A stretch of 64,000 nucleotides of DNA from Haliotis cracherodii (Eukaryota): contig NW_027266271.1 in assembly GCF_022045235.1 (NCBI RefSeq), positions 25,792,001 through 25,856,000 on the forward strand, written 5' to 3'. The notes under the pieces were generated by a model. That model was not told where the DNA came from. It saw only the letters and a program-made list of their open reading frames with translations, and made no database searches. Each line of letters starts with the position of its first letter. Position 1 is the first letter of the stretch. The position numbers were made by a program, and so were the translations under genes. Shown here piece after piece: positions 1 through 64,000 of the stretch.

Positions 1-1749
1 GATAGCCTGGCAACACATTATGCCCAATGAGAAAAAACAGTGATTGAAGTCACTAGCATTTTCGATGTACGATGAAACACAATCAACCAAGTCAAGTCTG
101 CACACCCAATCCACAGTCAGTTCTTCTAACATAGGTGACCTCGAACCAATTATAACACGGAATGCCCACGGGAACTATTCGACATTACACTTCATCTGCA
201 TGCAGGAGGTCGTTGTTGGGAATTATTACAATTAACTTTTTCGTGAAACAAAACAGTAAAAAGGACATGTCAAAACTTGTATGAGAGCCACTAAAGTTAA
301 CAGGACCAATTCGATTTATTTCAAATTAACTTTTTGTTGCGTACCATTACAAGAAACCTGTTTGTTCAAGGTTCACCGAATCGTCTCTCCTTTCTCATTA
401 GTTGAACACTTTATGTTGATTAAGATAAATGTACTGGTACAATTTTTTGCACCTGAAATTATTTTAAAATTACACTGACAGGAAGAATTAATTATCTCTC
501 GTGGTGTCTTTCTGCGTCTTGTTTGTGGTCTGCAGGATTAGACTTATCTAACACTTTCATTTATACTTCTAGATTAAGTATGTTGTCTGGAATTCTTTGC
601 TTAGTTGATAAATGACATACACAAAATAAAATGAGGTAATATAACAGATGTTTTTAAAAAATAACCTATACAGAAAATTTAAAATTAAAACATTTGACAA
701 TCCGTCCGCTGATAACGCTCAGGCCCTCCGTGTGACAAGCTAACACTTTAAACACTCGGCTACCCCACCGCCTGAAATACAGTTGGTACAAAACATTGGT
801 GCAACTGCAGCCCAGCTCTGAGACAAACAGCAACACAGGGTGTTCAGTAGATGAGAAAACTTTCACGATGTATTGTATCACGGGCCTCATATCAGGCCAT
901 ATCAAGACTTGTGAGAAAGCCTCGCCCCACAGTCCATGCCCCTGACGGACTTCACCAGTCATCCACAAAAATACTCAAATACCGACTCTTCAGCAAGCGT
1001 CATGGCCACAAGTAGTGACAACTGAGAACCAATACCAAAAACAAAAAAAACATAAAAACATTTCGATGCCCCTTAAAATCCCCTGAATTTTAGGCATGGA
1101 AAAATTGACTTTCACACGACAATATACAGTTCTTTATTCCAAACAATCATTTCACAAAACTTTGGATAAGAGACAAGAAAATACAGATAAAAATCAAACA
1201 CTATCAATGTTCGAAATTAAGTGTTCAAAATTCAAGGGGCCATTGTAACCCTTGGATAAGAGTTCAAAATTTCGAGGGTCCCAAGATTCAAATACAACAG
1301 AAGGCCTTAGGGGCCCTGGACCCCCCCTTGATTGATCAGTTGCACAGTGATGACACTAATCGATGATGAAATCCCTTTTCATACGTGGTGGCCTTCAAAT
1401 ATGGCAATACAGTATTGTATTCCGATACGAAGCCCGCGTTACAATACATTGATTTACCACCCCAGTCTTGCGATATATATGCAGTACGAAACAAGTTAAA
1501 ATTGTTTGAAAAACAAATGAGAAATATCAGAAACTATTCAACAACCAACTTACGTAGATCAGTATTTCCAGGTTGGCTATAAATAGAACATTCTCAGTGC
1601 CCTCTAGGTTATATATTTCTGCCCTATAATATAACATTATTCCATCTCTGATATTTAAAAACAAATGATTCAGGAATTGATTCACCTGCAAAAAGGAAAA
1701 TATCAACTTACGAAATGAAAGTACTGTACAGAGGTACAAATTGTATCAT

Positions 1750-2127
1750 GCCCATAGTATTGGGAAAGGTATCATATTGCGACCCCACCGTATCGTTTTA
1801 CGTCTATTCATACCCCACCTTTATAATCACAAAGTCTTGCACCATGTTAAGAGTATTGGGATATGTATCGTATTGCAACCCCACTGTATCGTTATACATC
1901 TACTCATACCCCATCTTTATAATCATCAAGTCTTGCGCCACGTTAAGAGTATTGGGATATGTATCGTATTGCAACCCCACCGTATCGTTATACATCTACT
2001 CATACCCCACCTTTATAATCATCAAGTCTTGCACCACGTTAAGAGTATTGGGATATGTATCGTATTGCAACCCCACCGTATCGTTATACATCTACTCATA
2101 CCCCACCTTTATAATCACAAAGTCTTG
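1750..2127. repeat. 96-bp tandem repeat, about 4 copies
   Basis: Unit gttaagagtattgggatatgtatcgtattgcaaccccaccgtatcg... recurs at 1846, 1942 and 2038; explains ORFs 1715..2128 and 1741..2241. Confidence 0.95.
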
Positions 2128-3156
2128 ACATGTCTTGCTGACCTTCAGCTTCCACTCCGACACGTGCCCATGATGTTCCTGTCAGATACAGATGCTTCAC
2201 ACATCAGAGCCACACAAAGATACATTGTGCATCCAACATAAAGTGCATAATCGCCCCCATTTTTCCCACTGCAGACAATAATAAACAATGTCTGGAAAAA
2301 TAAACAGTGTATGTTGGAGCACACTAACTCTACACATAAACCAAAGCAAACTCTGTTTTTTGTTCATTTCATGTCCTTGAATAGGCAAATTCGGACACAT
2401 GAAAAAGATTTAGCAAGAAAAGATCAACAATTACTACAAATGTGGAAACATACGAGAAGGACCTTCAAAGAAAGAAGTTTCCATTCCACAGTTATTCCAT
2501 GTATGTTCTGGAAGCTGCTATGCAAATTTATAAACACGGAGGCAGGAAGCTTTGCGTTACCCAAGGCACGTGGCCTGCAGCAGAGTGTCTCCCCTCACAA
2601 ATTAAAGAGTAGAGGGATTGCTGTTTTGATTGTACAGCAGCAATTAGACGTAGCTAAAAATAATATTACAGTAACGACTCCGTGTGCGATTTCAGTATAA
2701 TATTTTCTCAATCAACATTCTTCTTACAGTCAGACCTAATCCTCTGGGATTAACGGGACGTCTTCCGCAGCTTCCAATCAGCTTCTCTCAACATACAATA
2801 CAATTACCAAACCAAATTTACTTACATGGATCGTTTGAAGTTGCAGGTGACAGTTTAGTCACCAAATCAAAGGTTTCATTTCTGCATTATCTCCAACTGT
2901 CTGACAGGTCTTGGAAATCAAGTTAGGAAGGATGGACAGAGGTTAGAATGGTAAACTTGGGCAGAGATAACACAGGACGCAATGCTGAAAATGTGAGCAA
3001 TGTTCAACAGAAACATCCTTGAGGTTTGCACCTATAGTATTTTAAATCTTTATCTCTTAAGTATCTTTAACTCTTAATCTTTGAGTCATGACAATGACGC
3101 CTTGATTTTCTTGCTTAATCTTAAAGTCACCATAATAAGGGCCCCATGTTCTTGTA

Positions 3157-3316
3157 NNNNNNNNNNNNNNNNNNNNNNNNNNNNNNNNNNNNNNNNNNNN
3201 NNNNNNNNNNNNNNNNNNNNNNNNNNNNNNNNNNNNNNNNNNNNNNNNNNNNNNNNNNNNNNNNNNNNNNNNNNNNNNNNNNNNNNNNNNNNNNNNNNNN
3301 NNNNNNNNNNNNNNNN
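3157..3316. other. Assembly gap (160 N)
   Basis: Run of N, abutting the 35-bp array. Confidence 1.
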
Positions 3317-4338
3317 CTCACACTGTTGTGGAGGGCCACCAATAGGGGTGTCACACACTGTTGTGGAGGGCCACCAATAGGGGTGTCACACACTGTTGTG
3401 GAGGGCCACCAATAGGGGTGTCACACACTGCTGTGGAGTGTCACCAATAGGGGTTTCACACACTGTTGTGGAGGGCCACCAATAGGGGTGTCACATACTG
3501 CTGTGGAGGGCCACTAATAGGGGTGTTACACACTGCTGTAGAGGGCCACCAATAGGGGTGTCACACACTGTTTTGGAGGGCCACCAATAGGGGTGTCACA
3601 CACTGTTGTGGAGGGCCACCAATAGGGGTGTCACATACTGCTGTGGAGGGCCACTAATAAGGGTGTAACACACTGCTGTAGAGGGCCACCAATAGGGGTG
3701 TCACACACTGCTGTGGAGGGCCACCAATAGGGGTTTCACACACTTCTGTGGAGGGCCAATAATAGGGGTTTCACACACTGTTGTGGAGGGCCACCAATAG
3801 GGGTGTCACACACTGTTGTGGAGGGACACCAATAGGGGTGTCACATACTGTTGTGGAGGGCCACTAATAAGGGTGTAACACACTGCTGTGGAGGGCCACC
3901 AATAGGGGTGTCACACACTGCTGTGGAGGGCCACCAATAGGGGTTTCACACACTGTTGTGGAGGGCCACCAATAGGGGTGTCACACACTGTTTTGGAGGG
4001 CCACCAATAGGGGTGTCACACACTGTTTTGGAGGGACACCAATAGGGATGTCACACACTGTTGTGGAGGGCCACCAATAGGGGTGTCACACACTGTTGTG
4101 GAGGGCCACCAATAGGGGTGTCACACACTGTTTTGGAGGCCACCAATAGGGGTTTCACACACTGTTGTGGAGGGCCACCAATAGGGATGTCACACACTGT
4201 TTTGGAGGGCCACCAATAGGGGTGTCACACACTGTTGTGGAGGGCCACCAATAGGGGTTTCACACACTGTTGTGGAGGGCCACCAATAGGGGTGTCACAC
4301 ACTGTTGTGGAGGGCCACCAATAGGGGTTTCACACACA
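3317..4338. repeat. 35-bp minisatellite (cacactgttgtggagggccaccaataggggtgtca)n, about 29 copies, open at the gap
   Basis: Direct periodicity in sequence. Confidence 0.97.
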
Positions 4339-4429
4339 ACAGGCAACCAACCCTCAGGACGAGAACCAAACAGTTTAACCACCAGGCTACTAGTGTTCAT
4401 GTTTTACTCTCCCCTTGCCCAACATTCTC

Positions 4430-4481
4430 CGACATCAGTGCCAACATCAGTGCCAACATCAGTGCCAACATCAGTGCCGAC
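4430..4481. repeat. 12-bp tandem repeat (acatcagtgcca) x4
   Basis: Direct reading. Confidence 0.9.
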
Positions 4482-4765
4482 TGACTCCTCTTCAGATTAA
4501 GTTTGCTTGATGCAGCAGGTTCTTGAATTATATGGAATATTTACTAATTATAGTGAATGCTCCATGTGTTTCCAATAAACATTCCTTGTTCCAAATAGTC
4601 TCTGTTGGAAGGGGCAAGAGCTGGTAATCATGTCTGATATTCAAACAAAACTTTCAGAGCATATCAAATATCACAAATGGAAAACATTATTTGAATAATT
4701 CCTTTGCACCTGTGTGTGAAGATAAACTAGCAAATGTTCATTTCTGATAATGGTGGACATCTTTG

Positions 4766-6170
4766 GGAGATGACGAGGTGGATCACAACCCTGGTACTGG
4801 GGACGAGGTGGATCACAGCCCTGGTACTGGGGACGAGGTGGATCACAGCCCTGGTAATGGGGATGAGGTGGATCAGAGCAATGGTACTGGTGACGTGGTG
4901 GATCACAACCCTCGTACTGGTGACGAGGTGGATCACAGCCCTGGTACTGGGAATGAGGTGGATCACAGCCCTGGTACTGGGGATGAGGTGGATCACAGCC
5001 CTGGTACTGGGGACGAGGTGGATCACAGCCCTGGTAATGGGGATGAGGTGGATCAGAGCAATGGTACTGGTGACGTGGTGGATCACAACCCTCGTACTGG
5101 TGACGAGGTGGATCACAGCCCTGGTACTGGTGACGAGGTGGATCACAACCCTGGTACTGGGGATGAGGTGGATCACAACCCTGGTACTGGGGATGAGGTG
5201 GATCACAGCCCTGGTACTGGGAATGAGGTGGATCACAGCCCTGGTACTGGGGATGAGGTGGATCACAGCCCTGGTACTGGGGACGAGGTGGATCACAGCC
5301 CTGGTACTGGGAATGAGGTGGATCACAGCCCTGGTACTGGGGATGAGGTGGATCACAGCCCTGGTAATGGGAATGAGGTGGATCACAGCCCTGGTACTGG
5401 GGACGAGGTGGATCACAGCCCTGGTACTGGGAATGAGGTGGATCACAGCCCTGGTACTGGGGATGAGGTGGATCACAGCCCTGGTACTGGGGACGAGGTG
5501 GATCACAGCCCTGGTAATGGGGATGAGGTGGATCAGAGCAATGGTACTGGTGACGTGGTGGATCACAACCCTCGTACTGGTGACGAGGTGGATCACAGCC
5601 CTGGTACTGGGGATGAGGTGGATCACAGCCCTGGTACTGGGGATGAGGTGGATCACAGCCCTGGTACTGGGGATGAGGTGGATCACAACCCTGGTACTGG
5701 GGATGAGGTGGATCACAGCCCTGGTACTGGGGATGAGGTGGATCACAGCCCTGGTACTGGGGATGAGGTGGATCACAGCCCTGGTACTGGGGATGAGGTG
5801 GATCACAGCCCTGGTACTGGGGATGAGGTGGATCACAGCCCTGGTACTGGGGATGAGGTGGATCACAGCCCTGGTACTTGGGATGAGGTGGATCACAGCC
5901 CTGGTACTGGGGACGAGGTGGATCACAACCCTGGTACTGGGAATGAGGTGGATCACAGCCCTGGTACTGGGGACGAGGTGGATCACAGCCCTGGTACTGG
6001 GGATGAGGTGGATCACAGCCCTGGTAATGGGGATGAGGTGGATCACAGCCCTGGTACTGGGGACGTGGTGGATCACAGCCCTGGTACTGGGGATGAGGTG
6101 GATCACAACCCTGGTACTGGGGACGAGGTGGATCACAACCCTGGTACTGGGGAAGAGGTGGATCGCAAGC
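4766..6170. repeat. 30-bp minisatellite (ggatgaggtggatcacagccctggtactgg)n, about 46 copies
   Basis: Exact 30-bp periodicity; stop-free in four frames, giving the 470-510 aa ORFs. Confidence 0.97.
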
Positions 6171-6639
6171 ATGGGATTTAGAACCATAGCAAAACATTAG
6201 GAAATAACCTTAACAGAACCATCAACATCCACAATGATATTACACTACAATTCATTGTTTAATCAGTAGCTCTGTCAAGCACCAACACACAACAATGTCA
6301 ACCTGATCACAATTAATGATCTACACCATGTATGGCCTCTGTCAAAAACAAATACAAAGTTGGGTGTTTCAGGAAAATAAATCACCCAGGCAATCTATTG
6401 CAGCCTTTGTAAGGGGTACAGAAATCTGACAACTGAGCGAGCAGGGACGCCTGTTGTCATAGTTACCAAGATAAATCGTACTCCGGCTATCAAGAAATAA
6501 ATTTATTATTGTGTAAGAGTCAGTGTTATCGGTAAAATGCCATGAGTTCGGTACTAAGCCAGGCAAATCACCAGGGCATTGATCACATGACTGCAGTTTG
6601 CTGCCCTTGTGTTTGTACCCTAGCCGAGGGGTTCCTGTC

Positions 6640-8148
6640 ATTGTCTGGTCCCGATTCAGTCATTTACAGACCACCATCATATACCTGGAATACTGCTGAG
6701 TGCAGCGTTAAACAACACACAAACAATCACGGGATTGTCTGGTCCAGATTCAGTCATTTACAGACCACCATCATATATCTGGAATACTGCTGAGTGCAGC
6801 GTTAAACAACACACAAACAATCACTGGATTGTCTGGTCCCGATTCAGTCATTTACAGACCACCATCATATACCTGGAATACTGCTGAGTGCAGCGTTAAA
6901 CAACACACAAACAATCACTGGATTGTCTGGTCCAGATTCAGTCATTTACAGACCACCATCATATACCTGGAATACTGCTGAGTGCAGCGTTAAACAACAC
7001 ACAAACAATCACTGGATTGTCTGGTCCCGATTCAGTCATTTACAGACCACCATCATGTACCTGGAATACTGCTGAGTGCAGCGTTAAACAACACACAAAC
7101 AATCACTGGATTGTCTGGTCCCGATTCAGTCATTTACAGACCACCATCATATATCTGGAATACTGCTGAGAGCAGCGTTAAACAACACACAAACAATCAC
7201 GGGATTGTCTGGTCCAGATTCAGTCATTTACAGACCACCATCATATACCTGGAATACTGCTGAGTGCAGCGTTAAACAACACACAAACAATCACTGGATT
7301 GTCTGGTCCCGATTCAGTCATTTACAGACCACCATCATGTACCTGGAATACTGCTGAGTGCAGCGTTAAACAACACACAAACAATCACTGGATTGTCTGG
7401 TCCCGATTCAGTCATTTACAGACCACCATCATGTACCTGGAATACTGCTGAGTGCAGCGTTAAACAACACACAAACAATCACGGGATTGTCTGGTCCAGA
7501 TTCAGTCATTTACAGACCACCATCATGTACCTGGAATACTGCTGAGTGCAGCGTTAAACAACACACAAACAATCACTGGATTGTCTGGTCCAGATTCAGT
7601 CATTTACAGACCACCATCATATACCTGGAATACTGCTGAGTGCAGCGTTAAACAACACACAAACAATCACTGGATTGTCTGGTCCCGATTCAGTCATTTA
7701 CAGACCACCATCATGTACCTGGAATACTGCTGAGTGCAGCGTTAAACAACACACAAACAATCACTGGATTGTCTGGTCCCGATTCAGTCATTTACAGACC
7801 ACCATCATATATCTGGAATACTGCTGAGAGCAGCGTTAAACAACACACAAACAATCACTGGATTGTCTGGTCCAGATTCAGTCATTTACAGACCACCATC
7901 ATATACCTGGAATACTGATGAGTGCAGCGTTAAACAACACAAACAATCACTGGATTGTCTGGTCCCGATTCAGTCATTTACAGACCACCATCATATACCT
8001 GGAATACTGCAGAGAGCAGCGTTAAACAACACACAAACAAACAATCACTGGATTGTCTGGTCCAGATTCAGTCATTTACAGACCACCATCATATATACCT
8101 GGAATACTGCTGAGAGCAGCATTAAACAACACACAAACAAACAATCAC
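6640..8148 (+). repeat. 94-bp satellite made from the 3' tail of SINE family A, about 16 copies
   Basis: tcactggattgtctggtc(c/a)gattcagtcatttacagaccaccatcatatacctggaatactgctgagtgcagcgttaaacaacacacaaacaa recurs at 6821, 6915 and 7009; matches the SINE tail at 33035-33125. Confidence 0.93.
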
Positions 8149-8329
8149 AGGTGAGATGACTGGTAGCAACCACTTGTTAAAGGGAAGATTAGTTCAGGCC
8201 CGAATCGGTTTTGAATTGAAAGCAACTTTACGTATGTGGTATTAGTTAGATAGATAGCTGAGGCGAGGTGAAATGGGGTTTACTGTCACATTCAAGACTA
8301 TTGCACTTATCAAGCGACATGCGGTCAGG

Positions 8330-8612
8330 CCTGCGTGTGTGCAGGCGTGCTTGTGTGGCTGATTGTATTAGCCCAGACTAATGCTGATTTAATAATGCTA
8401 GCCCACTGAGATACTATGCTGCAGTATAACATGAATACTCCACTCAGATACAGTACACCGACACCCGAAACGACCAGTCCTTGTTTTAGCCCCTTAATGC
8501 CAGGCACCAGGCAGGGTATCAACAAGTACCTACTTTTTAACATCTTTTGGTAGGACGCTGCTGGGGATGGAACCCCTGATTTTCTGCTCTGTGGGCAGAC
8601 GCCCTACCACCA
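8330..8612 (-). mobile_element. tRNA-headed SINE, family C (Meta/MESC-like central domain), degenerate
   Basis: Similar along its length to 9985-10260 and 53712-53946; degenerate B box; ccaaaagatgttaaaaagtaggtacttg core. Confidence 0.7.
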
Positions 8613-9810
8613 TGACATGGTCTCATGGAACCAAACATGCACCTTCCAAAATGTTCCATACAAAACACCAAATGCTTAAAATCAAAACAATTAAGATACA
8701 AAAAATCTTCATTGTACCCAATCCTCTACAAAGACAGGCATTTTAAGTGGGTCTTTTCTTCAGAAGCCTCCATGCAAACTGTACTGAAGCATTACGACAT
8801 GGCGATTCCCTTCAGAAATACTGTGACATTCCATCATTTTCAGCTATATGATTCACAGACATGATAACTTTTCAAAAGAAGCAGATGCCCCAGCATCCAG
8901 AAGTTTTATTTTTGGAATCCATTGAATCTTTTTCCGTGCAGACCATTTACGTAGGTTCACCACTTGACTCGGGAACCAACAAAAACACGTTTTATCACTC
9001 GCCACATCATCGGCGGAATCCATAACTCCAATCCTTTTAAAAAGATCCGAATCTATTAGGCGTCCTGAAGAATGCAACTCTTTCCAATCAAGGGGAAGCA
9101 GCGCTCACAGAAAAAAAGCCTCATATCTGTAATGTTGGAGCATTAATCTTGCACCTTAGACATTGTAATTTTATCAGTCTGACGCTGGTGTTTACGGAGA
9201 CATGTTTTATCAGGGTGGAAGGAATGCCTGCTTGTTGGATGATATGGAGACCAAATCGGTTCCACCTGGCCTGTCTGCTGCAGAGGCCAGACTGGGCACA
9301 ATATTGGACAATGATCACTAACATCTATCATTCAGGACATTTATTACATGTCTTGGCTGTTTCAAATGACTCCAGTCATAACGCAAAATATGTTTTTTAC
9401 TTGTCTGTCATCTATAGCAAAAGAACATTATCATGTCATTCGCCAAAATAGATGTTTTTCATGTAAGTACTCTGGATATTATCCCTAGACATCAATTTCA
9501 TAGAATCTAATTTTTGTGGCATTTGACATTTATTTCGAATAAATCAGAATTATAGCCATGCACAACATTTTGAAAGTGGTAAATGTTTTCCAGCCTACAT
9601 GAAGTGAGGTGAGGTGAATAATCTTGATTGTAAACCTATAGAAAGTGTGTTCTGTGTTGTGATTGGCTAATTTGGGTCACATGACCAAATGTCAAAGGGT
9701 GAAAATATGATTTGCATTCCCCGAAGGAAGCGAAAGCAAATGGTGAGTATGTACGAGGTGTTAAAGAGTGCGCATGTTTTTTTTAAAATAAAACAATAGG
9801 TTTACAATAT

Positions 9811-9963
9811 CGATAAATACTAGGTGTGTGTCTATTTCCGGGATTTTTTCGAGTATTTGCATCTTGGAAATTATCATTCGAGCCCCTCAAGTTAACGCTT
9901 TCGGGTCTCGAGATGAATTTCCAAGATAAAATCCCGGAAATAGACACACACATAGTATTTATC
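9811..9963. mobile_element. Foldback/hairpin end of an unclassified DNA element
   Basis: gataaatactaggtgtgtgtctatttccgggatttt pairs with aaaatcccggaaatagacacacatagtatttatc; inner arms ttggaaatt/aatttccaa and cgagccc/gggtctcg. Confidence 0.6.
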
Positions 9964-9984
9964 TTCTAAATGCGACATTAAAGC

Positions 9985-10260
9985 TGTGCGTGCGTGCGTG
10001 CGTGGGGCTGCTGGTACTAGTCTGGACTAATGATGATTTCATAGTGCTAGCTCACTGAGATACTGCTGCAGTTTAACATGAATACCCCGCTCAGACACAG
10101 CATACTGATTCCAAGCCGACCAGTTGTTGGTTTAGCCCCTTAATACCGAGTGCCAGGCAGGGTAACAACAAGTATCATCTTTTAAAGTCTTTTGGTATGA
10201 CACAGCCAGGGATCGAACCCCGGACCTTCCGCTCGCCAGGTAGACATTCTACTACTAGAC
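9985..10260 (-). mobile_element. tRNA-headed SINE, family C (Meta/MESC-like)
   Basis: Minus strand reads tctagtagtagaatg (A-box-like), ggttcgatccc (B box), gtcataccaaaagactttaaaagatg core and (gcac)n tail. Confidence 0.8.
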
Positions 10261-10479
10261 CCTATATGAAGTGAAAAAGTTTGATTGAAGATGTGTTTGG
10301 GTATTCGTCAATCATCATGAACATTTAAACTGTATATATTCACCTTTATTTTCTATATTCTATTCTCATGGTTACACACAAGAAGAAATTGTGGTGAAAT
10401 TACACTTCCTTTCTTCATAGAATTCTTCATATTCTCAATAATTCCCCAATGCACTTTATCATGGGTTAGAATAGGTCCC

Positions 10480-10740
10480 AGCTGTGAAGATCCAGGTTAG
10501 AATTGGTCTTCAGCAGCCCAATCTTGCCGTAAAAGTCAACTATGCTAATCGTATGAGGCGACTAATGGGATCGGGAGGTCAGGCTCGCTGACTTGGTTGA
10601 TGCATGTCATTGTATCCCAAATGCGTGGATAGATGCTCATAATGTCAACCACCGGATTGTCTGGTCCAGACTGGATTATCTACAGCCTGCCGTCATATAG
10701 CTGGAGTTTTGCGGAGTGTGGTGGCAAACAACAAACAAAT
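10480..10740 (+). mobile_element. SINE family A, full length (followed by a degenerate partial copy to about 10890)
   Basis: gctgtgaagatccaggttagaattggtcttcagc head; ggattgtctggtccagac...tatagctgg tail; (caaa)n end. Confidence 0.85.
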
Positions 10741-11986
10741 AGAACATTACCTGGAACCCATGTTTGTTGTACAAGGTGACATTATGAATTGTATGGTCAG
10801 GCTTGGTGACCTGGTTGACAGTGTCATCGCAGCCCAATCATGTAGGTCTTGCTCAAAATAACAATCACTGGTTTGTCTGGGCCAGACCTTGGATAAACAG
10901 TCACAGTCACCCATGCTTGTTCTAAGGGCTGTGTCACTAAAGTCAGTGGCGCGACTAAATGTGTGTCATCAAGCAGCAATGACATGGAGTGTTGCTCACG
11001 TTTTAGGTCACTGCTTTACGTGCTTAGTGGCGATAATTTATTTATTAAATTGAGACAATTCTTTCAACAAATCAGCACAGAGATGTGTTACGTCTGCAGG
11101 ACTGTCAAACAATCTGCTGAACTGCAATGTGATGTATTCCATATCTCCTTGCACTGACAACACCATCTAGGACACATGCAGAAAACAAGAACACTCCTCC
11201 TCAGGTCGCTGTGTGATGCAGAACTTAAGAAGGATTTGTCCAACACTTGTCATGCAGTGCGCTAAGCCCCTTTGATAAACTCCACACCTGCTCCTCAGGA
11301 TCTAACTCCTATGTTCAATTACAGAGCTGGAAGCAAAACCTACAATAACCCTGTAGCAGAGCACCAATGGTAAGACAAAGGGAACCATACAGTCATATCT
11401 GCATGTTAGTAATGTTGTGTCTCTCATACAAATAAACTCCACATATTTCCAAATATAACAAGTAGTCTGTAATACAAATAAACCTTATGTATTCCCAAAT
11501 AAACATTGTAGGCTTAGAGGTACTTTGATAATGTTCAGGTCATATTTTGCAAAGCCTAATATAAGAGAACATCGAAAAAGCATGTATAAGACAAATATTG
11601 TGATTCCTTCCTGACACTTACTGTCTGCGTGTGGAGCAATAGGTCTTCTTGTTTAGCATCCATGACCTTCAAATATGGATGAAATAGGAGTGATTCAGTG
11701 AGTGAAGGTGGCATTGCCGGTACATCATGCTCGACAATGGAGCTGCCATGGCAGCGTGTAAAGAAATTGAGTCTGGACCAGACAATAGTGTGAGCAAGCT
11801 GAAAAGTGTTTGCAAGTTCTTTAAAGTCCGCCATTTCCAGAAGAACCTAGAAATAATTACATAATGCAATTCCAGTGTGACATAAACTGAGTGTCATTAT
11901 TGAAGGTCACCTTGGTGTGTAGTGTGTGAAACATGAACATGTCAACAAGCATGAAAGTCTGAGTATGTTCACGACGTCGTTAATGT

Positions 11987-12254
11987 TGGTTGGTTGGTTT
12001 GTTGTTTAACGCCGCACTCAGCAATATTCCAGCTATATGACGACGGTCTGTAAATAATCGAGTCTGGACCAGACAATCCAGTGATTGATATCATGAGCAT
12101 CAATCCACACAATTAGGATTGATGACATGTATCAACCAAGTCAGTGAGCCTGACCACCCGATCCCGTTAGTCGCCTTTTACGACAAGCACAGTCACCTTT
12201 TACGGTAAGCATGGGTTGCTGAAGACCTATTCTACCCTGGAATCTTCACGGGTC
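11987..12254 (-). mobile_element. SINE family A, full length
   Basis: 5' end GACCCGTGAAGA at 12254; (ccaa)n tail; degenerate 16-bp TSD 11971-11986 / 12255-12270 differing only by transitions. Confidence 0.9.
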
Positions 12255-12714
12255 GTAATGTCGTTAACGTTGAAGAGTATGTTGTTTATACCGATGTCAC
12301 ACAGATTGGATGCTTTCAAGAATCTTGAAAAATGGCTAACTATTAAAAACAATGGTAAGTGCAAGATTGAAGGCGACAGAAACACTACCCAAAACTCATG
12401 CCTGACCGCAACAAGTGGTTTAGCCCAGGCCCATGCCATCCATGACATGTAACAGTCAATGTGGGTAGATGGGATTCACTCCAGATGCAACTGACCTGCA
12501 CTCTTCATAGGTATAAAGGTGACTTTTTTTAATACTTTTATCTCTAATCATCTGCATGATCCCTCACTAGTGATGCTCAGTGCTTTACTTTCAGGGTGGG
12601 AAATACATGCCCACTACAATGTCCAGTCATTAATGGTGTTTAGCTTCAGTCAATCAGTTGGGTCTTGCTCTTAATATTCCTGCAACAATGTCGTGATAGA
12701 CACCTGGAATTTGA

Positions 12715-12913
12715 CCTGTATAGTGATGCAGGTCTCAGGCGTTTACCACTTCTGTGAAAGCCATGAGCACAGGTATGGTGCTGACAAACCTAGAAACATA
12801 ATCGGGGCGAACCTGGATTCGAACCCACAATCATATGTTCCTGGCATGCCAAAGGGATGCAGCTCTGCACAGCAAACTGCAGCACCTCAGACAACTGGGC
12901 CATCCATGCCTCC
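12715..12913 (-). mobile_element. tRNA-headed SINE, family D, partial
   Basis: Reverse complement matches the 5' two-thirds of 50812-51094; B box gggttcgaatcc. Confidence 0.8.
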
Positions 12914-13526
12914 TTTGTCCTGTATAGGGCAAAGAACCAAGGTCTTCCATGTTGTTGTTTTCAACAGAAACTGATATTGATTGTCTTGCAATTTCACGTC
13001 AGTGTACATTCACAATCTTTCTTACAGCTATTCTGAATTGGGAGATGACTGTTTAAGAATGGACTGTCGTTGAGGGCATACAGTTCTCCACCTCATGTGC
13101 AGTTTGTCTGAAACATATCCGCAGTGATACAAAACTGATCATGGTAGTTTTGCCAAGGGACACATACAGTGAACACATTAAAGTTCAAACAACAAATCTC
13201 AGCAGGTCACATGATGTGAAGGGGATGCTGGTTGCTATATTCTAGTTTCGATGCATGAAATAACACTGCTTCATGAAGCAGGTGCTGTATCTCCAGACAT
13301 CATTTTTTACAAGACGTGATGAAATTGTAGCTCTATCTACATGTACAGGATGTGCAGAATATACGGGGGCATTTCTCTTGGCACTCAGACTACAAAACAA
13401 ACTGACAGATGCTCTTGCAATTGTTGACTCGATGTAATTTTGTATATCGACTTTGGTGGACCTTCTCACATGAAGCCATCTTGATCCCATCTCATTGTCA
13501 TTGTGAGGTGCAGGAGAGATTCTAAG

Positions 13527-14165
13527 CCACACCTGTGGAGGAGTTAAGTACTCTACATACCACACATGTGGAGGAGTTATGGACTCTATATCCCACACCT
13601 GTGGAGGATTTATGTACTCTATATCCCACACCTGTGGAGGATTTATGTACTCTATATCCCACACCTGTGGAGGAGTTAAGTACTCTACATACCACACCTG
13701 TGGAGGATTTATGTACTCTATATCCCACGTCTGTGGAGGAGGTAAGTACTCTATATCCTACATCTGTGGAGGAGTTATGGACTCTATATCCCACGTCTGT
13801 GGAGGAGTTATGTACTCTATACACCACCTGTGGAGGATTTATGGACTCTATATCCCACACCTGTGGAGGAGTTATGTACTCTATACCCCACCTGTGGAGG
13901 ATTTATGGACTCTATATCCCACACCTGTGGAGGAGTTATGGACTCTATATCCCACATCTGTGGAGGAGTTAAGTACTCTACATACCACACATGTGGAGGA
14001 GTTATGGACTGTATATCCCACACCTGTGGAGGATTTATGTACTCTATACCCACATCTGTGGAGGAGTTATGTACTCTATACCCACACCTGTGGAGGAGTT
14101 ATGTACTCTATATCCCACACCTGTGATAGTACTCTATATCCCACACCCGTGACAGTACTCTACAG
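13527..14165. repeat. About 39-bp minisatellite (cacacctgtggaggagttatgtactctatatcc-type)
   Basis: Direct periodicity with small indels. Confidence 0.95.
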
Positions 14166-14449
14166 TGCTCTGTGTGCACCTGTTATCGCTTCCAAAGGTC
14201 AATACTGGCCAACTGCTTGACTTGGCCTTTGCCTCCAGGCTTGTGGACACATGTAGCAACTGCCCCTTGGCTGTGTCCATGGGAATCCGCACAAGTCCTG
14301 CTCAGCAAACATTGATCTTCACAACTACTAAATTGTTTCATTTACTTGCGGAGCAGTTGAGGGGCTTAGAATAATATTTAGTCCTAGAAATAAACTTATC
14401 TCATTCAAAAATATATATCCACAAAAATATAAAGTAAAAACCAAATGGC

Positions 14450-15645
14450 AACCAGTACAATGCTGCTCAATACAACCCTATCTCTCTACCCTTCCATTCT
14501 CTCCAACATCTGCACCTCCCTCACACATTACAACCACTGCTGCCCAATACAACCCTATCTCTCTACCCTTCCATTCTCTCCGACATCTGCACCTCCCTCA
14601 CACATTACAACCACTGCTGCCCTACACAACCCTACCTCTCTACCCTTCCATTCTCTCCAACATCTGCACCTCCCTCATACATAACAACCACTGCTGCCCA
14701 ACACAACCCTATCTCTCTACCCTTCCATTCTCTCCAACATCTGCACCTCCCTCATACATAACAACCACTGCTGCCCAATACAACCCTATCTCTCTACCCT
14801 TCCATTCTCTCCGACATCTGCACCTCCCTCACACATGACAACCACTGCTGCCGAACACAACCCTATCTCTCTACCCTTCCATTCTCTCCAACATCTGCAC
14901 CTCCCTCACACATTACAACCACTGCTGCCCAACACAACCCTATCTCTCTACCCTTCCATTCTCTCCAACATCTGCACCTCCCTCATACATAACAACCACT
15001 GCTGCCCAATACAACCCTATCTCTCTACCCTTCCATTCTCTCCGACATCTGCACCTCCCTCACACATTACAACCACTTCTGCCGAACACAACCCTATCTC
15101 TCTACCCTTCCATTCTCTCCGACATCTGACACCTCCCTCACCCATGACAACCACTGCTGCCCAACACAACCCTATCTCTCTACCCTTCCATTCTCTCCAA
15201 CATCTGCACCTCCCTCACACATTACAACCACTGCTGCCGAACACAACCCTATCTCTCTACCCTTCCATTCTCTCCAACATCTGCACCTCCCTCACCCATG
15301 ACAACCACTGCTGCCCAACACAACCCTATCTCTCTACCCTTCCATTCTCTCCAACATCTGCACCTCCCTCACACATTACAACCACTGCTGCCCAATACAA
15401 CCCTATCTCTCTACCCTTCCATTCTCTCCGACATCTGCACCTCCCTCACACATTACAACCACTGCTGCCGAACACAACCCTATCTCTCTACCCTTCCATT
15501 CTCTCCAACATCTGCACCTCCCTCACACATTACAACCACTGCTGCCCAATACAACCCTATCTCTCTACCCTTCCATTCTCTCCAACATCTGCACCTCCCT
15601 CACACATTACTGCCCAATACAACCCTATCTCTCTACCCTTCCCTT
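14450..15645. repeat. 77-bp pyrimidine-rich minisatellite, about 15 copies
   Basis: ccactgctgcccaa(t/c)acaaccctatctctctacccttccattctctcc... recurs every 77 bp. Confidence 0.95.
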
Positions 15646-17288
15646 TTCTCTTCAACAGTCCCACCTTTCCTGCACGTTGCCTGCCACCGGTACTCCAGCA
15701 CACAGACGACCCCCACATCTGACTGGAAGGTGAAGCTGTGGAATATCTCCCACTGACATATTCTTCGTCTTCCATCATAGATTATTGCAGCTGGCATTAC
15801 CCAATCCCAATTGCTCTGATAACACCATGCTTGGGATATCTCCCACAAAGGCCAGCCACTTAACAATATCCTTTTCTGTTGTCTTAGCTGCCACGGAAAT
15901 GTCAGGTGATGCATGGGTTATCTCCCCTTGGACATAGTTTGATTCCATTCTCCTCATGAGAATGTTCGTCACGCATTTTCCTCTTCACTCTTATCGAGTG
16001 GTAGATAAAAGGATATTACACCACTGATAATCATAGATCGCACATTTCCAGCTTAATACTGCAGTACCCTCCTATTATTCATTACTCTGCTGTATTCTCA
16101 TTGGTGGATTCCCCTGGGGTCAAGCCTGGCCAATTAGAGCCCTACATCATTAGTTATGGTATTGGCAGATGGTTACTGATGAGTCAATTGTAGAAACTAA
16201 GTCAATCCGATATTCAACTGTAATTGGTTCTGACTTGACCGCCTTTTCCTCTGTGAGTAACCCCAATCTGGTTGGAGGTTTTAATTCCCAATATCATTCT
16301 GAAACTTCATGAGATGTGAGACATATGGGTGTCAGCCAGTCTATTTAGAGTGTCAACTTATGTATTCTAAAATTCAGAATATTTTTAGGTCATTGTTGAG
16401 TAAATATAAGAGGTTGTTGTGCTCTCCACTGAGCTACGTTTTAAATTAAAAAAATCCATTTTAAACTTCTGAAGAGGAACACAGGGGAAATCACTTACTA
16501 GGGCTTGAAATTAATGTTTTTTTCAATGGCCTCCTTGAATTTTACTAGTCTCAGACTGGCAGACCTATCGTATTGACCATACTAAGCACCCTGCTCCACT
16601 AAGCAGCCAGTAGACCAATCTGTAAGTAATCTTAAGCACCCCTTCATAAATTGAAAATTTACATAACAGTCCAAATTATCTTGTGTAGTTTGCAGATTTA
16701 CAGAAAACAGAAGTGTAGAAGGGAACCCCACCGCCCCCACATATAGGTGAAGTATGCTCTGGAGATTGTAATAATTCCTTTGATACCAACACCCAGACTC
16801 ATGATACCTCCACAGACTCAGGCTTGTTATTGCACCATCATTACAACATGGTTCACTTAACACAAACAATAAATTGCACTTGTTCATAACTCAGACCAAG
16901 ACTGAATAACAAACCACTTTACTTGTTGTTTGTTTGTTTGTTTGTTTATTGATGGTTAACGCCACACTCAACAATATTCCAGCAATATGACGGCGGTCTG
17001 TCAGTGGTCAAGTCCGGCCCATCAAACCAGTGATTGACATCATGAGCCTCAATCCATGCAATTGGGATACGATGATATGCATACCCTATTTGTGTACATA
17101 CAAAAACAGGTAAACGGTACGGACAAGGTGTGGCATTGGGGACAGGTTGCTGAGGACAACTCTTAACCCTCAACGCCCACAGGATATTTGTTGAGTTGGT
17201 TTTAAACCCAAAGTTACCCTACTGCTCACTTCTGGTGGAGGGACAAGAAGACTAAGCTTACCATGGGGAGACAAACCCAGCTAAACAG

Positions 17289-17522
17289 TTGGTTGGTTGG
17301 TTTGTTGTTTAACGCCGCACTCAGCAATAATCGAGCAATGTAAATAATCGAGTCTGGACCAGACAATCCAGTGATTGATATTATGAGCATCGATCCACGC
17401 AATTGGGATCGATGACCAAGTCAGCGAGCCTGATCACCCGAACCCGTTAGTCGCCTTTTATGACAAGCATAGTTGCCTTTTACGGCAAGCATGGGTTGCT
17501 GAAGACCTATTCTACCCCAGAT
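17289..17522 (-). mobile_element. SINE family A, slightly 5'-truncated
   Basis: Perfect TSD ccagctaaacag at 17277-17288 and 17523-17534. Confidence 0.88.
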
Positions 17523-17652
17523 CCAGCTAAACAGACTACCAATGAACCGTTTTCATTCACCCAAGGTGAGGTAAGAAATTTGTCACTGACACCAGTTTGT
17601 ATAACTGTCTTGAAACTATAATCTAAAACAATTGTAGCTTCATTGACATTTA

Positions 17653-17790
17653 AGTGAGTATGGTTTTACACGGTTAATAGAAATATCACGGCGGGGGACA
17701 CCAGAAATGGGCTTTACACATTGTACCCATCTGAGGAATTGAACCCAGGTCTTTGGCGTGACGATCTAACGCTCTAACCACTTGGCTCAT
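17653..17790 (-). mobile_element. tRNA-headed SINE, family B, degenerate
   Basis: Matches 21617-21795 (ggggacaccagaaatgggct..acacattgtaccc). Confidence 0.75.
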
Positions 17791-18534
17791 TATCACCTGC
17801 ATCAATATTTAAACTAGGGGAGTGGAGAATGAAAACTGGCCTACAGAACTACTGGTCGGGTGAAAAACGAAGCGCATTTGAGCAGATACTAGTATCTGGA
17901 TAAGAGTTATATATAAAGGTATCATATAATATGATTACTACTGCAGTAGCATACACTTGGAAGCGTAAAGTACGAGTCACTCCTTCTTCATTAACTTTAT
18001 TAAATCATTATAACAGCCAGCTTTCACCACATTAATCACACCATAATCTATCAAAACACTTCTATTGGTAAATCATAGTGATGTCATATTTATATTTCCA
18101 GACACAAATCCCACATCGTCCAACTAATAATGTGATTCCAACACTACAGAATTCATTAAAATGATAGGACTTGCATAAATATTATTCATGCAAAATCACA
18201 GCTTGTGTGAGATAACACCAAAAGCTTAAGATAACAGTGGGTGAGCGTGTTCAAGTTGGAAATATTAAACAAAGGTCAAGTGGCAGTCTTCACAGAATCA
18301 TTCAACACATCAATCAATCACTGTGTTAGAAGTAGGGTAATTCACTATTTAGCTGTTCACACCATATCTGTAAGCTGATAAGATGTGCTGAATTATCTCC
18401 CTTGTTCTGTATCGTACATGAGGTTATGATAAACAGGAAATGGTCCCTGGTAAACTCATATCTCATGGACATCACCAATATATGAGGAACAAATATGCCT
18501 TGACAAGACAAGATATGGACTGTATGTGTGAGGA

Positions 18535-20811
18535 TACGGAGCACTGGGCATGGGGAATGTGTCAAGGGTCTCAATACAGTTCATACAGAGCACTGGGCAT
18601 GGGGAATGTGTCACGGGTCTCAATACAGTTCAAACAGAGCACTGGGCATGGGGAATGTGTCAAGGGTCTCAATACAGTTCATACAGAGCACTGGGCATGG
18701 GGAATGTGTCACGGGTCTCGATACAGTTCATACAGAGCACTGGGCATGGGGAATGTGTCACGGGTCTCAATACAGTTCAAACAGAGCACTGGGCATGGGG
18801 AATGTATCACGGGTCTCGATACTGTTCATACAGAGCACTGGGCATGGGGACTGTGTCACGGGTCTCAATACAGTTCATACAGAGCACTGGGCATGGGGAA
18901 TGTATCACGGGTCTCGATACTGTTCATACAGAGCACTGGGCATGGGGAATGTATCCCAGGTCTCGATACAGTTCATACGGAGCACTGGGCATGGAGAATG
19001 TGTCACGGGTCTCGATACAGTTCATACAGAGCACTGGGCATGGGGAATGTGTCAAGGGTCTCGATACAGTTCAAACAGAGCACTGGGCATGGGGAATGTA
19101 TCCCGGGTCTCGATACAGTTCATACAGAGCACTGGGCATGGGGAATGTATCCCGGGTCTCGCTACTGTTCATACAGAGCACTGGGCATGGGGAATGTGTC
19201 ACGGGTCTCGCTACTGTTCATACAGAGCACTGGGCATGGGGAATGTGTCACGGGTCTCAATACAGTTCATACAGAGCACTGGGCATGGGGAATGTGTCAC
19301 GGGTCTCAATACAGTTCATACAGAGCACTGGGCATGGGGAATGTGTCACGGGTCTCAATACAGTTCATACAGAGCACTGGGCATGGGGAATGTGTCACGG
19401 GTCTCGCTACTGTTCATACAGAGCACTGGGCATGGGGAATGTGTCACGGGTCTCGCTACTGTTCATACAGAGCACTGGGCATGGGGAATGTGTCACGGGT
19501 CTCGATACAGTTCATACAGAGCACTGGGCATGGGGAATGTGTCACGGGTCTCGATACAGTTCATACAGAGCACTGGGCATGGGGAATGTGTCACGGGTCT
19601 CGATACAGTTCATACAGAGCACTGGGCATGGGGAATGTATCACGGGTCTCGCTACTGTTCATACAGAGCACTGGGCATGGGGAATGTGTCCCGGGTCTCA
19701 ATACAGTTCATACAGAGCACTGGGCATGGGGAATGTGTCACGGGTCTCGCTACTGTTCATACAGAGCACTGGGCATGGGGAATGTGTCACGGGTCTCAAT
19801 ACAGTTCATAGGGAGCACTGGGCATGGGGAATGTGTCACGGGTCTCAATACAGTTCATACGGAGCACTGGGCATGGAGAATGTGTCACGGGTCTCAATAC
19901 AGCTCATACAGAGCACTGGGCATGGGTAATGTGTCACGGGACTCAATACAGTTCATACAGAGCACTGGGCATGGGGAATGTGTCACAGGTCTCAAAACAG
20001 TTCATAGGGAGCACTGGGCATGGGGAATGTATCACGGGTCTCAATACAGTTCATACAGAGCACTGGGCATGGAGAATGTGTCACGGGTCTCAATACAGCT
20101 CATACAGAGCACTGGGCATGGGGAATGTGTCATGGGTCTCGATACAGTTCAAACAGAGCACTGGGCATGGGGAATGTGTCACGGGTCTCGCTACTGTTCA
20201 TACAGAGCACTGGGCATGGGGAATGTATCACGGGTCTCAATACAGCTCATACAGAGCACTGGGCATGGGTAATGTGTCACGGGACTCAATACAGTTCATA
20301 CAGAGCACTAGGCATGGGGAATGTGTCACAGGTCTCAAAACAGTTCATAGGGAGCACTGGGCATGGGGAATGTGTCACGGGTCTCAATACAGTTCATACG
20401 GAGCACTGGGCATGGAGAATGTGTCACGGGTCTCAATACAGCTCATACAGAGCACTGGGCATGGGGAATGTGTCATGGGTCTCGATACAGTTCAAACAGA
20501 GCACTGGGCATGGGGAATGTGTCACGGGTCTCAATACAGTTCAAACAGAGCACTGGGCATGGGGAATGTGTCACGGGTCTCAATACAGCTCATACAGAGC
20601 ACTGGGCATGGGGAATGTGTCATGGGTCTCGATACAGTTCAAACAGAGCACTGGGCATGGGGAATGTGTCACGGGTCTCGCTACTGTTCATACAGAGCAC
20701 TGGGCATGGGGAATGTGTGACAGGCCTCGATACAGTTCATACAGAGCACTGGGCATGGGGAATGTGTCACGGGGAATGTGTCACGGGTCTCAATACAGTT
20801 CATACAGAGCA
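18535..20811. repeat. 49-bp minisatellite (acagagcactgggcatggggaatgtgtcacgggtctcaatacagttcat)n, about 46 copies
   Basis: Direct periodicity; explains the overlapping ORFs in all three plus frames. Confidence 0.97.
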
Positions 20812-21616
20812 TCTCACAAGTGTGTCTTTTGATATCAAACATTGTTCATAAAAGTTGAAATATGTTTTATAAAAAAGTCACTTGATGAGAGTTTATTTAT
20901 TACCCAACATCATTCTTCCAACTTCAGTTTTGTGTGTATAAGCAGTGTCTTGAGAGTGAAAATACAGCTGATCAGCATCAGTTGCAGAGATACTCGCGAT
21001 GTCATGGGATTGTGATGTCATGGTAACTGATGATGTAACAATGCAAAAACCTGGTATCATCACTATTTGAAAGTGATTCATAAACACATGCTTATGAATA
21101 TGATATAGTCTCTGGACTCAGCTTTTTGCCATCATGAACACACTTAATCCACGGTGTATCATAAATTTGGATATTCAGAAATTAAAAAGGGAATTAATAA
21201 TCAATGAAAAGGAAAGGGTACATACTTTCTAACCTTTCTGGAACTAAATCTTGTGGTCATATCAATGATTTAGTTCACCAATAAGTTGTCATTGACAGAT
21301 TAACTCCAGTAATGTGAAAAAATCCGGAAATGTTTGCAGACTAAGATGCCATTGCTTGCATTTTCACAATATACATTACAGAGGCGAACATGAGTTAAGT
21401 CTTGTATATAATCTAGTTATTCCAGCCTCTGTCTAAAACTATTTCGTTCAGTGTTATCACATATGTTAAAAAGTTAGTTTATAAATATATCGAGATCTCA
21501 CAACAGCGAGACTCCTTTCAAGATGCCAGCACCCAGCGAGTGATCGCATATCGATGTCGCCAGGGTTAACTGGTAAGTGATGTTCTATGGGATAGTATAT
21601 GTGACTCAAGGGAGGG

Positions 21617-21795
21617 AGTGAGTGAGTGAGTGAGTGAGTGAGTGAGTATGGTTTTACGCCACTTTCAGCAATATTCCAGCAATATCACAGCAGGGGACAC
21701 CAGAAATGGGCTTCACACATTGTACCCGTTGGGAATCGAACCCGAGTCTTCGGCGTGAAGAGCGAACGCTTTAACCGCTAGGCTACCCGACGGTC
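21617..21795 (-). mobile_element. tRNA-headed SINE, family B
   Basis: Minus strand: gtagcctagcggttaaagcg (A box), gggttcgattccc (B box), tail gatattgctggaatattgctgaaagtggcgtaaaacc + (actc)n. Confidence 0.9.
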
Positions 21796-22560
21796 CCATG
21801 ACGCAAGGGAGGTAGGTTGCTGGGGAATAACGGTTAGATGTTAGCCTGGTTGAGAGTGCTGTTGTGTGCACACGTACATGTCGTGTCATCAAATATATAA
21901 CCAATAAACAACGTTGACTCAAGATATCATCGTTGTGTCATATTCTGATCTAACAACTGTTACTAGATGAGCTTACTGGACCGAACAGAATTTACTAGAC
22001 TCAGGCTTCGGACTAGTGGTTTTAGTGAGACTGATATTTTAATTGTAGTCAACTGTAAAGCAGGGTTTGCAGACAGGCAGTTTCACTGGATGCTCCTGGC
22101 AACATGTTGTGAACACAAAACCACACAGGCCTACAACTAGAACAAGGTGACATGTCACCTTCACTTACAAGCACAGGATGTCGTGCTGGTGAACACACAT
22201 GCTGACATCAAATGTATTATGAAGGCCTCTCCATAAAAGGGAGATAACTCAGATATGAGCTTGCGTTACACCATTTTCAACATTATTCCAGTCATGTCAT
22301 GCATCAGCTTTAATGACGCAGTGATGTAGGTCGTAGATATTCACTACTTTGGTGAAAACCAAAATCATGAGTATGAAGCTGATAATCTTGGTGAACCTTA
22401 AATTCAAACCCATGACCAGAGGATCCTGGTATGTCTAAGGGATGTAACTCTAACTGTATAGCAGAGGGATTGGTCACGCAGACATAAAAATACAAAATGT
22501 GACAGACCATGCTTCAAGTGACTTGGCCATAAAGAAGGGCAGATAACTCTCGGAACATAC

Positions 22561-22878
22561 CTTCATCTGGAACGTAGAGAATGTTGTAGACTTCTTTCAG
22601 GGCCTTCTCAGCTGCATCTTGCTTGGCTGTCTTCTTGGCCAGCCCTGATCCGATGAAACTCTTGTCAGCAAGGCTTAGTGTCATCTCAAAGATCTTTTGA
22701 AGGTTGTCTCCCTTTTCCGCTGTCAGTTTGTAGACAGCATCTCTCCTCATCTCATTCAACAGCATGACGGGATGTTTGTTAGAAATCGTCAGCTTTGGCT
22801 CAGGGCCTACCGTATTTCTGCACTGTTCAATCAGGGCATTCATAGCAGCTCTCTGGTCAGCTTCATCAAGCTGTTGAT
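22561..22878 (-). CDS. Internal exon encoding an ADAR/ADAD-type double-stranded RNA-binding domain
   Basis: HPVMLLNEMRRDAVYKLTAEKG...FEMTLSLADKSFIGSGLAKKTAKQDAAEKALKEVYN fits the dsRBM fold with its KKxAK motif and resembles ADAR2-type dsRBDs; acceptor ttccgtttctacag|, donor |gtatgt; 318 nt, phase 1-1. Confidence 0.9.
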
Positions 22879-23425
22879 CTGTAGAAACGGAAGACATTCG
22901 TCATCCCCAACATGTAGAAGCACTAAGACTATCGTCCTTCAATAGGAATGAGAAAAGTTTTACCCCGTTTCGACAAAGATATAAAAAAACATATTCTTGC
23001 TTCTCAGAGCATGATTTGATATAAACATGCAAATTTTTGTCCCAATATACAAATAATATATACAAATAAAGTTTAAATATTTAGAAACAAAATTTAAACT
23101 AATAAAAAGAGGCCACCTTTACATCGAATATTTTCTTACAGTACATTTAAACAATGTGTTTTTGTTAATTTTAGTATTTTCCTATTCCAAATCTCACAAA
23201 ATCACAACTGTCAAAACAATACTAGCTGAAAAGGCCTGAGCTAAATAACAAACTTTCTGAAAGGATTCAAAAATAAGCAAATCAAATTATTAGTGTCAAT
23301 TGTATCAAGGAAACTCTACCACCAAGGAGTAATATGATCAAAGGGAAACCATGGGCTGGGAAAGTCAAGACCAACAACATGTAGGGTGTTTCCTACTGGA
23401 GATAGTTTATTGTCACTGACGAAGT

Positions 23426-23652
23426 TGGTTGGTTGGTTGGTTTGTTGTTTAACGCCGCACTCAGCAATATTCCAACTATATGACGGCGGTCTGTAAATAA
23501 TCAAGTCTGGACCAGACTATCCAGTGATTAATATCATGAGCATCAATCCACGCAATTGGGATCGATGACATGCATCAACCAAGTCAGCGTCACCTTTTAC
23601 GGCAAGTATGGGTTGCTGAAGACCTATTTTACCCCAGAATCTTCACGGGGCT
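23426..23652 (-). mobile_element. SINE family A, intact 5' end, internal deletion
   Basis: Perfect 11-bp TSD actgacgaagt at 23415-23425 and 23653-23663. Confidence 0.9.
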
Positions 23653-23969
23653 ACTGACGAAGTAAACTCATGGAATGTCTCTACACACACAATTAGTAAA
23701 TATTCAATTTTCAATATTCACAAATAAAATACATTTTGCCTGATAATATAATAAAAAGATATCAGTGCAAAATCTGATACCTGGCTTATTGATGTATTTT
23801 CAGATCATTTAGCAACAGCTGTGGGTAACTTGATTTATTCCGGAGTTGACTATATGTAACTGAGCCTCAAGATAGTGAGACCAGTGGTCGATAGTGAGAG
23901 CATTGAATAACACATGGTCTAGAGCAGGTGTGAATATTGATGTAACTATCACATTAGTATTGACAAGGT

Positions 23970-24215
23970 TTTTCGTTTGTGTTCTGTTTAACGTCGTGCC
24001 TTATTATTATTATTATTCCAGCAGCCTTTAAATAATCAAGTTGGGACCAGACAATCCTGTGATCGCTTTGTGAGCAACAATCCATGCAGTTGGGGTACGA
24101 TGACATGTAATCAACCAAGTCATCGAGTCTGACAATCTGATCCCATTGGCTGCCTCTTACCACCAGCATAGGATGCTGGGGACCTACCTACTCTAACCCA
24201 GATTCCCAAGGGGTG
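23970..24215 (-). mobile_element. SINE family A, degenerate
   Basis: Diverged match (ggaccagacaatcc...caaccaagtc...gcctcttac). Confidence 0.7.
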
Positions 24216-24344
24216 TTGACAAAGTTGAAACACAATTGCAGTACTATTGAAATGCCTCAATAGTCGGACGTATTGTTACACCCCTATTGTTGAGCCTGGT
24301 AACTCATCTACACGTACTTCACTAGCAGTGAGTCGGTAAGTGTA

Positions 24345-24480
24345 GTTAAATGCCTCGTAGGGGAATATTCTAGCAACATCATGGCGGGGGACACCAAAAA
24401 TGAGCTTCACACAAGCCGGGACACGAACTCAGGCCTTCTCCCTGACAAGTGAACGTTTTAACCACTAGGCCACCCCACTG
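24345..24480 (-). mobile_element. tRNA-headed SINE, family B, degenerate
   Basis: ggcgggggacaccaaaaatgagcttcacac...aaccactaggccacccca. Confidence 0.65.
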
Positions 24481-24804
24481 ACAAAAGAAATCTAACCACA
24501 AAGCAAAGCACCTATATTTTGACCTATCCAAAGATGGCTATTGGGCAATGGTTATCATAAACCGGTCATACAGTCAGTTTGGATAAGCGCTGCTTAGAAC
24601 AGTATTTCAGTTATGTCACAGTGTTACATCAGGATGTGACAGGAAGACAGGTATTGGACGTTTACAACTTTGGTGAGACCCATGAACAGGGTGTGGTGCT
24701 GACAAATACAGAAACACTCAGGATGAATCGGGGACACAAACACCTCTGTTTCTGGGACTCTAAGGGAAACAACTCTGCATAGAAGACTGTCACAGCGTAC
24801 ATGT

Positions 24805-25072
24805 TGGTTGGTTGGTTTGTTGTTTAACGCCGCACTCAGCAATATTCCAGCTATATGACGGCGGTCTGTAAATAATCCAGTCTGGACCAGACAATCCAGT
24901 GATTAATATCATGAGCATCGATCCACACAATTGGGATTGATGACATGCATCAACCAAGTCAGCGAGCCTGACCACCCGATCCCGTTAGTCGCCTCTTACA
25001 ACAAGCACAGTCACCTTTTACGGCAAGCATGGGTTGCTGAAGACCTATTCTACCCCAGAATCTTCACAGGTC
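24805..25072 (-). mobile_element. SINE family A, full length
   Basis: 5' end GACCTGTGAAGA; TSD cagc(g/a)tacatgt at 24793-24804 and 25073-25084; adjoins a degenerate family D SINE (about 24630-24790). Confidence 0.92.
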
Positions 25073-25589
25073 CAGCATACATGTGAGCAATTCATTTTGC
25101 TGTCTTGATTCTTACTCTGTTGAACATAAATTATTTTTTCGGATACGAGCATCAACACAAAACACGACATGTTATCCTGCTCCTTCACATCCGGCAGCCC
25201 CTAAAAACATAAGGTGGACCTTGTTCTTACATGTGAGGAAGGGGGTGTTTACTTGTGTGGCATATTATTTAGAGAGCCTGAATGTCTATTTACATTTGAA
25301 ACCTTCCACATAAACTACACACAATATTATCTCTTTCATATTGGCAATATTTTGATGCCTCTACAAGTTTCAATTGATAAGTTTAAGAAATATGATTCTC
25401 AAAATAAACACTTCCATGTATACAATTTTCTTTTATGTTAACATTACCTTCCAGTTACTCACATAATACAGGTCCTACAGTGTTTGCATGTACTAATTGG
25501 CCTGTAAAGATTCGGTAAAATCATTAACATCGTGTTTAAACATTTACAGAAATGACTGCAACTACACACAATTGTAAACTTTAACACAT

Positions 25590-25850
25590 AGTGAGTGGGT
25601 GGGTGGGTGCGTGCGTCCAGTTCAGCTCATCAGCTTGATGTGGGAGGAAAGCCTGAAGTATATGCAGGTGCTAGATGTTAACCATTTTAGTGAAACCCAA
25701 AAGCATGGCAGGCTGCTGACAAATCTAGAAACATAAATCAAGGCAAACCGTGATTCGAGCCCTCGATTATAGGTTTCTGGCGTGCCCAAGGGACACTACT
25801 CAGCACAGCGCAATGTAGTGCCTTAGACGACTGGGGCACCCATGCCTGCT
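25590..25850 (-). mobile_element. tRNA-headed SINE, family D
   Basis: Reverse complement matches 50812-51094 (gggtgccccagtcgtctaaggc...caggctttcctcccacatcaagctga). Confidence 0.8.
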
Positions 25851-26059
25851 TTTGCTTTCAATCCCACCACGATCATAGGTTCCTGACACACCTAAGGGAA
25901 GCAACTCTAGAACACACATGCTCCCTGTGACAGATACTACAGTGAAACCTGACAGTACTGTTCATGATATATGGTGAATATATCGTGTATGTAGACGTAT
26001 GTAGAGGTTTCAGTGTATGATGGATTCTAACACATGCTGCAAGATGTTCTTATTTCATA

Positions 26060-28235
26060 CGCAGGATGCACCCTCACAGGAGACCACCCTCGCAGGAAAA
26101 GCCCTCACAAGACACCCTCAAAGGATACACCCTTGCAGGATACACCCTCAGAATATACCCTCGCAGAATACATCCTCACACAATACACCCTTACAGAATA
26201 CTCCCTCACAGAACACACCCTTGCTGAATGACCTCTCCCAGGATACACACTTGCAGAATACACCCTCACAGAATACACCCTCACAGAATACACCCTCGCA
26301 GAATACACCCTCACAGAATACACCCTCACAGGATACACCCTCACAGAATACATCCTCACACAATACACCCTTACAAAATACTCCCTCACAGAACACACCC
26401 TTGCTGAATAACCTCTCCCAGGATACACCCTCACAGAATACACCCTCACAGGATACACCCTCACAGAATACACCCTCACACAATACACCCTCACACAATA
26501 CACCCTTACAAAATACTCCCTCACAGAACACACCCTTGCTGAATAACCTCTCCCAGGATACACCCTCACAGAATACACCCTCACAGGATACACCCTCACA
26601 GAATACACCCTCACACAATACACCCTCACACAATACACCCTTACAAAATACTCCCTCACAGAACACACCCTTGCTGAATAAACTCTCCCAGGATACACCC
26701 TCGCAGAATACACCCTCACAGGATACACCCTCACAGAATACACCCTCACAGGATACACCCTTGCAGAATCCACCCTTGCAGGATACACCCTCACAGAATA
26801 CACCCTCACAGAATACACCCTCACAGGATACACCCTCACAGAATATACCCCCACAGGATACACCCTTGCAGGATACACCCTTGCAGAATACACCCTCACA
26901 GGATACACCCTTGCAGAATACACCCTCACAGGATACACCCTTGCAGAATACACCCTCACAGGATACACCCTCACAGAATACACCCTCACAGAATACACCC
27001 TCATGGGACACACCCTCACAGAATACACCCTGGTGGGACACACCCTCACAGAATACACCCTGGTGGGACACACCCTCGCAGAATACACCCTCATGGGACA
27101 CACCCTCACAGAATACACCCTCGTGGGAAACACCCTCACAGAATACACCCTGGTGGGACACACCCTCACAGTATAAACCCTCGTGGGACACACCCTCACA
27201 GAATACACCCTGGTGGGACACACCCTCACAGAATACACCCTGGTGGGACACACCCTCACAGAATACACCCTCGTGGGACACACCCTCACAGAATACACCC
27301 TGGTGGGACACACCCTCACAGAATACACCCTGGTGGGACACACCCTCACAGAATACACCCTGGTGGGACACACCCTCACAGAATACACCCTCATGGGACA
27401 CACCCTCACAGAATACACCCTCATGGGACACACCCTCACAGAATACACCCTCGTGGGACACACCCTCACAGAATACACCCTGGTGGGACACACCCTCACA
27501 GAATACACCCTCATGGGACACACCCTCACAGAATACACCCTGGTGGGACACACCCTCACAGAATACACCCTCATGGGACACACCCTCACAGAATACACCC
27601 TCATGGGACACACCCTCACAGAATACACCCTGGTGGGACACACCCTCACAGAATACACCCTGGTGGGACACACCCTCGCAGAATACACCCTCATGGGACA
27701 CACCCTCACAGAATACACCCTCGTGGGACACACCCTCACAGAATACACCCTGGTGGGACACACCCTCACAGTATAAACCCTCGTGGGACACACCCTCACA
27801 GAATACACCCTGGTGGGACACACCCTCACAGAATACACCCTGGTGGGACACACCCTCGCAGAATACACCCTGGAAGGACACACCCTCGCAGAATACACCC
27901 TCATGGGACACACCCTCACAGAATACACCCTGGTGGGACACACCCTCACAGAATACACCCTGGTGGGACACACCCTCACAGAATACACCCTGGTGGGACA
28001 CACCCTCGCAGAATACACCCTCATGGGACACACCCTCACAGAATACACCCTCGTGGGACACACCCTCACAGAATACACCCTGGTGGGACACACCCTCACA
28101 GGATACACCCTGGTGGGACACACCCTCACAGGATACACCCTGGTGGGACACACCCTCACAGAATACACCCTCGTGGGACACACCCTCACAGAATACACCC
28201 TCGTGGCACACACCCTCACAGAATACACACCCTCA
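26060..28235. repeat. 15-bp minisatellite (tcacagaatacaccc) that becomes a 30-bp dimer array after about 27001
   Basis: Direct periodicity; explains the 771/720/687-aa ORFs. Confidence 0.96.
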
Positions 28236-28639
28236 GGAGATACCGGGCAGAATGGTCCCAAGCACACATACTCATAGTAAAAACTTACTGACAGAGGATC
28301 AAAAGGCTACAGTGCTTGACCTGCCTGATTGATGGTCATCGTACTCTACATACTCTAACATATAGATTGCTGGTCATGTCATCAACCACTGGTTTGCCTG
28401 TCCCTGACTTTAGTTCCACAAGGCTGCCGTCAAACAGCTGGGATACTGCTGACTGGGGGTGAAACACTGTTGGACGTACTGATTCTGTGCAATGTCATAT
28501 CTGTCACTAGTTTGGTGACTACTTCACTGCACTATATCACACATCAAATTGAAATAATATCGTTAATCATTAGCTGTATCATTTTTCCTTATCCAAATAC
28601 AAAATATTAAAACTAATTTGCAGTAAATTTACATGATTA

Positions 28640-28768
28640 GTGAATGAGTATGGTTTAAGCCACTTATATCATGGCAGGGTATACCAGAAATGGGCTTCTC
28701 AGAGTGTACGGAAGCTGGGGTTTGGGTGTGTCAAACTAACACCTTAGCAACTGGGCTACCCCACTGCC
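28640..28768 (-). mobile_element. tRNA-headed SINE, family B, degenerate
   Basis: gagtatggttt...accagaaatgggcttc...ggctaccccactgcc. Confidence 0.6.
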
Positions 28769-29888
28769 CCTACACAAAATTAAGAAATAGTACCAACTCT
28801 CCGAGGTCATACGGGGAATACAAATATTTTTTGGAAGATACAACAATTTTAAGAGATAGTTGCAAAAGCAACAGCTACTCAAAATTGTAAAAAGATGTCA
28901 GTTTAGTAGACATAATTCAGATTTGTAAAATTCACGTATGTTCAGATTTTTTTATAAAGTTATACAGCTATACACATTAGCATGTCACAACTTAAACAAA
29001 TGAGAGAGAAAGCTGTGTTAATGAACTGTTGTACATCAATCTTCAAATTAATTCAGCAGTCTAAGGATTAATCAATAACTGGCATACAAATGTGTCACTC
29101 TCCGGGAACATCTGATTCTGTTATATGAACTCATGACAAAAGTCGCTTCTTTAGAACCATGGATAACATTTACATTTAAAGAAATTGCTTCAACTAAATC
29201 TCCTCGTGCAGATTTATCATTCCATGAACATACTTTTTCAAATTCTCATTCTACATGTTCTAATCTAAAGTAACAAAGTTTGATCCACAGTAATACCCTC
29301 TTCCTTCAGATCTCAGTGTTTCCGCCTCTCATCCTCCCCTGCGATGAAACTGACAAAGATCTGAACGAAGCTGCATCAACTCTGTTTCAACAACAGTCCT
29401 GACTTCTGCTGAGCGGGCCACAAACACTGTTACCCAAATGGACTTGAAATGCTATCTCAATGCAAATGGCTGCACTTAACAAGTGAATGAGTTTTCATTG
29501 AACATCGCAACCAATCTAGCTTGCCACATACATTGAGACGTGATTGGACATTCGCTGCGATTAAACATGATAGAGTCAAGAGGATCGGGTTTATTATACT
29601 GATAAAAATTAAGTCTGATGCTAGGAATTATTTTAGGATCTAAGAACAATCACAACGTAAGAGTCAGGGAGCATGAAATGATACACTATATGTAGGGGTG
29701 TGGCCTTTCAGGAATTAGTCTCTCAACGTGGGCGTAATAGGCTCAGGTGTTTTCTCGCTATTTTCTCAGTACAAAATAATAATCCCCAAATTCTCATCAA
29801 TTTTCAATATGACCAAATTTCACCAATACATTGCAGCAAAGTCTTAACCATGTTAACCTCAAATTGACTTAACATATTTGTAATAATC

Positions 29889-30006
29889 CTAAGACTGAAG
29901 TATGCATTGATACTGGCTCTATCCCAAGACTGCATTAATACTGTCACTGTGCTAAGACTGAAGTATGCATTGATACTGGCTCTATCCTAAGACTGCATTT
30001 ATACTG
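29889..30006. repeat. 63-bp direct duplication
   Basis: ctaagactgaagtatgcattgatactggctctatcc at 29889 and 29952. Confidence 0.9.
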
Positions 30007-31000
30007 CCTGTCTCCAAAGATTCCTGAATTTGTCTTACTTGCAGATTACACCTCAAATACGACTCAACCAGCATCCTACCCATCTTCAATACCACCCCGC
30101 CACCCCATCCCCCAAATCCACATCCCCTTCACACAGGTAATGACTAACTAACCACACACTGAATGGGACCGATGTCACTTAAACATATTAGAAGTCCATT
30201 TGATCTAACAAAGATTTGTGAGCAGGTATGGGTCAGTATTTCGCATCAGAATATTGGTGCACATAATCTAACCTAGTGATGCATCATGGGCAACAAAGCA
30301 CAATGCTGAATGGTCACTTCCTTACCCACGATGCATTACTGGGCTGGGCTATGCTCAACAACAGTACTTGATGCCAACACTGCAGAAACACAGCAATTCT
30401 GGCCAACAGAATTCAATTTAGGGTTCAAAATGGCAAACTGCAATTTCTTTTCAAATTTCTGTTCTTGTCACCCAAAAAAGACATCTCAAATCAGTTGAAA
30501 TGCTCAATTGGCTGAGAAAAACAGGGGTGTCGATGAACGTGCAATCTGCCGTTGACGCCAAAACAGTGAAATCAGATCTTACCAAGTCATATACATATGA
30601 CACTTTCAGCCTCCAGGCTTTTTAAATATGATTTCCCTTGTGTAGCCATGGCCAGAACCTTTCACACAGATAAATGACAGAAATAATTATTCATCACATT
30701 AAACAAAAGCAGAGAACATCCAGTAATCATGACTATGTTATGTGAAGTTAGTCCATTAACAGTCAGAGATAACAATGATGGAGATTTGGGGTCCAGACTG
30801 TTTGAAACTAAGCCTGAAAGTCAAGGTGTCCCTGCCATTGCCCTCATGCTGAAAGTTAAAGAAGTTCCTAGATTCAGATATAGGGGCAATCACAAGGACC
30901 CCAGGACCACTGTAATATTGAACATCACAATGGATCATTTCAAGAAACAATCCAGCTGCAGTCTAGTTATTCCAGCCGAAACTAGTCAGAGGCCCGATTC

Positions 31001-31321
31001 CAGTGTTTGAAATAATTTTAAATCCCAAAATGAAAGTCAGGCAGCGGACCCATTTATGTTGCCTGCCCATCTTCACAGTGACCTGCCCGCATTCAGACAT
31101 TCTTTAAAAATAAGAGACAAATCACGTCTTTGATCAGTTGAAATAATGCAAACAATCACTTGAGAATCTACAAGGAGTTATAAAAAAACTGAATATGTAA
31201 CTAGTCTTAAAATTATCTGTCAGACAGTCAGGCAGGTGGAGGAAAATTTCATGCAGCCCAACAGAAAAGTTACCAGCCACGGGCAGACGGGCAGGCGTGC
31301 AGGCAGTTATTTCGGACACTG
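31001..31321. mobile_element. Non-autonomous DNA transposon (hAT-like MITE)
   Basis: Imperfect TIRs cagtgtttgaaataa / ttatttcggacactg; subterminal ctgccc/gggcag repeats; 8-bp flanks cccgattc / cttgagtc match 5 of 8. Confidence 0.6.
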
Positions 31322-31511
31322 CTTGAGTCTAGTACAAATTCATTCTGTTTAGTTAGCTAAGCTGATGAAAGCCTATATCATGTGAATGATATCAGCCAAA
31401 AAATTCCGTGAAAAAGAAACAAAGACATGTTAGGCTTGTCAACACAAATGCCTTACACACCGGGACACTGATGATGCAGAGTGCAGCTGGTCTGCTTATC
31501 CAGAGAACAGT

Positions 31512-32025
31512 CATCTTCCCAAGACAAGGGAATTAACTGACTATAAAAGTCCAGTTTCAACCCTTGCCAAACTCGGCTGGAATTATGGAATTATATTTTG
31601 GCTGGACTAACGAGTCTATGCATAGTCCAATCAAAACCCATAACAATATCAACATCTTGTTCATAAACTGCTGTGCAGATTTTGGTCAACTGCAGGATTT
31701 GCAAAGCATGCGTACCGTCAACCAATATTTGTTTTAAAACAAGTTGCTCACATCCACTTCGTGAAGTAAGACCCATTTTATTACAATAAAGATCTTGATT
31801 ATCGATCAGATCGTCTTCACTGAGCACAGCCATTTTGTTTGAAGCAAAGCGAGTGATATGGGAGGTGGAAAGTGATTGGTCAGTGGGAGGGACATAGAAG
31901 GGACATAACTTGTAATAGCCACTGGTGGCGCCATGCCACTGGTGAGCCCAGAAATTCCAGCCTAGTTCAGCAAGGGTGGAAACTAGACTTTAACAGTCAG
32001 TTAAGTCCCTTGCCTCGGGAAGATG
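31512..32025. mobile_element. MITE with about 70-bp terminal inverted repeats (CATCTTCCC...GGGAAGATG)
   Basis: Left catcttcccaagacaagggaattaactgactataaaagtccagtttcaacccttgc matches the reverse complement of the right end; another copy of this end at about 60289-60362. Confidence 0.85.
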
Positions 32026-32868
32026 CAGAAAGTTGTCACCCCTGAACACTAGTGAAAGTTCAAGAAATAACAAAAATTAATTTAATCTCGATAATACAAT
32101 GTGAACATGTTACAAAAAAACAAAAACAAAAAACATGTTTAAAATATAACAAGCTGTGGTTATGCTCTATAAACAGGAAAGAAATATATTTTTGTGAATG
32201 TTGTTGTATCATATATTATTACCATTGATTACATGTTATGTGAGTTATCAGTAAGTGTGACTGCAATGAAGAATATCAAAAAGAAAAGTCGCAGAAGAAT
32301 GGCTCAGAAAATGGATAGGTCATAGCTTGTAAAATAACATCCACTGCCACTAATGTTTTGTTCCCATCAAATAACTCATCAGTTTGACAACTGCTCACAA
32401 TCTCTCATGTTACCACTTTAAACATTCACTCTGATATTGTAAACAAAAAGTATTATAAGGTCTGTAAATCATATTGAAATTATCCAAACAACTAGAATTA
32501 AACACTTTCATAATTCTAAGATTATCCAACATAATTCATTGGAAATTTCACTTCTCAACAGATCCAGCATTATTGGCCGAGGTGTAGGTATGTATACATG
32601 TTTTGGATGTAATTATATGAGTAAGAACACCATAACGAAAGAATGGTTCACTATGTTCAAGGCAGATTTTGAATTCAAGTTTAGTCAAAGGGAGACAATC
32701 CTTTGTATTGCAACAACTTGATAACACGCAATATTTTCTCAAGGCTCTAATTTGCATAGAATTTATGTGTGAGCTGGGTCCTAAGTTATATTTAACATTG
32801 TTACAGCCACATGACAGGGAACACCAAGAACTGGTTCACCCATGTGGGAAATCACACCTGTATCTATT

Positions 32869-33134
32869 ACCCGTGAAGATCCGGGGTAGAATAGGTCTTC
32901 AGCAACCCATACTTGCCGTAAAAGGCAACTATGCTTGTCGTAAAAGGCGACTAACGGGATCAGGATCAGGCTCGCTAACTTGGTTGATGAATGTCATCGA
33001 TCCCAATTGCGTGGATCGATGCTCATGATATTAATCACTGGATTGTCTGGTCCAGACTCGATTATTTACAGACCGCCATCATATAGCTGGAATATTGCTG
33101 AGTGCGGCGTAAAACAGCAAACCAACCAAACCAA
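32869..33134 (+). mobile_element. SINE family A, full length (reference copy)
   Basis: acccgtgaagatccggggtagaataggtcttcagcaaccc head, duplicated hairpin module, tail ...gctggaatattgctgagtgcggcgtaaaac + (aacc)n; attaccc at both ends. Confidence 0.92.
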
Positions 33135-33159
33135 TTACCCTTTGGGTTGTGTGTAGGCT

Positions 33160-33555
33160 TGTATGTTTGTTTGTTGTTCAAGCTAAATTTAGCAATATTC
33201 CAACTATATAATCGTTGACTGTAAATAATCAAGTCTGGACCAGACAATCCAGTGATTGATACTGTGAACAAAGATGAACATTGTCTGTTGACTGAAGACA
33301 TGACTTTCAATACGGGCAAAGCTTCACGGTGTCCTTTCACCTCCATCAAGTTAATGGCTATGATTTATTGCTTTATTGTTTAACGCTGTACTCAGCAATA
33401 TTCCAGCTATATGACAGAAGTCTGTAAGTAATCAAATCTGGGGTACATCAGGGTAGGTTAACATGCAATCAAGGCTGACCACCCAATCCATTAAGTCGCC
33501 TCTAACAACAAGCATAGGTTGCTGGGAACCAATTCCAATCTAGAATCCCAACAGG
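33160..33555 (-). mobile_element. Two partial or degenerate SINE family A copies inverted relative to 32869-33134
   Basis: agcaatattccaactata...tctggaccagacaatccagtgatt (33190-33257) and ctcagcaatattccagctatatga...gtcgcctct (33390-33550). Confidence 0.75.
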
Positions 33556-35315
33556 CTGACGGATATACAGGAAAACATGATGAACAGATTAAGTCATTCA
33601 ACAACAAACACAACAACTTGTCTTAAGTGACTGGGTACAAAGGGAATATTGATTGTACGGAAGCCAGTGGTAGTGAGTCTTGTAATAACACTAGCATGAT
33701 AGCACTCTGGGTTGGCTATAGGTTGGTTGATTGATTGTATAGTAAAAATCTTCAACTTCAGAATAATGTAAAACGATGAACATTCACATGTATACATTCA
33801 CCTGCAACAGTATTCTACAGTTCAAGAATCCCCCTAGTCCTGCACCATGACCGTGGAATATATTTATTTTATGAAAAAATAATAATCTAGAAATGCATAC
33901 AAAAGCAAGTTTAGCCAGCTCAAGCTAGCTCTATTCTGAAATCAGCATAGGGAATTTTTTTTATTTTTAGAGTCAAGAAGGATATTGTGTAATATAAGAT
34001 TTCAGAGACTAAATGTTAGTCTAGAATCCCCCCTGCATTCAAAGCTATTTCAGAAAAAGTGTTTTCAAGGCTGCAATATCACTATTCCAAATGTTCAATA
34101 GAGCCACTATTTCCTGAGCAGACACATTAAAAAAACATCACTGGAGAATCTACAATCATAAATTTGGTACAGATGCATGTAACAAAACAGCTATGTCTAT
34201 ATCTTTATTCATCAACCTACATTCCAGTTATAATTTAATTTGGTAAACAAATAACCCATCAAAGAGAGAGTATGATTCTTGGTCAAGTTTTTAGTGTAGG
34301 TCATCTCGTTATAAAATGTATAAAACACAGAGTGAACCATTACCAATACATAAATACATTCATTGAAGTTTGAAGACATTGAATAATAAATTGTAAGGGA
34401 TTCATAAATATGATGAAATATTAAATATTGGCCTAAATGTTATATCATTGAATAACTCAATTAAGTTAAACTTACACTGGAAAGTTAATAGATAAAACTT
34501 GTTTTAGAACATAATAATTTCAACCTTCATTCTAAAATGATAAAAATGACACCATGATGAATTAGAACAGTTAGTGTCTTCCAACTTGTGAATGTAAGAA
34601 TCTGTATCCTGGATGTGTAACTACTCACTTCCACATGCTTAAATATCATCCAAAACAAGTATACCAGTACTATCACCATGGTTACTGGTAACAGAGGTAT
34701 TCAGTGAGTAACAGAAACTCAGAAGTTTATCATTGAAACATGTTAAACTTTGTTGAACTCGGAACATAAAACTAACCTCCTAGCAAAATAATATTTTCTG
34801 GGAAATGTCACCGAGATTCTTAAGGGTTATTGGGGCCTAGAGTAGAAATGTGCGATAGCTTTTCAGATTTTTAGAGGAACATGACCCTCGACCTATTATT
34901 GAAGGGTTGTGATAAATTAAACAATCTCATTTTAGTACTTAATATGGTACTCCTCCAAATAAACTATGGTCATCTTACACTTCTCACCGTTACATAAAAT
35001 GTTCAATACTCTTATAGAAACAGATTAAGGAGCTTAACCAATCTTATCCTCTTTACCTCTACTGACGTCAATAAATACACAGATCGTATATTATATATAG
35101 CAACTACACAGCTGACTATCAAGGAACATAAAAAGAAATATTGTACAAACGAATTCATTAATTTCTGTCAAGTCTTTGATCATGTAAAATCGAATCTTAT
35201 TTGCATCAATTTGTGTATGAATCCAAGACCAAGGAATGGATACTGTTCTAGCTGCCTGACTTTATCTTTCCCCTAAACTCCTGTGCAAATAACAACGGTC
35301 TATATGAAAACAAAC

Positions 35316-35367
35316 CTCCGGTGCCCCCATAAGTAAACGAAGATTCGTCTTGTTTGGTGCTGTCCAT
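35316..35367 (-). CDS. Probable first coding exon of the dsRBD gene (MDSTKQDESSFTYGGTG)
   Basis: acaATGg context; ends GGA G|gtttgt (phase 1), joining the 22878 exon in frame (G+AT = Asp); lies in a CpG-richer promoter-like stretch with gcggaagt. Confidence 0.6.
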
Positions 35368-36049
35368 TGTAACGAGATAATGGGAAAAACAGAAAGAGAA
35401 ACTTGAATTGATTGATTCCGGCGGTGCTTCTTGCTAGCGGAAGTAGAGCTTGCGGCACAATATTCTACTATCTTGACAACTCTCTCCAAATGTTGAAACG
35501 TAGTGGCACTGCATACGATCTCGTTGCAAGAGGAAGAGCAATACATTCCATCTTATAACGATATAATTGTGGTTGATAATTAATTTCAGTAAAGTGTTTA
35601 TGTATATAGGTGTAATGTTGATCAGATAAACTAACAAGCTCTTTGTAGTACTTTATTTTTTCTCTTTATCTTTATTTCAGCTCAACTCCCGACACCCAAG
35701 TTAATGCAGTGATGTCGATCTGGTGTACAAACGAGGTCTTTATCGTAATACCTGGTAAAGGAAAAGAACCTCCGGCCATCTCCCGACACCCACGATGAAG
35801 CATTGGTTGTTTCTTGTTTTAACCGGCGTTTTTGCAAAGCACATTTAGGCTCTCGCCTGATCTCTGCTGATATAAGTAGTATTTTGACAGTATTTTTAGA
35901 ATATCGTCTGTCATTTTCGAGGGTGTTATATCGTAAATATTACCCCAAACAAGTGGAAAGAACATCCACAGTTGGGAGGCTGTTTGTTGCAATAACCGCA
36001 GCCTTAACAGATTAACCAGTCACGTGAACTTCTTTCAAGAGAGAGAGAA

Positions 36050-36080
<31 letters not shown>

Positions 36081-36139
36081 CAGGCAGACACACAGAGAGG
36101 ACTCCCTGGATTTGGACAAAGCTGAACTTACGGCCGGCA

Positions 36140-36456
36140 TTAATCAACCACGTGTGTTGCTTAGATCAATCAATCCTGTCTTTTATCCAACCAATCAAGC
36201 TTGTTGCCGAATATTAACCAATCATGTGTGATACCTATATTAACCAGTCATGTTTGTTGCCTATACCAATCCATCCTACGTCTGGATAAACGAATCATGT
36301 TTTTTGTCTAGATGAACGAATCATGCGTTTTGTCTAGATGAACCAATCATGCGTTTTGTCTAGATTATCCAATCATGCGGTTTGTCTAGATGAACCAATC
36401 ATGCGTTTTGTCTAGATTATCCAATCAAGCGGTTTGTCTAGATGAACCAATCATGC
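36140..36456. repeat. 26-bp CCAAT-containing minisatellite (ctagatgaaccaatcatgcgttttgt)n, more degenerate toward the 5' side
   Basis: ctag at 36308, 36334, 36360 and onward; repeated (a/t)ccaatca. Confidence 0.85.
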
Positions 36457-36922
36457 GAGACAGATTGCACAACGGCGTACTCATTTTCAGGGTTACGTCA
36501 AATTTGACGAATTTCACGCAAAACCGGCGCAATGTTAATAACGTGACAGTATCTGTATCGATGTATAGCCGTAAGATGGGCTTATGAAACAATTCTAAAT
36601 TAAAGATTTAGGCTGATTGGATAGATTCTCTTCTGTACAAAATCCCATGTTCCTTACCGACATAATGCTGTCAGATTGAATGGGGACGTTCCAGCAAGAA
36701 ATGCCCCGTGCCTTTATATCATCTACAATATAATTTTAGGTTCTTGGTTTTAGGTTTTATTACTTTATCGTAAATAAATTACCAATACTTGTTACAAATA
36801 AAACCTAACATAAACGGTAAAAAAATAAAAAAATGCACAAAATAGCGTTTAAGAGCATGACTTTTTACAAATTACGGGCGCGCCCTCGCAAATTTAGTTT
36901 TGCTTACAGTTCAAATTGCGCC

Positions 36923-37037
36923 CCAGGGCCCACTTGCACAAAGCGCTCTTAGCGCTAAGATGATCGCAACTCCCATACTTTAACATAGGCTTACAATAGT
37001 CTTAGCGCTAAGAGCGCTTTGTGCAAGTGGGCCCTGG
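36923..37037. mobile_element. Palindromic MITE (Harbinger/PIF-like termini)
   Basis: 38-bp perfect inverted arms ccagggcccacttgcacaaagcgctcttagcgctaaga; degenerate second copy at about 48997-49110. Confidence 0.85.
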
Positions 37038-38051
37038 AGTATGAACCAAATAACTGTTAAACGTGACCCTGCGTTGCTAAGCTTTTATTTATTCCAGGTT
37101 GATGTAATTTGAATCTAACATATCCGGCATTTGTTAGAGACCCGGCGTTTATTGTGTTGTTTGGAACCTGTGCTTATCCGAGGTCGGCGCCGATTTGGGC
37201 ATCCGGCGCTTATTAGAGGAAATATACGGTATATAATAAATCACCCCCCGACTTCGCAACAATATAGGAGAATCGGGACAACCACATGATCAAAGCAATA
37301 CAAACATAATAAAAGGCAGGTTTAATTGTCTTACCTTGGATAACAAAATAACACATAACTTTGTTCCTTGTTCCTCTGAGATACTATGGCTTGGATAAAT
37401 TTTAGATTTCTTTGAAATTTTATACGTAAGTAAGTATAACTGTCGCGAATATGTAATTCGTCATCATGAATATGAAATGGAAACTTTATACAATCTAAAT
37501 AAATAATTATCTCCATACAGCTTGGTTCTTTCTTAGGGTTAATCAATTGAATTACGAAGGTAACGGGGGGTTAGTACCGGTAGGAGTAATGCCGTTGTGT
37601 ATATCAAATAGAATAATTGTGACAATGGTATATTAAGGTTTCTTTGCTTTGATGGATGAATGCATATTTTTTAAATTACAAAAACGGAATTGCATACAAA
37701 GCCTCCGTATTGCTGACTATAAATATGCTGTATCAACATATTGCAGTTACGTGCCTATTGCTACAGACAATAAATTGTTATACGTGGGCTGTAAAGTTTG
37801 ATGTGGAAAACTGTACACGTATACATACTTGTATTCATCCCCAACTGTACATATACAATGTGTGACAATTTGTCCCAAACACTAACATAATATTAATGAA
37901 TCAGGTAGCCACATGCTGATCTTACGCTCTCCTAAAAAAGACTTTTATCAAACGTATATATAAGACTGCTTTGATGTAGATTTCGGGCAAGAAAGTATCC
38001 TTCAAGTATGTTGCTAGGTAAATAGTACATAATAAGTTCCCATTACTCAAG

Positions 38052-50811: not shown

Positions 50812-51094
50812 GGGAGCACGGGTGCCCCAGTCGTCTAAGGCGCCGCGATTCGCTGTGCAGAATTTCGTTCCTTGGGCACGCCAGAAACCTATGATTGTGG
50901 GTTCGAATCCCGGTTCGCCCCGATTATGTTTCTAGGTTTGTCAGCACCATACCTGTGCTCGTGGGTTTCACCGAAGTGGTAAACGTCTGAGACCTGCATC
51001 ACTTCAGGCTTTCCTCCCGCATTAAGCTGACACACCGTGATATAACTGGAATACTGTTAAAAGCAGCATTAAACCCAACTCACTCACTCACTCA
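50812..51094 (+). mobile_element. tRNA-headed SINE, family D (best copy)
   Basis: A-box-like tgccccagtcg (50823), B box ggttcgaatcc (50900-50910), tail gatataactggaatactgttaaaagcagcattaaac + (actc)n. Confidence 0.9.
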
Positions 51095-51238
51095 TTCTGG
51101 ACAGTGATGCAGGAAGTCACACCTACTACTATGGATGACCATTTCTCAAATAGTTCGAAAGAGTTTGACTTTTGTTCTATTGTTTGTGGTGAGAAGAACA
51201 TGGCTGTAAAGTCCTATATCCACCACCTGTGCCAAATT

Positions 51239-51487
51239 ACCTGTGAAGATCCGGCGTAGAATAGGTCTTCAGCAACCATGCTTGCCGTAAAAGGCGACTA
51301 ACTGGATCGGGTGGTCATGTTCGCTGCCTTGATTGATGCATGTCATCATATCCCAATTGCTTAGATCGATGCTTTTGATGTCAATCAGTGGATTGTCTGG
51401 TCCAGACTCGATTATTTACAGACATCTGTCATATTGCTTGAGTGTTGCTGAGTGAGGCATTAAACAACAAACAAACAAACAAACAAA
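51239..51487 (+). mobile_element. SINE family A, full length, single-hairpin subfamily
   Basis: acctgtgaagatccggcgtagaataggtcttcagc head; (aaac)n tail; degenerate TSD acctgtg(c/t)ca(a/g)at. Confidence 0.88.
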
Positions 51488-52792
51488 ACCTGTGTCAGAT
51501 GACCGAATCTTCTGCTAGCTTCTCTTATCAGTAGTCTATCAACATTTTGCTGTTCGTATATTTATAATAATTTCCCTCCATGTGTGGTTAATTCTTTTGA
51601 TGTTCTATATGCAATTGCATTAGGTGTGATATTCATGTTAGACTATATATTTTATATTTAATGTGTGTTGTGATATGCTTTTACATTATATTGTTTTGTT
51701 GTGCTAAGGAATATATCTTGAAACTATCACAAGTTTCTTCAAGAATTGCATTTGCAAACTTTCTCAGTGCTCATGTATAAATTGATCAAACATTGTCTTT
51801 GGACAGACACTGAATAATTCTTCGAGTTAAGATGTGTTAAAGCAACAACGAAGAGGTGCTGATCAAGCCACATGTTTCTTTGACCAAAGATCATATACGA
51901 TCAATAAACTTGAAGGATAATCTGAAATATTTATATGTTTATGGCATAAGGGGTTTCTTCAATCAGTTCATGATAATCAATCAAATAATTATACAATATT
52001 TGCAGATATGAAGAGAAGAAATAAATATTCATAGTTTTTGTGTGTACTAGTGCCACAAGCATGTTAGAAAGCTTGAGAAGGAGGCATTCTTACAACTGGT
52101 GATTCTGTATATATATCTAGTCCAGTCTATATGTTGCTTACTGATATATACAGCTAATTCATAATATTAATTCAAACAAATACCGTCAAAATGTTGACCA
52201 CTTTTTAAGTTGAAAGAAGGCCAATGTCACAAGTGATTATTTTTATTTTTCAAATTTTAGAAATTTGTATTTTTTACGTTTCCATGGCAACAAGATGGAC
52301 TTAGGTTTCAAACTCTTCTTTTTTAACAATTTCCATGACAAGTTCCACCTCAGTTAAAAAAGATTAGGCTTTGTTTAGATTTAATTATATCATAAATTCT
52401 GCAACAGGGGCGGGGGATATAGCCATGTTAGTGGCAAACTCTTGTTTTATTTTTCATTATCATTTAAGTTGTTTACAAGGACCCTTTTATGGTTTGAACA
52501 AGTTAATGGTTGCAACCATATTAATGCTTTAGTCACTTGCCCTCTGAAAGCAGGCAGGAGTTGTCTCCCCTAGGACACTGGGGATAACTTGTGTATTCTA
52601 TTCAAGGTAACTGTCTACCTCTGTATGACCAGTGTTGTACGTGTGGTGGTTTGTTCATGACTGTATCCTGGTGGGACCAAATGGCTGTATGTCCTTATGA
52701 CAGAAATTCATGTACCATTGATTAGAGACAAATGTTAATTTTGTTATTAATTTTATATTCATGCATGTGTGTTACTTTTCTCTGTCTTAGTT

Positions 52793-53106
52793 AAGGCTTT
52801 AAAAATAAAAGAATTGGTTCTCAGGCAATGGCTTTTTTAAGATATAGTGTGGGTGGTGGCCTCTTTTTGTTTGTTTGGTTGTTCAAACTAGTATGTAACC
52901 AAATAAACAGTTGTGTACCATCAACCAGGGAAAGGGCTTTCCTCCATAAATGTATTCTTGATGAGTAAAATATAGTATTTGACTACTGTTGAACCTCGAA
53001 TATTTAAGGATCTTTTTGGAGGGAGAGATCATAACAAAAAGTGAGATGAACTTTATGATGATGCGGGCTATGCCTGAGAACTAAGACTATTATTGTTTTT
53101 AGCCTT
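52793..53106. mobile_element. Degenerate MITE (possibly Kolobok-like)
   Basis: aaggctttaaaaataaaagaattggttctcaggca vs reverse complement of tgcctgagaactaagactattattgtttttagcctt; TTAA at the left end only. Confidence 0.45.
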
Positions 53107-53711
53107 TGTGTCAAAGGAATAACAAGCTGTTTATGTTTTACAATAACATTTGATGAAGACTGTAAGAATAAAGCTACCAATCATAATTCAAATTTGTTTA
53201 AATACAGCTTTATGTTACTTTGAATTAAAAAGAAAATATTTATTTGGCCAATCTGGAAGGGTTGTCTCATGTCGCTGGAACTGGATAGGAATTATTTGCT
53301 CAGTGTTATTTGAATGGTCACTTTGTTTATTTATTATTTTTTCACAAATATATGCAATATTGGCCCCGCATGAAATGTCAGTGTTTGTTAGGGGTGTATT
53401 CATTCCAGATTCAACTTTGTGGAAAAGGAGACATGATTTCATAATTCTCGTTAGTAATTTATTATGACACTGTGTTACCAAATGAGGTAATTGTTGTGTT
53501 GTAAGACATTTACTTTCAGTAGTGCCGATCACTAATAACACCTCCAATGTATGAATGTTTAGTTTGCTTCAAACAGAGAGGATACACTGAGTTGATACTT
53601 CTTTGTGTTATTGCAAAACATACATTTTTCTACATAAACAACTCGAGAACATGTTTGTTTGTTTCTTAATTTCATTAAAGGAGGACCATATTGGGGCTAA
53701 TTGTATGAATA

Positions 53712-53946
53712 GGACTGCCTCCTTGGCCTAGTGGTAGAGCTTCCACCTGGAGTCATACCAAAAGACGTTAAAAGATGGTACTTTTTGTTACTCTGTCTGG
53801 AGCTCGGCATTAAGGGGCTAAAACAAGGACTGGTCGGCTTGGAGTTACTGTGTCTGAGTGGGGCATTCATGTTAAACTGTGGCATGGTATCTAATGGTAG
53901 AGCGTCTTCCCGGGGTCATACCAAAAGACGTTTAAAGATGGTACTT
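53712..53946 (+). mobile_element. SINE family C with internal deletion and a second partial head
   Basis: ggcctagtggtagagc...gtcataccaaaagacgttaaaagatggtac occurs twice (about 53725 and 53890). Confidence 0.75.
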
Positions 53947-54333
53947 AATTCTTACGAAACTTCTACCTCTATTACATTTCTGCCATAAATCCTGGCTTCA
54001 ATCACGCTAACTAAAATTTTCAGACTTTCAACAGATGTCCTCTTCACTGTCAAATACACACAACTAGTTGTCGCAAGTAGTCTAGTAACTACCCAAGCCA
54101 TGATGTCATAATGGCAGTAAGCTCACTTTTTTCAGGAAAGTGCTTGAGTCAACACCTACTTTAGTAGTAGTGACAATCTAGCACCTGTTAGTAGGTCACA
54201 TTAACCAAAGAATATTGTAATAAGATTGCTATAACAACAGACATATAAATAAATAATACATTTAAAGTAATAGTGCTGCTGGAAGAGACTACAGGCACAG
54301 GGGTATAGCTGGTCTTGGGTTTGTGAGGTCTCC

Positions 54334-57300
54334 ATGCAGTCTCCGAACACCCCTGGGTGTAAGAAATGTGGTTGTTTTATTATCACAGGAGATCCTCATA
54401 TAAAATGCACAAAGTACAGAGGGAAGAACTGCACCTTGGGGAAGAGATGTCATCAATGCATCCATTCATCTGAAGAGATCTTCTCCAAGATATCAGTGGC
54501 GGTGACTGAGGCCAAGAGGAGAGAGGCGGCAAAGAAGAAAGTGGAAGAGATCACCACTGATAAATCACTGTCTACCCCTGCGTCTTCCTCTCCAGCGACC
54601 CCATCATCTCCTGCTCTCACCATGAGTGTCCTACAACAGCTATTGAGAGAACAGCAGGAGATGATGAAGGATATACTAGAAGCTAAGTTGTCCGATATGA
54701 ATGCTAAGATCAAGACAGTAGCTCTGGCAAAGATTACCAGATCTTCATCCAAGGCCAGGGGCCAGACTGAACAAGAGCTGCAAGCTTAGCCGCACGGCCA
54801 GCCCACTGCCAGGCATGGGCCACGGCGTTGCTCCCAGTCGTCAACCCATGGACCAGTCACCAAGCCACCTAGCACAGAGAACAATACCGTACGGGAGCCG
54901 CACGGTATCCATGGACAGGCCATCCACGTCAACAAAGCCAGCCAGCCACCGTATGGCCCCATGGTCCTGCCTCCCACGACTGATAAGCCGTCCGGCCAGC
55001 CAACTGTGAAGAAACCATACGGCCACCGCACGGACTCCGTGTGCCAGCCACCCACGGCTACCTAGTCTACCGACCACAGCTTACCATTTGACCATCCAAC
55101 AGGCCAGTCAGCCGAGAGAACAGCCACGGTATGGCTACCGTTATGCATGTGTTACAAGCCTCACGGAGACATGTCATACCGGAGTCATGGTCACCGGAGG
55201 ATGACGAGCCTTACGGGGCAGAAGCTGAGGTGATTCCCAAGGCTACTCAGAGCAAGAATCAGAGGGTTTGGAGGAGCTTGACAACTCACCCCAAAGAGAT
55301 TACAGTGAAGGCTACACTTTTGTGGAACTTATAGAAGAGGTTTACCACCTTAAGCCTACACTTTGGCCACATGTGACAGAGGATTCACCACCCCAGATGC
55401 CGGAATACAGGGGATGTCATACGCCTAGTCCATCTCAGCATATTCATCGCAGGCAAGGTCGTAGACCAATTGACGGATAACAACCATCGACTCAAACATG
55501 ATGAACCACCTATGAAACGGAAGTTATACAAGACGCACGATGCTACACTTCCGGAGTTCCAACATTTCGATGAAGATTGCTATCAATTAGTGTGCAATCT
55601 TGACATGAATGTCACATCATCAGCATTACGTTTCAAGGATTTAGTATTGGTTGCCAGATACTCCACAGATATCGGGGCATATATAAATTGGTTTGTCGCC
55701 GGAATCAGACACATCATACCGCCTCTTCAACCATCCTATGAAGGAATTGCGCCGGAAACACCCATGACTATTAGGACCGATCAAGTTAGACTAATTCATA
55801 GCCTCCTTGACTCCGTCGTAAAGATGCAGGAAGATTAACTCACATACCAAATCTGTACTTCCTCACAGTTACTGAGACGACAGCTCCTATCTCAGATAAG
55901 GTCAAGGGCCGTATCTAGCCAGACCAAGAAGTTTGTGACGTAGCAACTGATATCAGCGACCACAACATTCAATGGCAAGCTCAGAAATTTGATGGATGAA
56001 GTGAAGCAAGATACAGCCCAGCGTTTCGAGACTTCAATCATAGACCTTGCGGGGAGAGTCATCACAGTCTCACAAGCGACCCTAGGACCCGGGTAAGTCA
56101 TCTATGTTCAAACAGTCTCCTAAGAAGAAGTTTGTCCCAGCCGGGAAGGATTAGTTCCAACCGTATGGAGGTACGACAAGCCACAATCTTCACAGGACTC
56201 TTTTTGCCAGCCAAGGGGATATAATCACCATGGAAGAACAAGCAGCAGGGGAAACAACATCCTGACTTGCTTACCACCCTCTCTGACGTTATAGACCCTT
56301 TCGACCTTGTTATGTCTATGGACTGGATTTATGCCTACTGTCTTTCAACATAACGCTGACTCCGGGCCCAGTGGGATGGCACCTTCTGTCATACGCCGAA
56401 AATTGGAAGCAAGTTACGCCCAACCACTGGATTCTAGTTCACGGTTACAAGCTACAATTCAGGAAACATCCGAGCCTGAACATACACACCGTGGGTTGAA
56501 GGTTTCACCTGACCGGTGCCAAGTTAGCAGCTGCAGAATTAGCCGTCAGGAAACTATTAAAGAAGCGAGCCAGGAGTCCAACACCACCAAAGGTTTTTAC
56601 TCCCCAAAGTCTTTTTAGTCCCAAAGACCGAGATGAGGATGATAATAGATCCTCAACAAGAGATATCTTACAGGTGCATACCTTTACGTTTCGATACACC
56701 CATCATCTCGGAAATATCTATGCTTCAATGGCTGACACTACAAATTCCAAGTCCTACTATTCGGGAGAGCAATAGCACCTTGGCACACCCCAATATATAT
56801 CATGAAAAATATAATTACGGAAAGAATTATGTTTTCTTGAGATGATGTAATCAGTCATGGGTGACGAAAGCTAATGTGCCATGCATGGTATGCCTGTGCA
56901 GCATGCTACCCTCGAGTATCTCTAAAAGCAGTATATCCAACATCCATATCCAGCAGCTATATATAACGTTAAAATTGCTTTCTTAAGCTCTGTTTTAAAC
57001 AGATATTCCATGACATTGGGTGACCATGGCATAAAGGCGATTTTCAAACGCCACAAGATGGCAAATAATTGGCATGCATAACGCATGAATGTCTTGTAAT
57101 GCCATTGGTTGGAATTTGGGTTATCAACACGCTGTCGTAAGCTGTTTAGTCGAGAAACATGCTCAGACCGGTGATGTACAGGACCGTTCCAGATCCAGTA
57201 GACCTGTCTGAAACAGCTGTGGTTGCCCAATCAGCATTTCAGCACCAGAACTGTCAGGTAGCGGCTGAAAGCAAGCAGGACTGAGGGCGAGACGAGTCAA

Positions 57301-59330
57301 ATTTTCCCTTGTTGAGATATCACCACAAAGCTGCTCCTTTAGCATGGTGTATTGTGCAACGGAACTGGAATCTGAGAACTTGGAGATCCATTCGTTAGAC
57401 GAAAGTCACTTTCTGCTCCACGTCACTGATGGAAGAACAAGAGTTTGGAGGCACTGGAACACGGCCTACACCCCAAGGAACATTAAAACAATTGCTGTAT
57501 ATGGTGGGGGCTCGGTAATGCTTTGGTGGTGTATCTCTCATGATTGCAGGTTGAATTTGGTCACCATAAGGGGCAACTTAACAGGGGCTCAGTACATCCG
57601 GGACGTTTTGAGCCAGTCGTCGTTCCTCATTTTGACAAACACCCTCTTGCTACTTGACCTTAGTACATGGATGACAATGCCAGGCCTCATCGTTCGCATG
57701 CAGTCGTTGATAACATGAGGGCCACTTCAATTACTACTCTACCCTAGCCAGCAATGAGCCCAGATTTGAACCCCCATGAACATGTTTTGGATATTCTGGG
57801 GCGGTGCATACAGGCCTGAGATCCTCCTGTACAAGATTTACGCCAATTGGAAGCAGCATTGCATCAGGAGTGGTTGTTGTTGACCCATCAACAGATCCAA
57901 CGTCTGACTGGAGGCATGAGACGTAGGGTGGAATGCATCATCCGGGTACGTAGCAGTAATACCCGCTACTGATCTGTGTCATGTCAAGTAGAGACTTTAA
58001 GGAACATTTTCACATGAAAAATCAAATGTAACCTTTACTTAATCCTGCAGCTCCATACATTTTTTAGGTATTGTCTATGGTCGAAATCAGTACCTGTGTT
58101 ACCATGATGTTTTGTCTGTAAATTTCTATCACAACTCACCAATATCTTGTCAAATGTTTGTTCTATCCAATGACATTTGTGTCGTCCAGCTCCTGTGGTC
58201 AGTCATCCCATGCAATGGTTTTTGCCATTTGTCAAGGTTCAGATATAGGGGTGTACTTATCCTTTTTCTTTGTGCATACATCGGAGCGCAAGATTCCAGC
58301 TAGACAGGGGATATCTATGTCCACCTGAAGATAAGACTATAAAGATGATCCAATCAATCTCAAGTCAATCAAGCAAGTCGCTGAGGTGGTGGATGTCTCT
58401 TAAAGGCATCTTGACATCTCTACAGGATATGACCTTCAGAGGAAGGCGGACGCTACGTCCTCTACAGACATGGGTAAACTCTATCCGATTGAAAGGCCTT
58501 GAGTTCCAGTCTCTGTTACCTCCCACATTGCTGCAAGACCTCCATTGGTGGAATCATCCCTCTGACTTTGCCAGAACATCATCTATTCACAGACGCGCCA
58601 GATTCGGGATGGAGAGCTCATATGGACGATCTCACAGTACAGGGATCGTGGAGCACAGAGGAGAACCTTCATATCAACTGCAGGGAAATGAAGGCCATAT
58701 ATTACGCCATCCTCAAATCGAGAACACAACTTCATCTATCATCAGTACTCATAGCCATGAACAACACCACAGTAGTGGCATATATTCAGAAGCAGGGCGG
58801 AACCAGATCCAACTCCCTGATGATGGAGACTACACATTTGTTTGCCTTGGCAGACTTCTTCAACAGCTGGAGGGAAGCGAAACACATAGCCGGGAAACTG
58901 AACATACTGGCTGACACGTTGGGGGAGAATAGTGGCAACAGAATGGACATTACATCCTCAGCTGGATAACCAAGATGTGGGGCGTGCCACACAGATCTAT
59001 TCGCCACCTGCCAGAACAACCAACTCCCAGTTTATGTCAGTCCAGTTCCAGACCCAAGAGGTCACCAAATCGACGCTCTTTCGATGGATTGGACGACTCT
59101 ATTCGGCTGCGCATTCCCACCATAGTCTCTCCTAGACAAGGTCATCCACAAGGTGCATGAGACAGATTGCGTAATAATATTGATAGCCCCAGTATGGCTC
59201 AGCAGGGCATGGTTCACCAGACCATATTAGCTAACAAGGAAGGAACCAATACAGTTACCACTTCATCGGGATCTGCTACGACAGCCCAGGCCTAGCAGAA
59301 AATCTGCCCAGCCTACATCTAACAACCAGG
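54334..59330 (+). mobile_element. Decayed DIRS-type (tyrosine-recombinase class) retrotransposon: gag, partial RT, RNase H, methyltransferase-like domain; YR not seen
   Basis: Cys-rich gag start CKKC...DPH..C...C...CHQC (54334); RT N-part HGYKLQF, GFYS..FLVPK, RMIID (about 56430-56655); RT end GARFQLDRGYLCPP; RNase H LFTDA..GW, HINCREMKA, NTTVVAYIQKQGGTRS, HIAGKLNILADTL; MT DLFA...DALSMDW...AFPP...LIAPVW...WF; many stops and frameshifts. Confidence 0.9.
56671..58276 (+). mobile_element. Decayed Tc1 (DD34E) transposon nested in the DIRS RT
   Basis: DESHF; DGRTRVWR; GGGSVMLW; MDDNARPH...SPDLNPHEHV with exactly 34 residues between D and E; EW...IQRL..GMRRRV; TA at both ends; TIRs only weakly similar. 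Confidence 0.9.
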
Positions 59331-60029
59331 TAGTTGTGGCGCCTACAGGGCATCTATTCCCTCATCCAACAATAGTCTCACCCCTTCTATCAAAAATAAA
59401 AAATGTGTGTGTGTGTGTGTGCGTTCGAGGATCCGACACCAGCAGCATCAGCGGGTAAGTACACCCTTGATTACTCTGCTTATTAGGTGTAGGATGGATT
59501 AGAAGCACCTTAAATGTCATCTATCACCATTGACCGGAAGTGATAGAGAAACCAGAAGTGACGTCAACAACAGAAATAGCTGAACAAAGCCCTTCTAACC
59601 AGGAAATGACGTCTTGGGGGTAGAAATAGACCTAAAGAGACATCAGAACCAGAAGAACCAGATTGAGGATTGCTGTCAATTATACAGGGAGTTACAACAA
59701 TCATCCTCGATCAACTCCATTCCAGTATGCTGTAAATACCCTGGACCAATACACAACCATCTATCTCCCGTATAGCTAACCTAGCACAGAATATCTATGG
59801 CTGATGACCCTGAGCTCAACAACCAATCAAAGTTACTCTCCATAACAAGAGTCTGGCATAGATCTTCATTAGTACACAGCAGCCGTCTTCAAGTGAGCCC
59901 TAGATATATTAGAAATAATGGATATACTACAAATCAGAATTAACTTCTTGCTGGAAAAGATGTTTCCTTGATGATATAGACAGGGTGAAGGAAGTTCTTA
60001 TGCTTCTAGGCATTCCCAGTTGTATTTGA

Positions 60030-60246
60030 TTTGTTTATTTTTTTGTTTACACCGCACTCAGCCAAGTTCCAGCTTTTTGATGGCGGTCTGTAAATAATTG
60101 AGTTTGGACAAGACAGTCCAGTGATTGACATCATGAGCATCAATCTACGCAATTGGGATACAATGACATGCATAATCCAAGTCCGCAAGTCTGACCACCC
60201 GATCCCTTTAGTCGCCTCTTATGACAAGCATGGGTTGCTGAAGACC
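60030..60246 (-). mobile_element. SINE family A, 5'-truncated, single-hairpin subfamily
   Basis: gtcgcctcttatgacaagcatgggttgctgaagacc; tail caccgcactcagc. Confidence 0.85.
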
Positions 60247-60405
60247 AAGAGACAAAACATGTAATAGGTGGCGCTATGATTGAGCCTGCAAATTCCAGCC
60301 GAGATCGGCAAGGATGGAAACTGGACTTTCATGGTCAGTTGACACCATTGCCTCGGGAAGATACATCTACCTGGAGAAACATTACTTTAAGCTCAGGTAG
60401 ATCCA

Positions 60406-60634
60406 ATGTGAAGTAATGTTTCCCCAGGTAGACGGTGCATCCCATGTGAAGTAATGTTTCCCCAGGTAGACGGTGCATCCCATGTAAAGAAATGTTTCCC
60501 CAGGTAGACGGTGCATCCCATGTGAAGTAATGTTTCCCCAGGTAGATGGTGCATCCCATGTGAAGTAATGTTTCCCCAGGTAGACGGTGCATCCCATGTG
60601 AAGTAATGTTTCCCCACGTAGATGCTGCATCCCA
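60406..60634. repeat. 38-bp minisatellite (atgtgaagtaatgtttccccaggtagacggtgcatccc) x6
   Basis: Units at 60406, 60444 and onward. Confidence 0.95.
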
Positions 60635-60842
60635 TATCATGTAATGCCCCCCTTGGTCATGCTGTTAGATGTCCCATTGTGTGTCAAAGTAATGGACTCC
60701 TGAGTCTTCCGTTGCTGCAGAGACAAGATGGGGGGTTCAGTTGAAGGTGTAGATCATACTGTCACGATGTTCTTCCTGTATCTGCCAGTGCCACATTAGG
60801 TCATATCACACACCATGCAACTAAGTAGTCGTCACTTTTGTA

Positions 60843-60905
60843 TTTATTCACATATCCACAATGTAAACGCTAGTATAGTTTTAGAAATCAACACTTCGGT
60901 TTATT
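60843..60905 (-). terminator. Candidate polyadenylation signals for the HP1 3' UTR
   Basis: AATAAA on the minus strand at 60905-60900 and 60848-60843, about 1.75 kb after the HP1 stop across repeat-free UTR-like sequence. Confidence 0.4.
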
Positions 60906-62622
60906 ATTCAAATCAACAGTGAAATCCTGTAAGAGAGTTGTGAAGGTGTAGTGAAAGAAAAATGTTAAATAATTTGATGTCACAAACACCTGTATTTCAT
61001 ACATTTGCATTACTGTAGTCTATATTTTTCTTACAAGTTCGAAGTTACCTGCTTTCAAAGCCCATTTTGAGACATCCCCAGTCTGAGAAAACGGACACAA
61101 TACTTCACATTTCATATTTATTCAGAAGCTTATCGGTTTTCATCAAATTTCCGTTCTAAAAAATGTACAAAGATGGTCACTGCCAGGTACACAAACAGGC
61201 TATAGTTTAGTGTCAATTTTTTCTCTGATGGAATGTAAATAATGCATCAACCGAAAGGATGCTTCTGGTAAGTGAACGGATTTGGCTGATGAGAGCTTGC
61301 CTGGACTCTGTTTTATACTACCGTAATAACCACGTCCAAACACTTGATGCACTACCAACATCCCCACAAAAGTCTTTCTCCTGGGTTCTATACACCATGC
61401 TTGCATTTCTCCAAAATGGTTGTTCTACCAAGTCAGTCTATTGAGGTCAACAGTTAATGACCAGTGATAAAATCACGAGACTTTCCAGGACCCATGCAGT
61501 CTTGCCCACAGGGAGGAACCTTGACCACGTTCACCAAGGGGTACCAAATGCCTACAGTGATGACCAAAATACACAAGTCTTTGACAATGTGAAAGGTATG
61601 TGACATTTTACATGATATAAAACAAGATATACCGACATAAACTCAATACAAGAACTCATACTTGTGAAGCTTACATGAACTCTAGCGAGGAAGAAAAACA
61701 AGACAATCTGGAATAGACTTAAAAATCAATTCATATCAACACCTAACAAATGACAGAGTGGTCTAACATTCTCCAAATATCTGAATACTGGACGATTTAA
61801 TGTTTTCATGCAACCAGTATACCAGCTAATACTCGTTACCACTTAAACACTGCGGCAAAATGCAATCATGACGACTGGATTCATACAAGAGACTCGAACT
61901 TAAAGTGGACAGTAAATTAGAACACACTTAAACGGCAGAATCTTAGCTGCCACAAACACCTAACCTTCTCACAAGATATCTGCAGAAAGGTGAAACAGGT
62001 TACAGAACTGATTTGAATGAATGATGGAAGATGCGATAGATTAGCACTTTCTTTACAATCTGAATGATGCATACACAAACCAGCATTCCATGACAGGATT
62101 CGAGTTCTTCACAGGTACTGGTGGGTTCATTTGTCATAAAAAAAAATTATTAAAAATATTCTCCCAGCTTGACAGTTTTGAACATGATTAAAACACTGTA
62201 CCAGACAAAATGCTACCAGATTGGTCAAAACTAAAAACGTAATCAATAATAACCATCAAAGCCAACAATTTTCATCTTAAAGCCCTAATCGGTCTTCATA
62301 ACGGTCCACAATGTTCTAATAGAAAACTACTATGACAAAGTTTGATTTCTTTGGTTGTGACAAATGATGCTAAGATCCAGAGAAATGCTGAGAGAATCCG
62401 TCTTGACTTCCCTTTATAAGGAGGTTACTCCAAAATGCAAGTTTCAGCTCTTTTGTCACGATCGGTGAAAAAATCGTCCATGTTAATGACGACAGCTGAT
62501 GGGGCCAACAGATCCATGTTAAAATACATTCCCTCTTTCCCCATGGTGATGTTTAGTTTCCATGGAAACGATGTTTATACACAATGAGTTTGATAAAACA
62601 ATGACTGTCTCCAACTGTTGTT

Positions 62623-62787
<165 letters not shown>

Positions 62788-62832
62788 TCAAGGGAACATA
62801 TGAACATCCACGCCATCTTGGTGCAATTACAC

Positions 62833-63057
62833 GTTTGTCTGACGTTTAACGCGACACTCAAAAATATTCCAGCTACATAATATACGGCAGTCTGTACACA
62901 ATCCAGTGATTAATGTCATGAGCATCGATCCAAGCAATTGGGATCGATGACATGCATCAACCAAGTCAGTGAGTCTGACCACCCGATCCCGTTAGTCACC
63001 TATTACGGCAAGCATGGGTTGCTGAAGACCTATTCTACCCCAGAATCTTCACGGGTC
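62833..63057 (-). mobile_element. SINE family A in the HP1 intron, single-hairpin subfamily
   Basis: 5' end GACCCGTGAAGATTCTGGGGTAGAATAGGTCTTCAG at 63057. Confidence 0.88.
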
Positions 63058-64000
63058 ATTTATTTATTGAATAACAGACCAATCTTAGTCTACATGATGT
63101 CTTCATACATTATTAGAGAAAAAGTAAGTTTGACAAATTCAGCGCAGATGCATACTTAACTCTTTCAACACCGTAGGCCAGCAGACTGGCCAAGCCATAG
63201 TCACATCAAAATAGTATATAATTTTTTAAACCTACCTGTCATATCATTCATTTATTAAATCTATCACATTTCACAATGTCTGAAATATGTATTCCATTTA
63301 AACATTATTCAGTATCTCCCGCGATGTTATTGAAAATACAATTCTCGGACACACTTTGACAATGGGTCCACAATGAACATGTCAAAGAGCAAAATAAAGA
63401 CGTTTCAAGCAAATGTTTCCATTTATTATACAAAGTAATAATAAAAAACAGAAACAAATATATATCTAACAGATGTCAAGCTTACATCTAAGTTATTATT
63501 TCCATCTTTTTGTGCGATCGGGTGTAATGTAAATCAAATGAGATCTTGGCTTTCGCCGCCTTGAATTCACAGCTCGGACATGTTTAACTCTTTCAACACC
63601 AGTCAACCAGTAGAGTTTACTGCTGGGACACCGAGTTCCCAGAGACTCTTGTGTCATAGATGAAGCCAACATTTATCAAAGAAAATATCTGCTTGTAAAA
63701 TATCTTTGCTACTACATGTTATACACCATTTGAAAGGTCTGATCCTAGTGAAAGTTATGTTTTTCACATTGTTTAAAATAATGCATTTACAACTTAATTA
63801 AGTTCGTTGTAAATTAAAAATTGTAAGCTAACACGTTAACGTCCAGATTAAGGACCAAGGAAGCGAAAACCTGCTGATTTTCGGCAAATATAAGATTCCA
63901 TAAAATCCACTTACCTATTTAAGTTTTATTTTCATTGTTTATGTAATTGGAAAATCATTTAAAAAGAGTTATAAATAGTATCTGCTCACCACCCATTTCC

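Follow-up and report, generated by a model that had tools for sequence, protein, structure and literature searches.

The SINE at positions 32869 to 33134 of the window (the whole 64-kb stretch of DNA that was analysed) begins with a head of about 70 nt whose sequence folds into an RNA structure conserved across hosts. This conservation is strongly supported, and the real support for it is covariation between families. Covariation and occurrence in viruses identify as a conserved RNA fold a SINE head that had earlier been taken for a promoter. The family type itself is known, and judged by its sequence the SINE belongs with the LP-SINEs published by Matetovici 2016 (PMC4758252). New to the literature searched are the conserved RNA fold, its viral occurrence and, in a LINE of the same genome, its tandem arrangement with an HDV-like unit. 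We propose that the head is a candidate xrRNA-like block to 5'-to-3' exoribonucleases, which would trim read-through transcripts to unit-length SINE RNA, and we rate the chance of this as somewhat below even.

The SINE and its structured head

The focal copy shows the following features:

32869..33134, + strand: full LP-SINE-type copy, with structured LINE-derived head, body, LINE-like tail and (AAAC/AACC)n end
32869..32886, + strand: stem P1, CCCG 32870-73 / CGGG 32882-85, with one more pair possible, A32869-T32886
32875..32900, + strand: pseudoknot stem S2, 7 bp, GAAGATC 32875-81 / GGTCTTC 32894-900
32906..32958, + strand: closing stem P3, CCC 32906-08 / GGG 32956-58, short in the focal copy and weakly supported across families
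32913..32954, + strand: core hairpin, near-invariant, two tandem 22-nt units (32913-28 and 32935-50)
33073..33116, + strand: 3' tail stem-loop, common to the 3' end of an I-group LINE bearing the same head motif

P1 encloses U32874 (loop 1) and the 5' strand of S2, and S2 spans the linker TAGAATA (32887-93), of which the AGAAUW part (32888-93) is conserved. The second 22-nt hairpin unit is intact, with the core CGTAARAGGCGACTAA at 32939-54; CTAA occupies 32951-54 and CGGGATC starts at 32955. The general order of the motif is P1, one U, the 7-bp S2, a linker ending in AGAAUW, a C-N-G exit, an optional P3 and the near-invariant hairpin core. A check against the sequence confirmed the positions that the preliminary description had given for P1, S2, the linker and CTAA. 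The stem CCCG/CGGG that it reported is present at the focal copy, but P1 is imperfect in several copies. Similarly, the layout of hairpin, CTAA and GGG is found as described, but the 22-nt unit is duplicated at 32869 and CTAA-GGG is deleted at 23652.

There are 11 head matches within the window. Copies other than the focal one are:

10478..10575, + strand: head of an older copy, with part of another head in front of it
12155..12255, - strand: head of a copy with imperfect TSD
17280..17523, - strand: 5'-truncated copy, beginning within S2, with TSD
23572..23652, - strand: head of a TSD-flanked copy, CTAA-GGG deleted internally
24973..25073, - strand: head of a TSD-flanked copy
51237..51313, + strand: head of another copy, single hairpin unit
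62980..63058, - strand: head of another copy, single hairpin unit

Genome-wide, 11,440 exact matches to 31-33 nt of the head were obtained (control, 0). The SINE measures about 245-267 nt here, and its copies have variable TSDs and a microsatellite end; no clear TSD was seen at the focal copy 32869. Two of the three TSDs described previously, at 23652 and 25072, are visible, whereas the one at 12254 has one mismatch and 5 extra nt. Seven copies indeed begin alike, and TGAAGA and TCTTCA are present in all seven, but their shared 5' end is not as fixed as had been stated. It varies by 1-3 nt, with less variation in young copies, and the SINE starts 1-3 nt ahead of P1. Among 68 body-selected copies, 46 were full-length, and these have G, A and C at the first three positions in 24, 36 and 43 cases; young copies, chosen by an exact head match, have them in 23, 27 and 27 of 30. 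The base upstream of the head is random in the 46 full-length copies. A B box, judged by its consensus, is absent in 7/7 copies and no Rfam family of any kind lies over the head at E<=1, in line with the earlier view of a head that is not derived from a tRNA. Mobilization by a LINE is likewise supported, by the TSDs and by the tail stem-loop, which resembles an I-group LINE 3' end.

LP-SINEs have been described from abalone, oyster and periwinkle, with a head of about 70 nt that matches the 5' ends of Nimb-17_LMi, I-3_DR and RTE-9_CPB (PMC4758252). The present SINE is alike in having a head of about 70 nt that comes from a LINE 5' end and not from a tRNA, in its TSDs and in its size near 255 bp. 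Its head resembles the first ~70 nt of Nimb-17-type LINE 5' UTRs, and the same motif occurs in the 5' UTR of an I-group LINE of this genome. By eye, landmarks and core match the scallop copies with 'Nimb-17 homology', which share the C-run, the AGAAT linker and the core CGTAAGAGGCGACTAA. A tRNA or 5S head and Pol III boxes were not found (B box, Rfam, random upstream base), and the variable TSDs and the microsatellite end agree as well. Hdi_LP and Hmi_LP have a consensus of 255 bp, the comparison with these two being one of description and length only. The head was proposed there to be a promoter, and the case of L1Tc, with a promoter plus ribozyme, was mentioned. The accessible part of that paper gives no RNA fold, viral occurrence or partner LINE; what differs here is the covarying fold, the viral copies and a LINE that combines the motif with an upstream HDV unit and a matching tail.

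Conservation of the fold

The search pattern was a 16-nt core, which matched 11 viral, at least 122 metagenome and 69 prokaryote-collection stretches. A strict descriptor was passed by 6/11 viral matches, 27/123 metagenome matches (among the matches listed) and 3/69 prokaryote-collection matches; truncation or decay affects many of the repeat copies in the metagenomes. For the covariation analysis, representatives were chosen by hand among loci of full-length appearance, which biases the set toward intact copies. In a sequence-only alignment of 24 diverse copies, all seven pairs of S2 have compensatory changes, with changes on both sides, and 83.7% of the cells are paired. The P1 columns are 84.7% paired, slid controls in the same alignment reach only 38-57%, and none of 500 shuffles was as good as the whole structure. 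A pairing-blind parse that used landmarks only (30 copies picked, 3 of them without landmark, leaving 27 types, with misparses retained) gave 144 of 189 positions paired versus 105 +/- 5.7, and 0 of 100,000 shuffles came that high. For P3 the pairing is 60%, with 245 of 3000 shuffles as good and one row misparsed.

The AGAAUW linker and the core are conserved in sequence, and the letters of P1 and S2 change with the pairing kept. The invariance of the core hairpin is to be expected, because the core was the search pattern. Two pairing registers of this hairpin score alike, and single-sequence folding gave z values from -3.05 to +0.46, which are not decisive. Three different S2 stems exist in this genome (in the SINE, in an older SINE and in the LINE), and all of them pair; the scallop copies in Fig. 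S2 of PMC4758252 have a fourth S2, which is different yet complementary by eye. The covariation across families thus bears out the H-type pseudoknot of the preliminary description as real and conserved. The invariance in seven copies that it had put forward carries little weight by itself, because 117 of 5000 single-head shuffles hold a pseudoknot of equal size and because decay within the family, at 2-9%, is equal in the stems and beside them.

An Rfam 15 scan of the window and 10 homolog loci returned nothing on the motif, and in phage records the motif was not matched. Occurrence in bacteria was considered and rejected. About ten prokaryote-collection matches resemble the motif by eye, and they are taken as eukaryotic DNA because SINE/LINE-like bodies or microsatellites follow the motif. 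The bins with such motif-bearing SINE/LINE-like DNA, probably contamination, are L245, L278, L273, L275, L252, L233, L249 and L255. In another host (L109, L155, L164, L185), the motif is fused directly ahead of a tRNA-like head, like in the scallop MESC SINEs.

Occurrence in viruses

The fold is present in 7 of the 11 viral matches, which correspond to six distinct records. Five of these encode RNA-virus genes (RdRp or capsid domains). All five have the motif on the coding strand, at 6, 11, ~24, 74 and 101 nt past the last ORF, and its distance to the contig end is 89-185 nt; the tombus-like and toti-like records carry it in the 3' UTR. In one RNA-virus record a second motif with another S2 follows in tandem, 106 nt downstream. 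The sixth record is a 212-kb DNA virus, in which the motif is intergenic, about 190 nt ahead of a 1056-aa ORF. As the motif follows the last ORF in RNA viruses and lies between genes in the DNA virus, it most likely works as RNA. Relaxed viral scans added no new true instance; among the 238 candidate sites listed there were six descriptor matches, three of them re-finds and three unconvincing. The record with two tandem motifs also contains a 1217-aa ORF without Pfam match (L283:255-3905, - strand), downstream of an S-domain capsid ORF.

A LINE with the motif behind an HDV-like unit

The LINE that carries the motif was found only by a pattern leaving out the stem of the SINE. It is about 6 kb long and has two ORFs, with a zinc-knuckle-like ORF1 and with APE, RT and RNase H domains. 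On the basis of the APE-RT-RNase H architecture and of Matetovici 2016 (PMC4758252), it would belong to the I group as a 'Nimb-like' element. Its 3' stem-loop aligns with the tail of the SINE. The LINE ends in (TCAC)n and not in (AAAC)n as the SINE does, and the true mobilizer of the SINE may therefore be a sister subfamily.

A 57-nt HDV-like unit immediately precedes the motif, and the element starts with the first G of this unit. A descriptor for a nested double pseudoknot with a G-U first pair and a CxA joiner is passed by 23 of 30 LINE copies, and the unit aligns over positions 1-74 of RF02682 with 23-27.5 bits (E 0.1-1), below the gathering score of 44. From this modelling the unit appears to be a canonical HDV-like ribozyme fold, and its cleavage is predicted. 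The 30 copies are the first 30 genome positions matching the motif, upstream sequence not being a criterion. The full unit is kept in 29 of them and rearranged in one, and none starts at the motif. Genome-wide, the last 7 nt of the unit are retained at 561 of 599 exact LINE heads, about as point decay predicts. G stands at +1 in 28 of the 30 copies, preceded by a random base at -1, and the TSDs abut this first G in all five copies with a located 3' end.

That the unit is kept while the motif is intact argues against self-cleavage or a promoter start at the first base of the motif. A motif that cuts at its own 5' edge should strip off the HDV-like unit, and LINE copies without the unit are not common. 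Self-cleavage of the SINE at its first nucleotide, as suggested in the preliminary description, is disfavoured by this result.

An HDV remnant ahead of the SINE heads was also sought and discarded, with just 13 loose matches genome-wide at varied spacing. Upstream of the motif in 23 viral and other-host homologs, the descriptor gave three loose matches and no convincing HDV fold. An RNase H search for the partner LINE led to 20 loci of another I-group family that does not have the motif at its 5' end. In some loci (L119, L141, L204, L255) the motif is followed by a short UTR and what we take, by its sequence pattern, to be the start of an APE-endonuclease-like ORF, with no HDV fold upstream; these LINEs may begin at the motif.

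The LINE with the HDV-like start is abundant (L622-L627, L658-L687, e.g. G000:C11:14782900-14792700), and many copies cluster at C2:20.9-21.75 Mb. Its first ~315 nt are 87-93% alike across subfamilies, the ORFs merely ~67-80%. A second young I-group LINE family (L061-L063, L065, L066), with an ORF2 of 1260-1266 aa, is without the motif at its start. It has an antisense SINE 3' fragment fixed in its 5' UTR, at ~2100-2350 in element orientation, which sits between two duplicated start units.

A candidate exoribonuclease roadblock

Judged from sequence, the motif is most likely xrRNA-like and probably not a ribozyme that cuts at the first base. The proposed pathway starts from a SINE without tRNA head that begins 1-3 nt before P1 and keeps P1 and the 7-bp S2 as their letters change, along with the sequence of the AGAAUW linker and the core. 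SINE copies in introns or UTRs would be transcribed within host Pol II RNAs, and during decay of these XRN1 or XRN2 would halt at the fold, leaving a stable RNA that starts just before P1. As the tail stem-loop matches the 3' end of the I-group LINE, a protein of the LINE lineage would copy this RNA by target-primed reverse transcription, which would give the TSDs. In the LINE, the upstream HDV-like ribozyme would make a 5'-OH end, and the motif would act as a second line of protection. XRN enzymes are not known to degrade RNA with a 5'-OH end, and the HDV unit would survive in the LINE for this reason. In SINEs, and in LINEs without ribozyme, the roadblock would set the 5' end of RNA freed from read-through transcripts. 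LINE copies lacking the unit are expected if the motif cuts, or starts transcription, at its own edge, but not if it is a roadblock behind a 5'-OH end.

More broadly, and with slightly less confidence still, we suggest an unclassified xrRNA class that moves among RNA viruses, a DNA virus, LINEs and SINEs, that sets the 5' ends of promoter-less, tRNA-less SINEs by blocking decay, and that forms, together with the HDV-like ribozyme stacked ahead of it in the mollusc LINE, a two-stage device for the 5' end. Viral xrRNAs (flavivirus classes, dianthovirus/luteovirus, coremin) likewise are compact pseudoknots after the last stop, in tandem or before an ORF, with defined RNA ends adjoining the fold (PMC8374639, PMC6299227). 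Placements in the 3' UTR, in tandem and ahead of an ORF are all known for them, so that the viral placements of the motif, in five RNA-virus records and one DNA-virus record, count in favour of a roadblock. The pseudoknot-dependent compact fold, as seen by covariation, agrees with this comparison too. The SINE head differs from viral xrRNAs in combining an H-type knot with a separate conserved hairpin and in its place in cellular retroelements, its resistance being predicted. No described xrRNA class was matched in Rfam 15, and the topology differs from the classes in the accessible part of PMC8374639. Characterized xrRNAs wrap a ring of ~15 nt around the 5' strand and halt XRN1 without a protein; the SINE head would have to do the same. 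Xrn1 passes plain H-type frameshift pseudoknots without stalling (PMC10321173), and resistance would therefore need the 3' core to close a ring.

The start positions speak on both sides. A ragged SINE start (G in 24/46) next to a sharp, HDV-made LINE start (G in 28/30) is in favour of a roadblock, but the contrast is smaller in young SINE copies (G in 23/30). Also, none of the 30 LINE copies is trimmed to the motif, which means that the LINE gives no direct sign of halting. Copying of a cap leaves a partial 5' G, and the partial G of the SINE thus also fits a capped Pol II start. If XRN1 is blocked, the motif would be a case of an xrRNA encoded in cellular genomes; according to a 2021 review (PMC8374639), such cases were still to be found. 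It would then also open a third route to SINE RNA besides Pol III heads and ribozymes.

Alternative roles

A rather unlikely alternative is a cap substitute or translation element. The motif would bind initiation factors or ribosomes, like a 3' CITE or an IRES, so that uncapped LINE and viral RNAs are translated and the SINE RNA is parked near nascent LINE protein, as the Alu head does. This would suit its position directly behind an HDV unit whose product is capless, its position ahead of an ORF in the DNA virus, and a near-invariant core that suggests a binding surface. Tombusviridae, moreover, use 3' CITEs (PMC6299227), and the tombus-like and toti-like records have the motif in their 3' UTR. 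However, SINEs are non-coding, and such a role alone leaves unexplained why the SINEs and the other LINEs start 1-3 nt before P1.

We consider a new class of self-cleaving ribozyme, cutting at or just before the first nucleotide as proposed in the preliminary description, to be unlikely. If the motif does cleave, it would be a new ribozyme class. It lies at a LINE 5' terminus, where HDV-like and twister ribozymes are known (PMC5786205, PMC8501958), and it resembles small ribozymes in its compact, sequence-conserved core and covarying stems. Ribozymes also occur in the UTRs of linear RNA viruses, including toti- and tombus-like ones and sometimes as tandem pairs, mostly reported in 5' UTRs (PMC13725137), and viral presence therefore does not exclude cleavage. 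One objection is the survival of the HDV unit (29/30 and 561/599 LINE copies, motif intact). A cut in the LINE could be blocked, though, as the base ahead of P1 is paired there within the HDV P2 stem. In viruses, cleavage in the 3' UTR would take off the last 89-185 nt of the genome, and the ragged start in the body-selected SINE sample is unfavourable as well.

HDV-like ribozymes stand at the 5' ends of LINEs (R2, RTE, Ingi/L1Tc; PMC5786205), and the upstream 57-nt unit of the LINE fits their fold. The SINE head, in contrast, is without a nested double pseudoknot (no P3/L3, no P1.1, P2 not interleaved). In none of 7 copies does the HDV descriptor, whose positive control passes, place the start of a fold at the SINE 5' end; its matches are in the body, loose and inconsistent. 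An HDV reading of the hairpin plus CTAA, the analogy drawn earlier, was rejected, as only 14-15 nt are available where P3, L3 and P1' need ~21. For hammerhead, twister, pistol and hatchet there is no Rfam match, and the core words of these classes are absent except for one pistol-like linker word in 1/7 copies. The earlier failure to fit the head to a known ribozyme class is in agreement with these results. Twister variants at Perere-3 RTE 5' ends (PMC8501958) are also structured RNAs tied to the 5' end of a non-LTR element, but they are cut inside the motif and the flank rebuilds P1, whereas the SINE motif needs no flank and lacks a twister core. Neither Rfam 15 nor the openly accessible papers searched contained the fold, its viral occurrence or the tandem of HDV unit and motif; the main text of a 2026 preprint on ~150 new ribozyme classes does not contain 'mollus', 'pseudoknot' or the core word.

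Even less probable, in our opinion, is an internal promoter at the DNA level, with Pol II transcription starting at the motif's 5' edge and the fold being secondary (Matetovici 2016, PMC4758252). In favour of this, the motif lies 5'-terminally and takes the place of tRNA heads in some SINEs, a cap could be the source of the partial 5' G, and Pr77 of L1Tc is both a promoter and a ribozyme (PMC3383444). Nevertheless, the stem letters are free to vary provided that pairing is kept, the motif is present in RNA viruses without a DNA phase, and LINE copies beginning at the motif number 0/30. The evidence supports the earlier idea of a structured RNA in place of a Pol III head.

Very improbable is another RNA role, such as a protein-binding or packaging signal that serves the polymerase of a retroelement or virus, or a protector protein of the host, with binding setting the 5' boundary: core and linker are invariant across very different replicons, but reverse transcriptases, three RdRp groups and a DNA virus are unlikely to share one signal if it is not bound by a host factor.

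Small-RNA reads and neighbouring repeats

Three small-RNA runs with the same species label contributed 9, 115 and 12 reads, without a pile-up of starts at the head. They are uninformative on SINE starts, because such libraries do not contain 250-nt RNA. The reads peak antisense to the SINE body, at 33038-33068 of the window, with one dominant start (63/78 in run X21).

A weak tRNA match (27 bits) at 21728-21786 of the window (- strand) is probably the head of a tRNA-derived SINE; the SINE of this kind in L015 and L588 has the same tail type. The 3' part of the SINE has given rise to a 94-bp tandem array of ~16 units at 6640-8141 of the window. Tandem arrays of 50-52-nt head units or of the 22-nt hairpin unit are found at L007:1167-1596, L619-L621 and L077:8138-8679.
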